A stretch of 64,000 nt of DNA, taken from positions 192,001 through 256,000 of the forward strand of contig JBHLMN010000007.1 in the NCBI GenBank assembly GCA_048938105.1, given 5' to 3'. Positions 1-64,000 of this stretch are shown in pieces. The DNA is from Promethearchaeota archaeon (lineage in GTDB: Archaea; Asgardarchaeota; Heimdallarchaeia; Hodarchaeales; Hodarchaeaceae). Position numbers and translations under genes: made by a program. Within the stretch, counting starts at the first letter, position 1, and every line of letters begins with the position of its first letter. The notes under the pieces were generated by a model, which saw only the letters and a program-made list of their open reading frames with translations, made no database searches and was not told the DNA's origin.

Positions 1-345
1 CCAGACGGGCGAAAAGTAAAAGCTACTCTCCATTGGGTCTCAGCTGAACATGCAATTAAGGCAAAAGCACGTCTGTACGACAGACTTTTCATTAAAGAGA
101 ATCCTCTGGAAGATGCAGACTTTTCAAAAAGTTTAAATCCCAAATCATTAGAGAAGGTATCATGTTATGTGGAACCGAGTCTTCAGACCGCAAAACCAGG
201 GATGACGTATCAATTCGAACGTTTAGGATATTTTTGTGTCGATTCAGTGGATACAACACCCGAACAACTAGTTTTTAATCGCACGATAACTTTACGGGAT
301 CCTTGGGCCAAGATTAAGAGATCTCAAAAAGTAAAAACAACATGA
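1..345 (+). CDS. glnS: Glutaminyl-tRNA synthetase, C-terminal anticodon-binding part (5'-truncated by window)
   Basis: Not in the ORF track. Frame 1 reads PDGRKVKATLHWVSAEHA...RLYDRLF...NP...LNPKSL...VEPSL...YQFERLGYFCVD...LVFNRTITLRDPWAKI, matching the conserved GlnRS C-terminus (KVKGxxHWVS, RLYDRLF, QFERxGYF, FNRTVxLRDxW). TGA at 343-345. Confidence 0.93.
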   Translation, partial: PDGRKVKATLHWVSAEHAIKAKARLYDRLFIKENPLEDADFSKSLNPKSLEKVSCYVEPSLQTAKPGMTYQFERLGYFCVDSVDTTPEQLVFNRTITLRDPWAKIKRSQKVKTT

Positions 346-379
346 CACATTTCTTGACAAGAGAATAAAAAAGAAATGA

Positions 380-451
380 CAGCCCCGCCCAGAATCGAAC
401 TGGGGTTATCGGATTCAGAGTCCGAAGTGATAACCGCTACACCACGGGGCT
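380..451 (-). tRNA. tRNA-Gln(CTG)
   Basis: Minus strand AGCCCCGTGGTGTAGCGGTTATCACTTCGGACTCTGAATCCGATAACCCCAGTTCGATTCTGGGCGGGGCTG folds as a cloverleaf; anticodon arm TCGGA-CT-CTG-AA-TCCGA; CCA not encoded. Confidence 0.95.
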
Positions 452-502
452 TGTTTTGAATTTTTAAGTTTTTATATTTAAGTGAGAAAGAGAAGAAAGA
501 AG

Positions 503-609
503 CAGCCCCGCCCGGATTTGAACCGAGGTCGAGAGGGTCAAAGCCTCTTATGCTAGTCCACATTGCCTAATTGTGGATGATAACCACAATGTGTCTACAC
601 CACGGGGCT
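503..609 (-). tRNA. tRNA-Gln(TTG) with ~34-nt D-loop insertion (probable non-canonical intron, ~561-594)
   Basis: Acceptor stem AGCCCCG/CGGGGCT; anticodon arm AGAGG-CT-TTG-AC-CCTCT; T-loop GTTCAAAT; extra self-complementary sequence between G15 and the D-loop TGG. Confidence 0.88.
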
Positions 610-697
610 TAAGAATAGATATTCTCTCAGGTCTTTATCAAATTAATCTTCTTTTGAAAAATTTTATTGGATATTTTCTTTTATTAAAAACTAATAT

Positions 698-2182
698 CTA
701 TTTTGGAATTGAGAAATAAAATGTACTACCCTTCCCCTCTCCTTCTGATTTCACCCATATCATTCCCTGATGTAATTCTATAATTGACTTCGAAATATAT
801 AGACCTAATCCAAGACCTTGGCCATGAATCTTTGTATTTCCTTGTGGTTCAAACAGACTGAAAAGCTGATCAAATTTATCTGGATGTATCCCTATTCCTT
901 CATCTTTAACTGAGACAATATATTCATGTGGTTTGTTTCTTAACGTAACAATAATTTCTCCATCATTTGAAAATTTTACTGAATTTTCTATTAAATTTCG
1001 AAGTACCTGATCAATTCGATCCGCATCAACCATAACTTGGTCAGGTGCTTCATTACCCTCTTTCATAAATGTAATCTTTAAATTGTTCTTTTCTACATAT
1101 TTTGTTATATCATTTACAAAATTCTCTACTATTTCTTCCAAATTAGATTGCTTTTTATTGAGTTCGAATAAATTTCTTCTTATACGAGATAAATCAAAAC
1201 TTGCATCGAGGAGCTTTTCGATTCGATGATAATTTCTATTTATGGAGTCATATATTTTCTTCCGCTGTTGTTTAGTTAAATTTCGACCAGTTTCACCTTG
1301 TTGCAATAATTCTATATTTCCCCACATTATGGATAGTGGTGTACGTATTTCGTGAGAAACAAAATCAATAAATTGACTCTTTAGAACATCCAATTCTTTT
1401 AATTCCTCCATTTGTACTTCGATAATTTTCCATGCAATATCTCTTATATGTTCACGTGTTCTAAAGATAACTAAGATAGTAATGGTCAGGCCAACGGTAT
1501 AAGTAATACCTGCTATAATTAAGATCTCCACAGTCGACCCAGTGACCTTAATTAACTCACTAATCCCACCTAACAATCCTCCAAGTCCGAAGTATTTTAA
1601 ATACTGGCGTCTGATTAAAGTTGACATGGTTTTTGGAAAGAATATGTCAGTTAATGGCTTAGCAAAGAAAACTATGACTGTAAAGCCAATTAATAGTTCA
1701 GCTAACAGAAGAAAAGAAAAAAACCATATATCGGATAAAAATAACTGATATAGGGAGTCAAAAATCATACTTCCCATATCAAACATTAAATATCTTACTA
1801 TGGTAAAAAAGCCGAAAAATAAACAAACTCCTATAATTACTTTTGTTGTTAAGGTATGATAAGGATAATTAGTATCAACGACAACAAAAATACACAGAAA
1901 AACCAGGAATGTGCTAATTGAAGCAATTGTTAATATACTAACAATTGAGTTCAACACCTCAACACCCTCCTGATTTAGAAAAGAAATATAAAGAAAATAA
2001 GAAAAAGAATAACCAGTTATACCTCCATACATGCCTAATAGTGCTTTATTTTTCTGTGTACGAAGATCTTTACTATCAATGAGATAGAATAAGACGATAG
2101 AGAAGAATAATAAAGGAAGAATTGTATTCAATGCATAAATAAGCTCTAAAAATAGATTTGTGAACACCATAGAATTATCCAC
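698..2182 (-). CDS. Membrane sensor histidine kinase (multi-TM N-terminus, HisKA + HATPase_c)
   Basis: H-box FVSHEIRTPL, N-box NLIENSVKF, G1 DEGIGI, G2 GLGLGLYI; about 7 hydrophobic segments at the N-terminus. Confidence 0.9.
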   Translation of the reverse strand: MDNSMVFTNLFLELIYALNTILPLLFFSIVLFYLIDSKDLRTQKNKALLGMYGGITGYSFSYFLYISFLNQEGVEVLNSIVSILTIASISTFLVFLCIFVVVDTNYPYHTLTTKVIIGVCLFFGFFTIVRYLMFDMGSMIFDSLYQLFLSDIWFFSFLLLAELLIGFTVIVFFAKPLTDIFFPKTMSTLIRRQYLKYFGLGGLLGGISELIKVTGSTVEILIIAGITYTVGLTITILVIFRTREHIRDIAWKIIEVQMEELKELDVLKSQFIDFVSHEIRTPLSIMWGNIELLQQGETGRNLTKQQRKKIYDSINRNYHRIEKLLDASFDLSRIRRNLFELNKKQSNLEEIVENFVNDITKYVEKNNLKITFMKEGNEAPDQVMVDADRIDQVLRNLIENSVKFSNDGEIIVTLRNKPHEYIVSVKDEGIGIHPDKFDQLFSLFEPQGNTKIHGQGLGLGLYISKSIIELHQGMIWVKSEGEGKGSTFYFSIPK

Positions 2183-2412
2183 ATCTTTTTAAGCAATTAT
2201 AATTACAATTCTTTTTCAATTAGTGTAGAATCCATTTGATTTTCAATATCCTCTGTTATCTATCTCATTGATAGTTTATTAAACTACCTAAACATTACTA
2301 GAGAATCTATCTTGATGAAAAGATTGCATAATCTGACTAGTACCCAAAAATGGCATCATAAAAACTAAGACATTAACTGAAGGTCAAACTTTCAATAGAA
2401 AGCTTCTTTGAT

Positions 2413-3636
2413 TTATGCTCCAAATTTATGAACTCTTCCAGCAATACCTAGCATTAGAGGAATTATTTGTTGGCCTATTAAATGACCTAATCCTCCTCTC
2501 ATGGTTGGCCGCTCACCGAATTCAGTTACTTGATCCGAACGAACACCCTCACCAGCTATTAGAACTGGTACTGGATCAGATGAATGGTCTCGCATTACAC
2601 AAGGAGTGCTATGATCACCTGTGATGCAAATGATCGTATCTGACAGTATCTCAAAAAAACGTTCAATTGCAATGTCTATCTCATCAATGAATTCCATTTT
2701 TTGAATGGGTTTGTTGTCATGGCCGAAATTATCTGTCCCCTTTACATGTAAAACCACAAATTGAGCTCTTTTAAACGAGTCCATGACTGCATTAACTTTA
2801 GAATTAAGGTCGGTTGGAACTCCTCCCGTACCTCTATGATCATTATTAATTCTCATACCACAAATAGAGGCAACTCCTTTATACAATCCACCACCAGCAA
2901 CACATTCAGAACTAAGACCAAATTTAGTTTGAAAGCTTTCTAAGTGAGGGGCTATACCTGCGCCTCTGACTAATAAATAGTTTGCAGGCAGCTTATTTTT
3001 ACTGATTCTCTTTTTATTTATCTCGAGAGATTCCATTATCTCCGAAGCTTCTTGAATAAACCGTTTTAATATCCGAGCTGTTTTCTCTGCTTCAGAACTC
3101 GTGGGAATAATGGGTTTTGGTTTTTTATTTTCAATTTTCGGATCATTACCAGTCACATGATGCGAAAGGCCAGGACCTCTTAAAACTAGAGCCGCACGAT
3201 GGTCTATTCCAACTTTAAATATTGTTTCTATATCATCTATTGTTATATTCTGAAGTGCTTGTTCAATTTCTTGGGTACCCTCAGAAATTCGACCAGCACG
3301 ACGATCAAGTATTATTCCATCCTCAATTGTAGCCATATTTGTTCGAAAAGCGATATCGCCTGGTCTCACTGGTACATCAGTTCCAGCAGCTTCAAAGGGC
3401 CCTCTTCCAGTATATACTTCATAAGGATCGTACCCGAAGAGTGCAAGGTGAGCAGTATCACTGCCCGGAGTGATACCTCTACCAATCGTATGTAAATGAC
3501 CAGTTATACCCATCTGGGCCAACCTGTCCATTGTGGGTGTTTTAGCGGCCTCCAAAGGTGTTTTATTACCTAATTCTGGTATTGGGCGATCGCCCACGCC
3601 ATCCATAATGAATAAGAGAAGTTTTCTTTCCTGCAT
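2413..3636 (-). CDS. apgM: 2,3-bisphosphoglycerate-independent phosphoglycerate mutase (archaeal type)
   Basis: DGVGDRP...[48 protein letters not shown]...HSSDPVP; start placed at MQERK. Confidence 0.93.
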
Positions 3637-3682
3637 ATCAATAATTCCTTTATTATAAATTCTGTAGAACCAAAGTCTAGTT

Positions 3683-4831
3683 TTAAGAAACAGGTTTCCA
3701 GAGGATCCCAAGTTTATCTGCTTTATTTCGAGCCAATGTCAATTCTTCATATGTAATGCCTCGGTTGATGTCTTTATACTTATCAGGATTCTTGCGAACC
3801 TTATGCATCGGCCTGTACTGACCCATGACATTAACCAAGGCCTTGGGAACATTGTTATTACACCATTCAAGGATAGGGTAGCTATCTGCTTCTATCCGAC
3901 CAGGCATTACTAGATGCCGAACTATCATTTCCCCAGAACCTTTATCATGAGCCATTTTTATGTTGCGAGTGATTACTGCCCAATAATTCGGGATTTTCGA
4001 CATTCGTTTGGCAAAATCATCATTGGCGTATTTTAGATCCGGTAACCAGAAATCCATAACTTCCAATAATAATTTCATTCCCTCAATACTTAGATACATA
4101 TTTGAATTCCAGAGCTGACAAATATTTGTTTCGAAGTATTGAAGAACATGGAGAATTACATGAAGGTTGGAGGTGGGATCTCCACCAACCCAATTTATAT
4201 TTCGAGCACCTTCCCTTGATAATGCTCCAGCAATAAGAGCAATTTGTTGAGGGGTTCGTTTGACACCATCACGAATTTCCCCACTTTCACGATCCCTCCA
4301 TTCTTGACTTATAGAATGATTTTGGCAGAAGACACATTTAAAGGTGCATCCTGAAAAAAAGATCGTCCCAGAGGGCACAAGCACAGTTTCCTCTCCCGTA
4401 TGTAAAAAAGCAGAACTGATAATTGCTTCTTTACCAACTTTACAAACACCAAGTTCTCCTGCTTCTCGATTTTTTTGACATCGTCGTTCACAAAAACAAC
4501 ATTCCTTAAGCATTTCATCAGCAATTTTAGTCTTTAAATCAAGAAAAGATGGGTTCACTGACTCTGGGACAACGCTCGAATTAGCTCCTTCATCGTATTC
4601 ACTTAGGAAGATATTGAATTCTGATGCTAATCTATCATGTTCACGCCAAAGCACTGGTAAATCAGTTTCTAAATCAATATCTATTGGTAATGCCTTTGTT
4701 AAGAGGTAACGTGCAATTTTCTCTTCATGAATTAGCTGATAATAGCGGTTAAGTCTATTGACAACTTCGGGGTTTTTCCAAACAGAGACTCTGTCAGGTC
4801 GTATTCGCCACATCTTTCTCAGAATATTCAA
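3683..4831 (-). CDS. Radical SAM protein, PflX/pyruvate-formate-lyase-activating-enzyme-like
   Basis: CTFKCVFCQN (CxxxCxxC), upstream CCFCERRC...C, HTGEE..LVPSGTIFFSGC, IVRHLVMPG, MGQYRP. Confidence 0.85.
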   Translation of the reverse strand: MNILRKMWRIRPDRVSVWKNPEVVNRLNRYYQLIHEEKIARYLLTKALPIDIDLETDLPVLWREHDRLASEFNIFLSEYDEGANSSVVPESVNPSFLDLKTKIADEMLKECCFCERRCQKNREAGELGVCKVGKEAIISSAFLHTGEETVLVPSGTIFFSGCTFKCVFCQNHSISQEWRDRESGEIRDGVKRTPQQIALIAGALSREGARNINWVGGDPTSNLHVILHVLQYFETNICQLWNSNMYLSIEGMKLLLEVMDFWLPDLKYANDDFAKRMSKIPNYWAVITRNIKMAHDKGSGEMIVRHLVMPGRIEADSYPILEWCNNNVPKALVNVMGQYRPMHKVRKNPDKYKDINRGITYEELTLARNKADKLGILWKPVS

Positions 4832-4930
4832 ATCCTACAAGTTAATAAATGTCTTGGAAGATCTTACGAAGATAAAAACGAACTTAAGTATTATTTCAAT
4901 AATTTGAATTCAAGATTATAAAAAAAACTG

Positions 4931-6145
4931 GTGATTGATTTGATCAAATTAACTCTAGATGATATTGTTGAAGCCCAGAAAACACTTGAAGGAAAAGTAA
5001 AACGAACTCCACTTAATCCGTCCACCACATTCTCTAAAATGACTGGTTGTGAGGTTTATATCAAGCATGAAAATTTACAAAAGGCAGGATCGTTTAAAGT
5101 CCGGGGAGCTTATAACAAGATCGCTAACTTAGAAAGAGACGAGAGAAAGAGAGGTATCGTTGCAGTTAGCACAGGTAATCATGCACAGGGCGTAGCGCTG
5201 GCAGCAACAATATTTGGAACTCCCTCGACCATCGTTATGCCCAAGGGGGCCCCAATTTCAAAAGTTGAGGCGACAAAGGGATATGGGGGGCAAGTTATTC
5301 TATGGGGTGATAGTTTTGAAGAAGCCTTCACAAAAGCAAAGGAAATCAAAGAGAAAGATAATTTAACATTAATTCATGCATTTGACGATGTAGATGTAGC
5401 TGCAGGTCAGGGAACCATTGGTTTGGAAATATTAGAAGATCTTCCCGAGGTAGATTTAGTAGTATGCCCAATTGGAGGAGGGGGGTTAATCTCAGGTATT
5501 TCTACAGCTATCAAAGCAAAAAAACCAGAGTGTCGTATTATTGGGGTTCAAGCCAAGAAAATGGATGCAGCTTATCGATCCTTCCAAAAAGGAACTTTAA
5601 TTCATACCGAGAAAGGTAATACAATTGCAGATGGAATTGCCATTAAAAGTCCTAGTAAGTTCACTTTCTCGATAATAAAATCACTATTAGATGGAATTGT
5701 CATAGTTGAAGAAGAGGAAATAGCTCAAGCAATGCTTCTCCTTCTAGAACGGTGTAAATCAGTAGTAGAAGGAGCGGGAGCAGTAGCTTTAGCAGCCTTA
5801 TTATACCAAAATATTGCTAAAAAGGGAGAAAAAGTTGTGTTAGTTGTTAGTGGAGGGAATGTAGATACAACTATCTTAAGTAAACTTATTACTCAAGGAT
5901 TAATAAAATCGGGCCGCTATAGAGAACTGAGAGTGTTAATGGAAGATAAGCCAGGTAAACTTGAAACCCTGTTAGAGATTATTTCAGACTTAGAAGCAAA
6001 TATTATTGATATAAATGTAGATCGTTTTTCTCCTGATTTACCTTTTAATCACGTAATAGTACAATTGGCAGTAGAAACAAAAAATCTTGATCATTCTGTA
6101 GCTTTGTTAAAAGGAATCAAAAAACAATTTCAAATCCAGAGTTAA
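4931..6145 (+). CDS. ilvA: Threonine/serine ammonia-lyase with C-terminal ACT domain
   Basis: PLP motif KHENLQKAGSFKVRGA, STGNHAQGVA, PIGGGGLISG, SGGNVD; ACT-like DKPGKL. Confidence 0.9.
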   Translation: MIDLIKLTLDDIVEAQKTLEGKVKRTPLNPSTTFSKMTGCEVYIKHENLQKAGSFKVRGAYNKIANLERDERKRGIVAVSTGNHAQGVALAATIFGTPSTIVMPKGAPISKVEATKGYGGQVILWGDSFEEAFTKAKEIKEKDNLTLIHAFDDVDVAAGQGTIGLEILEDLPEVDLVVCPIGGGGLISGISTAIKAKKPECRIIGVQAKKMDAAYRSFQKGTLIHTEKGNTIADGIAIKSPSKFTFSIIKSLLDGIVIVEEEEIAQAMLLLLERCKSVVEGAGAVALAALLYQNIAKKGEKVVLVVSGGNVDTTILSKLITQGLIKSGRYRELRVLMEDKPGKLETLLEIISDLEANIIDINVDRFSPDLPFNHVIVQLAVETKNLDHSVALLKGIKKQFQIQS

Positions 6146-6201
6146 CAATATAACCTGAAAAAGTTAAAGAAAACAACTTACCTTAAAGGAAAAAATAGTT
6201 T

Positions 6202-8100
6202 TTAAAGGAAAGCAATCAGAACTAATGGTATTAGAACAATACTTGCGCCTACACTCAATCCTGTAACGATGGTAATACCTACATCCTTAACCTTTTCTTT
6301 CCCAAATCGCTTATTGGTAAATATTCTTACTATTCCACCTATCGAGAGCGAAATTCCCATGTGTGGAGGGAAAAAGAAACCAAAGAGAAGACCAATACCA
6401 ATATTTGGCCCGATCAATGACCCGAGAAATCCCCCAATAATCATTTCCACGAAATTAAGTACTGCTTCAATGTTTCGGGCAGCAAACGCCGTGATAATTG
6501 CAGCATTAAAAGGAAAAGCAGGAGCAGGAAAATCAGGTGTCCCAATACCGAGACTGAACCACAATAAGAGAGCGAAGAAGGGAGTAGTAATCACAGCACT
6601 TAAGTAACCCACAATGAATGAAACGAACATTGCTTTATTATCAGTATTAGTCATCAGAGCTAATTTCGAATAATTAACAATTTGAATACCCTCACGTATT
6701 TCTGCTACTGGCATTGCTAAGTATGGAACATAGGTCTTTCCTGATGTCCCCAAATATGTTGGGAGTAAATCAAAGATAAAAGGGGGGGAAAAAATAGTAG
6801 AACTCTTTGCTGAAGTTGAAACAGCTAAATAAATCAAAAATATTGTGCCTAATCCCATTATCCAAAAAACAATTATGAATGTGAGGATAAAATTGTCTCC
6901 TAATAATTTAAGATAATAAACAAATCCAACACACAGGAAAAATAGCACTGAATATAAAAAAATGAAATTCCAAGCTTTTCTTGTTCGTAAAGTTGCTGTT
7001 ATCTGTTTTTTAAGCGAAACCTTTTCTTCTGTTAGATTCTGTTGGGATTCTTCATTATTAACACTTGACTCGGAGGGATTTTGTTCCTTATTGTTTGAAT
7101 TATTTTGCTTGAAGTTGATTCCAAAACGCTTTAATATTGATTTTCCAACTTTATGTACTATTCCTCCTATTAGAATAGCTCCAAGGATAAATCCAATGAC
7201 AAAAGACAGATAGATATCTTGAAATCCATTCACAAAGAAGGAATAGAAATCTGTTTTTTCCGAAATATCAGCTAAGAAAATTGGACCAAATATAGGACCA
7301 TAGAATAAGATTGAACCAATCGCTGCGGACAAAGAAATTATTGGACGATCAATCAAAAAACCAGCTGAAAATAAACTAATCCCTACAATACCTAATGAGA
7401 TCCCAAAAATCCAACCATTTTCAGGTTGAGAAACATCTAAATAACTAAATCCAGCAAAAGTCGTTATAGCACTAAATAGAAAACCAATTAATCCAGCTTT
7501 CAAGAAGATAGGTAATTTTTCGGCTTTTTCAGTCATCACATTAATTGTTTCAGCCTGTTGGATCTGACTAGGAAAGGGAAATTCGTCATCATCGTGAATA
7601 AAATTATTTCTTATCTTTAAGGCAAACAAAATACCCATAATACCAGGTATGAGCATTAAAAACCAATGAACCATTAAAGGAGTCAACCATGCAGGATTTA
7701 GAATGTCACGACTGTTAATTATTTCTTGTGAAGGGAGTAACCAAGAAGGAACATCAAATCCAATTGATGCGTCGTGATTTTGGGCAAACCAGATCAGAAA
7801 TAATAGCGCGGTACTGGCCTCTGCGGCAATTGAGGCGCCAAAAGAAACTAATACTAGCGTCAAGTTTGATTTGTTATCTAAACCCTTCTGGTTTAAGATA
7901 ATTTTCCCCAGTAATAAGGCAAATATTGCCCCTATTCCAATAGAGACAAATCCCATGGTGATTGACAAATAGAGATTGATGAAATTAAAGAATAACCCAA
8001 TTGGTATACTTATTAATAATACCCAGGTGAGATTGTGGTTCTTTGACTCAAATTGTTCCATCATTTCGGAATTCTGCATGGTTTTCTCCATATAAAACAC
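6202..8100 (-). CDS. OPT/YSL-family oligopeptide transporter-like membrane protein
   Basis: Many TM segments; NLYLSITMGF, FPFPS, LGIGTPDFPAPA motifs resemble the OPT family. Confidence 0.7.
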   Translation of the reverse strand: MFYMEKTMQNSEMMEQFESKNHNLTWVLLISIPIGLFFNFINLYLSITMGFVSIGIGAIFALLLGKIILNQKGLDNKSNLTLVLVSFGASIAAEASTALLFLIWFAQNHDASIGFDVPSWLLPSQEIINSRDILNPAWLTPLMVHWFLMLIPGIMGILFALKIRNNFIHDDDEFPFPSQIQQAETINVMTEKAEKLPIFLKAGLIGFLFSAITTFAGFSYLDVSQPENGWIFGISLGIVGISLFSAGFLIDRPIISLSAAIGSILFYGPIFGPIFLADISEKTDFYSFFVNGFQDIYLSFVIGFILGAILIGGIVHKVGKSILKRFGINFKQNNSNNKEQNPSESSVNNEESQQNLTEEKVSLKKQITATLRTRKAWNFIFLYSVLFFLCVGFVYYLKLLGDNFILTFIIVFWIMGLGTIFLIYLAVSTSAKSSTIFSPPFIFDLLPTYLGTSGKTYVPYLAMPVAEIREGIQIVNYSKLALMTNTDNKAMFVSFIVGYLSAVITTPFFALLLWFSLGIGTPDFPAPAFPFNAAIITAFAARNIEAVLNFVEMIIGGFLGSLIGPNIGIGLLFGFFFPPHMGISLSIGGIVRIFTNKRFGKEKVKDVGITIVTGLSVGASIVLIPLVLIAFL

Positions 8101-8328
8101 TCCATTTAGCCATTACTCTTTAAAAATGAACCTATCTTACAAAAATAAGTATTAAATCAGAATTTTTATAATACAATAATTGTGTATAAAACTTACATTG
8201 GATTATATAAAAGAGGGGAAATCGGCAAAAAATGTTCTAGCTATCTAACCCACGTGAACAATATCTTCATCGATAGTTTGGATCAACCATTTGTTTTCCA
8301 TTTGTATAGTGGAGAATGAGTTTACATC

Positions 8329-8949
8329 CTAACAACATCTACATACTAACATCCACATAGTATGATATTCTGTATCAGCTGGATAATTCTTCTGATAGTA
8401 TTCTTGCAAGTCTATTACTTTTAGAAAACTAAATTCTTTCATGATTTCAGCTTTACTAGCAAAGTGAAGATAAGTTATACCATTAAAAGAATTGGGATCG
8501 TTGGGGACTGGCATTCCTACTCCATAATATTGTTTATCATTGCTGGAAAGAGTACTAAGGAAAAACCACCCTTGTAATTTAAGGAGTCTCTTAACTTTTT
8601 CTCTAAAGAGTTCTCGTTCGGTTTTATTGAAAAAATGATAAACATTCGAGATAAGAATGACATCGAATTGCTCATTTTCACTTAATTCTTTGAAACCAAT
8701 AGACTGTAATTCAATATCATTTTCTCCTGATAGAGTTACTCGTGCTTTCTGAATTTTCTCTTGAGAAGGATCAATGGCAACTATTCGCCTATTTCTCAAA
8801 TTTTGAGCTAAATAAAGAACATCACGTCCATCTCCACACCCAATATCTAAAATATTAATTTTCTCATTATCAACAATGTTTTGCAGGTTTTCTATTACAG
8901 TTAAAGCCATTTTACTTGGAAAATGTGAAGAATCAAAGATCTTAATCAT
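8329..8949 (-). CDS. Class I SAM-dependent methyltransferase
   Basis: ILDIGCGDGRD motif I; FDVILISNVYHF. Confidence 0.85.
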   Translation of the reverse strand: MIKIFDSSHFPSKMALTVIENLQNIVDNEKINILDIGCGDGRDVLYLAQNLRNRRIVAIDPSQEKIQKARVTLSGENDIELQSIGFKELSENEQFDVILISNVYHFFNKTERELFREKVKRLLKLQGWFFLSTLSSNDKQYYGVGMPVPNDPNSFNGITYLHFASKAEIMKEFSFLKVIDLQEYYQKNYPADTEYHTMWMLVCRCC

Positions 8950-9336
8950 TTAATCCCCTTCATCAAGTATTTAGTCCGAATTAACATCGATGATACGAAC
9001 TCAGGCCCGATCTTTTCTTGTGAAAAAAAAATTATAAAGAGATTACAGTAATGAACCACCCCCAGTATCTTTATCTAAGGCTCTTGTAATACTCAGATAC
9101 CAGAATAAGTCCTTTTTTTTCCTTTTCTTCCATTTCTTATCCTTCTTCTTAGTTCTTAATTCTTCTTCATCATATTTATCAAATTGATAACCCAACTCTC
9201 TAAACTTCCCAAGTATTTAATAGTAACAGATTCTAATAAAGTTTCTGAAATCAGAATATTTCCCCCTTCATCAAATAATAAGTCATTAGAAGGAGATAGT
9301 GGGGAGTATATTACTCCCATTTTGCGTTATCATCCG

Positions 9337-12300
9337 TTAACTACGCTTGCGAACCCAGTATATGATAGCAGCGGTAACACCAACAATTACGATACCCGTC
9401 AAGGCAAGAATGATGAATTCGACTGGTAATCCCTTTTGTGGTTGATATTCAAAAGTGAATATTGCATCAGATGTATCACTGGTTTCAAATATCTTATCCG
9501 TAGCATTAACACGTATGAGGTATTGATCACTAGGATTCAAACCATAATGAGAACTCAAAGGATCCCATTCGACTTGTGTGTCTTTAGTGCGGGTAGTAAC
9601 TATCGCCCAGTGTTGACCTGAGTCATTACTAACCTCTACAGAGAAGAAAAGAGTATCTTCGATGTTTGGATCATTTGCCGTCCACGTGATGTTGATTGGA
9701 TCCGCACCCACTGTTTCCCCTCCATTTGGATATGTTACTTCAACATTTGGGGGAAATAAATTAGTGATAGTTACATCTGTCACTGTGTACTGCACAAGAG
9801 GTAGCCAATCAAGTGATGTTCCAGTATATCCTTTGACAACGATATCGAATGCAGCGTTTTGGTCTAGAACATGGCTATCGATTACACTACTCATTCCAGT
9901 TGAGCGTTGTGAGGCTACTAATGATGCCTTAGCAGTAACAATAAATGGAAGCCCACCAGCCCAGTCTCCCCACACATGGTAAGGTGAGGCATCGATACCC
10001 CAGTAATCAACTCCGATTATGTAGTTACCATCTTCTGGAGCTTTTATTGAAATGAGCTCTTCACTACCCTCTTCTGTACTAGTATAAATTTTTCCACTAG
10101 GAGTAATCAATACAAGCTCCAAGTCATGAGGAGGATCTCCTGGAACCCCTGGAGGATCAGGAACCGTTAACTCCATTTTAATTCTCTGGCCAGCTATTAT
10201 CCCTCGCCATGTGTACGTATAATCTAAATCAGAAGGAGTAGGTCTTACAGGCATATCACCTGGTGTAGCATTAGTAGCTGTAAAAAGACCTTCAAGAGTA
10301 ATTGAATCTGTTAACTCGATTCTGATTTCTGTGTCACGGATTGAGATTGTTGAGAAGCCAGATAACGACCAAACATCAAATGTACCACTAAAGTTAGCGT
10401 GAGGTCCACTCCACAAACTTCCACTATAAACGGGTGCATCATCGTTATCAATTGAACGAACCATAGCAGTAGGCGCGTTAGACATAAGTCCGTCTATTGC
10501 ATTATGACTTATGTTTTGATATGGAGATGGAGGATATCCGCCTATTAAAGACGGATCCCAGCTATCATCAATAGTTTGAAGTCCAGACGCGCGGTAACTG
10601 GTCAAAGTGCTGTTACTAACACTAGTTACTGTAATACTAAAGTTCTCATAAGCCGCCATTGATCCATATTCTATGGTATGTAAGGCGATGCCAAGATACC
10701 CGAGGTGCCCACAGGATCCAGTGGAATTATCGTGTTGCCACTCTAAATCATTCATTCCTGTGGTGTTCCAACCCCACCAACCGCTGATATCCCATGTGAA
10801 ATCAGTAAATAGTACATTCTGACAGGACCAAGTTGGTGTACCATCAGTTCGACCTGTCAAATCGAAATTCTCTGATTCAGATTGTGTTGCACTATACGGA
10901 CCAAAGTAATTCATGCTGCCATAACCACTCATAAAAACATAAACATCAATCACAGTTTCGGGATCTGTCCAAGTCACATTTGTCATAACCCAAGTGGTAA
11001 AGTCATCTGATCCATTGTTAAGGAAATAATCGATGTCAACATAGTAGAATCGCCAATCACCACTTATTGGGGTTTGCCCATACCAATTCACCGCACCATA
11101 AGTAACCCCATTATCATAAGGATGACTATCAGTACCACCCCATGTCAAAGACAGATCAGGAGGCGCTTTACCATCAACTCTGACAGATACAGGGGTGAGG
11201 GCAGCAACTACTCCTCCTTTAGTCCATTCAATAAACCCACCATACACCCCTGGAGTTGTTGAGGTTCCGATTGTGATTGTGACATTCCAAGTAGTCAACG
11301 CATTATAAGTAATATCAATTGGGGTTTGTTGCCATGGGATCTTCTGGTAGAGACGGATAGTGACCAATACATCAAGAGACGGCCAAAGCTCATTTTCGGC
11401 CCCCACATCACGGTAATAGATAGTTGGTCCTCTACTTCCTGAACCAGTCTTGTAAAAAGCGTCACCTGGTTTTCCAACATGAAGCTGATGGTTATTGCCG
11501 CTTGTAGTGTCACTTGTAACTCTACGTACCTCCCCAGAAGTCAGGGGAGAGGTGAAATCAATTCTATTATTGTTATTTAGATCATTCCAATCATGTAGAA
11601 AGACATAATTGCTATCATTGGCATTTAAATAAACATTTTCAAAAGCACTCTTTGGATAAGTGAGATATATTACAGCGTAATCACTATTATTCCACTGGTT
11701 CATAAATGACTCATCAAAATTGTCTGCAAGAGGCCAGGTGGTATTCGCTGAAGTTGAATGTAAGATACTAGACGATTCATTCCAGAGGACAAGTTCATAA
11801 GCTACACCTTCATCCGCAGTAGTTAAACTATTGATAACCTCAACAGTCATTTGAGTTGTCTGTGATTCACCTGGGAACAGGCTCCCCGTAAATAAACTGT
11901 CATCACCAACACTTTTTCCAAATTCTGATGGATGGGATTGCCTACGGTTTAATAAATCCTGTTTTGGAGTAAAACCATAATCAGTCCCATTATATAAGCC
12001 CATATAGTAACCCAACCACCCTGAAGAACGATCATCTTTTGTTGCTACCCGATCAAAAGAGGATGTGCTGTATGCAATAAGTAGTGGGTCTATTCCGTCT
12101 GTTGCGTTTTCATATATTGCATTGACAGCTCGCCATGCGTCAACACGTCCTGCACCTTGCCGAAAAGGATCATAACCGAGGTCAATTGCAGTTGATTCCA
12201 TTATAGCTTTTACAATCCCTGGAGTATCTGTATGGGGTAAAACACCACAGTCCAAACCAGCTTGAAACATCAATGCGGCAACTCCAGCCGCTAACGGGCA

Positions 12301-14259
12301 AGCTAGGCTTGTACCACTAAAGATACCAACCGCATTTGACCCATCTCCTTGTCCATAATCCAATGCGTCTACAGTAAATGTCCCTGCGCCTATAGCAACT
12401 ATGTTTGGTTTTGGAACACCAGAGGGCATGGGCCCACCACTTGAAAAACTGACAATCTGATCTGTACCTTGTTCCCAATAGCTGTTATTATCATAAACAT
12501 CTTCAAAGATATGAAAACTAGTACTAGCCCCAACCGTCAATGCTCCAGCACTACTTGGTGAAAATCCAGTCCCATATCCTGGTCCATCGTTTCCAGCAGC
12601 CATGAGAATCAATGTGCTGTTCCAACTGGAGAGGTAATCAATAAACCAACTATTCCAATCATATCCCCACACAAAATCAAACGTCTCGAAACCTATCCAC
12701 CCCCAAGAATTACTTAGAATGTCAGCTTTGTGATTCCCAGTATATGTCCAGTTAAGGAAATTTAGGTTTGGTTCTTGACTAACTATTGGATCCCACCCTG
12801 TTCCCCAGAGCCAACCCCAAGGAACGATGTTGCGGATCGCCATTACTTCAGCTGCAGGAGCTATGCCTGGAAGCTTATACATCGTTCCATTTCCGTACAC
12901 ATCATAATCAATGATTCCTCGACCTGCTGCTGAAGCGGCTGTACTAGTGCCATGACCGTCATAGTCATTTATAAAAGCAAATCCAACCCCAGTATCATTA
13001 ATTCCCCTCACTAATCCTCCAGTCATGATGTCGAAAATATCATATGTATTCGCCAAGCAACCTAAACTGAAATCATTAATACCATCCTTATCAAAATCAG
13101 TAGCTAATACCTCAGTTCCATCTCCCCATCGATGGGGATCATCAAGGTTATTAGTAAAATCCCAATCTGCTATTGGTCCAGCTGATAATTCATTCCATTT
13201 TGCAGTTAAATTCCAGGATGTTTCCCAATCGATATAGAGAGTATCATATACAGAGGAAGTAGTTGTGTCACTAAGGATGAAGAGGAAGAATTGAAGCAAA
13301 TATGGCATACCAGATGCTATAGCTGAAGCTATTCCAACCTTGAAAGTACCAGATAAGCTTGGAACCCCAGTGCTTGCATTTCCAATATAAATATCCTCAG
13401 AATCAAAAATTAAACTCGAATTTAAAAACGATGCTATGTCTCCGACCCAAATCGAGTAGCTATAGTTATTCAGGGGTAAAATTTCTTCAGTCCGAGAAAC
13501 AGATACATTTGTAATAGCTATTCCAACCCCCTCACCATCAAAACTTGTTGGATAGCCCGAAGAATCGACCGCATAGGCTGTACTAAGATCAGTAACGCCA
13601 AAATCGGTTCCTGAGTCAACAATACCGATTGTGATACCTGTACCGTCTATTGGATAACTAAATTCACCTTTTCCTGTAACATTATTGACTCGATCAGCCC
13701 CCATTATTTTTTGTGTAGAGAATTGTTTATCGATTATCTCGGGTTCATTTTTCTTAAATTCTGTTTTTCTATCGGCAATTACAACCCCAACATCAGGTCT
13801 CGAATATACACGTCGCAATGCTTTAGGACTTGTAACATATCCTTGTATGATGTAACCACCGTTGAGTTTAGCTGCTTGGACGACTGTCATGTGCTCACTA
13901 AGGGTATTAAAATCAACTTCAGGTGTAGCCCCCATAAGAAAATAAATTCTATTCTTGTACGATCGAACGTCCTCAGGAATTTCATTAGTATCGAGGTAGG
14001 AACGAAGTAGGGGATCTAGAAATTGATACTGATCATATTGTGGTTTTGAATAGCTACTAGGAGGAGGATTTCCAAAAAAATTACTAGAGAAGATCTCAGA
14101 AGGTGTACTACTAAATGATGGGGTAGAAAAAATCAAAGCTGGCATGTTTGCGCAAATTGTGATAATGAAAATTGTTATGAGGGTCATTGAGACTGATTGT
14201 CTCTTCTTAAGAATTTGGAATTGATGGATCATTTTTCTCGTCTCTTTACAGTAGAGCAT
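9337..14259 (-). CDS. Large secreted, membrane-anchored S8 (subtilisin/pyrolysin-like) serine protease
   Basis: Signal peptide, propeptide, triad IVDSGTD / DGHGTSTA / GTSLACP, oxyanion AAGNDG, C-terminal beta domains and TM helix ending WVRKRS. Confidence 0.92.
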   Translation of the reverse strand: MLYCKETRKMIHQFQILKKRQSVSMTLITIFIITICANMPALIFSTPSFSSTPSEIFSSNFFGNPPPSSYSKPQYDQYQFLDPLLRSYLDTNEIPEDVRSYKNRIYFLMGATPEVDFNTLSEHMTVVQAAKLNGGYIIQGYVTSPKALRRVYSRPDVGVVIADRKTEFKKNEPEIIDKQFSTQKIMGADRVNNVTGKGEFSYPIDGTGITIGIVDSGTDFGVTDLSTAYAVDSSGYPTSFDGEGVGIAITNVSVSRTEEILPLNNYSYSIWVGDIASFLNSSLIFDSEDIYIGNASTGVPSLSGTFKVGIASAIASGMPYLLQFFLFILSDTTTSSVYDTLYIDWETSWNLTAKWNELSAGPIADWDFTNNLDDPHRWGDGTEVLATDFDKDGINDFSLGCLANTYDIFDIMTGGLVRGINDTGVGFAFINDYDGHGTSTAASAAGRGIIDYDVYGNGTMYKLPGIAPAAEVMAIRNIVPWGWLWGTGWDPIVSQEPNLNFLNWTYTGNHKADILSNSWGWIGFETFDFVWGYDWNSWFIDYLSSWNSTLILMAAGNDGPGYGTGFSPSSAGALTVGASTSFHIFEDVYDNNSYWEQGTDQIVSFSSGGPMPSGVPKPNIVAIGAGTFTVDALDYGQGDGSNAVGIFSGTSLACPLAAGVAALMFQAGLDCGVLPHTDTPGIVKAIMESTAIDLGYDPFRQGAGRVDAWRAVNAIYENATDGIDPLLIAYSTSSFDRVATKDDRSSGWLGYYMGLYNGTDYGFTPKQDLLNRRQSHPSEFGKSVGDDSLFTGSLFPGESQTTQMTVEVINSLTTADEGVAYELVLWNESSSILHSTSANTTWPLADNFDESFMNQWNNSDYAVIYLTYPKSAFENVYLNANDSNYVFLHDWNDLNNNNRIDFTSPLTSGEVRRVTSDTTSGNNHQLHVGKPGDAFYKTGSGSRGPTIYYRDVGAENELWPSLDVLVTIRLYQKIPWQQTPIDITYNALTTWNVTITIGTSTTPGVYGGFIEWTKGGVVAALTPVSVRVDGKAPPDLSLTWGGTDSHPYDNGVTYGAVNWYGQTPISGDWRFYYVDIDYFLNNGSDDFTTWVMTNVTWTDPETVIDVYVFMSGYGSMNYFGPYSATQSESENFDLTGRTDGTPTWSCQNVLFTDFTWDISGWWGWNTTGMNDLEWQHDNSTGSCGHLGYLGIALHTIEYGSMAAYENFSITVTSVSNSTLTSYRASGLQTIDDSWDPSLIGGYPPSPYQNISHNAIDGLMSNAPTAMVRSIDNDDAPVYSGSLWSGPHANFSGTFDVWSLSGFSTISIRDTEIRIELTDSITLEGLFTATNATPGDMPVRPTPSDLDYTYTWRGIIAGQRIKMELTVPDPPGVPGDPPHDLELVLITPSGKIYTSTEEGSEELISIKAPEDGNYIIGVDYWGIDASPYHVWGDWAGGLPFIVTAKASLVASQRSTGMSSVIDSHVLDQNAAFDIVVKGYTGTSLDWLPLVQYTVTDVTITNLFPPNVEVTYPNGGETVGADPINITWTANDPNIEDTLFFSVEVSNDSGQHWAIVTTRTKDTQVEWDPLSSHYGLNPSDQYLIRVNATDKIFETSDTSDAIFTFEYQPQKGLPVEFIILALTGIVIVGVTAAIIYWVRKRS

Positions 14260-14368
14260 ATTATATTCTATCAGAATGATAAAGCTGACAGGGTCTTGGG
14301 TGGATTTCTATATAAGCTATTGCTACTAAACTAAGAAATAAAATGGAATTTCTTAATATTTTCTAGGT

Positions 14369-15205
14369 CTACTGGTTCAGAAAATTAATGATAAGCTGAA
14401 AATATTCATCGTGCTTTGTGAGACTAAGAATATGGCCACCACATTCGAAATTATGAAATTTTGCTCCAGGAAAAACTGATTGTAATGCGGCACTAGTGTC
14501 TTTTCCAACGAATGTATCGTCTTCAGCATTTATAATTAAAACCTGATTACTATGGTGCTCTAGTATAGATGAGTCAATCGAAAAGTGAGTATGAAAATCT
14601 ACTAAACAATCATAATGACAAAGTACGACATCTTTACTGAATGCCTGATATAGAAATTGCTCATAAAAAGGTTTAATTTCTTCAGAAAAATCTATCCCTT
14701 TAAGAAACAACCTTTTTGCGATAGTTCTAACGACTTTGTCAGGTGTAAATTGTATCACCCTCCGAAAACGTTTTAATCTCTTCGGAATCTTACTATCTTT
14801 AACAGCTGTCCCTGTATTACTCAAAATGACCTTAGAGATCTTATCAGGAGATTCTTTTAATAAAAATTGCGCTACAAGTCCTCCAAATGATGCTCCAAAC
14901 ACATTAACATTATTTACTGATTCATTGTCAAGGACAGCTATGATTCCATCTATTAATGATTTCATCCGACAGATTAGAGGATAAGATGGAGAAATAACTG
15001 TATATTTTTCTTCTAATTCCATTAAGAACTGGAACCTCATTCCAGGACGTCGTGGGCCTCCTGGAAGGAGGAGTATAACTTTACCAGCTAATCCTCCAAT
15101 AATATACTTCCATTCTATGCCATTAACCAAAATAGTTTTTTCTGGATGTTTAAGTTTAAAATTTTCATATTGAGCCATTGTAGATAGGTTTTGAGCGTTA
15201 TTCAT
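14369..15205 (-). CDS. Alpha/beta-fold hydrolase
   Basis: GASFGG nucleophile elbow, DD and GGH catalytic residues. Confidence 0.85.
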   Translation of the reverse strand: MNNAQNLSTMAQYENFKLKHPEKTILVNGIEWKYIIGGLAGKVILLLPGGPRRPGMRFQFLMELEEKYTVISPSYPLICRMKSLIDGIIAVLDNESVNNVNVFGASFGGLVAQFLLKESPDKISKVILSNTGTAVKDSKIPKRLKRFRRVIQFTPDKVVRTIAKRLFLKGIDFSEEIKPFYEQFLYQAFSKDVVLCHYDCLVDFHTHFSIDSSILEHHSNQVLIINAEDDTFVGKDTSAALQSVFPGAKFHNFECGGHILSLTKHDEYFQLIINFLNQ

Positions 15206-15222
15206 AGCGATTCAGCTTTAGT

Positions 15223-15783
15223 TTAGAAAAACAAAAAGTATCTGGGCACTTTTTTCATATATTCTCTATAATCATCCCCATATTCCTTTAAACAAGCTTC
15301 TTCTTGTGCAAGAATATGAAAATGATTGAATATTCGCGAAAAACCAAAAAAGAAAATGAGAAACCAAGATCCCACTGCAAAGCAAATACCAAAGAACACT
15401 ATTGTAAGCATTGTTTCTTGGGGATTACGTGAAATTTTATAAAACCCTCGGGTTACTGGTTCGTCCAAAGGGGTCATTTTAAAGTTAATGACGGCTATAA
15501 CTTCTCCTACTATTCCTAATATGAATAAGCTTATTCCAATAAGGAATTCGATGGATCCAATAGCCAATGGAGTCAGTATTATAAGAATCTGGACTATTAG
15601 AACGATAAGCTTTGACACTCCAGTTAAGATTTTTTGATTCTTTGTAAAAGTAGAGCGATCTAACAACCGAGAGCGGACTTCTTTAGGCATTATCAACAAA
15701 ATTGTGGGTTGTAAAACCCAAATCCATATCAAAAGCAACCATCCACCAAACAGACTTAGTTGAAGTGCAGGAAAGAATTCCAT
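15223..15783 (-). CDS. ICMT/PEMT-family membrane methyltransferase
   Basis: TM helices; VTRGFYKISRNP and EE..L..YG..Y.EY.KKVPR motifs. Confidence 0.8.
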   Translation of the reverse strand: MEFFPALQLSLFGGWLLLIWIWVLQPTILLIMPKEVRSRLLDRSTFTKNQKILTGVSKLIVLIVQILIILTPLAIGSIEFLIGISLFILGIVGEVIAVINFKMTPLDEPVTRGFYKISRNPQETMLTIVFFGICFAVGSWFLIFFFGFSRIFNHFHILAQEEACLKEYGDDYREYMKKVPRYFLFF

Positions 15784-15927
15784 TTGAAACAGCCATTAAT
15801 TGTTTATATTTACAAAACATTCTCTTCCAATTTAAAAAGTTTTCAGTTGTGAACATTTCAATTTTATGAATAGTTATTTCTATTATGCGAAGAATGTTTT
15901 ATTAATAAGGGTAGACATTATTCGAGA

Positions 15928-17025
15928 ATGCAGTTAGATTCATCATTGATAATTTCGAAACCTAAAAGCATGGAAAAACGGTTGGTGTATGAAATGAAGA
16001 TAGTAACAATTGAGGATGTGAAAAATCTTCTTAGAATGTACATTCCCTCTGCAGCTTTAAGCGCAGCATTAGAGTTACATCTCTTCAAACAACTAAACGA
16101 AAGTCCACAAAGTGTTCAAAGTATATCTAAGACTTTTGATATTCCATTAGATCGTTGTCGATGTTGGCTTGACCTGTTAGTTGGATTAGATCTTCTGGAA
16201 AGGAAAAATGGAATTTATTCTCCGTCTTCTGTGGCGCAGACTACCCTTATTCAAACTTATAGTCATGAAACATGGTCACAATTGGCACAGGAGGGTCGAG
16301 AACGATACCTATTAGGAAATGATTTAATATTGCACATTTCACATCCCAGATCAGTTTGGGAAGCACAAGGAAAAAAACCACCTGATTGGTTTAAACAGAT
16401 CGAGGAGGATACAGAACGCGCAAGGCGATTTACTAGGATGTTGTACGAACTCCATCAACCCCTAGGAAAGACATTAGCTCAAATTCTAGATATGTCTGGA
16501 GTGAAAAGACTCATGGATCTAGGAGGTGGATCGGGGGTGATATCATTAGCACTACTAGAGCAGAATCCTGATTTAACCGCTGTTGTCGTTGACATCCCGA
16601 ATATTTGTATTGTTGGGAGAGAGATTGCAGCTACAACTACAGCGGAGGATCGTATCATTTATCATGCTGCAAACATCCTCCAAGATGAATTACCAACTGG
16701 ATTTGATATGATACTTGATTGTGATGCTGGATTCTATTCAGAAGAGATATTATCCAAGTTATATGGTGTTTTGAATAAAAATGGTCATTTAGTAATTGTT
16801 GATTGGTGGAATAGAGGAATTACAGATTCACAACCAGCAGGGGAATCATCTCTGCAGCATTTGATGCAAAGATTTGAATCGTCATTAGAGGTTTCTAGTT
16901 TCACCTATACTGTTAATACATTAGTAAAGGAGATAAAAAATCGTTTATCTAAAGCAGGATTTAGTAATATCACAGAGCAGACATTAGAAGATAAAACAAT
17001 GATTATTCGGGCTCGAAAAGTCTGA
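15928..17025 (+). CDS. O-methyltransferase family 2 (dimerisation + methyltransferase domains)
   Basis: AALELHLF dimerisation wHTH; LMDLGGGSG; VVDIP. True start probably internal (MKIVT). Confidence 0.85.
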   Translation: MQLDSSLIISKPKSMEKRLVYEMKIVTIEDVKNLLRMYIPSAALSAALELHLFKQLNESPQSVQSISKTFDIPLDRCRCWLDLLVGLDLLERKNGIYSPSSVAQTTLIQTYSHETWSQLAQEGRERYLLGNDLILHISHPRSVWEAQGKKPPDWFKQIEEDTERARRFTRMLYELHQPLGKTLAQILDMSGVKRLMDLGGGSGVISLALLEQNPDLTAVVVDIPNICIVGREIAATTTAEDRIIYHAANILQDELPTGFDMILDCDAGFYSEEILSKLYGVLNKNGHLVIVDWWNRGITDSQPAGESSLQHLMQRFESSLEVSSFTYTVNTLVKEIKNRLSKAGFSNITEQTLEDKTMIIRARKV

Positions 17026-17105
17026 ATTGTTATAAAAACCTAAGATACATCAACCACTAATGTGGTATTCACAATCTTTTCTTACAAAGTTTCGGAAATG
17101 TTAAC

Positions 17106-18269
17106 TTAAGTTTCTTTTAGAGTAAATCGGCTGCCAATAAGAAATAATCCAAAGAATAGAAGCATTGCAATTAGATCGATGTTGAAGAGCTCTAAAATAT
17201 ATCCTTCGATAGAAATTTGTCGCAACAGATGAACTCCATACGTCGTAGGTAGTAAATAACAGACCCATCGAATAATCTCTGGGATTTGACTAATTGGAAT
17301 GATTATTCCTGACAATAATAATGCTGGTAAAATCACTATCGGAACAAATTGGATCGCTTGAAATTCGGAACGAGCAAAAGAAGACAAAAAAATTGCTAAA
17401 ACTAACCCTGTCCATCCAAGGATGACCGCACCAATATAAAGTGAGATATAATGTGCGAAAGTAGTTCCAAATGATACATTAAACATGGCTCTTGCCACGA
17501 TTATTATCACAGTCGTTTGAACCATACTAACTACTGAAAAGGTGGCAAGATAGCCAATAATAATCTGACCCTTATCATAAGGACACTGTAGAAGTAATGG
17601 TAATGTTCCCCCTTTTCTTTCCCCTATCAAATTCATCATAACGAGTATGAAAGAGAAGAAAAATACACCGAAGATAATCATTGCAGGAGCAAAAAAATCT
17701 AGCGTTTTCAAATCCTCTCCATAAGCATATTCTACATCCAATTTGAGATTTTCTTGAAATTCACCCGTAGCCTCTTGAAATGCCTCCTGAAACGCCTGAA
17801 TTATTACCCCTCCTTCTTGAGGATTACTATTGTCTAAAAATAGCTTGATTGTAAGATTTTGACCAGACCGCGAAGCCAGATTCTGTGTAAAGTTTTGAGG
17901 AATCCAAATAGCACATCGGTATTGCTTTTCGTTAACTAGTTCCTTAGCATCAGTATACTTAAGAGAACTGAGGGTAATATCCACTTTGACCGAATCGTTT
18001 AGTGAATTTACAATTTTAGCTCCGAGAGAAGATACATTCTGATATGACATCTTTATGTATTCAGGAGGAGGAACTAGTTCTATTCCCACTACTTGAGCAT
18101 CAGTATCCTCATTGATGACAATTATTGGCTCATGTTCGATTTCTCCTCCGAATGCAATACCAAAAACTATTATGTAAATAATTGGGGCGAATAATAACAG
18201 TCCTAATGTTCGTCTATCCCGTAGGAGTTGTTTCCACAATCTTAAAGCTATTAAATAAGCAAATCTCAT
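17106..18269 (-). CDS. ABC-2 type exporter permease
   Basis: QLLRDRRTL, ERKGGTL, ARSEFQAIQF, LLSGIIIP; ATGA overlap with the ATPase. Confidence 0.88.
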   Translation of the reverse strand: MRFAYLIALRLWKQLLRDRRTLGLLLFAPIIYIIVFGIAFGGEIEHEPIIVINEDTDAQVVGIELVPPPEYIKMSYQNVSSLGAKIVNSLNDSVKVDITLSSLKYTDAKELVNEKQYRCAIWIPQNFTQNLASRSGQNLTIKLFLDNSNPQEGGVIIQAFQEAFQEATGEFQENLKLDVEYAYGEDLKTLDFFAPAMIIFGVFFFSFILVMMNLIGERKGGTLPLLLQCPYDKGQIIIGYLATFSVVSMVQTTVIIIVARAMFNVSFGTTFAHYISLYIGAVILGWTGLVLAIFLSSFARSEFQAIQFVPIVILPALLLSGIIIPISQIPEIIRWVCYLLPTTYGVHLLRQISIEGYILELFNIDLIAMLLFFGLFLIGSRFTLKET

Positions 18270-19018
18270 GCCCTATCCCCCTTGATTAACTCAAAAAACA
18301 TATTCTCCATATTTTGTTGTCCAGTTCGCTTCAATAGGTTTTCTGGTGTGTCAACTGCTAGGAGGGATCCATTTCTCATCACCCCCACTCTGTCAGCCCA
18401 CTCTGCTTCATTTAAGTAATGTGTAGTGACTAATATTGTGGTTCCTTGTTCATGAGCTATTTCTTTGAAATAATGCCAAAATTCTCGGCGCAGTACAGGA
18501 TCAAGACCAACTGTTGGTTCATCAAGAAACGCAATCTCTGGCCTATTTACCATTGCTTGCGCCAGAGCAGTTCTTTGTTGTGTGCCTCCTGATAAATGAA
18601 GACCTAACTTATTTTGATGTTCATTAAGAGAGAGTTTATCAATCATAAGAGAGGTGTTTTTGTCTGCTATTGTACCTGAAAGGCCTTTGGCCTGCGCGAA
18701 GAATTTAATATTCTCTTTAGTAGTCAAAAGATCATAAAGTGCCCTCTGTTGGGGGAGGTATCCCATTATCCGTCTGAGCTTCTTCTTCTCTTGAGGAATA
18801 CGATATCCCTTAACTAAAATGTCTCCTGACCCCTTCTCAGACTTTAAAATTCCTAATAACAAACGAATAGTAGTGGTTTTCCCTGCTGCATTAGGTCCTA
18901 CAAGACAAAAAATTTCTCCTCTATTCACTTGGAGATCCAAGTTATCTACTGCAATAACATCTCCAAATCGCTTGGAAACTTGAGACATTTCAATATCAAA
19001 TGCCATAAAACTCACCAA
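18266..19018 (-). CDS. ABC exporter ATP-binding subunit
   Basis: Walker A GPNAAGKTT, LSGG, FLDEPT, H-loop TTHY. Confidence 0.92.
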   Translation of the reverse strand: MVSFMAFDIEMSQVSKRFGDVIAVDNLDLQVNRGEIFCLVGPNAAGKTTTIRLLLGILKSEKGSGDILVKGYRIPQEKKKLRRIMGYLPQQRALYDLLTTKENIKFFAQAKGLSGTIADKNTSLMIDKLSLNEHQNKLGLHLSGGTQQRTALAQAMVNRPEIAFLDEPTVGLDPVLRREFWHYFKEIAHEQGTTILVTTHYLNEAEWADRVGVMRNGSLLAVDTPENLLKRTGQQNMENMFFELIKGDRA

Positions 19019-19085
19019 AACATACTTACAAGCATTAATTTCATTTTTTAGTTCTAATATTTAATTATTAATAATAATTAATCTT

Positions 19086-19145
19086 TGTTACCCCTCAAGG
19101 GGAAACATTTATAAGCTTTTGGTTTTTGATACCCCTCAAGGGGTA
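19086..19145. promoter_or_regulatory. Two palindromic operator copies (TACCCCTCAAGGGG[A/T]A) flanking a TTTATAA TATA box
   Basis: Copies at 19089-19104 and 19130-19145, TATA-like element 19108-19114, between the divergent ABC operon and TrmB regulator. Confidence 0.75.
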
Positions 19146-19156
19146 AATTATATACA

Positions 19157-20056
19157 ATGAGTATTGATGAATTATTAATTGAGGATTTTCAAACGCTTGG
19201 GTTATCACAAAACGAAAGTAAAACTCTCTTAGCTCTAGTTCAACTGGGTGGATTGGGCGAAGTATCTAAAATCGAAGAAAGAACAGATATCAGACGTAAT
19301 AAAATCTATCAGGCACTTGGGGGCCTTATTTCTAAGAAATTAGTATTGAAAGGAGAAATTAAGGGGAGTGCTAATACATTTCGTCTTCTTTATAATAATC
19401 CATCTGATCTTATATCATATATGCAAAAAGCACTTATTGATCCAATTGAAAAAGCAGTTGAAAGGTCAACCCAGAATTTAGTAAAAATCACTGAAACTGT
19501 TGAGAAAATACCTCAAGAGATATGGATGATTAAAGGGAATTCTGATATTGAGCGAATTGAAAAAGAAACCATTGATTCTGCAAAAGCTTCGATATTTAGT
19601 AATTTAATCCCAGAATACATTGAGCCTGTTGTTTCTAATCTTCAAAATGCGATAAAAAGAGGAGTAAATGTATATCTAATTATGTTAGAAGAGGAAACTG
19701 AACAACTGAAGGTTCCTTTAAGTACTATTTGCTCAGAACATTTAGGAATAAACGCAAGTAAATTAGGAACTCTTGGAAAAATGATCCCAGTAGACGCAAA
19801 TCCAATGATCAGTCCGATTTTAGATAGTCTCGGTCAATTCTTATCAATCCGACCCAATTTCCTTTTTATTGATTCAGAAACAGAAAATCCATCAGGATTA
19901 TTAATTATTAAGTCCAGAAAAGATACTTCTTATTCAATTGCCTTACAAACTTATAATCAAGATTTTATAAGTTCATTTATGTACTTAATAGAGTTTATTC
20001 AAAACATAGCATTGAATTTGAAGATGTTACAAGATGAATTCATTCCTAATGATTAA
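19157..20056 (+). CDS. TrmB-family transcriptional regulator
   Basis: LGLSQNESKTLLAL...IRRNKIYQALGGLISKKLV wHTH followed by IWMIKG...IDSAKASI effector domain. Confidence 0.85.
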   Translation: MSIDELLIEDFQTLGLSQNESKTLLALVQLGGLGEVSKIEERTDIRRNKIYQALGGLISKKLVLKGEIKGSANTFRLLYNNPSDLISYMQKALIDPIEKAVERSTQNLVKITETVEKIPQEIWMIKGNSDIERIEKETIDSAKASIFSNLIPEYIEPVVSNLQNAIKRGVNVYLIMLEEETEQLKVPLSTICSEHLGINASKLGTLGKMIPVDANPMISPILDSLGQFLSIRPNFLFIDSETENPSGLLIIKSRKDTSYSIALQTYNQDFISSFMYLIEFIQNIALNLKMLQDEFIPND

Positions 20057-20087
20057 TTTAGATTGAATACTTGGTTATTACTAAGGA

Positions 20088-21023
20088 TTGATTGTAATGA
20101 CAAAGAATGGATTAATTCTAGTCTTGGGAGGCACAGGGCACTATGGTAGACATATTGTAAAAGCCCTGACCTCTAATAATCATAAAGTAAGAGTTCTATC
20201 TCGAAATATGGCAAAAGCAAGGGAAATTCTTGGAGATGAACCTGAAATTGTAGAAGGAGATATTATTTCCAAAGAGGTAGTAATCAAAGCTCTTGAAGGA
20301 GTAAAAGCAATAATTATCAGTATTTCTGCCTTCAATCGAAAAACAATTCGTAAATTAAAGCTCATTGAAAGAGATTCTGTGTTAATGGTTCTTGAAGAAG
20401 CAGAAAAACTAGGGATAAGCCGTATTGTGTATATTTCTGTTTATGAAAAACCAGATGCGGATATAGATATGCTTCAAGGCAAGATCAAACGAGAAATTGA
20501 AGATACATTAGAAAAATCAAGTTTCAATTATACAATCCTTGGAGCTCCTCCTTCAATGGAAATCTTCTTTGCTATGATTCGTAATGGAAAGATGACTGTC
20601 CCTGGGGGAGGCCCTCCAGCATTACCAACAATTTCCCCGATTGATCTGGGTATAATAGCGGCACAAACTGTAAGTCGATTTGATTTAAATGAAAAACGTT
20701 TCAGTTTGGTTGGTTCTGATGTGATATCCTTTAGAGAAGCTGCAGAAAGAATATCAAATATCACGGGGAATAAAATTGGCTTTCGAAAGGTGCCACTTTT
20801 TCCAATAAGGATTGGAGCAGCTATCACGGGGTTATTAAGTCCAATTTTTCCGTATATTTCTCAAATGTTAAGATTCATAATACTAATGAATACTGCATTT
20901 ACAGCTGAGATTATAGATCAGGTTTATGAGCACCAAAAGCTACTTCAAGAGACCTTTGATTATCAACCAATGACTATAGAAGAGTTTGCAACAAGATATC
21001 ATTGGAAAATCAAATCACCTTGA
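20088..21023 (+). CDS. NmrA/SDR-like NAD(P)-binding protein
   Basis: ILVLGGTGHYG Rossmann motif; VRVLSRN; VEGD. Confidence 0.85.
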   Translation: MIVMTKNGLILVLGGTGHYGRHIVKALTSNNHKVRVLSRNMAKAREILGDEPEIVEGDIISKEVVIKALEGVKAIIISISAFNRKTIRKLKLIERDSVLMVLEEAEKLGISRIVYISVYEKPDADIDMLQGKIKREIEDTLEKSSFNYTILGAPPSMEIFFAMIRNGKMTVPGGGPPALPTISPIDLGIIAAQTVSRFDLNEKRFSLVGSDVISFREAAERISNITGNKIGFRKVPLFPIRIGAAITGLLSPIFPYISQMLRFIILMNTAFTAEIIDQVYEHQKLLQETFDYQPMTIEEFATRYHWKIKSP

Positions 21024-21065
21024 TAAGGACTTATTTTTTTATCATTTCATTATTGGTGATCATTT

Positions 21066-21644
21066 TTGGACTCAAATGAAGGAAAATTAATTATCCCCAA
21101 AACAGGTAGAATCGGAAGATTGGCGAAGATAATCGAATCTGAAACAAATCAGGATATCTTATTTAAAGTAATGCATGGCGTCGAGCAATACACATCAACT
21201 TCTAATTATAAACAAAAGGCTTCATGGGTACGAGGTGCGATTGAACGATTAGAACTTGAGGTAGGTGTTGAGAAGAGTAAAGCGATATTAGAGCAATGTG
21301 GGAGAAAATGTTGCGGAGTAACCAGTAGAAAGCGTGCAAAACAAGCTATGAATGAGTCAACATCACTTAAGGAATTCATAGAAAAATTAAATGCTAGAGG
21401 TATTGGGGGAGGTAGACTCAAACTTGAAGATAAGAACATAATTACTGGAGGGTATGATATATGTTATTGTGGGCAAGTTAAACATACTCAAGAACCTTTT
21501 CTTACTGATACATACTGCCATTGCTCTGTTGGTTGGTATAAACAATTATTTGAATCTACTCTAAATAAGTCTGTGAATGTTGAACTTGTGCAATCCATTA
21601 TTAGAGGATCAAAGACCTGTGAATTTGTTATTCATATAGAATAA
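21066..21644 (+). CDS. Cys-rich V4R-like (DUF6144-type) protein
   Basis: CGRKCC, CYC, YCHCSVGWYKQLFE...VELVQSIIRGSKTCEF. Confidence 0.7.
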   Translation: MDSNEGKLIIPKTGRIGRLAKIIESETNQDILFKVMHGVEQYTSTSNYKQKASWVRGAIERLELEVGVEKSKAILEQCGRKCCGVTSRKRAKQAMNESTSLKEFIEKLNARGIGGGRLKLEDKNIITGGYDICYCGQVKHTQEPFLTDTYCHCSVGWYKQLFESTLNKSVNVELVQSIIRGSKTCEFVIHIE

Positions 21645-21730
21645 TTTAATTATCCTTTCATATCCTATAATCGTATTTTTCTACTTATCATTGTTTAGCC
21701 AATTCAAAAAAAGATTATTCAGTTTTCAAC

Positions 21731-22591
21731 CTATCTTTTAGCTCTTAGAAATGTCCCTTTATGATATTCTTCAAAAGCGGTTTTAATTTCTTCTTGTGTA
21801 TTCATAACAATAGGACCGTACCACGCAACTGGTTCTTTAATCGGTTTCCCCGAAACCAAAAGAAATCGCACATGTTCATCTTCTGATGCTGTAATTTGTA
21901 CCAATTCACCTTCCCTGAAGATTATGAGATGTTCTTTGGAAACTAGTTGTTCTTTATTTGGTTCAAAATAGCCCTTTCCCTCAAAACAATATGCAAAAAC
22001 AGTATAATCTTTATTAACTCTGTGTTCAAATGTTGTATTCTCAGGGATGAATACATCAATGTATTCAGGATTAGTTACAATATTTTGAACAGGTCCCTTG
22101 ATACCATTGATTTCTCCAGCTAAGATTCTAATTTTAATCCCATTATTAATCATGATTTCAGGAACCATATCTGCAGGAATATCTTGGTAGCGAGGTGGCA
22201 TCATTTTATTAGTTGCTGGAAGATTAACCCAGAGCTGGAACCCCCATAATAGGCCATCCACTTGTGCTGGCATCTCTGAATGAATGATACCAGATCCAGC
22301 TGTCATCCACTGGATATCTCCACTCTTAATGACACCTTGATTACCAATAGAATCTTGGTGTTCTACTTTTCCTTCAAGCATATAAGTAACAGTTTCAATA
22401 CCCCGATGGGGATGATTAGGAAATCCTGCAATATACTCATCTGGATTGTCAGAATGAAAATCATCAAATAAGAGGAATGGATCGAGTATTACTACTTCCC
22501 GATGAGCAAATGCACGTTTCAAATGAACACCTGCTCCCTCAATTGTCGGTTTACTCTTGGAAACTCTCCGTATTCTTCTAATTTTGTTCAT
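21731..22591 (-). CDS. Pirin family protein
   Basis: DPFLLFD, GFPNHPHRGIETVTY, QWMTAGSGIIHSE, FQLWVNLP, GPIVMNT. Confidence 0.95.
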   Translation of the reverse strand: MNKIRRIRRVSKSKPTIEGAGVHLKRAFAHREVVILDPFLLFDDFHSDNPDEYIAGFPNHPHRGIETVTYMLEGKVEHQDSIGNQGVIKSGDIQWMTAGSGIIHSEMPAQVDGLLWGFQLWVNLPATNKMMPPRYQDIPADMVPEIMINNGIKIRILAGEINGIKGPVQNIVTNPEYIDVFIPENTTFEHRVNKDYTVFAYCFEGKGYFEPNKEQLVSKEHLIIFREGELVQITASEDEHVRFLLVSGKPIKEPVAWYGPIVMNTQEEIKTAFEEYHKGTFLRAKR

Positions 22592-22822
22592 ATGGTCCCA
22601 AATATTTCAATTAATTTAAATTTAATTTTGCATTATTCGTATTAAACCAAGAAAATCACTCTAGGCACCCCTTGAATTTTTAAACTAATGGGGATCATAT
22701 CTATACTGGTTTATGTTGAAATATTATTCAACCGCAAGTTAAGAATCTTCAATCCTATCAAAGTCATCTATTTATCTTCAATAAGAATTATCCCAAAAAA
22801 GAGCTTCAAGTGATAGAAAACA

Positions 22823-23995
22823 ATGAGACCAGATATTTCTTCTTTTCATATCATGATCAAACCGCATAGTTCTATTTGCAATCTAAATTGCCAGTATTGT
22901 TATTATCTGTCTAAAAAAAGACTTTATCCTAATTCCAATTACCGAATGAATGATAAAACATTGGAAGAATTCATAAAACAGTATCTTGAAGCACAAAAAA
23001 CACCTGTTGTCTCGTTTGGGTGGCAAGGAGGAGAACCAGCATTAATGGGCATAGATTTTTTTGAGAAAGTGATCCATTACCAAAAGAAATACAATAAGGA
23101 GGGAAAAAAAGTCGAGAACACTTTTCAAACCAATGGAACTTTACTCAATGAAGATTGGGGGCGTTTTTTCAAGAAACACAATTTCTTAATCGGAATTAGC
23201 ATTGATGGTCCTCCGAAAATGCATGATGTGTATCGAGTTGATCGAAAAGGGACTCCCACTTTTAACAAAGTGAAATTAGGGCTTGACATTCTTAAAAAAT
23301 ATGAAGTAGAATACAATATTCTCACCTGTGTCCATTCTGTGAATGTAAATCACCCATTAGAAGTGTATAAGTATTTAAGAGACGAATTACAAGTTAATTT
23401 TATCCAATTTATTCCTGTAGTTGAACGAAATATTGATGGGAGAGTTTCAGATTTTTCCACAACTGGAAGCCAATATGGTACTTTTTTACAGACTGTCTTT
23501 GATGAATGGGTTAGACATGATGTAGGAATGATTTTTATTCAAATTTTTGAGGTCGCTTTAGCTGCTTGGTTAAATTTACCCCTAAATTTGTGTACTTTCG
23601 CACCAAACTGTGGAAATGCGTTAGCTTTAGAGTACAATGGGGATATCTATGCTTGCGATCATTTTGTTACACCAGAGTACTTTCGTGGTAATTTATTATC
23701 ACAATCACTTAAAGAAATCGTAAATTCACTAGATCAAAAGGAATTTGGGTTGAAAAAATCTAGGTTACTCCCTCAAGAATGTCAGCAATGTGAAGTGAGA
23801 TTCGTATGTAATGGTGGATGCCCAAAAAACAGGTTTATTTCAACTGAAGAAAGAAACTCTGGATTAAATTATTTATGTGAGGGTTATAAGACTTTTTTTT
23901 CCTACATCGATCCTTATATGAAGTACATGGCAGATCAACTAAAGAGAAATAGACCTGCTACCAATATCATGGAATACTTAAAAGAGAAATCATAA
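22823..23995 (+). CDS. Anaerobic sulfatase maturase (radical SAM/SPASM)
   Basis: CNLNCQYCYY, WQGGEP, QTNGTLL, YACDHF, CQQC..RFVCNGGCPKNR, YLCEGY. Confidence 0.93.
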   Translation: MRPDISSFHIMIKPHSSICNLNCQYCYYLSKKRLYPNSNYRMNDKTLEEFIKQYLEAQKTPVVSFGWQGGEPALMGIDFFEKVIHYQKKYNKEGKKVENTFQTNGTLLNEDWGRFFKKHNFLIGISIDGPPKMHDVYRVDRKGTPTFNKVKLGLDILKKYEVEYNILTCVHSVNVNHPLEVYKYLRDELQVNFIQFIPVVERNIDGRVSDFSTTGSQYGTFLQTVFDEWVRHDVGMIFIQIFEVALAAWLNLPLNLCTFAPNCGNALALEYNGDIYACDHFVTPEYFRGNLLSQSLKEIVNSLDQKEFGLKKSRLLPQECQQCEVRFVCNGGCPKNRFISTEERNSGLNYLCEGYKTFFSYIDPYMKYMADQLKRNRPATNIMEYLKEKS

Positions 23996-24087
23996 TAAGA
24001 AATATTATTAATGTTAAAAATAATACAACCAGTATTATCAACCTAGAAGATGTATTTTCGTCTCAAGTCTCATTAATTTCCAATAAG

Positions 24088-25398
24088 ATGAGGAATATGA
24101 ATCAACCATCCGAATCTAATCCAAATATCTTATTTATCATCACTCATGATACTGGGGATCTTTTTTATGACAAAGGGATAGAAACACCAAACCTAGATCA
24201 ATTGGCTCGAACTGGTGTAATGTTTACAAATAATTTTTGCATAGCTCCCCAGTGTTCTCCTTCTCGTGGTAGTATTCTCACTGGACAAGTGCCACACACA
24301 CACGGATTAATGGGATTAACAAACTATGGCTGGAATTTGGATTCAAAGATCACAATTGCCAAAATTCTTGCCAAAAACGGCTACTCAACGCATTTAATTG
24401 GATTACAGCATGAACATGAGGATGCAAAAGAACTCGGTTATCAAAATATCTCTGATCGTAACATCATGCCTTGGGTAGATAACGTCGTTCCCCAAGTAAA
24501 CGAATTCTTAACAAGAGCTAATCAGGGGAAGGTTCCACAACCATTCTATTGTGCCATTGGCTTTTTTGATACCCATAGGCCCTTCATTTTTCCTGAGGAT
24601 ATTTCTGTTCCTTTCAAAAACGAAATTTTGGTTCCTAGTTTTCTACCAGACACACCTGAAGTGAGAACGGATATTTCAGAATTATATTCATCGATTAAAA
24701 CAGTAGATAGAGGAATTGGACATATCCTTGACATTTTAAAATCGTGTTCTTACTATGAAAATACAATAGTTATTCTTACCGTTGATCATGGACCAGCTTT
24801 TCCACGAGCGAAATGTACTCTGTATGACACAGGAATTCGGACTGCGCTCATTTTCAGCTGGCCAAAAAAGATTAAGCAAGGAATGATACGGACTGAATTG
24901 ATCTCTAACATAGATTTATTACCATCAATCTTAGATATTGTCGATATTCCGATCCCCGATGAAATACAAGGACATAGCTTCAAAAATCTTCTTTTTAATG
25001 AAGAATATAAGGAACAGGAGTGCATTTTTGCAGAATTAACATATCACGATATTGGCTATAATCCTATCAGAGCAGTTAGAACAAAAAAATGGAAATATAT
25101 CAAGAATTTTAAAGCTCTTGACATATTATTCGAAATACCTGAAGATGTGATCGAAAGTCCATCAGGAAAAGCTTGGCTTAGCAAACATCCTGAATATTAC
25201 TCCACTAGACCAAACGAAGAGTTGTATGATCTGATGACTGATCCAATGGAAGTAATAAATTTAGCTAATAATCCCCAATATCAATCTATCAAACAAAAAT
25301 TAGATAAGAAACTTATGGATTGGTTGAAAAAGACAAATGATCCAATTTTAACGAAGAACTTTATTGAGGACACTTCAAGGAGAATGAAGATTGAATGA
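24088..25398 (+). CDS. Cys-type sulfatase (sulfamidase-like)
   Basis: NILFIITHD, CSPSRGSILTG (CxPxR), DHG..FPRAK.TLYD.G, ELYDL..DP.E..NLA. Confidence 0.92.
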   Translation: MRNMNQPSESNPNILFIITHDTGDLFYDKGIETPNLDQLARTGVMFTNNFCIAPQCSPSRGSILTGQVPHTHGLMGLTNYGWNLDSKITIAKILAKNGYSTHLIGLQHEHEDAKELGYQNISDRNIMPWVDNVVPQVNEFLTRANQGKVPQPFYCAIGFFDTHRPFIFPEDISVPFKNEILVPSFLPDTPEVRTDISELYSSIKTVDRGIGHILDILKSCSYYENTIVILTVDHGPAFPRAKCTLYDTGIRTALIFSWPKKIKQGMIRTELISNIDLLPSILDIVDIPIPDEIQGHSFKNLLFNEEYKEQECIFAELTYHDIGYNPIRAVRTKKWKYIKNFKALDILFEIPEDVIESPSGKAWLSKHPEYYSTRPNEELYDLMTDPMEVINLANNPQYQSIKQKLDKKLMDWLKKTNDPILTKNFIEDTSRRMKIE

Positions 25399-26008
25399 AA
25401 TTATTTGGGCTACCCCACTTTATTTATTCTTAAAATATTGCAATGAGAGTTCATTAGATAAAGTAATTCTTGATTGCGGTGCAGGAGGAGAATCTCCTCC
25501 ATTAGCCCTTTTCTATCAATACGATTACGAAACAAATGGAATTGATATTTCTGATAAAGCTTTAGAGGAATCTCATCTATTTTGTAAGGAGAATAACATA
25601 AATTTAAATATTACAAAAGGAGATATGAGGAAAATTCCGTTTGAAGACGAGTCTATGAGTTTTGTTTATTCTTTAGATTCGATTATATTTTTATCAAAAG
25701 ATGACACTCAAATAGCTATTAAAGAGATTGAAAGAGTCTTGAGAACAGATGGACTGTGTTTTATAAATTTTAAATCGATTGATGATGAAGATTACAATAA
25801 AGGGGAGCCAATGGGCAATAATGAATTTAAACTTGATAATGAATGGACAGAAGGGGAGATGGTATGCTCTTTCTATGAAGATAATGAACCTGATGCTTAT
25901 TTTGGCAATTTTGAAATTCTCCGCAAAGAAAAAAGGATTGTAGATTGTTTTTGTATTGAGAATGGTCACAGAATTGGGTATATTGATTATATTGGTAGAA
26001 AAAAATAA
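25391..26008 (+). CDS. Class I SAM-dependent methyltransferase (paralog of 27664-28290)
   Basis: ILDCGAGG, GDMRKIPFEDES, EIERVL; start overlaps the sulfatase stop. Confidence 0.88.
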   Translation: MNEIIWATPLYLFLKYCNESSLDKVILDCGAGGESPPLALFYQYDYETNGIDISDKALEESHLFCKENNINLNITKGDMRKIPFEDESMSFVYSLDSIIFLSKDDTQIAIKEIERVLRTDGLCFINFKSIDDEDYNKGEPMGNNEFKLDNEWTEGEMVCSFYEDNEPDAYFGNFEILRKEKRIVDCFCIENGHRIGYIDYIGRKK

Positions 26009-26155
26009 TCTATCGTTCAATCACTCATTTTCCCTTTCATAACTTATTTAAAAAGAAATTAAAGGATTTTTAGGGGAAAGATTCAATTCGGGAAGATTTA
26101 AAAAATTCTTTCTCTATAATTACATATTTTCAGGAAGAAAAGTGGTGACAATAGA

Positions 26156-26776
26156 ATGAAAACAAATCAAATTATTAGAATAATAATTCCTTTGGTACTC
26201 CTTTTAGGGGCTGCCACTACCTTTTTTGTGGCAGTTCTGGGCAACCAACAGGCAAATACCTCAGCAGAGGATATACAAAAGGCAAATACAACCACAAGTA
26301 GTTTTATTATGTACCTATATGTAGAAGGCATCCCTGGAGAAGTTATAGAACAAGATCATGAAGAATGGATTGAAGTACTCGCTTATTCCCATAATATACA
26401 AACCCCCTATAATGTTGGCACAGGACAAACTGCTGGAAGCGTAGAGAACGCCCCCCTCCGAATCACTAAGATGGTAGATAAGGCATCTCCCAAATTATAC
26501 CAAGCTTGTTATACTGGAAGTGTGAAACCTTTAGTTGAACTAGATTTCTGCATGACTAATACTGCCCAAGATGTGTTTTACAACATTGAACTTGAAAATG
26601 CCAAAATTGTGTCCGTCCAAGACTTTGGAGTATTATCAGGAGACTATCCAACAGAAACAGTTTCATTCACTTACGAAAGATTCAAATGGACATATATAGA
26701 GTACGATGCTCAGGGACAACCCAAAGGACCTATAGAATCAGGTTGGATCTATTGGAGTGACGAAACCCCTATTTAA
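26156..26776 (+). CDS. hcp: Hcp (T6SS tube-type) domain protein with N-terminal signal/TM segment
   Basis: MYLYVEGIPGE...HEEWIEVLAYSH, ITKMVDKASPKLYQAC..G, FYNIELENAKIVSV, PTETVSFTYERFKWTY...GW are Hcp hallmark motifs; preceded by hydrophobic IIIPLVLLLGAATTFFVAVLG and an N/T/S-rich linker. Confidence 0.9.
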   Translation: MKTNQIIRIIIPLVLLLGAATTFFVAVLGNQQANTSAEDIQKANTTTSSFIMYLYVEGIPGEVIEQDHEEWIEVLAYSHNIQTPYNVGTGQTAGSVENAPLRITKMVDKASPKLYQACYTGSVKPLVELDFCMTNTAQDVFYNIELENAKIVSVQDFGVLSGDYPTETVSFTYERFKWTYIEYDAQGQPKGPIESGWIYWSDETPI

Positions 26777-26811
26777 CCCTTACAAACAAATTATATAGCT
26801 GTTGAATTACA

Positions 26812-27552
26812 ATGAAAATGTCTAAGACATTTTTAATTCCCTTACTCCTATTGATTTTAGCCATTGGTACCTTTCCTACACTAGCTTTCGCAAATACTTC
26901 CAATGAAGAATATATTGAAGTTCACCAAGTGATTCAGAATGGACCTAATATATTGATTGAATTAGATTATGACTTGAGTTCAACTTCTTTACTTGATACT
27001 AATGAATCATTGGCAGTCTTAGTAATATTTAGTGATTCTACAAACGAGGATACTCTCACCATTCAAGCAGCGATGTTATTCTTTCACACGGATGACAATC
27101 AATTTCTCCTTTTTTGGATGCTTGGAGACCCCTTTAAACAAGCCCAAAACTGGCAGGAAGGTACTGAAAATGAGCACTTTCAGACTGATGGTGACCAATT
27201 AACACTCACTTTCATCGAATTCGTAGGTGCTCAGGAACCAGAGATTACAGTCTCAGTATATGCCAGGATTACCTCTAGTGAAATAAATGCCTATACGACC
27301 GATTTTCGAATAGTTCTAGATCAATTCATTGAGGAATTGACAACACAAACTACATCTGAGGAGACTTCTGGCCCCCTGACTACAGGAAAAACAACTTCAT
27401 CAACTACAGGAACAGGAAAAACAGAAAGAACCACATCTACAAAAGAATCATCTCAAACAAAAACGGATATTGCATCAGGATTCACTATCCTCTCAATTTT
27501 TGGTATTCTCCTTTCAGTGGTCATCATAAAAAGATTTACTCGGAAAAATTAA
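26812..27552 (+). CDS. Secreted surface protein with Thr/Ser stalk and PGF-CTERM-like (SGF-TM-basic) anchor
   Basis: Signal peptide ending TLAFA; acidic domain; TTQTTSEETSGPLTTGKTTSSTTGTGKT stalk; SGFTILSIFGILLSVVIIKRFTRKN. Confidence 0.8.
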   Translation: MKMSKTFLIPLLLLILAIGTFPTLAFANTSNEEYIEVHQVIQNGPNILIELDYDLSSTSLLDTNESLAVLVIFSDSTNEDTLTIQAAMLFFHTDDNQFLLFWMLGDPFKQAQNWQEGTENEHFQTDGDQLTLTFIEFVGAQEPEITVSVYARITSSEINAYTTDFRIVLDQFIEELTTQTTSEETSGPLTTGKTTSSTTGTGKTERTTSTKESSQTKTDIASGFTILSIFGILLSVVIIKRFTRKN

Positions 27553-27663
27553 GGTTTATTAAAACCTATTGATATCAAAAAGGCGTTAAGCACCAGCTAA
27601 ACTCTTTTGGACAAATACAGGCTTAGCATGCAATTTACTTATGAGTCTGTACTCTAAGATTTA

Positions 27664-28290
27664 TTATAAAGTCTGAATTTTCGTTCCAATATAACTAATT
27701 TCACCCAATTTAAGTTGAATTTCTCCTTCATTATATCTATAAATCACTCTATTTTCTTTATGAAGGAGCTCAAAATTTTTAAAATATGCATCAGCCTCAT
27801 TAATGGTATGAAAAGAATGGAGTGCTGTTTCATTCTCACCTATGGGCAATAAATATTCTCCCTCACCGATTTTTTCACCTCGTTCACCGATCTCTGAATC
27901 TTCCGACATAAAATTGACATAGCATAATCCATTTATTACCAAGACTCTTTCGATTTCTTTCATTGCAATAGAAATATCTTTTTTCGATAGATGCATGATT
28001 GTATTATATGAATAAACAAAGGAAAAACTTTCATCATCAAAATTTAAATCTCTCATATCACCTATCTTAATATTTAGGTCAAGATTATACTTATCACAGA
28101 AATCTTTTGTGTTCTTGATTGCTTGTTCACTAACATCTATTCCAAAGGTTTTATAACCATTTCTGTAAAACAAGTAAAGAGGGGACTCCCTTCCACCAGC
28201 TCCACAATCAAGTACTTTTTTTTCTAGGTTTGTTTTGTTGCATAATCGTAAAAACTCATATAAGGGAGTTGCACGAGAAATAAATTCCAA
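27664..28290 (-). CDS. Class I SAM-dependent methyltransferase (paralog of 25391-26008)
   Basis: ATPLYEFL, VLDCGAGG, GDMRDLNFDDESFSFVYS, EIERVL. Confidence 0.88.
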   Translation of the reverse strand: MEFISRATPLYEFLRLCNKTNLEKKVLDCGAGGRESPLYLFYRNGYKTFGIDVSEQAIKNTKDFCDKYNLDLNIKIGDMRDLNFDDESFSFVYSYNTIMHLSKKDISIAMKEIERVLVINGLCYVNFMSEDSEIGERGEKIGEGEYLLPIGENETALHSFHTINEADAYFKNFELLHKENRVIYRYNEGEIQLKLGEISYIGTKIQTL

Positions 28291-28317
28291 AATACCATCT
28301 TCTCTTTGGACATGAGT

Positions 28318-29328
28318 TTACTTCTCTACAGTGTCTACAACTTCCTGTGGTAAATGCAAAGCAAACTTACAAACTGAGTCCCCTTTAAGCACTGATTTTA
28401 CTAATTCGACTTTCACGGATTGATCTAAAACCGCCTCCCAGAAGTTCTTGTAATACCCTGCACTACAATTACAAAATATCGGATCAACAGGTTGATCTTC
28501 CTCCAAAAGTGCTTCTCTCACCCAAGGACAGTGACAATACCAATACTTCTTTTTCTTATCATCTGTTTCTTTAAGAAATTGCTTTGTCATATAAGGGATC
28601 TTAATCATAATGACTTTATTTCCTTCTCGAATCCCCGCTTCAGTCATTCCTTGTTGACTCTTGACATATTGAAGGACTTCCTCGTCAATCTCTTGAGTAA
28701 AGAAAAGAGAATTTTCTTGGAAGTGTTTTGTTAAAGTGTTAATAAAATCTTGGCGTTGAATTTCCAAGAATTCGTCGATGCTTTTTGTTTTTAGATATTT
28801 TTTTCTTGCTGATTCATAAGATTGTGGATATTTGTCCCTTAATCCGTGTGCAAGGAATGCAGTGCACTTTTCATGATCAACTTTAGCGTGAAATCTCTCA
28901 ATCACCTTTCTAGTAATTTCAGGTTTCTTTTTGGGATGAAAACCTAATGGTGGAACTTCAATATCTTCAAAAATTTCATTTCTTACTTCTTCACCGAATT
29001 CCTCTACTAATCGTTTTGAGAAATTTACCATTACTTCGCTTCCATCAATGTTCTCCATTGCAGCAATAATTAATTGGTTATTCTTCTTGAAATAGCCATA
29101 TCGGAGAAGATTAACATAGTTATCGAAAGAATTCTTTTTATTCTCTATTAAATAGGCAGAAAAATCATGAAGATCGTTATATGTTGCATCCTCAACTGAT
29201 TTGTTGGATTTAGAAAGAAAATCATCAAACTCACTAACGATATTAATAGCAGCAGGTATTATATCAATAGCAATATTTCGTTCCTGTAAATACTCCTGCA
29301 AATATTCCTTGAAACCGTCCTGTTCCAT
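28318..29328 (-). CDS. DUF6144-type Cys-rich V4R-like protein with extra N-terminal domain
   Basis: YCHCPW, FCNCSAGYYKNFWE...VELVKSVLKGDSVCKF, similar to 21066-21644. Confidence 0.7.
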   Translation of the reverse strand: MEQDGFKEYLQEYLQERNIAIDIIPAAINIVSEFDDFLSKSNKSVEDATYNDLHDFSAYLIENKKNSFDNYVNLLRYGYFKKNNQLIIAAMENIDGSEVMVNFSKRLVEEFGEEVRNEIFEDIEVPPLGFHPKKKPEITRKVIERFHAKVDHEKCTAFLAHGLRDKYPQSYESARKKYLKTKSIDEFLEIQRQDFINTLTKHFQENSLFFTQEIDEEVLQYVKSQQGMTEAGIREGNKVIMIKIPYMTKQFLKETDDKKKKYWYCHCPWVREALLEEDQPVDPIFCNCSAGYYKNFWEAVLDQSVKVELVKSVLKGDSVCKFALHLPQEVVDTVEK

Positions 29329-29575
29329 AAAATCACCAAATTCTTTTCGTAAGTCTCAATATATAAACTAAATGATGTGTGCATTCCGATTATATATGGA
29401 AAATTCAATGTATCATATTACTCGAATTATCTTTCAATTTTTAGATAGAGTCTCAAATATAATCAAGCTATATTTTCATAAAGAAGCCACAGACTGATTA
29501 ATAGGCAACACATTCGATTTTATCTTAGTATAGAAACTAATAAATCAAAAACACAATTTTTACCTACATGATAAG

Positions 29576-29620
29576 ATATATATACTTAATATATACAATA
29601 TCTATATTAAAAATATATAT
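29576..29620. promoter_or_regulatory. AT-rich imperfect palindrome upstream of RHH regulator (possible operator)
   Basis: ATATATAT-AC-TTAATATA-N9-TATATTAA-AA-ATATATAT directly before GGTGAT SD and TTG start. Confidence 0.4.
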
Positions 29621-29629
29621 GGTGATACT

Positions 29630-30100
29630 TTGGTAGAGGATGAAGAAATACCCTATTTAGAAAAGATTTCTCTAAATATCGCAATAACAGAATTAGGTCG
29701 AATTGATGCATTAATAGAAGCAGGTTATGCAGCGAATCGAACCGAATTTATACGTAGATCCATTAGAAAAGAATTATCTCGCTATAAAGATGAGATTGAA
29801 TCCATCACTCCACGAAGAAAGTTTAGAGCAATGGTTTTATACCTTAACAAAGACGATATCGATGAATGTTTAGAAAAAGGCCAAAAAATTGATATTAGAG
29901 TTCTTGGTTATCTACGTTTAGCTAGAGATATTGATCCAGAAGATTTGGATGCAGTTGTCAACTCATGTAGGGTTTATGGAAGTATTTCAGCACCTAAGAA
30001 ACTAAAAGAAATTCTTTTAGACAAAAGACCGAGATATTCCTTACTAGGACACGACTATTATCAGGGTAGCGAGGAGAAGGAGGATAATGAATTAGAATGA
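29630..30100 (+). CDS. CopG/ribbon-helix-helix transcriptional regulator
   Basis: EKISLNI...LGRIDALIEAGYAANRTEFIRRSIRKEL. Confidence 0.8.
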   Translation: MVEDEEIPYLEKISLNIAITELGRIDALIEAGYAANRTEFIRRSIRKELSRYKDEIESITPRRKFRAMVLYLNKDDIDECLEKGQKIDIRVLGYLRLARDIDPEDLDAVVNSCRVYGSISAPKKLKEILLDKRPRYSLLGHDYYQGSEEKEDNELE

Positions 30101-30207
30101 TTTTCCTGTAAAAATGTATGAATTCGAAAGAGAATATTTAATTCATCTTAAATTATATAGATTGCTCATCAATAGAACCCTGAACAAGAAATTGAGAGGA
30201 AATCGCA

Positions 30208-31149
30208 TTGAACGAAGAAATCTCTCTTTGTGGATTTAATTGTGGTATCTGTCCAGCCTACAAGGTCAACCTCAAAACCGATGAAGATCGGAAATTGGTG
30301 GATGAAGGATGGAAAAAGTTCCATCGAACTGGTGGATGGATTTATAAGGAACCTTATTGTGAAGGGTGTTTTAATGTTCCTGAAAAAGCACCCCTATGGA
30401 GTAGGTGCCCCATTAGAAGATGTGTTTTAACCAACAAAGTAGAGAATTGTGGGTATTGTCCTGATTATCCTTGTTCACGCCTTAAAAATATAATTTACAT
30501 AACTAAAAAGATCGCTGAAAGAACTAAAAAAAGCGGAACTAAAGATGATTTCGAAAAATTTGCGTTGCCTTTCTTAGGGGAACAAAAATTGGAGGAAATG
30601 CATCAAGAATTCATTAAAACTGTCCAAAACAACGAGTTTCAACCAGTGAATGCTCATACTATAATTTTTCCAGAAGAATTGAATCTGAAGACCTTTTCAG
30701 AAACGCAAATTGAACTAGAGAAATCCATAGAGACTCTTCAATATCTACATACAACTCTCGAAAGTATGTTGACATTGCATTGTAAAACACCTGGTGGGCA
30801 AGAACAAGAATTAAAGCAAAACAAAGAAAATTTGAAGTTTCTTTGGGTTATTGGGAGGTATGGGAAACTCATAACAAGCACTGATGAGTCTTCAATCGAG
30901 ATCACAGCAAAGGAAATCAAAAAATACCTTAAGTATGGAAAATACAGGACAACGAACAAACTAGAGACATTAGCAAGACATGGAATAAAGGGGGATTTTA
31001 TTGAAGATAAAATCACGATAATGTTCACAAAGAAACCAGATGCAGCTTTTGCACTCCAAAAATACATAACGACGCTCCTTGAAAACATCAGCGAAAGAAG
31101 GGCGTTTACAAAATTTTGGAAGGCTGATATGAACGTTTTTTGTAGTTAG
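30208..31149 (+). CDS. DUF3795-type Cys-rich protein with C-terminal extension
   Basis: CGFNCGICP, CEGC, CPIRRC, NCGYCPDYPC. Confidence 0.75.
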   Translation: MNEEISLCGFNCGICPAYKVNLKTDEDRKLVDEGWKKFHRTGGWIYKEPYCEGCFNVPEKAPLWSRCPIRRCVLTNKVENCGYCPDYPCSRLKNIIYITKKIAERTKKSGTKDDFEKFALPFLGEQKLEEMHQEFIKTVQNNEFQPVNAHTIIFPEELNLKTFSETQIELEKSIETLQYLHTTLESMLTLHCKTPGGQEQELKQNKENLKFLWVIGRYGKLITSTDESSIEITAKEIKKYLKYGKYRTTNKLETLARHGIKGDFIEDKITIMFTKKPDAAFALQKYITTLLENISERRAFTKFWKADMNVFCS

Positions 31150-31192
31150 ATGAAACGAACTTCGACCCCCAAAATTTCGTTCAACTTAAGCA

Positions 31193-32023
31193 CTATTCTG
31201 TGGAATCCGATTGAGGTTCACGGAACTCTCCAAGAATCTCCTTTGGTAAAGCGTAAAATCCGGTTAAAAGAATAGCTAGTGCAACTAAATATATGTGAAA
31301 CCATACATACCAGACATATTTCAGTTCTTCAAAGTGCCAAGGAGCCCAAGCAAGATACGCTATCCCAAAGAGCGTGAATCCTATTGTTATAACCTTTGGT
31401 GAATTTAACCCTGCACCTTTACCATAGTGATACCATAGAAGAGCCAAAATAAAGGCCATTGGTACAAATTCCCAATATAAAAAGCCATACATTGTCAATT
31501 CAATGTCATCAAGCAATACTAAACCTATGAAAAACCAGATTTCTCCTACTAGAAAAATCAAAAGAGCAGCAAGGTAGGTACATTTAGGACAATCTGTCAT
31601 AAGTTTAGTTACACCAATCCACATTCCCGCGACCCAGAGGATCATGGGCGTTCGCCATATTAAAAAGATTAATGGATCAGTCATATCTGCAAACCCGAAA
31701 CCCCAGGCTTGTAATAATAAACCAAGCATAGTTATTGAATAAACAAGGAAAGAAGAACCCCATATGAGCTGAAAAGGAGCTTGTTCTAGGGGTCTAGCTT
31801 TAGTAAAATAACGATAAAGTAAGTACCCTCCAATGATAAGGAGGAGTATAAATCCCACCAAGGAAACCCCAAATAAATCATAAGAAGTTGTTATCTCAGG
31901 AACAGAAAACCCATGGGGTTTAGCTATAACTATAAGAGTAGTAACCATATATATTATAACTATTATAACAATATACCCGCTATTTCGGGTAATAAAATCA
32001 GAAATATCTTTTTTTAATGACAT
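31193..32023 (-). CDS. Uncharacterised ~8-TM membrane protein (paralog of 33058-33846)
   Basis: Repeated hydrophobic helices; shares WG.SFL.Y.I, D.T.P.IF..W, G.WIG, E.WFF.GL..LD.I, FVP.A, PW with the paralog. Confidence 0.75.
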   Translation of the reverse strand: MSLKKDISDFITRNSGYIVIIVIIYMVTTLIVIAKPHGFSVPEITTSYDLFGVSLVGFILLLIIGGYLLYRYFTKARPLEQAPFQLIWGSSFLVYSITMLGLLLQAWGFGFADMTDPLIFLIWRTPMILWVAGMWIGVTKLMTDCPKCTYLAALLIFLVGEIWFFIGLVLLDDIELTMYGFLYWEFVPMAFILALLWYHYGKGAGLNSPKVITIGFTLFGIAYLAWAPWHFEELKYVWYVWFHIYLVALAILLTGFYALPKEILGEFREPQSDSTE

Positions 32024-32363
32024 GATTTATCAACCTTGGGTTAAATTGTGAACAGAGGTTTTAATATTACCTCTTATACTAATATAAGTATTTTCTCCTA
32101 AATAACTACAAATCTTCTGTTATGAAATAAATATGCTTAGATTCTCAACAGAAGACTTTATGGACTTAATAACGCTTTCTAACTCTTTATATAAAAAATT
32201 AAGATCGAATAACGACAGATAAATGTCACTTCTTCCAGTAGAGAATAAGAACGTAGATTGAAAGATTCTTATGATGATTCGTCCTTGATAGTTGGATTTG
32301 CTTCTTCAGGTAGGAAGTTACGCTCAAATAAAGACAATAATATTCATTTAAATTCGAGATTTC

Positions 32364-32906
32364 TTATCTTTCTGAGACAACAATCTTAAGAGCATTCAAA
32401 AACTCTTTCTTTGTTTCTGGAAAATTCTGTTCAAAGAATGCAAGTGAGATCATTGTTCTTGTACGCGCAACGCCTTCCATTTGTGAAATCTTTACTAAAT
32501 TAACTCGAAGAGTATCAATGGTTCTAGTGCGCATTTTCACCAGTATATCTTCTTGACCTGCCACATAATGAATTTCTACAAGTTCTAGTTCCTTCATTCT
32601 AGATATAAGCTTTGTATGAACGTCTATATGTCCATGAAAGAGGTCACCAAATGTTTGCAGTTCAATTAAGATGAAAGCAGTAATTTCTTTCCCAAGCTTC
32701 TTGTCATTTACTAAAACTGCGTACTTAATAACACCTTCATTCTCTAATTTTTTGATTCGCTTCTGAATCGATTGTCTCGAGAGCTTTACCTTTTTTTTAA
32801 GCAGTTCGTCTACAATTGCTTTATGAGTAATTTTGGGTTTCTTTTGTAGGATTCTTATGATGTCTCTATCTTTAGAATCAAGCGTAATCTTGTTATCAAA
32901 ACTCAA
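32364..32906 (-). CDS. Lrp/AsnC-family transcriptional regulator
   Basis: LDSKDRDIIRILQ...SIQKRIKKLENEGVIK; VAGQEDILVK; GVARTRTMI. Confidence 0.9.
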   Translation of the reverse strand: MSFDNKITLDSKDRDIIRILQKKPKITHKAIVDELLKKKVKLSRQSIQKRIKKLENEGVIKYAVLVNDKKLGKEITAFILIELQTFGDLFHGHIDVHTKLISRMKELELVEIHYVAGQEDILVKMRTRTIDTLRVNLVKISQMEGVARTRTMISLAFFEQNFPETKKEFLNALKIVVSER

Positions 32907-33057
32907 TTTTTTTAACCTCGAAAGAAGCTGAGTGCAACTTTGGGTATTTAAAATTATTTACTCAAGGTTGAAAACAGCTCCATAAAATTATATTGGTGCT
33001 ATATTAAAATTTAAATAAGTAACAAGATGTAAGCTTACTTGGATAGGAGTTGATAAT

Positions 33058-33846
33058 ATGAAGACTGAAAATTATCACGCGAATTGGTTTCAACAAATTG
33101 TTGAGTTTGGACGTACTCGTCCTTGGGTACCGTTGATCGGTCTAATATATATTTTCTTGGCTACATTTGCGTTTACACGCCCTGAAGCTCTTCTTACCCC
33201 TGAATTAAATATTCAATTAGGTTTATCTTTTAGTGCATTTCTTTTATTAACAGTAACTGGTTTATATTTACTCTCTAATAATTATAAATCTGTTTGGGGT
33301 GTTTCATTCCTATTGTACGCCATTTCATTTCTAGGAATCTGCCTGAAGGTCCTTAACTTCCCTTTTACAGACATAACAAATCCAATAATTTTCCATCTGT
33401 GGTTATTGCCTCTAGTCTTTTTTGTTTCTGGTGTGTGGATTGGTATTAGTCATCTTATCTTAGAAAACAGAAAGTTCAACTATTTTCCAGCCCTTTTTAT
33501 CCTTTTATTAAGTGAAGGATGGTTTTTTGCCGGCTTATTCATATTAGATAATATCCCATTGGCATTATTCGGATTTAACTATGGTTTATTTGTTCCAGTG
33601 GCATTAATGGTTTCATATATCTGGTTTCGCTTTGGAAGGGTCTCGGATTCCATCTCTCCTTGGTTATTAGCCTTCGGTTTCTTATTAATGGTCATTATTA
33701 ACCTTTTCTGGAGTCCCTGGCTTATCAGTGATCTTGATAAAGTGTATAGTGTTCTTTTGGCTCTTTTCGATGTCTCTCTTGTAGTAATTCTTAGTGGTTT
33801 TCTCATCTTAACAAAAGATCTAATAAGAATTAAGCATCAAGTTTAA
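33058..33846 (+). CDS. Uncharacterised ~8-TM membrane protein (paralog of 31193-32023)
   Basis: GGAG SD; hydrophobic helices and motifs shared with the paralog. Confidence 0.75.
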   Translation: MKTENYHANWFQQIVEFGRTRPWVPLIGLIYIFLATFAFTRPEALLTPELNIQLGLSFSAFLLLTVTGLYLLSNNYKSVWGVSFLLYAISFLGICLKVLNFPFTDITNPIIFHLWLLPLVFFVSGVWIGISHLILENRKFNYFPALFILLLSEGWFFAGLFILDNIPLALFGFNYGLFVPVALMVSYIWFRFGRVSDSISPWLLAFGFLLMVIINLFWSPWLISDLDKVYSVLLALFDVSLVVILSGFLILTKDLIRIKHQV

Positions 33847-33863
33847 GATACAAGATCTTCCTC

Positions 33864-33905
33864 TAAGACTAGAGGAAAACTCCAAGATTTTACCCTCTAG
33901 TCTTA
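33864..33905. terminator. Inverted repeat between convergent genes (candidate bidirectional terminator)
   Basis: TAAGACTAGAGG-N18-CCTCTAGTCTTA, 12-bp perfect stem. Confidence 0.5.
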
Positions 33906-34739
33906 TTCCTTTAAAAGGTATTTAATGGCATCCTGAATAGCTTCCCGTATGCCTTTCTTCGGGGCGTTATATCCCCAACCTATTTCTTTCCCATTGATGA
34001 AAATCGCTCTGGAAATTTGATATTTTTCGAAAATCTGTCTATCATCAGTGAAATATTCATGTAAAATGACATCGTCTCCAAATTCTAAAGCAACCTCCCT
34101 TACACGTTGTGCCTCAATGGGCTTACAAAAAGTATCAATGAAAAGATCAATTACTACCTTTCCCTTCACAGCATGAAAATGATAGTTAGGTTCTGGAAAA
34201 CACGGCCGTTCGGCTGATTCATCGAAAACTTTCCAAAGAATTGCCTCTTCATCTAAGAAATCTTTTTCTCCTTCTTTTGTCACTTTTTTACATACGATGA
34301 GGGTAAACCCGTGTTTTTCATAAAACAACCCAGGCATAAACCAAAAATCCTCATAATAATAAGCACAAACTACTAACGCTTTCTTCCCTGCTTTTTTAGT
34401 CTCTTCTTCTGCAGCTTGAAGCAATATACGCCCTATTCCCTTACCTCTTACATTAACAGCCACGTGTTGGCAAAGGATAACCATCAGATCTTTTCCGAGT
34501 GGTCCCCAATGTGAGGACTCTATTGGGATCATATGCAGGAAACCGACTGGTTTTTCATCAAAAAATGCTACTTTTGTTCTAAAACCCTTCAAGCGCATTT
34601 TTTTGTACCATGCACTCCGCTCCTCCGCAGCTAGATCACTTTCTTCTGATTCATGAACATGTGAACAGGTAGCTGTATAATACTGCCCCTCCTTCCCAGC
34701 ATTTTCAAAATTTTTGATTACTATGGCTATCATTTTCAA
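33903..34739 (-). CDS. GNAT N-acetyltransferase with C-terminal thioredoxin-like domain
   Basis: VRGKGIGRILL acetyl-CoA loop; FYEKHGF; AIFINGKEI. Confidence 0.8.
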   Translation of the reverse strand: MKMIAIVIKNFENAGKEGQYYTATCSHVHESEESDLAAEERSAWYKKMRLKGFRTKVAFFDEKPVGFLHMIPIESSHWGPLGKDLMVILCQHVAVNVRGKGIGRILLQAAEEETKKAGKKALVVCAYYYEDFWFMPGLFYEKHGFTLIVCKKVTKEGEKDFLDEEAILWKVFDESAERPCFPEPNYHFHAVKGKVVIDLFIDTFCKPIEAQRVREVALEFGDDVILHEYFTDDRQIFEKYQISRAIFINGKEIGWGYNAPKKGIREAIQDAIKYLLKE

Positions 34740-34765
34740 CTACAAATTTAACTAAACTTAAGCAT

Positions 34766-35245
34766 TTAGAGTCTTTTGACCATATTGAATCCAGTATCAA
34801 CCTCTTGGATCACAGTATACCCTAGGTGTTCATATAATCGTTTAGCATCTGTATTGTGTCTAAAGACATGTAAGAGAATAGCTTTGAAACCAAGATTTTT
34901 CACTTCTTTCTCTAATATTTGTAGAGTTTGTGTCCCAAATCCTTTGTTACGATGCTCCAGAAAAACCTCGATGTCAGCAAGAAAAGTATATTTCTTCTTC
35001 TGCTCATGAATATACCAAATATGGCCGAGATTTTGATCACTAGAAGTATCCTTAATGAAACCAATGAATACATCAGGAGTTTCATAACCTTTAGGTAAGT
35101 GTGCTTCGATTTGCAATTCAGTCTGCATTTTGGCTTCTTCTATTCCAACTCCTTTTGATTTGGCATAATCGTGACTAGATTCATTGATTGTTGATTCTAT
35201 ATAATTTTCGAATTCTTGCTTAGTCATCTTCACAAATTCAATCAT
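34766..35245 (-). CDS. GNAT N-acetyltransferase
   Basis: HRNKGFGTQTL, LHVFRHNTDAKRLYEHLGY; start moved to MIEFVKM after a GGTGA SD. Confidence 0.85.
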   Translation of the reverse strand: MIEFVKMTKQEFENYIESTINESSHDYAKSKGVGIEEAKMQTELQIEAHLPKGYETPDVFIGFIKDTSSDQNLGHIWYIHEQKKKYTFLADIEVFLEHRNKGFGTQTLQILEKEVKNLGFKAILLHVFRHNTDAKRLYEHLGYTVIQEVDTGFNMVKRL

Positions 35246-35553
35246 TCGTAATTCACCAATTCTTCTAATAAAGTCAAATTCCATTTCTGATATTAGGATT
35301 GTTCCAAAGATTGGGAATCCTTTTTGCATTGATTTGGATTGGGGTGATTTCGGCTAGAATGCTTTTTTTGAATCGATCTGTTTTTCAAAAAGCTCAAAAT
35401 TAATCAGCTAAGGGAGGACCTCTTTTTAAAAATCAAAAGGCTTTCATTTAGTTTGCATTTATCACAATTAGTATATAATTCAATTCAAAAAGTTATGGAA
35501 AAGCATTTATAGAATTTTCTGGTCATTTTTGAGACTTAGAACGAAATTGTGGT

Positions 35554-36456
35554 TTGATCATGATGGAAAGATTAGGGTTTGCTTCTGTTTCTAGAAGTTT
35601 TGACATTGAAACCCAGATATTTGTTGCAAGTATTCGTCAGTTTGCTGGAAACTTATCTAACTCTCCAATATGGGTGTTTAGTCCAAGATCTGAGGATGAA
35701 ATTCCCCAGAAAATAAAGGAACGTTTCTTATCATTAGATGTTAAGATTATTCCGTTTTCAACCAATCCTGAATTGAGGGAATTTCCTTTTACAACATATG
35801 TTCGTATTACAGCTGAAGCAGAGTCATTTGTAAAAGATAAAGTTGAGATCCTTACTTGGCTCCTTCCTGATACGTTAATAATTAACGCACCAAAACATTT
35901 TCTACTAGATAGAAAGAAAAATCTAGGCTACCGACCAGTTCACCACACTTTAGTTGGATCGATATATAGTGAGCCAATTGACCCATTTTGGGATTTAATC
36001 TATCATAAGTGTAATGTGAGCGAAGATATGATCTTTCCAATGAAAACCCATGTTGATCATAACATTCTTCGCCCTTATTTTAATGCAGGATTTCTGATTG
36101 TGAGACCTGAGAAAGGTTTACTTCAATCATGGTGGAAATATTTCAAAGAATTATATCGCGACCCATCATTTGAGGAATTTTATCAAAAAGATAAGCGCTA
36201 CAAGATCTTCATGCACCAAGCAGTTTTAGCTGGTGTCATTCTTTCGATTATGGAAAAAGAGGAACTTCAGGAACTTCCATTTAGTTATAATTATCCATTG
36301 CACTTATACCATGAAAGTCCAAAAGATTGCCGCCCTCAGAACATTAATGATCTGGTCACAGCACGATATGAGGAAATAGAATGGTTAAGCAAAGTTCCAA
36401 TTCAAGAACCTCTAAAAACTTGGATAACAGAACAGATTAAAGCATTTACTCAATAA
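35554..36456 (+). CDS. Hypothetical protein, GT8 glycosyltransferase-like
   Basis: YFNAGFLIVRP, FMHQAVL, LPFSYNYP resemble GT8 motifs; DxD position degenerate (LPDT). Confidence 0.5.
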   Translation: MIMMERLGFASVSRSFDIETQIFVASIRQFAGNLSNSPIWVFSPRSEDEIPQKIKERFLSLDVKIIPFSTNPELREFPFTTYVRITAEAESFVKDKVEILTWLLPDTLIINAPKHFLLDRKKNLGYRPVHHTLVGSIYSEPIDPFWDLIYHKCNVSEDMIFPMKTHVDHNILRPYFNAGFLIVRPEKGLLQSWWKYFKELYRDPSFEEFYQKDKRYKIFMHQAVLAGVILSIMEKEELQELPFSYNYPLHLYHESPKDCRPQNINDLVTARYEEIEWLSKVPIQEPLKTWITEQIKAFTQ

Positions 36457-36479
36457 TAAGTTGAGTCAAGTGATTTAAA

Positions 36480-37058
36480 ATGAATACATCTAATAAAGTG
36501 AAATTTGGAAAAGTACCACTTGTATTCCCAATCCCAATAATTTTGGCTGGAGCACTTGTTCACGGAAAACCAAATTTTGAAACCTTAGGCGATGTTGGAA
36601 TAATGGGGATAAAGCCTCCTATTGTCTATATATCTTCTGGGCAAGATCACTATACAAATATAGGGATTCTTGAACATGGAACGTTCAGTATTAATTTTCC
36701 GTCTACTACACTTCTCGCAATAACTGATTATTGTGGAACTGTATCTGGGCATGATGTCGATAAGTCTCAACTATTCAGTGTGTTTTTTGGACAATTAGCC
36801 ACAGCTCCAATGATTCAGGAATGTCCAGTAAATCTGGAATGTAAAGTTATCAGAGAATTCACGATTCGGCATAGACAAATCTTTATTGGAGACGTTACCC
36901 AGGCTTATGTCAATGAAGAATTTGTTGTTAAGAATGAAGACCGCTCAAGAATAACAGACATGATAAAACTAGATCCTATAATCTATGCTTTGGATAACCG
37001 ATATTACAAAATTGGTCAACGTATTGGGGTTGGATATCAAGAATATAAGAAATTATGA
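36480..37058 (+). CDS. Flavin reductase / flavoredoxin family protein
   Basis: FSINFP, DYCGTVSGHDVDKS, APMIQECPVNLECKV, IFIGDV. Confidence 0.88.
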   Translation: MNTSNKVKFGKVPLVFPIPIILAGALVHGKPNFETLGDVGIMGIKPPIVYISSGQDHYTNIGILEHGTFSINFPSTTLLAITDYCGTVSGHDVDKSQLFSVFFGQLATAPMIQECPVNLECKVIREFTIRHRQIFIGDVTQAYVNEEFVVKNEDRSRITDMIKLDPIIYALDNRYYKIGQRIGVGYQEYKKL

Positions 37059-37175
37059 TGCTAAAAATTGGTCTTCATCATCAGTTTTATTTTTTGGCTC
37101 TTTATCCAATTTATATCGATTAAAGGCCATCATAAAAGCCTCTGGAGTCGTTAATTTAATTCGATCAGTACGCAT
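37053..37175 (-). CDS. Putative small protein (40 aa)
   Basis: MRTDRIKLTTPEAFMMAFNRYKLDKEPKNKTDDEDQFLAS*; GAGGT SD about 10 nt upstream; below the ORF-track cutoff. Confidence 0.5.
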   Translation of the reverse strand: MRTDRIKLTTPEAFMMAFNRYKLDKEPKNKTDDEDQFLAS

Positions 37176-37478
37176 TTTCTTTGTCTACCTCATTTTATCG
37201 AATATTCCTCTAGTGTAAAAACAAATATAATATCCAGGGAAGAGAACAAAGAACCAATTTTACATACAATCTTTTAACTACTAGTAAGACGCAATCATAA
37301 AAGAATAAGGTGCTACTTTGTATTTTATTTTATCCGTTATTAGGTTTAAGGGCTTGTTAACCCTATTGTATTTATGAGATCAAATTAAACTGATACTTAA
37401 CCTCAATTCATTCCTTTTTTTCAAAAATAACGGAATTTCCCCAAAAATATGATTGTAATCAGAACTACCCATTTCTAG

Positions 37479-38276
37479 TCACAAAATTGTGATAAGAATT
37501 AATGTCATAATACCTACTAAAATAAAAACTAATCCCATGGCTATCATTAGACTATTCTCATTTAATTTGTGAGAAATAAATATAGAACCAAAACTACCAC
37601 CAACAATAGCACCGAGACTAACTATAATCCCGTATTCAAGGTTGATATAACCCTGAATTGAATATCCTATTACACCAGATAAGGCAATGATTGCCATAAT
37701 TGCAGTTGCTGTCCCAATAGCAGTATGTGGAGGATACTGAAAAAGAATCAATAATACGAACATAATCATCATTCCTCCTCCTGCTCCAAATATACCACTC
37801 ATTAAACCAATAAATAATCCAATCAATAATATAATTATTTTTTTCTGCTTTTCTGATTTAAAATTATACCTTTGTGATTCTACTATAGTTTCTTTATGTT
37901 TAATCTTTCTGGCACCTCGAAGTAATATTATAGCTCCGATACTGATAAAAATAATGCAAACCGAGTAGCTTAAGGAAGCTTCACTAGTATTCACAGCAAT
38001 GAGAACTCCTAATTGAGAACCCACTAGGGCACTGATAATTAATAATAAACTTGCGGTTAAATCAACTGTTTTCTTACGAAAAAAAGATAATGCCACAACT
38101 GACGCACCGATCATATCGATAAAAAGACTTGTACCAATCGCAGCATAGATAGGTGTCGAATAAACTAACATTAGAATTGGAATTACAAATACCGATCCGC
38201 TTACTCCAATAATACTGATAATGAGTCCTACGGCTAATCCTAATATTATAAGCCCACTGGTAAGTAAAAAATCCAA
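37479..38276 (-). CDS. TauE/SafE (TSUP) sulfite exporter family protein
   Basis: GVSGSVFVIP, AIGTSL, SGIFGAGGG, AIGTA internal repeat. Confidence 0.88.
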   Translation of the reverse strand: MDFLLTSGLIILGLAVGLIISIIGVSGSVFVIPILMLVYSTPIYAAIGTSLFIDMIGASVVALSFFRKKTVDLTASLLLIISALVGSQLGVLIAVNTSEASLSYSVCIIFISIGAIILLRGARKIKHKETIVESQRYNFKSEKQKKIIILLIGLFIGLMSGIFGAGGGMMIMFVLLILFQYPPHTAIGTATAIMAIIALSGVIGYSIQGYINLEYGIIVSLGAIVGGSFGSIFISHKLNENSLMIAMGLVFILVGIMTLILITIL

Positions 38277-38560
38277 TTCGTTTTCGCCATACCTTGAAGA
38301 ATTGTAGAAGCATTCTTATGATTAATTCAATTGGTTTTTCCTTGATGGAAAGGATCTTTTTCACTTTAAAACCCGAGAGAAACTCGAAAACAAGACCCTG
38401 AAAGGTTAAAATACTCGTTAATGTCAATATTATCATATAATTTATAAGCCTAAATGCTATTCTTATTCATAGACAATATCTGTTTACAAGAGTGACATTA
38501 GTGGCACCTGTAACACATGAAATATCTTAATAAGATTAACGATTAATAGGAATAGAATTT

Positions 38561-39034
38561 ATGTCTAATTTTAAACAATATGAGTATAAACATAAGGCTA
38601 GAGTGTCTACAAAGGATAGAGAGATTAGGGGGCAACAACAATGGCTAGAAGATCGTCTCACGTATCTTCAAAAGGTTGAAGAATATAATTTACTCATTAA
38701 AGAAATCTTCGTATGCCATAAATGTGGAAAAAGGATAACAAAACCTGACTGGGTTTACACGAAAGAAGTTCACTCTCCTGGTGAGAATAAGAAAATACAT
38801 TATTATCACTCCAAACGTCAATGTAATCCCCAATACAATAGAATATGTCTTTATTGTGGAAAAAGCTTTCGTATAAAACGAAAGACCCAAAAGCTCTGTT
38901 CCAAGAAATGTTCAGTAAATTATATGACTAGTCCAATTCTTATTAGACAATGTTCCGCCTGTGGGAAAGAATTCAAAATTCGTTTGATTAAGAATAACGA
39001 AAATAATGAAAAATATTGCCCACATTGTCGTTAG
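38561..39034 (+). CDS. Basic multi-zinc-finger protein
   Basis: CHKC, H..C, CLYCGKSF...CSKKC, CSACGKEF...CPHC. Confidence 0.7.
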   Translation: MSNFKQYEYKHKARVSTKDREIRGQQQWLEDRLTYLQKVEEYNLLIKEIFVCHKCGKRITKPDWVYTKEVHSPGENKKIHYYHSKRQCNPQYNRICLYCGKSFRIKRKTQKLCSKKCSVNYMTSPILIRQCSACGKEFKIRLIKNNENNEKYCPHCR

Positions 39035-39220
39035 CAAACGAATTAGGTTTTTTTCTGAGTCTATTATTTCTCCCTAGGAACATCAAAAACCATGGATAAT
39101 TAAAGGTTCATTCTAATAAATGAAGACGTAAACTAAGAACTCGAATTCTTGCTAAGTTAAAATTTATCTCGCAAAAAACAACCTCACCATTTTTATTTTT
39201 AGCAGTTAGTTTAAGAGAAT

Positions 39221-40729
39221 TCATTCTTGAAGTGGAATAAAAATCTCAAAGAATGTACTTTCTTTGTCTGATTGTACAGTAATATACCAACCATGGGCTT
39301 CAATTATTTTTCTTACAATTGATAGACCAAGGCCCATACTCTCCTTTTGAGTTGTAAAGCCATAATCAAAGATTCTTTTTTGAATTTCAGCGGGAATGGG
39401 AAAACCATCATTTATGATAAGGATTTTTAAGAATTTCTCAGCCTCCTCCAACTTTATCATAATTTTATGGGGCTTCCCATGAATTATAGCATTCTCAAAC
39501 AAATTTTTAAAGACTTGAGCGAGCCTTTCTTGATCACAGAGGATTGTTGGTAATTTATCATGATTAAATATGATATTCTTTGGAATATTAGATTCAGCAA
39601 CTCTTTCAATTAGAAGGTTTAAGTCTATATCTTGATCCTTTTTCACAGCTAGTCCAGCGTCTGCTAATGTGAGGGAACGTGTAAGTAAGCTCTTCATATA
39701 ATCGATTTGTTTGCTGATGATGTGAGTCTCATCATATTCAATATCCAATAATTGAGTATAGCCTTCAATAGTAGTTAAGCAATTACTTAAATCATGAGCA
39801 ATAAAATGGGCAAATTCGCTTAATTCTTCCTTTTGCCTTCTGAGTTTCTTCTCAACTTTCTTTAACTTTGTAATATCAATCACTGAAACAATGATTTTTT
39901 CTAGAGTCTCTTCGTAACCAGAAACCACAGATAGTTTTACAATACAATCAATTTTTTCTCCTGTAAGTTTATATCCTGGGAATTCATTTTGATATGTAGT
40001 TTTTCCATCAAAAAGTGCAACCAATTCTTCCTGGAATAAGACTGTCGCCTCTTCATCAAAAAAGCCGCTCAAACCTTTAAAAAACTCTGTTATATTTTTA
40101 GCTTTGTATAGTTTTAAAGTAGTGTAGTTTACGTTCACTATGTTGACCATTTGAGTGATTTTTTCTACTTCATGGGGATGTTTATCAAGATAATGGGATA
40201 AATCTGTAATACCTTTGGCTTTCAGCTGATCGAAATAGCGTTTAACAGCTGAGAAATCTTCCTCCCACAGGCTGATTGGTGATTCATCAAAGATTATTCG
40301 ATATCTTTCCTCGCTTTCAATTAAAGCCTTTTCCATGCGTCTGTGTTTGACGACCTGTTTAATAACATGGCGGAGTTCACCAAATTGACTCTCAGTATCA
40401 AAACTTTTTTCAATATAATAGTTTGCTCCGAGATTTAATGCATTAATTGCTACTTTTTCTCGGCCGCGACCAGTAAAAATAATAACTGGGATGTCTATCT
40501 TCTGTTCTCTTAATTTACTTAGAAGTTCTAAGCCATCCATACCAGGCATTTGATAATCTGTCACTATAACATCAAAATCTATTTCTTTTAACCTTTCAAA
40601 AACCTTGATTGACTCAGAAAGAGGATGAACTTGCAGCTCATTTCCACCCAAAATACTCATATACTTTTTCGTTAAAAATAAAAAGCTAGGTTCATCGTCA
40701 ACATGGAGAACATTTATTTTTTTTTCCAT
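39221..40729 (-). CDS. Cytoplasmic hybrid kinase: REC-PAS-HisKA-HATPase
   Basis: VLHVDDE, TDYQMPGMDG, FTGRG, PAS-like SPISLWEEDFS, AHDL, NLFENA, GLGLSIV. Confidence 0.9.
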   Translation of the reverse strand: MEKKINVLHVDDEPSFLFLTKKYMSILGGNELQVHPLSESIKVFERLKEIDFDVIVTDYQMPGMDGLELLSKLREQKIDIPVIIFTGRGREKVAINALNLGANYYIEKSFDTESQFGELRHVIKQVVKHRRMEKALIESEERYRIIFDESPISLWEEDFSAVKRYFDQLKAKGITDLSHYLDKHPHEVEKITQMVNIVNVNYTTLKLYKAKNITEFFKGLSGFFDEEATVLFQEELVALFDGKTTYQNEFPGYKLTGEKIDCIVKLSVVSGYEETLEKIIVSVIDITKLKKVEKKLRRQKEELSEFAHFIAHDLSNCLTTIEGYTQLLDIEYDETHIISKQIDYMKSLLTRSLTLADAGLAVKKDQDIDLNLLIERVAESNIPKNIIFNHDKLPTILCDQERLAQVFKNLFENAIIHGKPHKIMIKLEEAEKFLKILIINDGFPIPAEIQKRIFDYGFTTQKESMGLGLSIVRKIIEAHGWYITVQSDKESTFFEIFIPLQE

Positions 40730-40960
40730 GAACTATTCCTCTTCAACTACATTAAGAAGATTCAGCTTACAAACCTTGCACCTTTATATTGAAAAAACTG
40801 AATTAATCATTTAAAAAATATAGACAAAAAAAATCTATGTTATTACTTTTTTAACTTACTTTTCCCAAACTATAGATAATTATCTACTACAATGAAAATT
40901 AAAGAATGAGCTCAATTAAACTAACAAAAATTTAAGGAGGTGGTAGATTTTTAACATTCT

Positions 40961-41665
40961 TCAAATTTCATTTGATAATAAATCTAAGAGTTCATCTCCA
41001 ACAGCCGAAATAATAGGAACTGGGGGATAATTTACTTCCTTGAGTGGGGGAAGTCCAAAAACACCAGTTTCAACTACAATTACTTTAACCCCTGCTTGTT
41101 TAGCAGCCAGTAAATCGACTATAGTATCTCCAATGAAAATTACTTCATCAGCTGAGACTCCTAGTTTCTTAACTGCATAATATATTGGCATTGGAGATGG
41201 TTTCCAATGTCTAATACTTTTAGAGTCTACTAAAACGTCAAAAAATTTCAAATATGGCTCGAATCTCTTTTTCAAAAGATATGGGGATCCATTAGAAACA
41301 ATAGCTAATTTTAATCCTTTCTGTTTCAATTTCTGCAATGTTTCTGGTACTTTAGGAAACACATGGATCTCTTGGTCCCACTTCAAAAACTGCCATACCA
41401 CCCGTCCTAAACCATTTAATAGCCTTATCCATGATATACCAAAGTCTGCTTTTATTCCTCTGAAAAGTTGAAAACTGAACCAGGAATGTTTATACCAAAC
41501 ATCATTTTTTTTAACATTGTAAAAGCTTCCTAGGCGTTTAAGATACTTTTTCACATTCCTACGAGTTGGTTTTTCAATGAATTCCTGTGCGATTAATTGG
41601 GGAAACAAACGAAGAGTGTCAACAAGAGTGCCATCAAGATCAAAAAGAATCGCTTTGAGAGTCAA
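40961..41665 (-). CDS. HAD-superfamily hydrolase
   Basis: FDLDGTLVDT, VSN, KP, IGDTIVD. Confidence 0.9.
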   Translation of the reverse strand: MTLKAILFDLDGTLVDTLRLFPQLIAQEFIEKPTRRNVKKYLKRLGSFYNVKKNDVWYKHSWFSFQLFRGIKADFGISWIRLLNGLGRVVWQFLKWDQEIHVFPKVPETLQKLKQKGLKLAIVSNGSPYLLKKRFEPYLKFFDVLVDSKSIRHWKPSPMPIYYAVKKLGVSADEVIFIGDTIVDLLAAKQAGVKVIVVETGVFGLPPLKEVNYPPVPIISAVGDELLDLLSNEI

Positions 41666-41734
41666 TTATCGCACCTATCATCGTTAATAGCTAAACGAGA
41701 ATTTAAAAGACACTTATGATCTATACAGATTATT

Positions 41735-42244
41735 CTACATACTTTTTCTCCTAAGAACTCTCCATAGGCCTAATAATAGATTTGATCGGGGCACTTTTTT
41801 CATATATTGTACATATTCCTCTCCATATTTTTCTATTGTCATCTTCTCCTCTTTTATCATATAATGATAGCATAACAATGCCATTGTAAATCCAAAAAAT
41901 AAGCTGAGGGGGTGTTGGGAAATTAAAGCGAATCCAATAAACAAATAAGCAAGACTGAGGTAAATTGGATGACGAATAATTCCATATATTCCAGTGTCTA
42001 CTAATTTAGTTGTTACAAATCCCTTCCCTTCTTCCATTCCACCTTCTTTCTTGAGAATATTAGATAAGAGAAATAAAATCGCTGAAATGGCTATAGAAAG
42101 AAATCCAAGATACATAATAATATCAAGTTTAGCCCAATTACTAAAAAAAAATAACATGAAAACTTGAATGATAAAACCTATTAACATATAAACTGCGATA
42201 AGTTTATCCTTGCTTGATATCTCATACTTTTTTGTTTCAGTCAA
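41735..42244 (-). CDS. ICMT/PEMT-family membrane methyltransferase
   Basis: LVDTGIYGIIRHPIY; EE...KYGEEY.QYMKKVPR. Confidence 0.85.
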   Translation of the reverse strand: MTETKKYEISSKDKLIAVYMLIGFIIQVFMLFFFSNWAKLDIIMYLGFLSIAISAILFLLSNILKKEGGMEEGKGFVTTKLVDTGIYGIIRHPIYLSLAYLFIGFALISQHPLSLFFGFTMALLCYHYMIKEEKMTIEKYGEEYVQYMKKVPRSNLLLGLWRVLRRKSM

Positions 42245-42247
42245 TTT

Positions 42248-42568
42248 TCACGCTTCTTCTAATATATAAGTAAGATACTTTATTGAAATAATATGTTCTT
42301 GAGCATAAATTCTCCCATCTGACGACTCTTCGGCTACTATACGAAGGTTCCCAGGTTTGGGAAGCTTAATTAATGGCACATGTAATTCCACACGCTTCTG
42401 TTCAGTTGTTCCTAAGTATTGACCTCGTACTTTCCCCGAATCATCAATTAAACGGATTCTATATCGTTTAGATCCCTCTGCCAATTCAACGCGAATATAA
42501 AAGGGAATAGGAACAGTTAATTCAGAGAATTCATCTCCAGCATCATCTACAACGACGATTTTAGGCAT
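42248..42568 (-). CDS. Hypothetical small beta-rich protein
   Basis: 106-aa ORF in tandem with the downstream gene; alternating hydrophobic pattern. Confidence 0.6.
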   Translation of the reverse strand: MPKIVVVDDAGDEFSELTVPIPFYIRVELAEGSKRYRIRLIDDSGKVRGQYLGTTEQKRVELHVPLIKLPKPGNLRIVAEESSDGRIYAQEHIISIKYLTYILEEA

Positions 42569-42776
42569 ATTTCAAACCTTTGTTTATTCTATCAGCTTCT
42601 AATCTAAAAATAAGCCATTTTGATATGTTAGTTTTGAATACTTAAATTGCTTCGATTGTCTATTATAATAAGGCGAAATAACCCTAAGTGTATAAAACTC
42701 TATTTCTGAAAAAGAAGGAAACTCATTGAAACCTTGATTCATTTTTATCTGTTTCATAGATAAATAGCATTAACAG

Positions 42777-42878
42777 ATTACAGGTTTAGGTACTTGCATT
42801 GTCGGAGTGATACTCATGGTTATATATTCTATAGGAATGAAATTTGTACCTCCTACAGTGATTCCTAAACCTGATGAT
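42777..42878. other. Long imperfect intergenic hairpin (candidate structured RNA or MITE-like element)
   Basis: CAGGTTTAGG (42781-90) pairs with CCTAAACCTG (42864-73); nested CATTGTCGGAG/CTCCTACAGTG, TCAT/ATGA, TATA/TATA. Confidence 0.45.
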
Positions 42879-43125
42879 AAATTAGATTCTTGACCTTGAA
42901 ATTTTTATTTAAACGGATATTTACCCTTCTTCTTGGTCTGCTTTATAAGACCCAAGAAAAGATTATATAAATAAAATCACATCCTCATAATTCTTTTTAA
43001 GACAATCATCTTCTCAAAGTAAAATATTGTAAAGCTACGGTGGGAAGGTATATCTAAGCTCCATTGTTAATCATTTAAGATACTATAGATTAATGTTTGC
43101 GTCATAGATTAGGTTATTTTTTATA

Positions 43126-44442
43126 TTGAATAGCAAAATTGTTTTAAATCGGAATGGATACGTTCATGAAATCTTTGCAGGTGATTTAATGACTATTATA
43201 ATCAAAAATGGCACTGTTATTGATGGCACAGGAAAAGAACCAATAACAAATAATATTATCAGGATTGAAGACTCGAAAATCGTTGAAATGATTACAAAGG
43301 GTGAAAATTCCAATATTAATCTAATAATAGACCCAGAAACAGAGCTGATCGATGCATCTGGAAAAATAATAATGCCAGGACTCATTGATGCGCATTTACA
43401 TCTTTTAGGTATCCGCTCTATGCAGCCAGTTCAATGGAACCTGGATAAGCCAGCTTTAAGGGCCGCAAGAGCAACTGCAGATCTCAAAAAACTTATTGAA
43501 GCTGGATTTACGAGTGTTAGATGTGCAGGTTCAGATGTGAGTGTCTATCTTAAGAAAGCTATTATAGAAGGTACCATCCTTGGTCCACGAATTGTAGCTG
43601 CAAATAGAATCATTTCTCAAACTGGTGGTCCTGGTGATACCCATGAACTACCACTTGAGTGGGCTATGGATCTCAATGCTTTTGGTAGAATAGCTGATGG
43701 CGTAGATGATTGTCGAAGGGCAGCTAGAGAACAAATCAGAGAGGGTGCTGATGTTATTAAGATATGTTCAACAGGTGGGGTATTATCTAAAGCTGATTCT
43801 CCAACTAATGCACAATTAATAGAAGACGAAATTGCTGCAATAGCGATAGAAGCTCATCGAGTGGGAATTAAGGTTATGGCACACGCACATAATCCCGAGG
43901 GTATTCAAAATGCAATCAGAAATGGAGCTGACACCATCGAGCATGGAATATTTCTTAATGATGAAGCAATATCATTAATGCTTCAAAATAACACAATAAT
44001 TGTACCGACTTTAGCAATATCTGATGCCATCAACAAGAAGGGTGTCGAAGGGGGGGTTCCTGATTACGGCTTACAAAAGGTTAAAGCGATATATGAAGAA
44101 CATATTAAGTCCATAAAACAAGCATATCAAAAAGGTGTGAAAATAGCTCTTGGTACGGACTTCTGTGGCCCAGATCTCATCCCACATGGTGAAAACGCGA
44201 TTGAGTTAGAATTATTGGTTAATAAAATTGGTATGGCTCCTATGGAGGCTATTATAGCCGCAACAAAGGTTGGATCTGAAGCTTTAGGTCTCGAAGAAGA
44301 TATAGGTACTCTTGAGAAAGGTAAAAAGGCTGATCTCTTAATCGTTAATGGAAACCCACTAGAGAATATTAAGATCTTACAAAACAAGAATAATCTCTTA
44401 ATAGTAATGAAAGACGGACAAATCCTAGTAGATAGGCGATAG
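43126..44442 (+). CDS. Metal-dependent amidohydrolase (Xaa-Pro dipeptidase-like)
   Basis: PGLIDAHLH, ADVIKICSTGGV, AHAH, TIEHG, ALGTD, GKKADLL; true start probably MTIIIKNG. Confidence 0.9.
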   Translation: MNSKIVLNRNGYVHEIFAGDLMTIIIKNGTVIDGTGKEPITNNIIRIEDSKIVEMITKGENSNINLIIDPETELIDASGKIIMPGLIDAHLHLLGIRSMQPVQWNLDKPALRAARATADLKKLIEAGFTSVRCAGSDVSVYLKKAIIEGTILGPRIVAANRIISQTGGPGDTHELPLEWAMDLNAFGRIADGVDDCRRAAREQIREGADVIKICSTGGVLSKADSPTNAQLIEDEIAAIAIEAHRVGIKVMAHAHNPEGIQNAIRNGADTIEHGIFLNDEAISLMLQNNTIIVPTLAISDAINKKGVEGGVPDYGLQKVKAIYEEHIKSIKQAYQKGVKIALGTDFCGPDLIPHGENAIELELLVNKIGMAPMEAIIAATKVGSEALGLEEDIGTLEKGKKADLLIVNGNPLENIKILQNKNNLLIVMKDGQILVDRR

Positions 44443-44593
44443 AATCAAGGAGATTATAATCTCTCTGGTTTATTCTTTAATTGTGAAATAATTTAGCAAA
44501 TTAATGTAGTAAAAATAGAATATATCTGATTTTCTGTGCATAGTATATACATTTCATATAGAGATTTGATGAGATGATTTGATATGAAATCTA

Positions 44594-45178
44594 GTGTTAA
44601 AAATCAGCTCTGAAGGAATGAAAATGGACAGAATAAAATTCTTCGGGTTAGGAGGTCAAGGAGTAATAACAGCAGCCAAAATCCTCTGTCATGCTGTCTT
44701 TATTTATGAAAATAAATTTGCGCGAAATTTCCCAGCATTTGGACAGGAAAGACGGGGAGCACCAGTATTTTCAGATGTAATGATAGATTCTGAGCCAATA
44801 TTGCTAAATTCTTTTGTTTATAACCCTGATTTTGTTATTGTTCTTAATCAAAATATAATTGACAAAGGAATCGATATCGGAAAAGGAATTCATGATAATA
44901 CTACGCTTGTTATTAATATTGAAACAGAGAGGATGATTAGTCGATTAAGAAAAGAATTTAACTTTAAAGAAATTCATTATGTTAATGCTACTAAAATCAC
45001 TACAGAAATAATAGGTAGTAATATCACTGGTGGAGCCATATTAGGTGCGTTCGCAAATACTGGTGTAGTAAAAATCAAATCAATTAATAAATCTTTAACT
45101 GAATTTTTTACAAAAGAATTAGGTGAAAAAAACGCAAAAGCAGCCCAAGAAGCCTACAGAAAAATCAAAACGATATAA
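44594..45178 (+). CDS. porC: 2-oxoacid:ferredoxin oxidoreductase gamma subunit
   Basis: GLGGQGVITA, FPAFGQERRGAPV, VNATKI, AILGA. Confidence 0.88.
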   Translation: MLKISSEGMKMDRIKFFGLGGQGVITAAKILCHAVFIYENKFARNFPAFGQERRGAPVFSDVMIDSEPILLNSFVYNPDFVIVLNQNIIDKGIDIGKGIHDNTTLVINIETERMISRLRKEFNFKEIHYVNATKITTEIIGSNITGGAILGAFANTGVVKIKSINKSLTEFFTKELGEKNAKAAQEAYRKIKTI

Positions 45179-45440
45179 AAGACTATATGGTCCAGTTGCT
45201 ACTATTTTTAGTTTCTCAAATACTGGTAGCTTAAGATTAGTAAAACCTCTCGTTGATTTTTCTAGATGTACTAAATGTAGAATTTGTGAAAAGTATTGTC
45301 CTTCGAATGTCATTGAAATAAAACCTAACAGCGAACGATGTGTTGAAATCGACTGGTTTTTTTGTAAAGGGTGTGGTATATGCGCAAATGTTTGTCGAAT
45401 TGGATGTATAGAAATGGTGGAAGAGAAAAATAATGAATAG
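45123..45440 (+). CDS. porD: 2-oxoacid:ferredoxin oxidoreductase delta subunit (2x[4Fe-4S]); start uncertain
   Basis: TGSLR..KP, CTKCRICEKYCP, CKGCGICANVC. Confidence 0.85.
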   Translation: MKKTQKQPKKPTEKSKRYKRLYGPVATIFSFSNTGSLRLVKPLVDFSRCTKCRICEKYCPSNVIEIKPNSERCVEIDWFFCKGCGICANVCRIGCIEMVEEKNNE

Positions 45441-46647
45441 TAGGAAAATGTTGTTGGATGGAAATGAAGCCGCTGCTAATGCATTAATGTTAGCGAAAGT
45501 TGGGGTCATTTCTACCTATCCAATAACACCTCAAAGCCCAATAGCGGAGAAACTTGCTGAATTTGTTGCACAAGGAAGGCTAAAAGCGAAGTATATTCTG
45601 GTTGAATCAGAACATAGCGCTTTATCTTGTGCCATTGGTGCTCAACTGACGGGAATAAGAGCAGCAACAGCAACCTCATCTGTTGGACTTGCATATATGC
45701 ATGAAGTACTAGGTGTGGCCTCTGGCTGTCGGATTCCTATCATCATGCCAGTTGTAAATAGAGCACTTGTTAGTCCTTGGAGTCTATGGTGTGATCATCA
45801 AGACACAATGGCTGAAAGAGATTCAGGATGGCTTCAATTTTACGTAGAAAATGTTCAGGAAATCCTTGATATACTGTTAATAGCTTATAAAATAGCTGAA
45901 CATAAAGATATTTTATTACCTGCAATGGTTTGTATGGATGGATTTTTTGTATCTCATTCTAATCAGTCTGTAATGGTTCCAGATCAACAAACTGTAGATA
46001 ACTTTCTTCCGAATTATGAATCTAAAAACTTATTTCTTGATCCAAGAAACCCCATGTTTATTAATGACTTAACTTCACCAGATGAATTTTCCGAAATGAG
46101 ATTTCAACAGAAAATGGCTTTTAAAAATGCTTTAAAAATAATCCCAGAGATCCAAGAAGAGTTTTTTGTAAAGCTTGGCAGAAAATATGAAATGCTAGAG
46201 CCTTATCAAAGTGAAGATGCAGATGTAATTCTTGTAACAATTGGTTCTATGTCTGGTACAGCAAAATATGTAGTTAAAAAGATGAGGAAAAAAGGTAATA
46301 AAGTTGGAATCTTAAAAATAAGTTCTTTCAGACCTTTTCCGGTACAACAGCTTCAGAAGGCAGTCAAAGAAAAAATAATACTTGGAGTTTTAGATAGAAG
46401 CGCGGGTTTAGGCGCTCAAGGGGGGCCTGTGTATCTCGAAGTGACTTCTGCATTGAAAAATAGAGAAATACAAATTTACAGCTATATTGTAGGATTAGGT
46501 GGAAGAGATATCTCAGAAATAACAATAGAAAGAATATTTACCGAATTGATGCAAATTAAGAAAAGACAATTATCTAAACCAAGAAAAACTTGGATCGACT
46601 CTCGGGAGAATGCGCTAGATATCAGGCTGGTGAAACTCAATGACTGA
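45433..46647 (+). CDS. porA: 2-oxoacid:ferredoxin oxidoreductase alpha subunit
   Basis: GNEAAA, YPITPQS, VESEHSA, TATSSVGL, NRAL, DGFFVSH, FRPFP, GLGGRD. Confidence 0.92.
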   Translation: MNSRKMLLDGNEAAANALMLAKVGVISTYPITPQSPIAEKLAEFVAQGRLKAKYILVESEHSALSCAIGAQLTGIRAATATSSVGLAYMHEVLGVASGCRIPIIMPVVNRALVSPWSLWCDHQDTMAERDSGWLQFYVENVQEILDILLIAYKIAEHKDILLPAMVCMDGFFVSHSNQSVMVPDQQTVDNFLPNYESKNLFLDPRNPMFINDLTSPDEFSEMRFQQKMAFKNALKIIPEIQEEFFVKLGRKYEMLEPYQSEDADVILVTIGSMSGTAKYVVKKMRKKGNKVGILKISSFRPFPVQQLQKAVKEKIILGVLDRSAGLGAQGGPVYLEVTSALKNREIQIYSYIVGLGGRDISEITIERIFTELMQIKKRQLSKPRKTWIDSRENALDIRLVKLND

Positions 46648-47491
46648 ACATAATTTGAAATCAAAAGGTTTAGTATCCCATGGAGTCAGTACATGTTCGG
46701 GATGTGGATTGGAGCTCGCAATTAGAAAAGTCTTGGATGTACTGGGAGAGAATATTGTTATAGTAATACCCCCAGGTTGTGCAGCACTCTTTTCAGGATT
46801 TGGAAACGAAACAGCTTTGAAAATACCAGGAATTCAAGGCAATCTTGCAAATACAGCAGCTTATGCAGCAGGTATAAAAGCTGGACTCGAAGTTCAAGGG
46901 AAAACCGATATTCTAGTCTTAGCATTTGCAGGTGATGGTGCTACTGCTGACATAGGAATCCAAGCTCTTTCAGGTGCGTTTGAAAGGGGAGATAATATAA
47001 TCTACGTGTGTTATGATAATGAAGCATATATGAATACAGGCATTCAAAGGAGTAGTTCAACTCCTTATAATGCAAAGACTACAACAACCCCAAAAGGTAA
47101 GGTTTCATCCAAAAAAGATATGATAAAGATAGCTGCAGCTCATGAGATTCCATATACTGCCTCTGCTTCAATAGGATATCTTGATGATCTGAAAAGAAAG
47201 ATAGAGAAAGCAAAAAGTGTCAACGGCCCCTCATATATACATATTCATACTCCATGTCCAACTGGATGGTTATTTGATCCATCCAAAACTATAGAAGTCG
47301 CAAAAGCTGCAGTTCAAACAGGTATATGGCTTCTTTGTGAAATTGAAAATGGAAAGCAAAAAGTGACGAAAAAAATTAGCAAATTAAAACCTGTTGAAGA
47401 ATATATCAAATTACAAGGAAGGTTTAATCATCTTTCTGGAGACGATATTAAGAATATACAAGAAAGGGCAAAAAAATCAGCTTTTTTCTAA
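46640..47491 (+). CDS. porB: 2-oxoacid:ferredoxin oxidoreductase beta subunit
   Basis: CSGCG, TPP motif GDG...YDNEAYMNTGIQRS, PCPTGW. Confidence 0.92.
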   Translation: MTEHNLKSKGLVSHGVSTCSGCGLELAIRKVLDVLGENIVIVIPPGCAALFSGFGNETALKIPGIQGNLANTAAYAAGIKAGLEVQGKTDILVLAFAGDGATADIGIQALSGAFERGDNIIYVCYDNEAYMNTGIQRSSSTPYNAKTTTTPKGKVSSKKDMIKIAAAHEIPYTASASIGYLDDLKRKIEKAKSVNGPSYIHIHTPCPTGWLFDPSKTIEVAKAAVQTGIWLLCEIENGKQKVTKKISKLKPVEEYIKLQGRFNHLSGDDIKNIQERAKKSAFF

Positions 47492-47604
47492 TAAAATACC
47501 TTAAGACTCTTCTGTATGAAGTTTCAGCTCAAGGACCAACTTCTGGTAATTCTAAGTATTTTTCAGATCCTTGTTTACTATATCAATTCTATCTTATTTT
47601 ATCC

Positions 47605-48201
47605 TTATTTATATCCAAGACGAGGAAAAAATCGCCCTGTGTTTCTCATGTAATCCAAGTATTCTTCACCAAACTGTTCAATGAGAAGCTCTTCTTCAGC
47701 CTTGACTATCCAAAAGAATGGAATAGCAACAAAAATGGCTAATACGATGAGTAATAGGTTTGCTGAAATCAAAGAAACGGAAAGAGAAAATAAATTTAGA
47801 GTAGTATACATTGGATGACGGACTCTACTGTAAGGTCCTATTGTTATTAGCCTGTGATCCGTTTGTATTTCTAACTTCGCTGAATATTGTCTTCCCAATG
47901 TCCGATGAATCCATACAGTAAATACTATGGCGATTCCAGCCATTCCAACTCCAAACCATCGAATCAATGGTGGTAGAGTAATCTGAAACAAATATATAGT
48001 TTGGGGAAGGACGATCCATAAGCCCATAACCAAGAAGTATCCCAGAATCGCTACAATTAGGATTATTATGGATTTGGTCTTCTGGGTATACTCTTTTTCA
48101 CTTGTTCTACCGAGTGTTTGACTCCTGTAATAAATTCTTACTCCAGCAAAGACTGCATAGAGAGATATGAATAGTATCCTGAACATGAGTTCTTCATCCA
48201 C
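47605..48201 (-). CDS. Isoprenylcysteine carboxyl methyltransferase family protein
   Basis: HRLITIGPYSRVRHPMY; AEEELLIEQFGEEYLDYM..TGRFFP. Confidence 0.88.
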   Translation of the reverse strand: MDEELMFRILFISLYAVFAGVRIYYRSQTLGRTSEKEYTQKTKSIIILIVAILGYFLVMGLWIVLPQTIYLFQITLPPLIRWFGVGMAGIAIVFTVWIHRTLGRQYSAKLEIQTDHRLITIGPYSRVRHPMYTTLNLFSLSVSLISANLLLIVLAIFVAIPFFWIVKAEEELLIEQFGEEYLDYMRNTGRFFPRLGYK

Positions 48202-48561
48202 GGATTCTCACCTTTTAATTACTCAAACAACTTTAGAAAAACCTTTCATTTTTGTAAAAACATTCCAGCAAGTATACTTTGTCTCAATTTGATATTGAGT
48301 TTAATAATATTATAGCTTATGGAAGGGAGTAAAAATTTTCCTCAAGTTATAAGAGACATTCGATTATTTTTACAAAGATAGTATTTTTGGAATCTTTTTA
48401 ACTAATTGAGATAAGAATGGAATAATATTCACAATCTACAATAAACCCCGAAGAATAGAGGAAAAGATAAGTTGATATTCGGAGGACTTCTTTAGTTCGC
48501 TTTTTTAACTTGATCTTCTGAATCTAAAAGTAATCAAATTAACTTCCGAGACTGAGGTAAA

Positions 48562-48894
48562 ATGTTGGTTCATGAAAAACAAGAGAAAACACTTTTCCAA
48601 ATATCTGAAGATAATTCTGGCGAACTTAAACCTTATAAAAGCTCCTCTCGCTTATTAAAGAAGGATTCTGTTTATGTATTATTGGATAACACATTGAAAA
48701 AGATTTTTTTGTGGATTGGACAATCAGCTAATGTTCGTTCAAGGTTTATCGCATCTACAGCAGCCCAGAAATTGAGGAATATGACTGGTTTAACCTATCG
48801 AGTAATCACTATTGATCAAGGTGGAGAATCAAAGGAATTTATGAAAGCATTATCACCAATGACTATTCCTGCGGTTCTTGAGAGAATAGTTTGA
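48562..48894 (+). CDS. Single-domain gelsolin-like protein (eukaryotic signature protein)
   Basis: L..DSVYVLLD...KIFLWIGQSA...R..A...A...ITIDQGGESKEF matches the gelsolin-repeat consensus (D.FILD...I..W.G......E...F); GAGGT SD. Confidence 0.8.
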   Translation: MLVHEKQEKTLFQISEDNSGELKPYKSSSRLLKKDSVYVLLDNTLKKIFLWIGQSANVRSRFIASTAAQKLRNMTGLTYRVITIDQGGESKEFMKALSPMTIPAVLERIV

Positions 48895-49156
48895 AAACTT
48901 TGCAATTTCTTCATCAATCATCGTTTAATCCATGAAAAACTTAGCAAGTGTTTTGTACAATATATCTGTTTATTATACCACCTATATCGATAAACCTTTC
49001 CTGAAGATCAAAGTCTCTTTAATGATTAAGAAATAGTCCTGTTTACAAGTTTAAGCTATAATATTAGTGATTATTCATGAAATAAAAGAATTTCTAAGAT
49101 TTTTAATTACACTCTTGTAGCTTTTTAATAAATCTATTTACTTCTTTCACTAGGCG

Positions 49157-50164
49157 ATGTCTTTGTCTTATTGCCGATTATGCTGGGGTTGTATTTTCAT
49201 TGTTTTATCTTTCGTAACAATCAGTCAATCAAGAGGTTGTACGATATTTACTATTTCATCTCCTGATGATAAGCAAGTATTCTTTGGAAGCAATGAGGAT
49301 CATAAGTATAAGTATCGTAATATTACCGCAATCTGGTTCAAACCAGGTGACAATGAGCTTTTTGGAGCTGCTTATACGGGCTGGTATATACCTGATTATC
49401 AGTGGGAAGGGTGCACATGGGATGAATTACTAATGGGGGGATTAAATTCAGAGGGGTTATGTTTCGATATGAATGGAGTTCCAGCATCAGAAGTGGTTAT
49501 CAATAAGTCAAAACCTTTATGGCCTTCCAAATGCTATACTGTGTATGCATTAGAACACTGTTCAACAGTGGAGGAGGTGATTGAATTATATAGAACATAT
49601 AGATTTCCTGATATCACACCATCATCTTTACAACTTCATTATGCGGACGCATCAGGCGATGCTGTAGTCATAAGTATAGACACCAATGGATCACTGGCAT
49701 TTACGAGGAAAAATAATTGAACTTTTCTTATATCAACAAATTATAATTTAGTTAACCCTGATGCTGGTGGATATCCCTGCTCTCGTTATAACACTGCGGA
49801 ATCTATGTTAGAAAGTATTGAACAACAAGGAAATCTTTCAGTTAAAGACCTCGAGAAAGTTTTAGATGCAGTCCATGCAGAAGATCCTCAAAGTGAGGAT
49901 AATTCAATTCAAACTCTCTATACTACTATTTATGATTTAAAGAATAAAGACATCTATTTATATTATTTTCATGATTACGATCGTGCAATTAAACTAAATC
50001 TAGAAACTGAACTAGCTAATGGATTTACTTATTATTTACTTGAGGATTTATACTCAACAACTTCTACCACTAGTCTTCCACATGATTTAGTTTTATTTCC
50101 AGGATTAGGTCTGATCCTTTGGTTATCGTTTAATCGTCTAAAGAAGAAACATCGTGAAAAGTAA
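49157..50164 (+). pseudogene. Secreted, C-terminally anchored Ntn (choloylglycine hydrolase-like) amidase interrupted by in-frame TGA (49718-49720)
   Basis: Signal peptide then CTIFT...FFGSNED, GGLNSEGLCFD, LHYADASGDAVVI; the same frame continues after TGA with TFLISTNYNL...CSRY into ORF 49805-50164 (TLYTTIYDL, TM + basic tail). Confidence 0.75.
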
Positions 50165-50285
50165 GGTAAAAATCCATTATGTAATGTAGAAAACTTTGAG
50201 TAGAAAGAACCCATAGAGGTCTATTGAAATAAACTACCAGATTTTACGAACAATCAAAAAAATGCTGTTAAAGCCGTCTAAATCC

Positions 50286-50996
50286 TTATAATACTGCATC
50301 AAACAATGTTATAGGACGTCCCACAGGATTCTTCTTTTTAGAGTATTGAACAACATATCCTTTCGTAATTAACCTTGTTAGGCTATCATAAATTGTGCTG
50401 CGAGCAACATCAGTCAAACGAACCAATTCAGGACGGGACAGAGGGCCATACGCTTTTAAAATCTCGAGTAAAACATGATCTAAGTCATGTTTCAATATTG
50501 GTTGTTCAGATGTTCTTATAGAACCCTGCTCCCATGACGTTGATTGCAGCAATAGAATTCTAAAAAGAAGAGAGTCAGCTCTATTGTCTAATGAGGCAAA
50601 TAGATCCAAAGCTTCTCGCTGAACAATTGAAATAATTTTAGATATAGGTGTTATTTCAGGTAATCCAAGAAGATCTCGGAGAGTGGTAATCTCAACATAT
50701 AGTTGGTTCAATTGAGTGAAATTTAATGAAAGTTTCAATGCATGACGAATCTCTTCTAACTTCAGATAAAAGTAGTAATGTTGCTTAATTGGAGATAATG
50801 ATGGAAGATCCAATTCTTGTTGCATTCTTTTAAGGAAGCTCCATGTGGCCATTACTACTCTTTCAGAAATGTTACCTCTTAATCTTAACAGCTTTCGGAG
50901 CTCCTTGAGTTCCTTTTCTTCACTCAATCTACCCATTTCGGGCGCTATAATACCATTATAACTCATGATTTTCCATCTGTCACAAATTGAATTCAT
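50286..50996 (-). CDS. Protein with C-terminal winged-helix DNA-binding domain
   Basis: ILKAYGPLSRPELVRLTDVARSTIYDSLTRLITKGYV...GRP. Confidence 0.75.
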   Translation of the reverse strand: MNSICDRWKIMSYNGIIAPEMGRLSEEKELKELRKLLRLRGNISERVVMATWSFLKRMQQELDLPSLSPIKQHYYFYLKLEEIRHALKLSLNFTQLNQLYVEITTLRDLLGLPEITPISKIISIVQREALDLFASLDNRADSLLFRILLLQSTSWEQGSIRTSEQPILKHDLDHVLLEILKAYGPLSRPELVRLTDVARSTIYDSLTRLITKGYVVQYSKKKNPVGRPITLFDAVL

Positions 50997-51397
50997 AACT
51001 AAGTCTGAAATGATATTTCAAACTCAATGTCTACATGAGACGGGATCCTGATAAGTCACGAAGTTGTTCGAAAATGACACATCTCAAGAAAAATTGTCAC
51101 ATGTCATGTCAGAATTATCCAAGTAAATTGGGAAGAGGAAGGATAAAGGAGATTCAAGAAATAATTCGATGATTCCGACGAAAATTATATTATGTTAAGC
51201 TGACAAAAGATCGTCTAGTTTACCTAATTAAACTTGGCGGGGAAGAATATTGGTTTTCATTATCCTGTTTTGTCCGAGTATATCTAATCTTATTCATTAA
51301 ATCTGAATTATTTTCGGTTTTATGGCATCCAATTAGTTATCAGAAAGAAATTACTACTTTAGGATTAAGATGACGATCAATGACAAAGATGATTTTT

Positions 51398-51712
51398 CTA
51401 AAAATTCGGGGCTTCTTTGATAAATTGCTTCAATTGAGTTAATGTTTCATAATAGACCTCAATCCCCTTTTCAGTAACATCTACTAGAACTCTCGGACCT
51501 TTGATCGTTATAACGTATCTTTGCTCAATATATTGGGCTTTTTGTAATTGCTTAACGTGAGCTGTTAATGCTCCCCATGTTAATTGACACTTTTTTTGTA
51601 GATCTCCTTGAGTTAAGGGACCAATCGCAACAAGTAGGCTTATAATAAGTAAACGCTTGACATTGAAAAGTACAGGATCAAGTTCCTTGAAATGATTAAC
51701 CCAACTAGTCAC
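51398..51712 (-). CDS. Winged-helix (MarR/ArsR-like) transcriptional regulator
   Basis: RLLIISLL...LTWGALTAHVKQLQKAQYI...TEKG. Confidence 0.8.
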   Translation of the reverse strand: MTSWVNHFKELDPVLFNVKRLLIISLLVAIGPLTQGDLQKKCQLTWGALTAHVKQLQKAQYIEQRYVITIKGPRVLVDVTEKGIEVYYETLTQLKQFIKEAPNF

Positions 51713-52314
51713 TTACTTACGACCTTCTTCTCAGCTTGATACATCGAATAAGAGGTGCTTAAAGAAGCTAAGATTAAAGCAATCCCTGGAGTAAGAAAGA
51801 CGTTTGGTTCACCTGGTAATAATGACAAAACTAGAAATACAATGGGTGAGGTAACCAGTAAAGCTATTCCAAGCAATAAGATAGGTCTTGTAAAGAGCAT
51901 GTTTCTGCTAAAATGATATTGCTCTGCAGTTAGTCCTACTATCAAACTACTGATTCCAAGAAGGGGAAACCAAAGAAAATGTACTGAAACTGGATTAGCA
52001 AAGATATAATTGATGACATAACCAATAGTAATGATTGCAGGATATACGATTACCCATAAACCTAATTTAATTCTTCTAAAAACATGTCTAAATACATAGA
52101 TATGAACCATAATTGCAAAAATTGAGACAATAGCCCAGAAAACTAAAAAAATCCAGATCAAGTCAAATAATGACTCCACGATAATTAAACTGCTACTGAT
52201 GATCGCCATAATAACAAGATTTCCTAAAGCATAAGCGAGAGTTTGCCGATATACTGATAAATCGGCTGATATTTGCATTAGTTGAGTAGCATTCCAAACA
52301 TCTTTTTCATCCAA
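51709..52314 (-). CDS. Hypothetical membrane protein
   Basis: About 6 TM segments; coupled to the regulator by GTGA overlap. Confidence 0.7.
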   Translation of the reverse strand: MDEKDVWNATQLMQISADLSVYRQTLAYALGNLVIMAIISSSLIIVESLFDLIWIFLVFWAIVSIFAIMVHIYVFRHVFRRIKLGLWVIVYPAIITIGYVINYIFANPVSVHFLWFPLLGISSLIVGLTAEQYHFSRNMLFTRPILLLGIALLVTSPIVFLVLSLLPGEPNVFLTPGIALILASLSTSYSMYQAEKKVVSK

Positions 52315-52397
52315 TCCTAATATCTCCTAAATAATTTCTCTGAAAAAATTATCGATTTTAATAATTTTCTAATTTAAAATAGCAGGAAATAAATGAT

Positions 52398-53219
52398 TCA
52401 TTGGTATAATGTCTTTCTTTGGAATAATCTAATTCCAATAAAAGTGGTAATAAATAGAATGACCAGAATGATAATAAAAGATCCCCAAAGTGGCAAAGTA
52501 CTATATTCTGCATTGATAATGTTTTGAGCATTCAAGCGTAAGGTATCACTCCAGATATCATCACCTAGAATTACTACTTGTTGATATAACTGATTCGCCC
52601 AGAATGGGGGACATAAATAAACAATGGGGTGTTCAAAGGGTATCATCGCTCCACTAAGAAAAAGCATTGGCATAACATACATCATGGAGAGGCTGACAGC
52701 CGCGTTTGCAGTTTTAGCATTAGCAGAGATAATAATCCCTATTCCAAGGGTCGAAATACCAAAAACATAAACAATGAAAAAGCCAAGAATAAGTAGATAG
52801 GGATTTTTCTCATACCAATGTGCCCCAAGAAAACCATAGCTAATGCAAAACATCAAAATTAGTTGGATAACTAAGAAAAATGATTCACTCAATAAAGTTC
52901 CAATGAAAATCTTAGCACGACCAACGGGGGTTGTATCAAGCCTAGTTAATGTTAAATGTTCTTTTTCAGCCGTGAGTGAAGTTGCCGCGTTTATCGTACC
53001 GAAAGAGGCAGTGTAAATAAGCATACCTGAGACAGCTAAGTCAAAAACAGTTATTCCACCTGATGCTATGGTCATTGGTTTAAATATAAAGTAAAATAAG
53101 CCTGTGAATAGTAATGGAAATCCAAATGAATAGAGATATGTTTGATAATTCCGTAGTTTAATCTTAAGATTCTTTATAGCTATTACATTAATTATGTGAA
53201 TCTGTTTATTAAAACTCAT
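52398..53219 (-). CDS. ABC-2 type exporter permease
   Basis: EKEHLTLTRLDTTP, FLSGAMIP; ATGA overlap with the ATPase. Confidence 0.85.
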   Translation of the reverse strand: MSFNKQIHIINVIAIKNLKIKLRNYQTYLYSFGFPLLFTGLFYFIFKPMTIASGGITVFDLAVSGMLIYTASFGTINAATSLTAEKEHLTLTRLDTTPVGRAKIFIGTLLSESFFLVIQLILMFCISYGFLGAHWYEKNPYLLILGFFIVYVFGISTLGIGIIISANAKTANAAVSLSMMYVMPMLFLSGAMIPFEHPIVYLCPPFWANQLYQQVVILGDDIWSDTLRLNAQNIINAEYSTLPLWGSFIIILVILFITTFIGIRLFQRKTLYQ

Positions 53220-54166
53220 GTTCTTAACCTTCGTCCAGTCAAATGTAAAAATACATCTTCTAAAGTAGTTTGTCTTAAACTCATGCTTTCAATTTCAGTT
53301 ACATCCTTGATTGCTTTCTCTTGTAAGATCTTGATGAAGCTGATAATTCCACCGTCAAAATATACGTTCACTTTTTTATCACCCTCTATTATTACCTGTT
53401 TTATGAAAGAATTTGACTCTATTACATTCTTAAATTCGTAAGCTTTATTATTTTGATTGAAAATGACTTCTAAAATGTTTTTCTCACTATACTTTTCTTT
53501 TAGTGCTTCTGGAGTCCCTTCAGCGATGATTTTACCATTGTTTACGATTACCACGCGATCACTGAGCATTTCAGCCTCATACATATCATGTGTAGTTAAA
53601 ATAATGGTTTTACCACTTTCTTTTAACTCTTTTATGTAATCCCAGACAACGTGCTTAGCCTGAGGGTCTAACCCTGCACTAGGTTCATCAAGAAACAATA
53701 TATCAGGGTTCATAATAAGAGCAATCGCAATGTTAAGACGGCGCTTCATTCCTCCTGAAAAATTTTTTGTTCTATCTTTTCGATTATCCAAACCCAACTT
53801 TTTAAGGATTTTTAGGGCTTCTAGTTTTAATTCCTTCTTTTGAAATCCATGCATAGTTCCAAAAAACATCAGATTTTCTTCTGCACTAAGTTCCTCATAA
53901 AAAACATAATCTTGAGGAACAGTACCTATCATAGATTTGATAATAGAGGCTTCATTTAGAACATCTACTCCATTGATTAAGGCTGTGCCTTCATCAGGTT
54001 TGAGTATTGTTGTTAGGATCTTGATTAATGTTGTTTTTCCAGCACCATTAGGACCCAAAACACTAACAAGTTCGCCTCGTTTTACATAAATCTCAATATG
54101 ATCTAAAACCACTATATTATTATAGATTTTAGTTAAATCACTTGTTTCTATAGCTAGATCAATCAT
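53216..54166 (-). CDS. ABC exporter ATP-binding subunit (DrrA-like)
   Basis: GPNGAGKTT, FSGGMKRR, LDEPSAGLDP, TTHDM, TLEDVFLHLTG. Confidence 0.92.
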   Translation of the reverse strand: MIDLAIETSDLTKIYNNIVVLDHIEIYVKRGELVSVLGPNGAGKTTLIKILTTILKPDEGTALINGVDVLNEASIIKSMIGTVPQDYVFYEELSAEENLMFFGTMHGFQKKELKLEALKILKKLGLDNRKDRTKNFSGGMKRRLNIAIALIMNPDILFLDEPSAGLDPQAKHVVWDYIKELKESGKTIILTTHDMYEAEMLSDRVVIVNNGKIIAEGTPEALKEKYSEKNILEVIFNQNNKAYEFKNVIESNSFIKQVIIEGDKKVNVYFDGGIISFIKILQEKAIKDVTEIESMSLRQTTLEDVFLHLTGRRLRT

Positions 54167-54385
54167 TTTTTACCCATCTTTATCTCATTTCTTTTTTAAT
54201 AGTCAAATTTTTATCAAATTTCTATCTTAATAAATATGGAAGAGACTTTGTTCTGCAAAGTGCACAAAATCTCGATATGGGGTTGATGGGGTATATAACT
54301 TCCAGAGAAAAAACTACAAATCTATGATAATTCAAGCAATTAACGTCTTTTTTTATTTAAGAAATCAAAGTAGAGATGAGATATC

Positions 54386-54721
54386 ATGTCTTTTATCAAT
54401 CTTCAGGAGATAGTTGAACGAGAAGTTGTTCCTGGATTTAATGGAAGATTTATTCACTCAGAAAATGTCACAGTGGTTCACTGGTCAATTGCAGCAGGGT
54501 CAGTACTATCTGAACACAATCATCCTCACGAACAGATAACAAACATTATCAGAGGAGAATTAGAACTAACAATGGAAGGTGTAACGAAAAGATTGAAATC
54601 CGGAGAAGTTGCTGTTGTTCCTTCTGATGTAAAACATCATGGTAGGGCAATTACTGAATGTTATGTTATTGATGTATTCTATCCAATAAGGGAAGATTAT
54701 AGAGTTAAACTGAATGAATAA
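54386..54721 (+). CDS. Cupin domain protein
   Basis: HNHPHEQ...G...VPSDVKH, DVFYPIREDY. Confidence 0.9.
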   Translation: MSFINLQEIVEREVVPGFNGRFIHSENVTVVHWSIAAGSVLSEHNHPHEQITNIIRGELELTMEGVTKRLKSGEVAVVPSDVKHHGRAITECYVIDVFYPIREDYRVKLNE

Positions 54722-54736
54722 GAAACGTGGAGCACA

Positions 54737-55531
54737 ATGACGGTTCAACGGACAAAAAGATTCATTCTGCCAATGATATTGGGAAGTATGGGCTTTTTAA
54801 CAATCTTGGTTTCAGAAGTAATAGTCCAAATCCAAGGATCAAAGATTGTTCAGGTCACTTGGCTCGCTAGCTTCTTGATAATGGTGTCAACTATCATTAT
54901 CAGGTTTTATTCCATTGATCCTAAACACTTTGATGAAATCATTCAAACTACAAATCCAATGGAAAGCCAACATCTAAAGTCGTTACGTTTCTTGAATTGG
55001 ATAGTTCTAGCTATGGTGATTGGATTGATTGCGACTATTACTATTGCGTTTGATTTTTTTGTTGGTGTATTGATTTATTTAGTCATGCAGGTCTGTTTGA
55101 TTGTTTCATTCTCAGGTATTATTTCTTTAAGACCATCCGTGCTTTTAGCTAATCCAAAGCTACGTAAGAGCTTCATAACCTCTTTAGTATTTTGGATGGT
55201 AGCCGCCCCACTGATCTATTTTGTATTAATATATAGTAATGCAGAATCTCTCTTGGTGATACCGTATGTGATCGCTATCGGTACAATGGCATGCATATCT
55301 TGTTTTGGATTAGGTTATGATCAACGATCTAAGGCATTCAGGTGGATGATGATCGCTGCATCACTTTTGTTTGTATTCTCTGACACACTAATTGGAAACG
55401 CAAGATACGGTCAGGTTAGCTTTAAATTGAATCAATTGATTGATATCACTTATGTTCTCAATATTCTACTTATGTCACACGCTATTCTTTTCCTTAAGGA
55501 TGGTTCTGGAAACACACCATTTAAAACATGA
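54737..55531 (+). CDS. YhhN/lysoplasmalogenase-like membrane protein
   Basis: VIPY...IGTM, LLFVFSDTLIG, ITY motifs; multi-TM. Confidence 0.65.
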   Translation: MTVQRTKRFILPMILGSMGFLTILVSEVIVQIQGSKIVQVTWLASFLIMVSTIIIRFYSIDPKHFDEIIQTTNPMESQHLKSLRFLNWIVLAMVIGLIATITIAFDFFVGVLIYLVMQVCLIVSFSGIISLRPSVLLANPKLRKSFITSLVFWMVAAPLIYFVLIYSNAESLLVIPYVIAIGTMACISCFGLGYDQRSKAFRWMMIAASLLFVFSDTLIGNARYGQVSFKLNQLIDITYVLNILLMSHAILFLKDGSGNTPFKT

Positions 55532-55588
55532 TGATTTTTCTTTCCATTAGCGAAAAGTTTCCTAAAGTATAGCCTGGTGAAAGAATGA

Positions 55589-56017
55589 ATGATACAAATA
55601 TCTGAAAAGAAGAAATTAGGGTTTATCCGATTTGCGTACTGGTTAGGGGCAATTCTTGACGCAATATGGGGAGTTGTCCCATTAATCTATATGTTGTTTT
55701 CAAAAGAAAAGATTTTCGCAGATATGGGTTTTCCGAGTCCCATCAGTGACTTTGGCTACTTTGCACTAGTTGGAGTATCTGGATTGATGTTAGGCTGGAC
55801 GTTTCTTTTGATTTGGGCTGATCGAAAACCAATTGAAAGACGTGATACTTTGTTATTGACTGTAGGCGTAATGTTCATTATGATTGTCCTTCAATTCATT
55901 GGTTTCATCAATGATAATCCCTATATCTCCCTAGGTTCATTATTATCAAACAGTACAATAATTATCTATGGTTTAGCCTATTATTTTGCAAATGGCATAG
56001 AGAACAGCGGAATATAA
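55589..56017 (+). CDS. Hypothetical membrane protein
   Basis: YWLGAILDA, LMLGWTFLLIWADRKPIERR; about 4 TM. Confidence 0.7.
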   Translation: MIQISEKKKLGFIRFAYWLGAILDAIWGVVPLIYMLFSKEKIFADMGFPSPISDFGYFALVGVSGLMLGWTFLLIWADRKPIERRDTLLLTVGVMFIMIVLQFIGFINDNPYISLGSLLSNSTIIIYGLAYYFANGIENSGI

Positions 56018-56272
56018 CCTTTTACTAAGATTAACCGGTTTTATTTTTAATTTAATACTGGGATTCATTTTATTATTATCTCTTGACGATATTGGATTGT
56101 TTGAACTCTTTCTCAAGCAATCGATAAATTGGAACTATAAAATACAAATCAGAATATACCCTAGGTGCAGAATAATCTGAAAATTTGTTTGATTGGCCCC
56201 TTACAAAGTCTTTTCAAAACCAGAAGGCACTGAATTCCTAGTTCTTAAGACAATGGCTCTTGCCACTATCAG

Positions 56273-57451
56273 ATGGTTAGGCTGTATTCAATGGGTTCGT
56301 TAGAGAGAAAAATAGAGATATTAGGGGATGCCAGTAAGTTTGATGTTTGTGCGTCGATGGCTTCACCACGAGATGTTTCTGGAACCAGGAGAATAGGTAA
56401 TCCTGATAGAGTCGGCATTTGCCATGCTTTTGCCCCTGATGGCCGATGCATCAGCCTTTTTAAGGTATTGATGACTAATCATTGTATTTATGACTGCAAA
56501 TATTGTGTAAATAATAGTGGTAATGCCAAGACCAAGGTTATGTTTGAACCTGTTGAATTAGCTCGGGCTTTTATGGGCCTCTATATTAGAAATTATGTTG
56601 AAGGAATCTTTTTATCTTCTGGAGTGTGGAGAAACGCAACTGATACCGTTGAAAAAATGATTGATGCATTAACGTTATTACGTAATAAATATCATTTTCA
56701 AGGATACATGCATATTAAGATACTTCCTGGGACAACTAAAGAACAAATAAAACAATTAATGGAGCTTGCTGATCGTGTTAGCCTCAATGTGGAGCTCCCT
56801 AGTGCTTCTCGTCTTTCAGAAGTTTCCAGCACGAAAAATTTCAAGACAGATATCATTGATTGTCAAAAATTTATACATCATTTTAATAAGGAGGGATTAG
56901 TTCCAGCAGGTCAAACAACGCAGTTTGTCATTGGCACAACAGGAGAATCTGATCACGAAATTGTAGAAAGACTTCATTGGGAATATTCCAATCTTGATCT
57001 AAAACGTGGTTATTTTTCAGCATTCACACCAATCAAGGGAACACCATTGGAAAACACAAAAGTCTCAGAAAAGCATTCAAGAAGAAGAGAAAACTTCCTC
57101 TACAGAGTAGATTGGTTGTACCGACGTTATAAATATGAAATTGAGGGTATATTCTCCATCATGGATGATAATGGGATGATTCCCTTAAATATTGATCCCA
57201 AAGTCTCCCTCGCACTAGGAGATGAGATTTTCCCATTAGATGTGAATGAGGCCTCGTATAATGAATTATTACGAGTACCTGGTATTGGAGAGACTTCTGC
57301 ACGAAGGATTATCAATTTAAGGAAAATAAACAAGAAAATTCAACGCTATAATGATCTCCAGAGGTTAGGAGTTATGGTTAAGAGGGCTAAATCATTTTTA
57401 ATTGTTAATGGTCGCAGACAATCGAGAATAAAGGAATTTTTTGATAAGTAA
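56273..57451 (+). CDS. Putative DNA modification/repair radical SAM protein with HhH motif (TIGR03916-like)
   Basis: GICHAF..DGRCISLFKVLMTNHCIYDCKYC, YVEGIFLSSG, GQTTQF, LYRVDWL, ELLRVPGIG. Confidence 0.92.
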   Translation: MVRLYSMGSLERKIEILGDASKFDVCASMASPRDVSGTRRIGNPDRVGICHAFAPDGRCISLFKVLMTNHCIYDCKYCVNNSGNAKTKVMFEPVELARAFMGLYIRNYVEGIFLSSGVWRNATDTVEKMIDALTLLRNKYHFQGYMHIKILPGTTKEQIKQLMELADRVSLNVELPSASRLSEVSSTKNFKTDIIDCQKFIHHFNKEGLVPAGQTTQFVIGTTGESDHEIVERLHWEYSNLDLKRGYFSAFTPIKGTPLENTKVSEKHSRRRENFLYRVDWLYRRYKYEIEGIFSIMDDNGMIPLNIDPKVSLALGDEIFPLDVNEASYNELLRVPGIGETSARRIINLRKINKKIQRYNDLQRLGVMVKRAKSFLIVNGRRQSRIKEFFDK

Positions 57452-57466
57452 TCCAAGTGAGATTAA

Positions 57467-58063
57467 ATGTTTCGAAAAATTGAGAGGAATAAGGTTCTTG
57501 AATCTTTATCAAGGCATAAAGACGTTACAGTAGACTTTTTGGATCAAATAAAACGTATTCCAAAAGAAATACTCGAAAATAAGGGATCTAATTTGGCTGA
57601 AAAAGCTATTACTATGAGTTGAGAAGTTAATAATGATCTACATTCACATAAAGCATTCTTACGCTTATCTGTCTCCCCGCACGGTATCCTATTTGCAAAA
57701 TCAGATAAGATGAAACATTATAATGAAGAACCATTGCTTAAATTTTTCCAGAAACGATTCCCTTCTCTCATTATTTTGTTTGAATCAAATAGAGGTGTTT
57801 TCACCATTGATCAGGATTCAATTCTTGTAGTCCCCAATATGCCTTTAGAAGAAGTATTAAGGGAATTAGAAGAAGAACTTCCACTGAATCCACTGCTAAC
57901 TGATTTGAATGGAAAATATTATCACGAATTATGGGAAAGTTTTGCACAATCCCAGATAATTCAGGGAAGAAACTTTTCAAAACAGGTAATGAATTTATCG
58001 AAAAGATGGAGAAAAACAGTTGCTGAAGATAAGTCACCAAAGAAATTAAACGATTTTTTATAG
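57467..58063 (+). pseudogene. DUF4130/TIGR03915-like partner of the radical SAM protein, interrupted by in-frame TGA (57620-57622)
   Basis: ATG 15 nt after the radical SAM stop: MFRKIERNK...LSRHKD...AITMS*EVNNDLHSHKAFLRL...KHYNEEPLLKFFQKRFP...YHELWESF..SQ.I..R; same frame as ORF 57710-58063. Confidence 0.75.
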
Positions 58064-58170
58064 ACCCCTTCTAAATGATCGAATAATATTATTTTAATAT
58101 CCTAAAAGGTTTTAATAACTCTTAATATTCCTTCTTTCTCCCACACACGTCTTTAACAATCAAAATATAA

Positions 58171-58866
58171 GTGGAGAATAGAAACATGAGTCGAAAACAT
58201 AACCCAGAGATTACGTGTACTTGGGATAAAACAGCTGACTGCATGAATTGCACGATAAAGGGGGAATTGGATTGTAAATGGAGTCGTTCGTTGCTTTTAC
58301 GTTTTTATAAGGGGGGATCACTAGCAATGATTTCAGGAGGATTGGGCCTAATTATTGTGGGATTGTTTGTTAGTTGGTTACCAATAATAATCTATGGTGC
58401 TTTCTGGATTTTCTTCTTTGGTTTCTTTGAAATTCGTGTTCTTTGTAGTCATTGTCCATATTATGCAGAAGAAGGAAGGATACTCCATTGTTTAGCGAAC
58501 CATGGAACCATAAAACTATGGGACTTTCATCCTGAACCCATGAATATTTTTGAAAAACTAGGATTTCTTGGTGGTGCATTATTTTTTGTCTCATTTCCAG
58601 TCTTGGCCGAGCTTTGGGGAATTTTTCAATTATGGAATGGCATGCTAGAGATTACTGTGATCTTTCTTCTTATCTGCGTTTTAACTGTTCTCACTATAGG
58701 AGGAGGTGGTTATTTTTTTGTTTTCTTGCGAAAGAATATATGTCCAAGATGTGTTAACTTCTCGTGTCCCTTGAATTCAGTACCAAAAAAGGTTGTAGAT
58801 GCCTATCTTAAAAAGAATCCAATCATGCGAGAAGCATGGGAAAAAACAGGTTATCAACTCGACTAA
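58171..58866 (+). CDS. Cys-rich membrane protein of unknown function
   Basis: C..CMNC..C, LCSHCPYY..LHC, CPRCVNFSCPLN around about 4 TM helices. Confidence 0.75.
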   Translation: MENRNMSRKHNPEITCTWDKTADCMNCTIKGELDCKWSRSLLLRFYKGGSLAMISGGLGLIIVGLFVSWLPIIIYGAFWIFFFGFFEIRVLCSHCPYYAEEGRILHCLANHGTIKLWDFHPEPMNIFEKLGFLGGALFFVSFPVLAELWGIFQLWNGMLEITVIFLLICVLTVLTIGGGGYFFVFLRKNICPRCVNFSCPLNSVPKKVVDAYLKKNPIMREAWEKTGYQLD

Positions 58867-58884
58867 AAACCTTGGGAAAAGTTT

Positions 58885-59037
58885 ATGTCAACTAAGCACT
58901 TAGATACAGTTACATCTTTTCCCCAAACCAATAAAAGAGCTACAGATATGAACACAATTTTTCTAGTAACTGATCCGATTGGCTTAGAATACGTACACAA
59001 TATGGAAATTCTTCTGGAACCTCGTGATAAAACCTGA
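58885..59037 (+). CDS. Possible small protein (50 aa)
   Basis: MSTKHLDTVTSFPQTNKRATDMNTIFLVTDPIGLEYVHNMEILLEPRDKT*, 18 nt after the preceding gene; no recognisable motif. Confidence 0.3.
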   Translation: MSTKHLDTVTSFPQTNKRATDMNTIFLVTDPIGLEYVHNMEILLEPRDKT

Positions 59038-59150
59038 TGCTTTTAACTAATAATTGATTCTCATTTCTTCTTTTGTTTGAATAAACAGCTAGAGTTACCA
59101 ATAAATACTAAAAAAATCTTAATAGGTCACTACTCCAAGTTTTTAGTAGA

Positions 59151-60977
59151 GTGAACATCATGGATCTCTTTGATAAAATTAAATTGATTATTGAAACACA
59201 AGGATATATTCCCTTTGATATCAGCAATATTAACCAAATGGCTACAGGAAACTTCCTAACTCCAACTAATGCCCTAATATTACACTTAACATCATTAACA
59301 AAACCAAATGATCATTCTCCGATTCTTCCAGAAAACGCTTTTACTATTGACGCAAAATTCTCGCCTGATGACTCATGGTTGGCTATTCCTATTGATTATT
59401 CTGGGAAAGAAGATAGTTTTCTCTATCGATTACCAACAAAGAATGAAGATAGAATGCGACCATTAGAACAACTAAGTAAATCGTCAGGGAGGCATTTATG
59501 GGTAAACTGGAGTCCAGATGGAGAAAAATTAGTGTGGAGCTATTCTCAAAAAGAAAAGAATGTAATAAGTATTCTTTCTAATATTCCTGATTCAGATGAA
59601 AATATTGTGTGGAAGGGCGAAAAGATGCCTTTAATCGGTCATTGGAAGCATAAAGATCTAATAAAATTTACTAGCGTCTTGTCCAGATCAAATGAATATA
59701 CTGAAGTTGTTATCAATGTTAATACAAAGGAAATTGTGTTGACCCTTCCAATAGCAAGTTCATTAACTTTTTTTGGTTTATGGCATCCCACACAACACAT
59801 CTTCCCTTATCTCACTAAAGATGAAAGTAAATTAGCTCTCTATAATATTGATACAGCAGAGAAAATGATTCTTCCAACGCCAGAAGGAGAAATTGAAAAG
59901 GCTGAATGGAGTAGTAACGGCGAAACACTTTATGTAGCTGCAACAAAGGATGCTCGTGATAAGATATACTCTATTGACATACAATCTCATGAATTGAAAA
60001 CTCTTTCAATTCCTGAGGGTATAAACAAACTTTTAAAAATAGCAGAAGTCAATAATGAAGATATAATCTACTTTATTCACGCGGATGCTACTACAAGGCT
60101 TAATCTATGGATGTTCAATCCTAATACAGAGGAATATCAACAACTTACGAAGAAAAGGTCTCCTATAATAGGGACACAGGATTTTCCTTTAGTACCATCA
60201 TTGTCTGAACGTTGGCAGTCTTTTGACGGTTTAGAAATTCATGGCTTTGTCATGGTACCTTCTTCCCCTCCACCAAAAGATGGTTATCCAGCCGTTGTAT
60301 ATGTCCATGGCGGCCCAATGGCACAAGATACCGATTCTTTTGTTGGGACATATCAAATCTTAACGCAAGAAGGATTTGTTGTCTTTCGTCCTAACTTTCG
60401 GGGATCTACAGGCTATGGTGAGGCATTTATGAGAGCCAATTTCAGAGAAATCGGGAAAGCAGATCTACTTGATATTACAACAGGTGTGCAAATGTTAATT
60501 GAAAAGCACAAAGTAAACCCCAAAAAGGTGATAATAACTGGTGGATCTTATGGGGGTTATATGACTTTACGAGCAATGACTAAACCTGACGTGTTTGAAT
60601 TTGTTGCAGGTTGGGCTGAAGCCGCGATTTCTGATTGGGAATATATGTACGATGAAGCAGCAGATGAATTATTCAAACAATTTGTAGTATTATTATTTGG
60701 TCCAATGGAAAATGACGAGAGTAGAACCTTTCTGAAAAAGTCATCTCCTATCCACGATTGGAAAAAGATTAATAAACCACTAGGAGTAGTCCAATTTGCA
60801 AATGATACTAGAACTCCGTTAAAACCAGTCTGGGATTTCGTAAATAACTTATATGAACGAGGAGACAACATAGAATTACATGTGAGGCCAGCAATGGGGC
60901 ATGCAAACCTACCCAAAGGATATATCGTTCGTTCAATTGCAAGGTCAATTCAATTCTTTGAAAGAGTGGTTGAATAA
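59151..60977 (+). CDS. S9-family (acylaminoacyl/prolyl oligo-) peptidase
   Basis: Beta-propeller-like N-terminus; VHGGP, PNFRGSTGYG, GGSYGG, ND.RTP, GH. Confidence 0.92.
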   Translation: MNIMDLFDKIKLIIETQGYIPFDISNINQMATGNFLTPTNALILHLTSLTKPNDHSPILPENAFTIDAKFSPDDSWLAIPIDYSGKEDSFLYRLPTKNEDRMRPLEQLSKSSGRHLWVNWSPDGEKLVWSYSQKEKNVISILSNIPDSDENIVWKGEKMPLIGHWKHKDLIKFTSVLSRSNEYTEVVINVNTKEIVLTLPIASSLTFFGLWHPTQHIFPYLTKDESKLALYNIDTAEKMILPTPEGEIEKAEWSSNGETLYVAATKDARDKIYSIDIQSHELKTLSIPEGINKLLKIAEVNNEDIIYFIHADATTRLNLWMFNPNTEEYQQLTKKRSPIIGTQDFPLVPSLSERWQSFDGLEIHGFVMVPSSPPPKDGYPAVVYVHGGPMAQDTDSFVGTYQILTQEGFVVFRPNFRGSTGYGEAFMRANFREIGKADLLDITTGVQMLIEKHKVNPKKVIITGGSYGGYMTLRAMTKPDVFEFVAGWAEAAISDWEYMYDEAADELFKQFVVLLFGPMENDESRTFLKKSSPIHDWKKINKPLGVVQFANDTRTPLKPVWDFVNNLYERGDNIELHVRPAMGHANLPKGYIVRSIARSIQFFERVVE

Positions 60978-61050
60978 AGAGCTCTCCTTTTCCTCCTTAT
61001 TTCTGCTTCTATCGTTGAAATACGTCTTTAAAATTCTATTATTCTATTTC

Positions 61051-62850
61051 TTATCCCTCTTCATACTCAGAAAGAATTTTCTTTGCTTCTTTTAAATAAA
61101 TTCGAAATTCATCAATTTTCATCAATTCATCAATTGATTTAGTAGGAATATCACTCAATCGTTGATAAATCATTTTAACAACAAGATTTTCTAGTTGTGC
61201 CAATTCAATCCTACGAGATAATGAAACATTCTTATCTATATACTCCTCCCATTTTTTCAACTGAGAAAAAAAGGAATAATGTTCAAAGCTGATAGAATCT
61301 GCTAATGTTTTCAGGCCTTTTTCCTCGGTTATAGCTTGAGCCTTAAATAGTAACTTCTGTGCTTGTTGAATATCAAATTTTAATAGGGCAAGCTTCGATT
61401 GCAACCAATAAGACTGAGCTAATAGTGAATGAGAATTTTGATCGCTAGCGATCTTAAGTAATCGAGAACAATAGTGATCTAATTCATTAAGAATCGATTC
61501 ATTACCAGTAATCTTCAATTCATAAATAAGTAATTCACTCAAATTAATGATTGCTTCAACTGTAATATTATAAGCAATCTGAGGTTCATTAACAATTTTT
61601 TGAAATAAACATAATGCTTCCATTTTATCTGCTAATCTTTCACTTGTTTTTAGGAGAAGAGCCCTACTTGTTCGGTATATTAAATTATGCCAAATATTAT
61701 TGACTTCCTCCTTCAGCTTTTCTAATTCTTTTATGAGAGGGATGGCTTCAATAGGAGAAAGATGATAGGTATAAAGGCGAATTAAATTGTATAATCCTTC
61801 AGCTAAATAAAAAGTAGCCTCTTTTTCCTTCGCTATTTTTAAGGCTTTTTTATAAGATTGTAATGAGGGTTGAAACTCTCCCCGATCCTGTAACAATCTT
61901 CCGAGGTCATAATACCCTAGAATTATGTTTACAGTATACTCAATTGCTTTTGAGAGGGTAAGAGATTTAACAATAAAGCTCTCTGCTAATTCTAGCTCTC
62001 CTTGAAAATAGTAAATTTCCCCTAAATGAAGTAAATTATGAGCGATATCACATTTATTCTTGATGCTTTCTGATAAAGCAAGGGCTTGCTCTGTATAAAC
62101 TAATGCTTGGTTAAATTCCCCTTTTAACAAATAGATATTCCCTATTGCACGATATGCTTGGGAAATAAGATATTTATTTGCAATTCTTTCTCCATAATTC
62201 AAACTCTCCTTGAAAAAATTTAATGCGGAATTGTGGTCTCCCTTATAATAATAATAATATCCCAGCCCAAATAATGACTCACTAATACCCATTTTATCAT
62301 TTATTTCTTCTCTAACCGACAAACTTTCCTGAATTAATGGTAGCTGTTTATCTAAATTGATATTTGGGTCATATGAGATTGCTTTTAAATAAAGAAGTGC
62401 TGCTTTCTTACTTTTATAGTCTTTTGATTCTTCATCTAATATCTGATTGAAAAAGGCTTCTCCCTCATTAATAAGTCTCTTAGTTTCCTTTCTTGTTTCA
62501 ACCATTAAAGAGATCCTGAGTAAAATGCAGATGGCATCTAATCCAAACATAACTTCTTGAGATTTCTTACTTTGATCAAGTAATTGAAGTGACGTCTCCT
62601 TAGCTTTACCTAATTCTCCAAGATTATAATAGCAGATACTGATACATTTTAACACTTCTGATTGAGTTTTTTCATCTAGTGGCTCAACTATAGGAAGGTT
62701 CTTTAATGCTTCCTCATAATTCTCCTGATTGATCAAAAGCTCTGCTTTACTTAGATTTAAATCCAGTTCAATCCACTCTAATACTTGAATTGAGCTTTTC
62801 AAACTGTAAGTTTTAGTTTTAGAACTCATTTCAAAGAATTTTAAAAACAA
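61051..62850 (-). CDS. Tetratricopeptide-repeat protein
   Basis: Tandem TPRs (SLFGLGYYYYYKGD, AIGNIYLLKGE, HLGEIYYFQGE, DLGRLLQDRGE). Confidence 0.88.
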   Translation of the reverse strand: MFLKFFEMSSKTKTYSLKSSIQVLEWIELDLNLSKAELLINQENYEEALKNLPIVEPLDEKTQSEVLKCISICYYNLGELGKAKETSLQLLDQSKKSQEVMFGLDAICILLRISLMVETRKETKRLINEGEAFFNQILDEESKDYKSKKAALLYLKAISYDPNINLDKQLPLIQESLSVREEINDKMGISESLFGLGYYYYYKGDHNSALNFFKESLNYGERIANKYLISQAYRAIGNIYLLKGEFNQALVYTEQALALSESIKNKCDIAHNLLHLGEIYYFQGELELAESFIVKSLTLSKAIEYTVNIILGYYDLGRLLQDRGEFQPSLQSYKKALKIAKEKEATFYLAEGLYNLIRLYTYHLSPIEAIPLIKELEKLKEEVNNIWHNLIYRTSRALLLKTSERLADKMEALCLFQKIVNEPQIAYNITVEAIINLSELLIYELKITGNESILNELDHYCSRLLKIASDQNSHSLLAQSYWLQSKLALLKFDIQQAQKLLFKAQAITEEKGLKTLADSISFEHYSFFSQLKKWEEYIDKNVSLSRRIELAQLENLVVKMIYQRLSDIPTKSIDELMKIDEFRIYLKEAKKILSEYEEG

Positions 62851-63023
62851 TTATGGCTACAATCGCTTCAGATTTATACTCGTAACATGATTTATTACTA
62901 CAATTTTTGCAAAGAATATTTTAATCCAATAGAGCTATGTAATAGTAAGGTATTCATACGAGCTAATAATAGTACTCTGTGAAAAAATTTATTTACATTT
63001 GGAAGCAGCATTCCTGTTAAACA

Positions 63024-63623
63024 ATGTCACTTGATAATTATTTTCATCTATTTGAGGCTTTAAGCAGTGAACGGAGAAGAGAATTATTTGAGTTCATATC
63101 AAAGTATAATTTTGTATCAAAAAATGATTTGGCAATTAAGTTTAATATGAAGCGAGCTTCATTAAATCACCATTTGGATAGTTTAATTAAAGCAGGATTG
63201 ATCAATGAAGTATCATTGATTCTAGATGGGAGGAACCATACATTCATAATTCCTATGGCAAATATTTTTCCAGAACGGATAAAAGAAGACAAAGAGGATA
63301 CTCAGACATTATTAAAACAATTAAGAATCTGGACAAATCGAAATTTAACCTTAGATACTTGGAATATCTTACGTGAAAGTTTAAACAATTTGGATATTTC
63401 TGAAGAGCTTCTCAATTCAGTAGAATTTCGATTATTTCCTTTAATTGGCACAAGAATCTCTACTGAAACTAATTATTGTTTTATCTGCAGAGCTAATAAG
63501 GCCCAAATGGCATGTTTTGCCTGTAAAAATCTTATATGTAAAGTCCATAGTTACAATATTGACCGCGAAGAGCTTGGCACTATATCTCTGTGCCCAAATT
63601 GTGTGAAAAAATTCTTTGGATAA
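63024..63623 (+). CDS. ArsR-like wHTH regulator with C-terminal Cys/His zinc finger
   Basis: FEALSSERRRELF...ASLNHHLDSLIKAGLI; C-x2-C-x8-C-x2-C-x4-C-x2-H-x14-C-x2-C. Confidence 0.78.
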   Translation: MSLDNYFHLFEALSSERRRELFEFISKYNFVSKNDLAIKFNMKRASLNHHLDSLIKAGLINEVSLILDGRNHTFIIPMANIFPERIKEDKEDTQTLLKQLRIWTNRNLTLDTWNILRESLNNLDISEELLNSVEFRLFPLIGTRISTETNYCFICRANKAQMACFACKNLICKVHSYNIDREELGTISLCPNCVKKFFG

Positions 63624-63638
63624 AGAGAGAGGGAGAGG

Positions 63639-64000
63639 TTAACCAATGATTCGGCTTACTGTCTCCTCAGATATTGATGTACGAAACAGAGATCGGAGAG
63701 AAATATAGGCAGCTAAGATTATCCCAAAAAAAACGTTTAATACTGATAAACCAGTATTAAATAGAGTGATATCCATAATGAGCACCACTCCAAATTCCGC
63801 TGCCCAGTCAAAGATGAAATTTGCTATAGCAGAACCTGTGAAAAATCCAATGAATATCCCAATTAAGCTAGTTAAGACTAACTCCAGCAATACTGTGCTG
63901 AAAATCTCTTGATTAGAAACACCAAGAGCTCGGAAGTTCACAAAGTCATGCTTTCTTTCCGAAATAGATATTGATATAACGGATACAGCAATACTGACTC
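63639..64000 (-). CDS. FtsX-like ABC permease, C-terminal part (truncated by window)
   Basis: Frame open to the window edge: SISERKHDFVNFRALGVS...LLE...GIFIG. Confidence 0.8.
   Translation of the reverse strand, partial: VSIAVSVISISISERKHDFVNFRALGVSNQEIFSTVLLELVLTSLIGIFIGFFTGSAIANFIFDWAAEFGVVLIMDITLFNTGLSVLNVFFGIILAAYISLRSLFRTSISEETVSRIIG

Follow-up and report, generated by a model that had tools for sequence, protein, structure and literature searches.

Glutaminyl-tRNA synthetase (GlnRS) was described in a 2022 review as missing from all archaea, a situation termed an anomaly (PMC9499178). According to a hypothesis reported there, archaeal tRNA-Gln, with its A1:U72 pair and A73, is incompatible with both bacterial and eukaryotic GlnRS, and this incompatibility has kept the enzyme out of the archaea, which use a non-discriminating GluRS together with GatDE. 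In the same account, the discriminator base of tRNA-Gln is A73 in archaea and G73 in bacteria, and the features recognized by GatDE are the D-loop and A1:U72. A literature search on archaeal GlnRS accompanied by its own tRNAs returned a passing mention only. A coxABC-GlnRS neighbourhood is mentioned in a preprint (bioRxiv 10.1101/2024.07.04.601786); no match to COX1 was found in the genome studied here, so that neighbourhood is not applicable to it.

The window analysed in this study, the whole stretch of 64,000 nt of contig JBHLMN010000007.1, comes from a Hodarchaeales archaeon (Heimdallarchaeia, Asgard) whose nearest named relatives are the MAGs 'Ca. Hodarchaeota' (90% identity) and 'Ca. Heimdallarchaeota' (83%). 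For the Hodarchaeales, isolates have been reported in a preprint (bioRxiv 10.1101/2025.02.26.640444). The first 609 nt of the window contain the end of a glnS gene and two tRNA-Gln genes. This locus is a natural counter-example to the picture of GlnRS-free archaea and suggests how the barrier may have been crossed.

The 3' end of glnS, comprising the last 114 codons and the TGA stop, occupies positions 1–345 on the forward strand (PF20974, E = 4e-25; TIGR00440, E = 1e-29 for the fragment). Among NCBIfam models, the GlnRS/YqeY model matched this fragment with an E-value of 7.5e-36, and archaeal gltX with just 1e-3. The full gene (G000:C42:190627-192345, equivalent to L001:1405-3123) has no internal stops and encodes P0001, a bacterial-type GlnRS of 572 aa. 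The protein comprises the Pfam domains PF00749, PF03950 and PF20974 and none besides; its catalytic domain begins at residue 33, and PF03950 (4.6e-31) and PF20974 (6e-24) form two beta-barrel anticodon-binding domains. Both class I signatures are present as LHIGHAK and TVMSKR. Against the glnS equivalog TIGR00440 (NCBIfam), P0001 scored 723.3 bits, with a curated cut-off of 425.8.

Residues R30, Y211, C229 and Q255 (E. coli numbering), which we take from the E. coli structures to be the glutamine-site residues separating GlnRS from GluRS, were kept in 15 of 15 Heimdall sequences sampled, together with HIGH and VMSKR and the anticodon-contacting residues R341, R402, R410 and Q517; the exceptions in both sets are single substitutions in one or two sequences of families f3 and f4. 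In the archaeal GluRS outgroup, R occupies position 229, and position 255 is F or I. The glnS frame was intact in all 40 Asgard genomes with a match above the cut-off. Judging from its sequence, P0001 is a genuine enzyme that seems functional. A point on the other side concerns D235 and L136, two acceptor-stem contact residues of E. coli GlnRS: both are altered in the host's own family, f1, where D235 is replaced by T or S in all GlnRS sequences and L136 by S in four of seven.

Compared with solved structures, P0001 scored best against 5BNZ (697 bits) and E. coli GlnS (672), followed by human GlnRS (472) and archaeal GluRS (195). It resembles E. coli GlnS (PDB 1GTR/1QTQ/1O0B) and 5BNZ in three-domain architecture and length, is 53% identical to the E. 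coli enzyme over 558 residues and shares its HIGH, MSK, glutamine-site and anticodon-contact residues. With eukaryotic GlnRS (human 4YE6, yeast 4H3S) it shares the catalytic core and anticodon-binding domains at ~45% identity, but lacks their N-terminal appended domain.

Three other assignments were considered and rejected. NCBI names these archaeal proteins as a GlnRS/YqeY fusion (NF011291), a type of ~770 aa with a C-terminal YqeY/GatB-like domain; the fragment spans positions 457-565 of the 769 of this profile, where the gene stops, and P0001 has three GlnRS domains only. As an archaeal GluRS (TIGR00463), it reached 371.8 bits, under the cut-off of 401.75, and GluRS sequences form a separate outgroup with support of 100. 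A eukaryote-type GlnRS would carry an appended N-terminal domain of ~200 aa, which P0001 does not have, and P0001 falls outside the eukaryote clade. The preliminary description, made from the window alone, had reported a GlnRS resembling bacterial GlnS in a probable Asgard lineage and had left open a YqeY domain or N-terminal extension in the full gene and a grouping with archaeal GluRS. The bacterial-type identity is borne out by the score of 723 bits and 62-66% identity to bacterial GlnRS; neither extension exists in the 572-aa protein, and the GluRS sequences lie outside the GlnRS clade.

Phylogenetic analysis was performed in IQ-TREE under LG+C20+F+G4 (PMSF), with GluRS as the outgroup. 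The eukaryote sequences were taken from 50%-identity representatives, and the N- and C-terminal extensions of 150 representatives were inferred from BLAST coordinates. Heimdall GlnRS and 16 named bacterial sequences together formed a shallow clade (SH-aLRT 97), separate from the eukaryote GlnRS clade (support 99, two members with eukaryote names). P0001 shares 62-66% identity with GlnRS from bacterial MAGs spanning more than 10 phyla, and 33.7% with the GluRS of its own genome. No eukaryote occurred among the 120 best word-index matches. In the survey of 300 Asgard genomes, glnS was found in 11 of 19 genomes of f1, 21 of 29 of f3 and 8 of 11 of f4, and in none of the 241 genomes of the other 27 Asgard families. 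The base composition of the gene (GC 37.3%, GC3 25.5%) is near that of gatE (34% and 23%).

Topology was evaluated by AU tests on SPR alternatives to the best tree, in two runs giving the same pattern. AU tests on constrained trees from '-fast' searches rejected nothing and were set aside in favour of the SPR alternatives; that outcome carries no meaning, as those trees fell ~100 lnL short of what a fuller search reached. Placing eukaryotes as sister of Heimdall was rejected (delta lnL 86.5, p = 3.5e-6), as were Heimdall as sister of eukaryotes (delta lnL 132.6, p = 2e-5) and Heimdall on the outgroup stem (delta lnL 131.4, p = 2e-5). Moving the GluRS outgroup to the Heimdall stem was not rejected (delta lnL 7.2, p = 0.235; second run 12.3, p = 0.12), and the root of the GlnRS tree is only weakly fixed. 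A root on the Heimdall stem is the sole 'origin' topology that survived the AU tests (p 0.12-0.24).

Such a root would allow GlnRS to be ancient in Heimdallarchaeia, with the archaeal enzyme as the source, or a near-source relic, of bacterial and eukaryotic GlnRS. The non-rejected outgroup position and the monophyly of the Heimdall sequences in the best ML tree are in line with this. We nevertheless regard it as very unlikely: the ML tree is rooted on the eukaryote stem, the placements next to eukaryotes and on the outgroup stem are all rejected, and under the alternative root, too, no group would be more distant from Heimdall than eukaryotes. GlnRS also occurs in just 3 of 30 Asgard families, and its identity to bacterial GlnRS is far above that to the host GluRS. 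If the root did lie on the Heimdall branch, GlnRS would be no eukaryotic invention; the fuller scenario, in which the enzyme arose or was first fixed in Heimdall-group archaea, spread to bacteria and passed on to eukaryotes, is slightly less credible still. The reading we prefer is that glnS entered Heimdallarchaeia from bacteria by horizontal transfer, an event that would be old enough for a host-like base composition and for presence in three families. Direct glutaminylation had been proposed as 'acquired or retained' in this lineage; placement of the gene in a bacterial clade points to the acquired side. The suggested relevance to the origin of GlnRS did not hold up against the shallow bacterial placement and the rejected eukaryote-sister topologies, and the locus has no bearing on the origin of eukaryotic GlnRS because the archaeal enzyme would have come from bacteria.

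Fusion of a bacterial glnS to archaeal DNA during assembly or binning was weighed against the structure of the locus. Contamination of the genome, a MAG, is estimated at 7.25%, and unitigs from the run that is its likely source show a break at 527-561. This break, however, is a fork between strains with and without an intron (described below) and not the glnS-tRNA junction. The junction is spanned by a contig of a second sample, which matches positions 178-525 with zero differences, and by a contig from another study that bridges 286-561. The 269-kb contig has the GC content of the genome, and four relatives have the downstream histidine kinase in synteny. Relatives within the family share the order glnS-tRNA-tRNA, and in one of these the chromosome is closed (4.9 Mb). 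The chance of an artefact is thus practically negligible, and a chimeric contig, which the preliminary description had named as a risk, is contradicted by the independent contigs and the conserved order. A related strain in another study (contig of run X4) has 34 nt missing at 332-365 (joint 331>366).

Downstream of glnS, an intergenic stretch (346–379, 34 nt past the stop) separates it from a convergent tRNA-Gln(CUG) gene at 380–451 on the reverse strand, which was identified by ARAGORN, Rfam (RF00005, 63.1 bits; gathering 29) and the tRNA-Gln covariance model R1 (87.8 bits). This tRNA has A1:U72, discriminator G73 (base 380) and the anticodon loop CUCUGAA with A37; CCA is not encoded. Eight orthologues show compensatory changes in six base pairs, with 96% of cells paired, while G73 and the anticodon loop are invariant.

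The second linked gene, a tRNA-Gln(UUG) at 503–609 on the reverse strand, is interrupted by an intron. It also has A1:U72 and G73 (base 503), and its anticodon loop is CUUUGAC, again with A37. Neither ARAGORN nor Rfam at the gathering threshold found it, because of a 34-nt insertion in the D-loop. It was recognized by alignment with intronless orthologues, which is possible from end to end, by a pattern match (G000:C42:192503-192523) and by model R1 (69.9 bits, E = 2e-16), in which a 41-nt stretch replaces seven D-loop positions of the model. The insertion is a non-canonical D-loop intron at 562–595 on the reverse strand, inserted after position 14 or 15 of the tRNA; as its ends can be shifted by one base, 561-594 fits equally well. 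The intron is present in two orthologues and missing in six. In runs X1, X3 and X4, contigs agree with the window as far as 561 (555 for X3), after which they carry TACACCACGGGGCT, the intronless allele; the insertion itself is read through without a break in contigs from other samples. Folding of the precursor gave a minimum-energy structure that is unremarkable (z = -1.5). These positions agree with the earlier report of two tRNA-Gln genes (CTG and TTG) convergent with glnS at a distance of about 35 nt.

Both linked tRNAs share the acceptor stem AGCCCCG...CGGGGCU, and G73 and A37 are invariant in all linked genes read (8 CUG, 9 UUG). Set against the archaeal tRNA-Gln identity elements of PMC9499178, they possess A1:U72 but lack A73. 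Compared with bacterial tRNA-Gln, which has G73 and U1:A72, they have G73 but A1:U72 as the first pair; this pair is weak too, in the opposite orientation. The presumed substrates of P0001 differ from those of bacterial GlnRS in this pair and in having C3:G70 instead of G3:C70, and the host is archaeal. The gene arrangement differs as well: glnS in the window is linked to two dedicated tRNA genes, whereas a tRNA-Gln gene lies within 2 kb of glnS at only 2 of 60 near bacterial loci.

Of the four tRNA-Gln genes in the genome, two (CUG and UUG) are linked to glnS and two are native, one for each anticodon. The native tRNA-Gln(CUG) on contig C11 has a canonical intron and the native tRNA-Gln(UUG) on contig C18 a T-arm intron; both have A73 and G37 and were recovered by pattern searches only. 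Relative to these, the linked genes have G73 for A73, A37 for G37 and a shortened or altered D-loop. Identity between each linked tRNA and its native counterpart is 81%, compared with 51-58% to tRNA-Gln of near bacterial MAGs. A blastn-short search using the linked tRNAs as queries revealed no additional copies in the genome. The same four tRNA-Gln genes are present in the closed genome G009.

Across f1, the G-ending 3'-end pattern occurred in all 11 GlnRS-positive genomes and in none of the seven GlnRS-negative ones. It was also found in G020, where the tRNAs are terminal on a contig of 1.6 kb and glnS would fall beyond its end. Part of this co-occurrence table consists of MAGs of 71-94% completeness, since some of the f1 genomes lacking GlnRS are incomplete. 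Outside f1 the pattern was found in 4 of 280 genomes. The A-ending pattern was detected in 156 of 300 genomes from most families and is also kept in the GlnRS-positive f1 genomes. In GlnRS-negative genomes of f1, f2 and f7, all tRNA-Gln genes have G37 and A73. A BLAST search with the 72-nt tRNA gave no match in the f5 and f6 genomes searched.

The indirect route is complete in this genome. gatE and gatD are intact and adjacent on contig C11 (549 and 482 bits), and GluRS is a separate gene on contig C49 (479.5 bits). Among the Heimdallarchaeia searched, gatE was found in 77 of 80 genomes. The implication that direct glutaminylation stands in for GatDE is therefore not sustained, either in this genome, where gatD and gatE are both intact, or across the group. 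Since a complete GatDE route means that GlnRS is not obviously needed, P0001 might be a GlnRS-derived paralogue with another job, tRNA-modifying or regulatory, rather than a supplier of Gln-tRNA for translation. We judge this highly improbable, given that the protein is full length with both anticodon-binding domains, that all catalytic and anticodon-contact residues checked are conserved, that its score is far over the equivalog cut-off and that f1, f3 and f4 alike have tRNA-Gln genes in physical linkage with glnS. GlnRS would instead have been added to the archaeal indirect route without replacing it, as GluRS, GatD and GatE are all intact.

Taken as a whole, the locus is probably explained by horizontal transfer of a bacterial glnS, retuning of a second archaeal tRNA-Gln pair and parallel operation of the native GatDE route. 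The linked tRNAs would be a second set descended from archaeal tRNA-Gln, as suggested by the retained A1:U72 and native acceptor stem, the 81% identity and the archaeal-type intron in one of them. GlnRS would charge these G73/A37 tRNAs directly with glutamine, and the native A73 tRNAs would go on being served by the non-discriminating GluRS and GatDE. Two parallel, possibly partly orthogonal, routes to Gln-tRNA are the likely mechanism, and the retuned spare pair may have been this lineage's way past the proposed tRNA incompatibility barring GlnRS from archaea. The co-adapted module proposed in the preliminary description is supported, and more strongly than was visible to its author, as the G73/A37 set is an extra one, with native A73/G37 genes on other contigs. 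Relative to the archaeal route described in PMC9499178, this genome retains an intact pathway whose native tRNA-Gln keep A1:U72 and A73, but here it coexists with a predicted direct route whose linked tRNAs are without A73 and have a changed D-loop.

The linked tRNAs could alternatively be ordinary duplicates serving dosage or co-expression, with G73 and A37 arising by drift and a functional GlnRS charging all four tRNA-Gln alike. Two observations agree with this. Families f3 and f4 have GlnRS with A73 tRNA-Gln only: closed f3 genomes with GlnRS have just two tRNA-Gln genes, both A73, and f4 tRNA-Gln is A73, including the gene adjoining glnS. An A73 tRNA is thus apparently able to coexist with a Heimdall GlnRS. 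In addition, one of two near bacterial tRNA-Gln looked at has G37, so A37 is not universal there. Drift is nonetheless hard to reconcile with the fixation of G73 and A37 in every linked gene read (8 CUG, 9 UUG) alongside compensatory changes in the stems, with native copies in the same genomes that stay A73 and G37, or with a G73 pair that tracks glnS exactly within f1. The f3/f4 enzymes are also unlike the f1 enzyme in carrying an N-terminal extension of ~85 aa, so tolerance of A73 there need not apply to f1. We therefore consider simple duplication rather unlikely and retain the retuned tRNA pair as the preferred explanation. As a separate point, G73 is not needed by every Heimdall GlnRS, as the A73 tRNAs of f3 and f4 illustrate.

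The chimeric GlnRS of f3 and f4 are among the closest known systems: they belong to the same acquired clade (monophyletic in the best ML tree), coexist with GatE and often have tRNA-Gln near glnS. These proteins are ~650 aa long, and their N-terminal extension can be aligned to the N-terminal part of archaeal GluRS (29% over 82 residues, E = 1e-5). P0001 has no such extension; in f1 the tRNAs are changed instead.

In f1, the transferred enzyme would travel with a spare archaeal tRNA-Gln pair whose discriminator has been switched to the bacterial G73, leaving the native tRNAs and GatDE as they were. Four tRNAs and three enzymes, all from one genome, open the older tRNA-incompatibility hypothesis to direct testing. 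The system may provide a natural example of one aminoacyl-tRNA being made by two parallel, possibly orthogonal, routes, in a lineage near the ancestor of eukaryotes. A partial parallel is offered by an archaeon with two PylRS/tRNA-Pyl pairs, which, as far as the work of Zhang et al. (2022) is summarized in PMC9499178, are mutually orthogonal by discriminator G73 versus A73. There too, two tRNA sets serve one amino acid and differ in this base. In the PylRS case as summarized there, two paralogous synthetases are involved and orthogonality was measured, whereas the Hodarchaeales case would combine one direct enzyme with a two-step route.

In the whole genome, ARAGORN reported a total of 35 tRNAs. 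One of its labels, tRNA-Pyl(CUA), was assigned with wrong intron bounds, and the gene is in fact the native tRNA-Gln(CUG).

The reading frame entering from the window edge (positions 1-345, + strand, TGA stop) encodes 114 residues of the GlnRS C-terminus and matches PF20974, the second anticodon-binding domain of Glu/Gln-tRNA synthetases (E = 4e-25). GlnRS models scored this fragment far better (TIGR00440, 1e-29; NF011291, 7.5e-36) than archaeal GluRS models (TIGR00463, 1e-3). Upstream of the window, the frame extends to an ATG, giving a 572-aa protein, P0001, which reached 723 bits against the glnS equivalog model TIGR00440 (cut-off 425.8); the frame was unbroken in all 40 genomes above this cut-off. 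The nearest named relatives of P0001 come from MAGs of Candidatus Hodarchaeota (90% identity), Candidatus Heimdallarchaeota (83%, closed 4.9-Mb chromosome) and Promethearchaeota, and the host is therefore taken to be a Hodarchaeales archaeon. The preliminary description was thus right in placing a GlnRS in an archaeon, which contradicts the textbook statement that archaea lack it. Databases already carry an annotation of P0001. The NCBI product name "GlnRS/YqeY fusion" is unsuited to it, as the YqeY domain, an extension suggested for checking, is absent.

Residue positions were taken from an alignment with E. coli GlnS, and residue roles follow the E. coli GlnRS-tRNA structures. Across 15 sampled Heimdall sequences, the HIGH and MSK motifs, R30, Y211, C229 and Q255 were conserved, as were the anticodon contacts R341, R402, R410 and Q517, in both cases barring single substitutions in one or two sequences of families f3 and f4. 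Position 229 is R in the GluRS outgroup. Two acceptor-stem contact positions differ in f1, the family of the window genome: D235 is replaced by T or S throughout, and L136 by S in four of seven sequences, including P0001. By its sequence, P0001 is an intact, conserved GlnRS of bacterial derivation. Metagenomic GlnRS of 692-708 aa (P0056, P0057, P0065-P0067 and others), 66-68% identical to P0001, carry an extra PF01588 (tRNA_bind/EMAP-like) domain.

As originally described, and at the coordinates given there, the end of glnS lies beside two convergent tRNA-Gln genes (CTG, TTG). The first, tRNA-Gln(CUG) (380-451, − strand), was called by ARAGORN and Rfam and lies 34 nt downstream of glnS. The second, tRNA-Gln(UUG) (503-609), received no call from either; it was delimited by alignment with six intronless orthologues, which revealed a 34-nt D-loop insertion, and scored 69.9 bits (E = 2e-16) with a covariance model derived from tRNA-Gln genes of relatives. 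Both have the archaeal A1:U72 pair, the discriminator G73 and A at position 37. Among eight orthologues of the linked CUG tRNA, compensatory changes affected six base pairs, 96% of cells were paired, and G73 and the anticodon loop were invariant. The UUG intron was placed at 562-595 (± one base) by intronless strains in public contigs; it is present in the window and two relatives and absent from six relatives and from strains of three public runs. In one relative (L019:3260-3400), ~30 nt are inserted behind the anticodon stem of the linked tRNA-Gln(UUG) instead; L022 and L023 are further loci of this polymorphism.

A chimeric glnS-tRNA junction is excluded. In a comparison of public contigs with window positions 1-1200, a contig from a second sample of the same study matched 178-525 with zero differences, and one from a related strain in a different study spanned 286-561, so that both cross the junction whose coverage had been singled out for verification. 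The sole fork in the likely source run was at 527-561, where other strains continue with an intronless UUG tRNA. The window occupies G000:C42:192001-256000; this 269-kb contig matches the genome in GC content (35.3% vs. 35.1%), and f1 relatives, a closed chromosome among them, share the order glnS, tRNA-Gln(CUG), tRNA-Gln(UUG). Beyond the pair, translated sequence alone indicates a membrane histidine kinase (698-2182, − strand), syntenic in four f1 relatives, a protein resembling cofactor-independent phosphoglycerate mutase (2413-3711, − strand) and a CxxxCxxC protein resembling a radical-SAM enzyme (3683-4831, − strand).

Two native tRNA-Gln genes were located elsewhere in the genome by pattern search and confirmed by covariance model (77.5 and 75.6 bits). 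The native tRNA-Gln(CUG) (L174:101-207, equal to G000:C11:135862-135968, + strand) has a canonical 37/38 intron of 34 nt; the native tRNA-Gln(UUG) (L175:132-236 on contig C18, − strand) has a non-canonical ~32-nt intron in the T-arm (T-loop or T-stem). Both carry G37, A73 and a longer D-loop, GG(U/A)CCAU, the pattern found in related genomes of families f1, f2 and f7 that lack GlnRS. The two sets, as read from the genome, clearly differ at the discriminator, position 37 and the D-loop, and a closed relative (G009) has an identical complement of four tRNA-Gln genes. ARAGORN labels the native CUG gene as tRNA-Pyl(CUA) through a misplaced intron, and this single "tRNA-Pyl" of the genome is probably an artefact. 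With introns allowed, the ARAGORN total for the 5.85-Mb genome was just 35 tRNA genes, with none for Glu, Asn, His, Cys or Phe; like the tRNA-Gln genes, many others in this genome probably contain non-canonical introns.

Identity between each linked tRNA and its native counterpart is 81%, against just 51-58% with tRNA-Gln of the bacterial MAGs with the closest GlnRS, which begins UGGGG. The linked genes are therefore archaeal duplicates that were not co-transferred with glnS. A tRNA-Gln gene lay within 2 kb at only 2 of 60 glnS loci in these MAGs.

The distribution of the linked set was followed in 300 Asgard genomes with a 21-nt pattern covering the T-arm and acceptor 3' strand and ending in G73. 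Within f1, it occurred in 11/11 GlnRS-positive genomes, in most of them with two matches lying beside glnS, and in none of seven GlnRS-negative ones. In one further f1 genome (G020), a 1.6-kb contig terminates with the pair, and glnS is expected past its edge. Outside f1, the pattern was present in 4/280 genomes. The A73-ending version was found in 156/300 genomes from most families, GlnRS-positive f1 genomes included. By these pattern matches, the G73 set is strictly linked to, and co-occurs with, glnS in f1. The suggestion of a co-adapted module holds: a G73/A37 set tracks GlnRS beside its gene, with a native A73/G37 set elsewhere, and this is the most interesting aspect of the finding.

The E. 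coli GlnRS identity set includes G73 and A37. GlnRS would charge the G73/A37 pair directly, the native A73/G37 pair would remain with GluRS and GatDE, and partial orthogonality of these routes is possible. The tRNA-Gln discriminator is A73 in archaea, G73 in bacteria and U73 in eukaryotes; GatDE recognizes the D-loop and A1:U72, and tRNA-Gln differences have been hypothesized to hold GlnRS out of archaea (PMC9499178).

The indirect route is evidently intact in the gene content of the window genome (99% complete, 7.25% contamination). A bona fide archaeal GluRS is encoded separately on contig C49 (479 bits), and gatE and gatD, for which a search had been advised, are both present and adjacent on C11 (549 and 482 bits); GatB gave no match above its cut-off in this genome. 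Among 80 Heimdallarchaeia searched, gatE was found in 77 (74 above cut-off), including every GlnRS-positive family; therefore, GlnRS everywhere adds to, rather than replaces, the indirect route. Several f4 genomes (G036:C54, G032:C20 and others) have two GatE-like genes, one sharing a contig with glnS. In the closed f3 genomes G027 and G037 (L156, L163), a tRNA with anticodon GUG (His) directly adjoins gatE.

P0001 shares 62-66% identity with GlnRS from bacterial MAGs labelled Desulfobacterota, Planctomycetota, Nitrospirota, Chloroflexota, Bacillota, Omnitrophota and others, 53% with E. coli GlnS, 44-50% with representatives bearing long N-terminal extensions and 33.7% with the GluRS encoded in the same genome. 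Trees were inferred with FastTree (223 rows) and IQ-TREE (LG+C20+F+G4 PMSF, 85 rows) from a set that combined 114 near-full-length representatives clustered at 50% identity with named bacterial loci, E. coli GlnS and Heimdall sequences of three families; Asgard GluRS served as outgroup. In both, P0001 grouped with bacterial-type GlnRS rather than archaeal GluRS. Heimdall GlnRS formed two fully supported groups, f1 and f3+f4, nested together with 16 named bacterial sequences in one clade (SH-aLRT 97), and the N-terminally extended sequences, by name including plant GlnRS and a protist protein, formed a separate clade (99). In neither tree did Plasmodium inui GlnRS (P0127, 865 aa) join the main eukaryote clade; both placed it with bacterial-type GlnRS.

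In the best LG+F+G4 tree found (lnL −71798.3), Heimdall sequences formed a single clade and the outgroup branched from the eukaryote stem. Of the single-move alternatives submitted to AU tests, three were rejected: eukaryotes as sister to Heimdall (delta lnL 86.5, p = 3.5e-6), Heimdall as sister to eukaryotes (132.6, p = 2e-5) and Heimdall attached to the outgroup stem (131.4, p = 2e-5); an earlier tree gave the same pattern. Shifting the outgroup to the Heimdall stem fell short of rejection (12.3, p = 0.12). Heimdall GlnRS is thus firmly placed, in the unrooted tree, beside a shallow bacterial clade and far from eukaryotes; the root is weakly fixed. Given the rejected sister relation and the bacterial placement, the proposed relevance to GlnRS origin is unsupported.

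GlnRS above cut-off occurred in 11/19 f1, 21/29 f3 and 8/11 f4 genomes, all Heimdallarchaeia, and in 0/241 genomes of 27 other Asgard families. This restricted distribution supports the same direction as the tree, from a bacterial source. The GC3 of glnS (25.5%, vs. 23% for gatE) is that of the host, and an old transfer from bacteria to Heimdallarchaeia is the best reading. Two GlnRS at 69-70% identity (P0029, P0070) are named by NCBI as from Thorarchaeota and Odinarchaeota MAGs; these bins may be mislabelled, because GlnRS was confined to three Heimdallarchaeia families in the survey. One sentence in a preprint (10.1101/2024.07.04.601786) mentions GlnRS beside cox genes in Hodarchaeales and Kariarchaeaceae; COX1 had no match in the window genome. 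Our literature search found no paper analysing an archaeal GlnRS or its tRNAs.

Not every Heimdall GlnRS needs G73. In the closed f3 genomes G027 and G037, the tRNA-Gln genes number only two, a tandem pair ~13 kb from glnS in which both members carry A73; f4 genomes have three, none with G73. In the f4 genome G032, a UUG tRNA-Gln with A37 and a canonical intron lies 104 nt from glnS. The f3/f4 GlnRS (L014:1480-3435, − strand; loci L112-L121) are ~650 aa long; over the first 80 residues, they align with the N-terminal end of the archaeal GluRS encoded in the same genome (29%, E = 1e-5), a part that P0001 lacks. By this alignment, the f3/f4 enzyme looks like a chimera. The two branches may have solved one compatibility problem differently, by retuning tRNAs in f1 and by adopting the N-domain of GluRS in f3/f4. 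In a single observation, an f4 tRNA-Gln(UUG) (L153, G032:C41:228195-228267) has U at the discriminator, as in eukaryotic tRNA-Gln (PMC9499178), followed by an encoded CCA.

Follow-up and report, generated by a model that had tools for sequence, protein, structure and literature searches.

Hcp counts as a hallmark protein of type VI secretion (T6SS), and the canonical T6SS protein is leaderless and cytoplasmic. What role might an Hcp play in an archaeon, where it carries an export-type leader and is followed directly by a stalked surface protein? Two adjacent genes raise this question in the window, by which we mean the whole 64,000-nucleotide stretch of DNA that was analysed; all features described here lie on its plus strand. 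We propose, with a probability of roughly 0.6, that the genes specify a cell-surface complex independent of T6SS, in which a Sec-exported and probably N-tethered Hcp ring is combined with a sortase-anchored partner protein.

The leader-bearing Hcp gene lies at 26156..26776 and encodes 206 aa plus a stop codon. An earlier note, made from the sequence alone, had read it as a full Hcp domain placed behind a basic-hydrophobic N-terminus and a polar linker, preceded by a GGTGA Shine-Dalgarno motif and a promoter-like box, in a probable Asgard archaeon. Each of these elements was found again, the leader was seen to be kept in 18 orthologues, and the names of homologues agree with an Asgard host. The domain itself covers residues 52–206 (26309..26773). 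PF05638 aligned to residues 53–180 over its entire length (model positions 1–129 of 129) with E 2.1e-34 and 119 bits (cut-off 23.5), and TIGR03344 matched the protein with E 3.5e-27 and 95.3 bits (cut-off 58.9). The AF2 model of the domain has pLDDT values mostly of 80–94, with residues 50–200 high throughout. Foldseek returned 80 PDB matches below E 1e-3 that were essentially all Hcp, the best being Hcp1 (4W64, E 2.7e-14), with TM scores by target of 0.75–0.87 against solved Hcps at ~30% identity. A profile search of PDB sequences placed 7FCF at E 4.9e-37. HMM coverage of the whole model and the fold match thus agree, and the ORF is clearly a true Hcp in both sequence and fold. NCBI names its homologues ‘Hcp family type VI secretion system effector’.

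Reading of the upstream sequence places a TATA-box-like element, TTTAAAAA, at 26097..26104, 52–59 nt 5' of the start codon, where it may serve as promoter. The Shine-Dalgarno-like GGTGA stands at 26144..26148, and the ATG at 26156 begins 7 nt later. A start at 26156 is favoured because GGTGA precedes it; no Shine-Dalgarno-like motif was read upstream of the internal ATG at 26309 (Met52). The earlier note had allowed for a true start at this second ATG (MYLYVEG) behind an unconserved N-terminus. The alignment of 18 orthologues gives the reverse picture, with the N-terminus as the best-conserved part of the protein. Many sequences have Ala or a different residue in place of Met52, and on this ground we reject Met52 as the start. 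Chance ORFs are excluded for both genes, because the Hcp and partner ORFs each have dozens of full-length homologues (E 1e-40 to 1e-107).

The leader (residues 1–28, 26156..26239) consists of a basic n-region, MKTNQIIR, and a helix formed by an uncharged 20-residue run, IIIPLVLLLGAATTFFVAVL (I9–L28), after which the chain continues as GNQQANTSAEDIQKANTTTSS. Cleaved signal peptides are usually poorly conserved, and that of the partner fits this pattern, with a top-residue frequency of only 0.42 and an entropy of 1.95 compared with a frequency of 0.70 in the partner's globular domain. The Hcp leader behaves differently. Among the 18 orthologues, residues 9–28 have a top-residue frequency of 0.78 and an entropy of 0.86; the corresponding values of the Hcp domain are 0.66 and 1.20. 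P12 and G18 are identical in all 18 sequences, and the uncharged run is exactly 20 residues long in 17. AF2 models a helix at residues 13–27, at low confidence. Flanking charges in the 18 sequences are +2/+3 on the N-side and net acidic on the C-side, which by the positive-inside rule argues for an N-in/C-out topology, and the leader is predicted to be a signal-anchor of this orientation. Basic-hydrophobic leaders also open all 13 of the more distant Asgard Hcp homologues; in distant Asgard clades they are ordinary AxA-type signal peptides. Cleavage by signal peptidase I is conceivable in the present clade as well, because 17 of 18 orthologues have G, S or T at residue 29 (−1), and V or A predominates at −3. 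Class III (pilin-type) signals consist of a short basic leader with G or A immediately before the hydrophobic helix, forming the prepilin peptidase site. We rejected this class for the Hcp leader, as the MKTNQIIR-IIIPL junction is without Gly or Ala in 18/18 orthologues.

Between leader and domain lies a polar linker (residues 29–51, 26240..26308) with N-x-S/T sequons at N34 (nt 26255–26263) and N44. The N34 sequon, just outside the helix, is shared at its alignment position by 13 of 18 orthologues. Elsewhere the linker varies, with a top-residue frequency of 0.43.

The partner gene begins on the same strand, 35 nt beyond the stop codon of Hcp (26812..27552; 246 aa plus stop codon) and encodes a secreted protein with a predicted C-terminal anchor. 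This neighbour, with its Thr/Ser stalk and SGF-TM-basic tail, was read as the earlier note had described it. Residues 1–27 (26812..26892) read as a Sec-type signal peptide ending in LAFA and followed by NTS. The ectodomain, residues 28–178 (26893..27345), is modelled by AF2 as a beta-sandwich with pLDDT ~80–92 over residues 65–170, and it contains the conserved motifs AAMLFFHT and FLFWMLGDPxxQAQNWQxGxENEHF. Fold comparison of the model gave little of diagnostic value. A VIA wide search reached Z <= 6.5 against assorted Ig/FnIII/CBM-like domains, Foldseek against PDB returned nothing below E 1e-2, and ESM Atlas matches (TM ~0.5–0.6) fell in unnamed bacterial clusters. The modelled beta-sandwich is of a generic kind that points neither to a function nor to a family. 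At residues ~179–221 (27346..27474) follows a Thr/Ser-rich, low-complexity stalk with AF2 pLDDT < 50, whose length ranges from ~10 to 50 residues among orthologues. Searches of the protein against Pfam and NCBIfam yielded no significant match (none in NCBIfam at E up to 1), and the partner belongs to an orphan family without Pfam match. Its 28 homologues are all Asgard where named. The model of the HVO_2072 S-layer glycoprotein was weakly matched (E 0.05) by 3 of 14 partner orthologues.

At the very end of the partner sits a tripartite tail, comprising a PGF-like motif, a hydrophobic helix and basic residues (residues 222–246, 27475..27549; SGF-TILSIFGILLSVVII-KRFTRKN), which reads as a sorting signal of the PGF-CTERM (TIGR04126) / Heimdall-CTERM type. 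G223 does not vary among the aligned orthologues, in which PGF is the most frequent form. The Heimdall-CTERM model NF045529 matches 5 of 14 partner orthologues (best E 1.8e-4) and gives no match on this copy, which has SGF rather than PGF. The genome encodes two heimdallarchaeosortases (NF045528; contigs 38 and 64) with scores of 261 and 252 bits (cut-off 130), together with ~30 ORFs bearing PGF-type tails.

Whether the two genes belong together can be judged from relatives. Hcp and partner stand side by side on the same strand in 17/17 primary loci, and in trees of these 17 pairs both proteins fall into matching clades (A, B, C and L022). Co-occurrence of the pair in relatives, a check proposed in the earlier note, is therefore seen both in gene adjacency and in matching clades. 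Loci of a second paralogue keep the pair adjacent in all five cases, four located by genome scan and one (G060) by local hmmsearch, and the arrangement recurs at loci of two further families. Altogether the pair was adjacent at ~30 Asgard loci examined. In one Asgard family (G049–G051) the gene after Hcp encodes another secreted protein of > 640 aa, so the partner is not universal. Sixteen of the other 20 genomes in the family carry the module, and the four that lack the pair are all incomplete (70–88%). Genes flanking the pair vary between lineages. A complex prediction combining Hcp residues 48–206 with partner residues 28–182 reached 0.25, the mark being 0.32, which speaks neither for nor against binding. 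Among public runs, no RNA dataset is listed with this stretch; only sediment and mangrove DNA metagenomes contain it.

None of the contractile-system markers covered by our searches accompanies the module. The earlier note had recognised no VgrG, PAAR, sheath or baseplate gene in the 64 kb and had asked about a T6SS elsewhere; the absence extends to the entire genome (5.85 Mb, 99% complete), where the Hcp at 26156–26776 is also the sole Hcp match. HMM searches of this genome found no sheath (VipB/TssC, PF05943; Phage_sheath_1, PF04984) and no spike or baseplate component (VgrG, PF05954; PAAR, PF05488; gp25/TssE, PF04965; TssK, PF05936). TssC (PF05943) and VgrG (PF05954) were likewise detected by HMM in 0 of 21 family genomes. 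These absences come from HMM searches of draft genomes, with three of the relatives represented by closed genomes. The Hcp itself departs from the T6SS type, having a conserved leader and a variable internal Met where the T6SS protein is leaderless and cytoplasmic.

Leader-bearing Hcps proved to be widespread. The earlier note had cautioned that exported Hcp-domain proteins might exist in other lineages, and they do occur well beyond this one, some with a lipobox, in bacterial-looking sequences. In one relative (L027) the 10 kb downstream contained no T6SS genes. Among the best 148 representatives, 41 carry exactly six Hcp domains and others carry two or three; two genes for triple-Hcp proteins adjoin on one contig, and some six-Hcp proteins have added PKD or Big_13 extracellular domains. 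The ‘RRRLxxExLExRxLL’ leaders of six-Hcp proteins are, we presume, reminiscent of planctomycete secreted proteins. Because many relatives carry six, 3 + 3 or two domains together with export signals, the data suggest that extracellular Hcp rings make up a wider and seemingly undescribed family. Our literature search found nothing on exported, archaeal or tandem Hcp or on the Hcp–partner module, and ‘Hcp’ in Heimdall papers denotes the hybrid cluster protein.

These relatives also bear on the form of the assembly. An N-terminal extension is compatible with an Hcp ring, because engineered fusions with Hcp1 on the C-terminal end of hexameric ATPases have been solved (4KSR, 6AP1, 7O42). The recurrence of exactly six (or 3 + 3) Hcp domains points to one ring and not a tube, and stacking would be hindered because every subunit would be tethered by its leader. 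A long tube or fibre is accordingly less likely than a single Hcp ring.

From these observations we infer export, retention of the leader, ring assembly and contact between the two proteins. As one operon-like unit, the genes would build a single surface complex. The Sec pathway would insert Hcp with its N-terminus inside and its domain outside, the 20-residue leader helix most likely being retained as a membrane anchor in this clade. Probably N-glycosylated at N34, the Hcp domains would then form a six-fold ring immediately over the membrane. The partner would be secreted by means of its cleaved signal peptide, its SGF/PGF-TM-basic tail processed by a heimdallarchaeosortase, and a glycosylated Thr/Ser stalk would hold it at the surface, where its beta-sandwich may dock on the Hcp ring and retain or organise it. 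In such a complex the partner might act as anchor, base or cap, and the whole could serve as an envelope scaffold, in adhesion or as a cargo-binding ring. A more sweeping view can be offered only tentatively, and we consider it more likely to be wrong than right: leader-bearing Hcps may form a large undescribed branch of extracellular tube proteins without a contractile machine, represented in Asgard archaea by a membrane-tethered assembly of a ring plus six helices (a pore, docking platform or lattice unit) with a co-evolving sortase-anchored partner, and elsewhere by six-Hcp, 3 + 3-Hcp and lipoprotein forms.

The part of our proposal most open to a different explanation is the tether. If the Hcp leader were a cleaved Sec signal peptide, the product would be a soluble extracellular ring that remains with the cell solely through its attachment to the anchored partner, like the canopy and stalk pairs of S-layers. 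The residues at −1 and −3 suit signal peptidase I in most orthologues, classical AxA or lipobox leaders occur in distant Asgard clades and in bacterial-looking relatives, and the existence of a dedicated anchored partner is easiest to understand if Hcp has no anchor of its own. We nevertheless regard cleavage as rather unlikely in this clade, where the leader is conserved above the mature domain, unlike the signal peptide of the partner, where the uncharged run is fixed at 20 residues with its two invariant positions, and where one orthologue has N at −1. A related proposal, that Hcp hexamers are the p6 units of an S-layer-like hexagonal lattice with the stalked partner as membrane anchor, much as in SlaA/SlaB or the sortase-anchored S-layer glycoprotein of haloarchaea, draws on the six-fold rings of solved Hcp structures, on single chains with six Hcp domains among relatives, on a stalk-plus-lipid-anchor layout typical of archaeal surface-layer proteins and on the presence of the module in most family genomes (16/20). 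The HVO_2072 matches could be added, but they fall far short of any cut-off, and the Thr-rich stalk and tail alone probably account for them. Given this, and the four incomplete genomes without the pair, we hold a lattice to be improbable.

The ring could also be a cargo-binding or decoy device whose lumen binds its own secreted substrate or captures Hcp-dependent effectors from attacking T6SS bacteria. T6SS Hcp rings are known to bind effectors in the lumen, the sediment habitat (judged by the labels of public runs) is shared with many bacteria, and leader-bearing Hcps, some with a lipobox, are present in bacterial-looking sequences. The idea is purely speculative, however; no cargo or toxin gene is linked to the pair, whose flanks vary between lineages, and the strong sequence conservation is unlike an arms race, so that we give it only a slim chance. 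Slighter again is the prospect that the gene is a relic or an artefact of start assignment, namely a leaderless cytoplasmic Hcp from a lost or horizontally acquired T6SS, starting at Met52 beside an unrelated neighbour. An in-frame ATG does lie exactly where canonical Hcp proteins begin, and the NCBI name of the homologues points the same way. Against these stand the replacement of Met52 in many orthologues, the conservation of the 51 upstream residues as protein in 18 orthologues and their presence in 13 distant ones, Shine-Dalgarno and TATA motifs at the upstream ATG only, and a neighbour that co-occurs and co-diverges with Hcp. Intact retention across several Asgard families is also not expected of a relic, and we consider this explanation very improbable.

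If the tethered ring and sortase-anchored partner are real, several consequences follow. In databases these archaeal proteins go under "T6SS effector" or "tube protein", annotations that a conserved, exported and T6SS-independent Hcp would correct, and a T6SS should then not be deduced from Hcp alone. The phage-tail-tube fold would be newly used as a cell-surface building block, and a defined two-protein component would be added to what little is known of the cell surface of eukaryotes' closest archaeal relatives. Natural single-chain Hcp rings could find use in structural and nanotechnology work.

Four known systems offer points of comparison. In the Heimdall-CTERM/heimdallarchaeosortase system (NF045529, NF045528), a cousin of PGF-CTERM and archaeosortase A (TIGR04125), the partner finds its tail architecture, with (P/S)GF, a helix and a basic tail placed after a Thr/Ser stalk, although this copy reads SGF and falls below the model. 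The substrates known to be processed and attached to lipid are those of haloarchaeal ArtA rather than Heimdall-type ones. The Sulfolobales S-layer is encoded by adjacent genes for SlaA, the canopy, and SlaB, the stalked membrane anchor. By analogy, our pair would likewise join a self-assembling outer unit to a stalked membrane-anchored protein in adjacent genes. We found no sequence or fold relation between SlaA/SlaB and Hcp/partner, and the assembling unit here would be an Hcp domain that may carry its own anchor. Phage T4 gp27 and VgrG have two tube-like domains per chain, and their trimers present six; Hcp relatives with two, three or six domains per chain similarly add up to six. Unlike baseplate hubs, those relatives consist of true Hcp repeats combined with export leaders or PKD/Big_13 domains. 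The Hcp protein at 26156–26776 is single-domain. The fourth likeness is to bacterial T6SS Hcp/TssD (7FCF, 4W64, 1Y12, 3EAA), which has the same domain over its full length and by analogy with which six-fold rings would be expected of the archaeal protein. The differences are that the present Hcp occurs in a genome without sheath, VgrG, PAAR, baseplate or TssK genes and has an archaeon as its host, that it adds a conserved 51-residue extension with a TM-length helix and a glycosylation sequon, and that it is coupled to a putatively anchored beta-sandwich surface protein.

ORF A (26156-26776, + strand; 206 aa), the leader-bearing Hcp gene, encodes a real Hcp domain, as the earlier note had read by eye. 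Residues 53-180 match the complete Pfam T6SS_HCP model (E 2.1e-34; 119 bits, cut-off 23.5 bits), and the protein also matches TIGR03344 (E 3.5e-27). An AlphaFold2 model based on 24 homologues was of high confidence over residues 50-200, and Foldseek matched it to the solved Hcp proteins 4W64 (E 2.7e-14), 7FCF, 3EAA, 8YUN, and 1Y12 with TM by target of 0.75-0.87. 7FCF was also found from sequence alone with the ORF A family profile (E 4.9e-37). Ahead of the domain, the sequence begins MKTNQIIR, followed by 20 uncharged residues (IIIPLVLLLGAATTFFVAVL) and then a polar segment in which two N-x-S/T sequons occur. On the same strand GGTGA lies 7 nt 5' of the ATG and TTTAAAAA 52-59 nt upstream of the start. 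These features, and those of the downstream gene, are exactly as described from first reading.

The injection machinery that would accompany a conventional Hcp was absent. Only one Hcp match was found in the genome (5.85 Mb, 65 contigs, 99% complete), and TssC, phage-type sheath, VgrG, gp25/TssE, PAAR, and TssK gave no match in it, with positive controls responding. An absence reported for the window thus extends genome-wide. Nor were TssC and VgrG found in any of 21 same-family genomes, including three assembled as a single contig.

Querying 5.8 billion proteins gave ~33 full-length relatives of ORF A of ~200 aa each, those with names being Heimdall-, Hod-, Hermod- or Promethearchaeota, and all sharing the leader MKTNQxxRIIIPLVLLLGxATxFxVAVLxNQQVNxS. 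Across 18 orthologues the hydrophobic run (residues 9-28) is more conserved than the Hcp domain itself (top-residue frequency 0.78 vs 0.66; entropy 0.86 vs 1.20), with P12 and G18 invariant and a length of exactly 20 uncharged residues in 17/18; corresponding values for the partner are 0.42 and 1.95 in the signal peptide and 0.70 and 1.10 in the globular domain. A shorter protein starting at Met52 (ATG at 26309; MYLYVEG), which would leave the leader untranslated, is excluded because many orthologues have Ala or a different residue at that position. The N-side flank of the run carries a charge of +2/+3 and is nearly devoid of acidic residues (none in 15/18), while the C-side flank is net acidic in 15/18 and net basic in 0/18; by the positive-inside rule this asymmetry predicts that the N-terminus is inside and the Hcp domain outside. 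Conservation of the N34 sequon in the linker (13/18) is as would be expected of an archaeal extracytoplasmic protein. Residue 29, just after the run, is G, S or T in 17/18 orthologues, which would allow cleavage by signal peptidase. Nonetheless, the unusual conservation of the leader and its fixed transmembrane length favour its retention as a membrane helix in the clade of the window's Hcp.

The partner gene, ORF B (26812-27552, + strand; 246 aa), begins 35 nt past the ORF A stop codon. Its product has the proposed secreted, stalked layout, in which a signal peptide with AFA at its end leads into a globular part, then a region rich in Thr/Ser, and finally a tail of SGF, hydrophobic segment, and KRFTRKN. 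It had no match in Pfam or NCBIfam. The ectodomain is predicted by AlphaFold2 to be a beta-sandwich (pLDDT ~80-92) with only generic resemblance to Ig/FnIII/CBM domains in structure searches. In the tail, G223 is invariant and PGF is the reading in most orthologues. By sequence the tail would belong to the PGF-CTERM class; the Heimdall-CTERM model NF045529 (NCBIfam) matches 5/14 partner orthologues, the window's SGF copy not among them. The sorting system is in place, because the genome carries two intact heimdallarchaeosortase genes (NF045528, 261 and 252 bits; cut-off 130 bits), at 34325-34597 (- strand) of contig 38 and 58358-58633 (+ strand) of contig 64, and ~30 of its ORFs end with a stalk rich in Thr/Ser, then PGF, a helix, and a basic tail. 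A third sortase-like stretch (contig 39, 7848-8054, + strand) is broken by an in-frame TGA. The spacer before ORF B (26787-26820) has no SD-like motif; it carries TTATATA ~20 nt 5' of the ORF B ATG, and a second in-frame ATG lies at 26818, suggesting that translation of ORF B may use, besides a bicistronic message, an internal transcript that is nearly leaderless.

The pair is conserved across Asgard genomes. In 7/7 contexts from other Asgard assemblies, the Hcp gene is directly followed by a co-directional ORF B homologue, with flanking genes that vary among lineages. Of 399 species genomes scanned in the phylum, 25 had a match to the Hcp profile and 19 to the partner profile; comparison of coordinates revealed adjacency in 17/17 primary loci, in 4/5 loci belonging to a divergent second paralogue, and in two genomes from other families. 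A local hmmsearch over 13 loci extended the adjacency to the fifth paralogue locus and to one further genome of family f19. In two more f19 genomes the product of the gene 3' of Hcp shares the partner's layout (signal peptide, 229-237 aa, C-terminal helix, and basic tail). In maximum-likelihood trees, the 17 Hcp proteins form the same groups as the 17 proteins encoded next to them (SH-aLRT 85-99): clade A (window, L002, L004-L008), clade B (L014, L015, L017, L018), clade C (L016, L023-L026), and L022 alone. The pair thus duplicated and diverged together, as would be expected of products that work together, though this is no proof of contact.

Several other features of these loci were observed. 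The divergent second pair occurs in several sister genomes (L022-L026; G062, G065, G068, G073, G060), its Hcp resembling the 'QGxIxGS...KITWTWxDGGI' subtype of bacterial Hcp; the window's genome has the first pair only. In three genomes of another family of the class (L019-L021; G049-G051), a leader-bearing Hcp precedes a secreted protein of >640 aa, extending past the end of the retrieved stretch, in place of the ~240-aa partner, and Hcp may work with partners of different kinds. The partner gene of a closed Heimdall genome (L003, GCA_020348965.1 region, 6940-7050) is broken by a run of N (gap or withheld bases), which explains its 'partial' 108-159-aa annotation; as far as can be seen there is no real truncation. 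Two paralogous Methyltransf_11 class-I SAM methyltransferases, 49% identical and in opposite orientation, bracket the window's pair (25391-26008, + strand; 27664-28290, - strand), and such a gene also lies just upstream in Heimdall loci L002 and L004. No functional link to the pair was evident.

Exported Hcps in other lineages had been anticipated, and the wider family does spread beyond Asgard archaea. Searching 1.84 billion representatives with a 31-sequence Asgard profile yielded 21,159 proteins below E 1e-3, of which 631 were below E 1e-30. Among the 148 best new representatives, 65 have one Hcp domain per chain, 16 two, 11 three, six four, five five, 41 six, and one seven. Of the single-domain representatives 183-274 aa long, almost all carry a Sec-type or lipobox leader, and only two are leaderless. 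The six-domain chains (~900-2160 aa; e.g., P0074, P0075, P0076, P0079, P0082, P0081) contain six complete domains by Pfam, PKD or Big_13 domains in some, and in many an N-terminal 'RRRLxxExLExRxLL' leader that others lack. They look like single-chain pseudo-hexameric Hcp rings, for which we found no paper. No T6SS genes occur in 10 kb beside one six-domain relative. The archaeal-looking contig of P0110 has two neighbouring three-domain genes (546 and 570 aa), each with an N-terminal hydrophobic leader, adjoining an archaeal thiolase/HMG-CoA-synthase/OB-fold trio and giant FG-GAP surface proteins; here again the domains total six, as 3+3. Recurrence of that total points to one six-fold ring as the working unit of these exported forms, in preference to a long tube.

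We hypothesize that, by Sec insertion, the Hcp domain comes to lie outside, where it would be held through its own helix (release being less likely), glycosylated near the membrane, and assembled as a hexamer. The partner would be exported, have its tail processed by a heimdallarchaeosortase, and be raised on a glycosylated stalk that varies in length; its beta-sandwich would bind the Hcp ring. The pair might serve as a scaffold or lattice of the envelope, as a platform for adhesion or docking, or as a ring that binds cargo.

No public RNA run with the window stretch was found, and literature searches found nothing on leader-bearing Hcp proteins of this kind. The leader-bearing Hcp with its partner is a real, conserved, and undescribed form of a well-known protein, whose public-database annotation is misleading, and it would surprise specialists in T6SS and in archaeal cell surfaces alike. 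In the solved engineered fusions 4KSR, 6AP1, and 7O42, Hcp1 was placed behind hexameric ATPases, indicating that N-terminal extensions are compatible with the Hcp ring.
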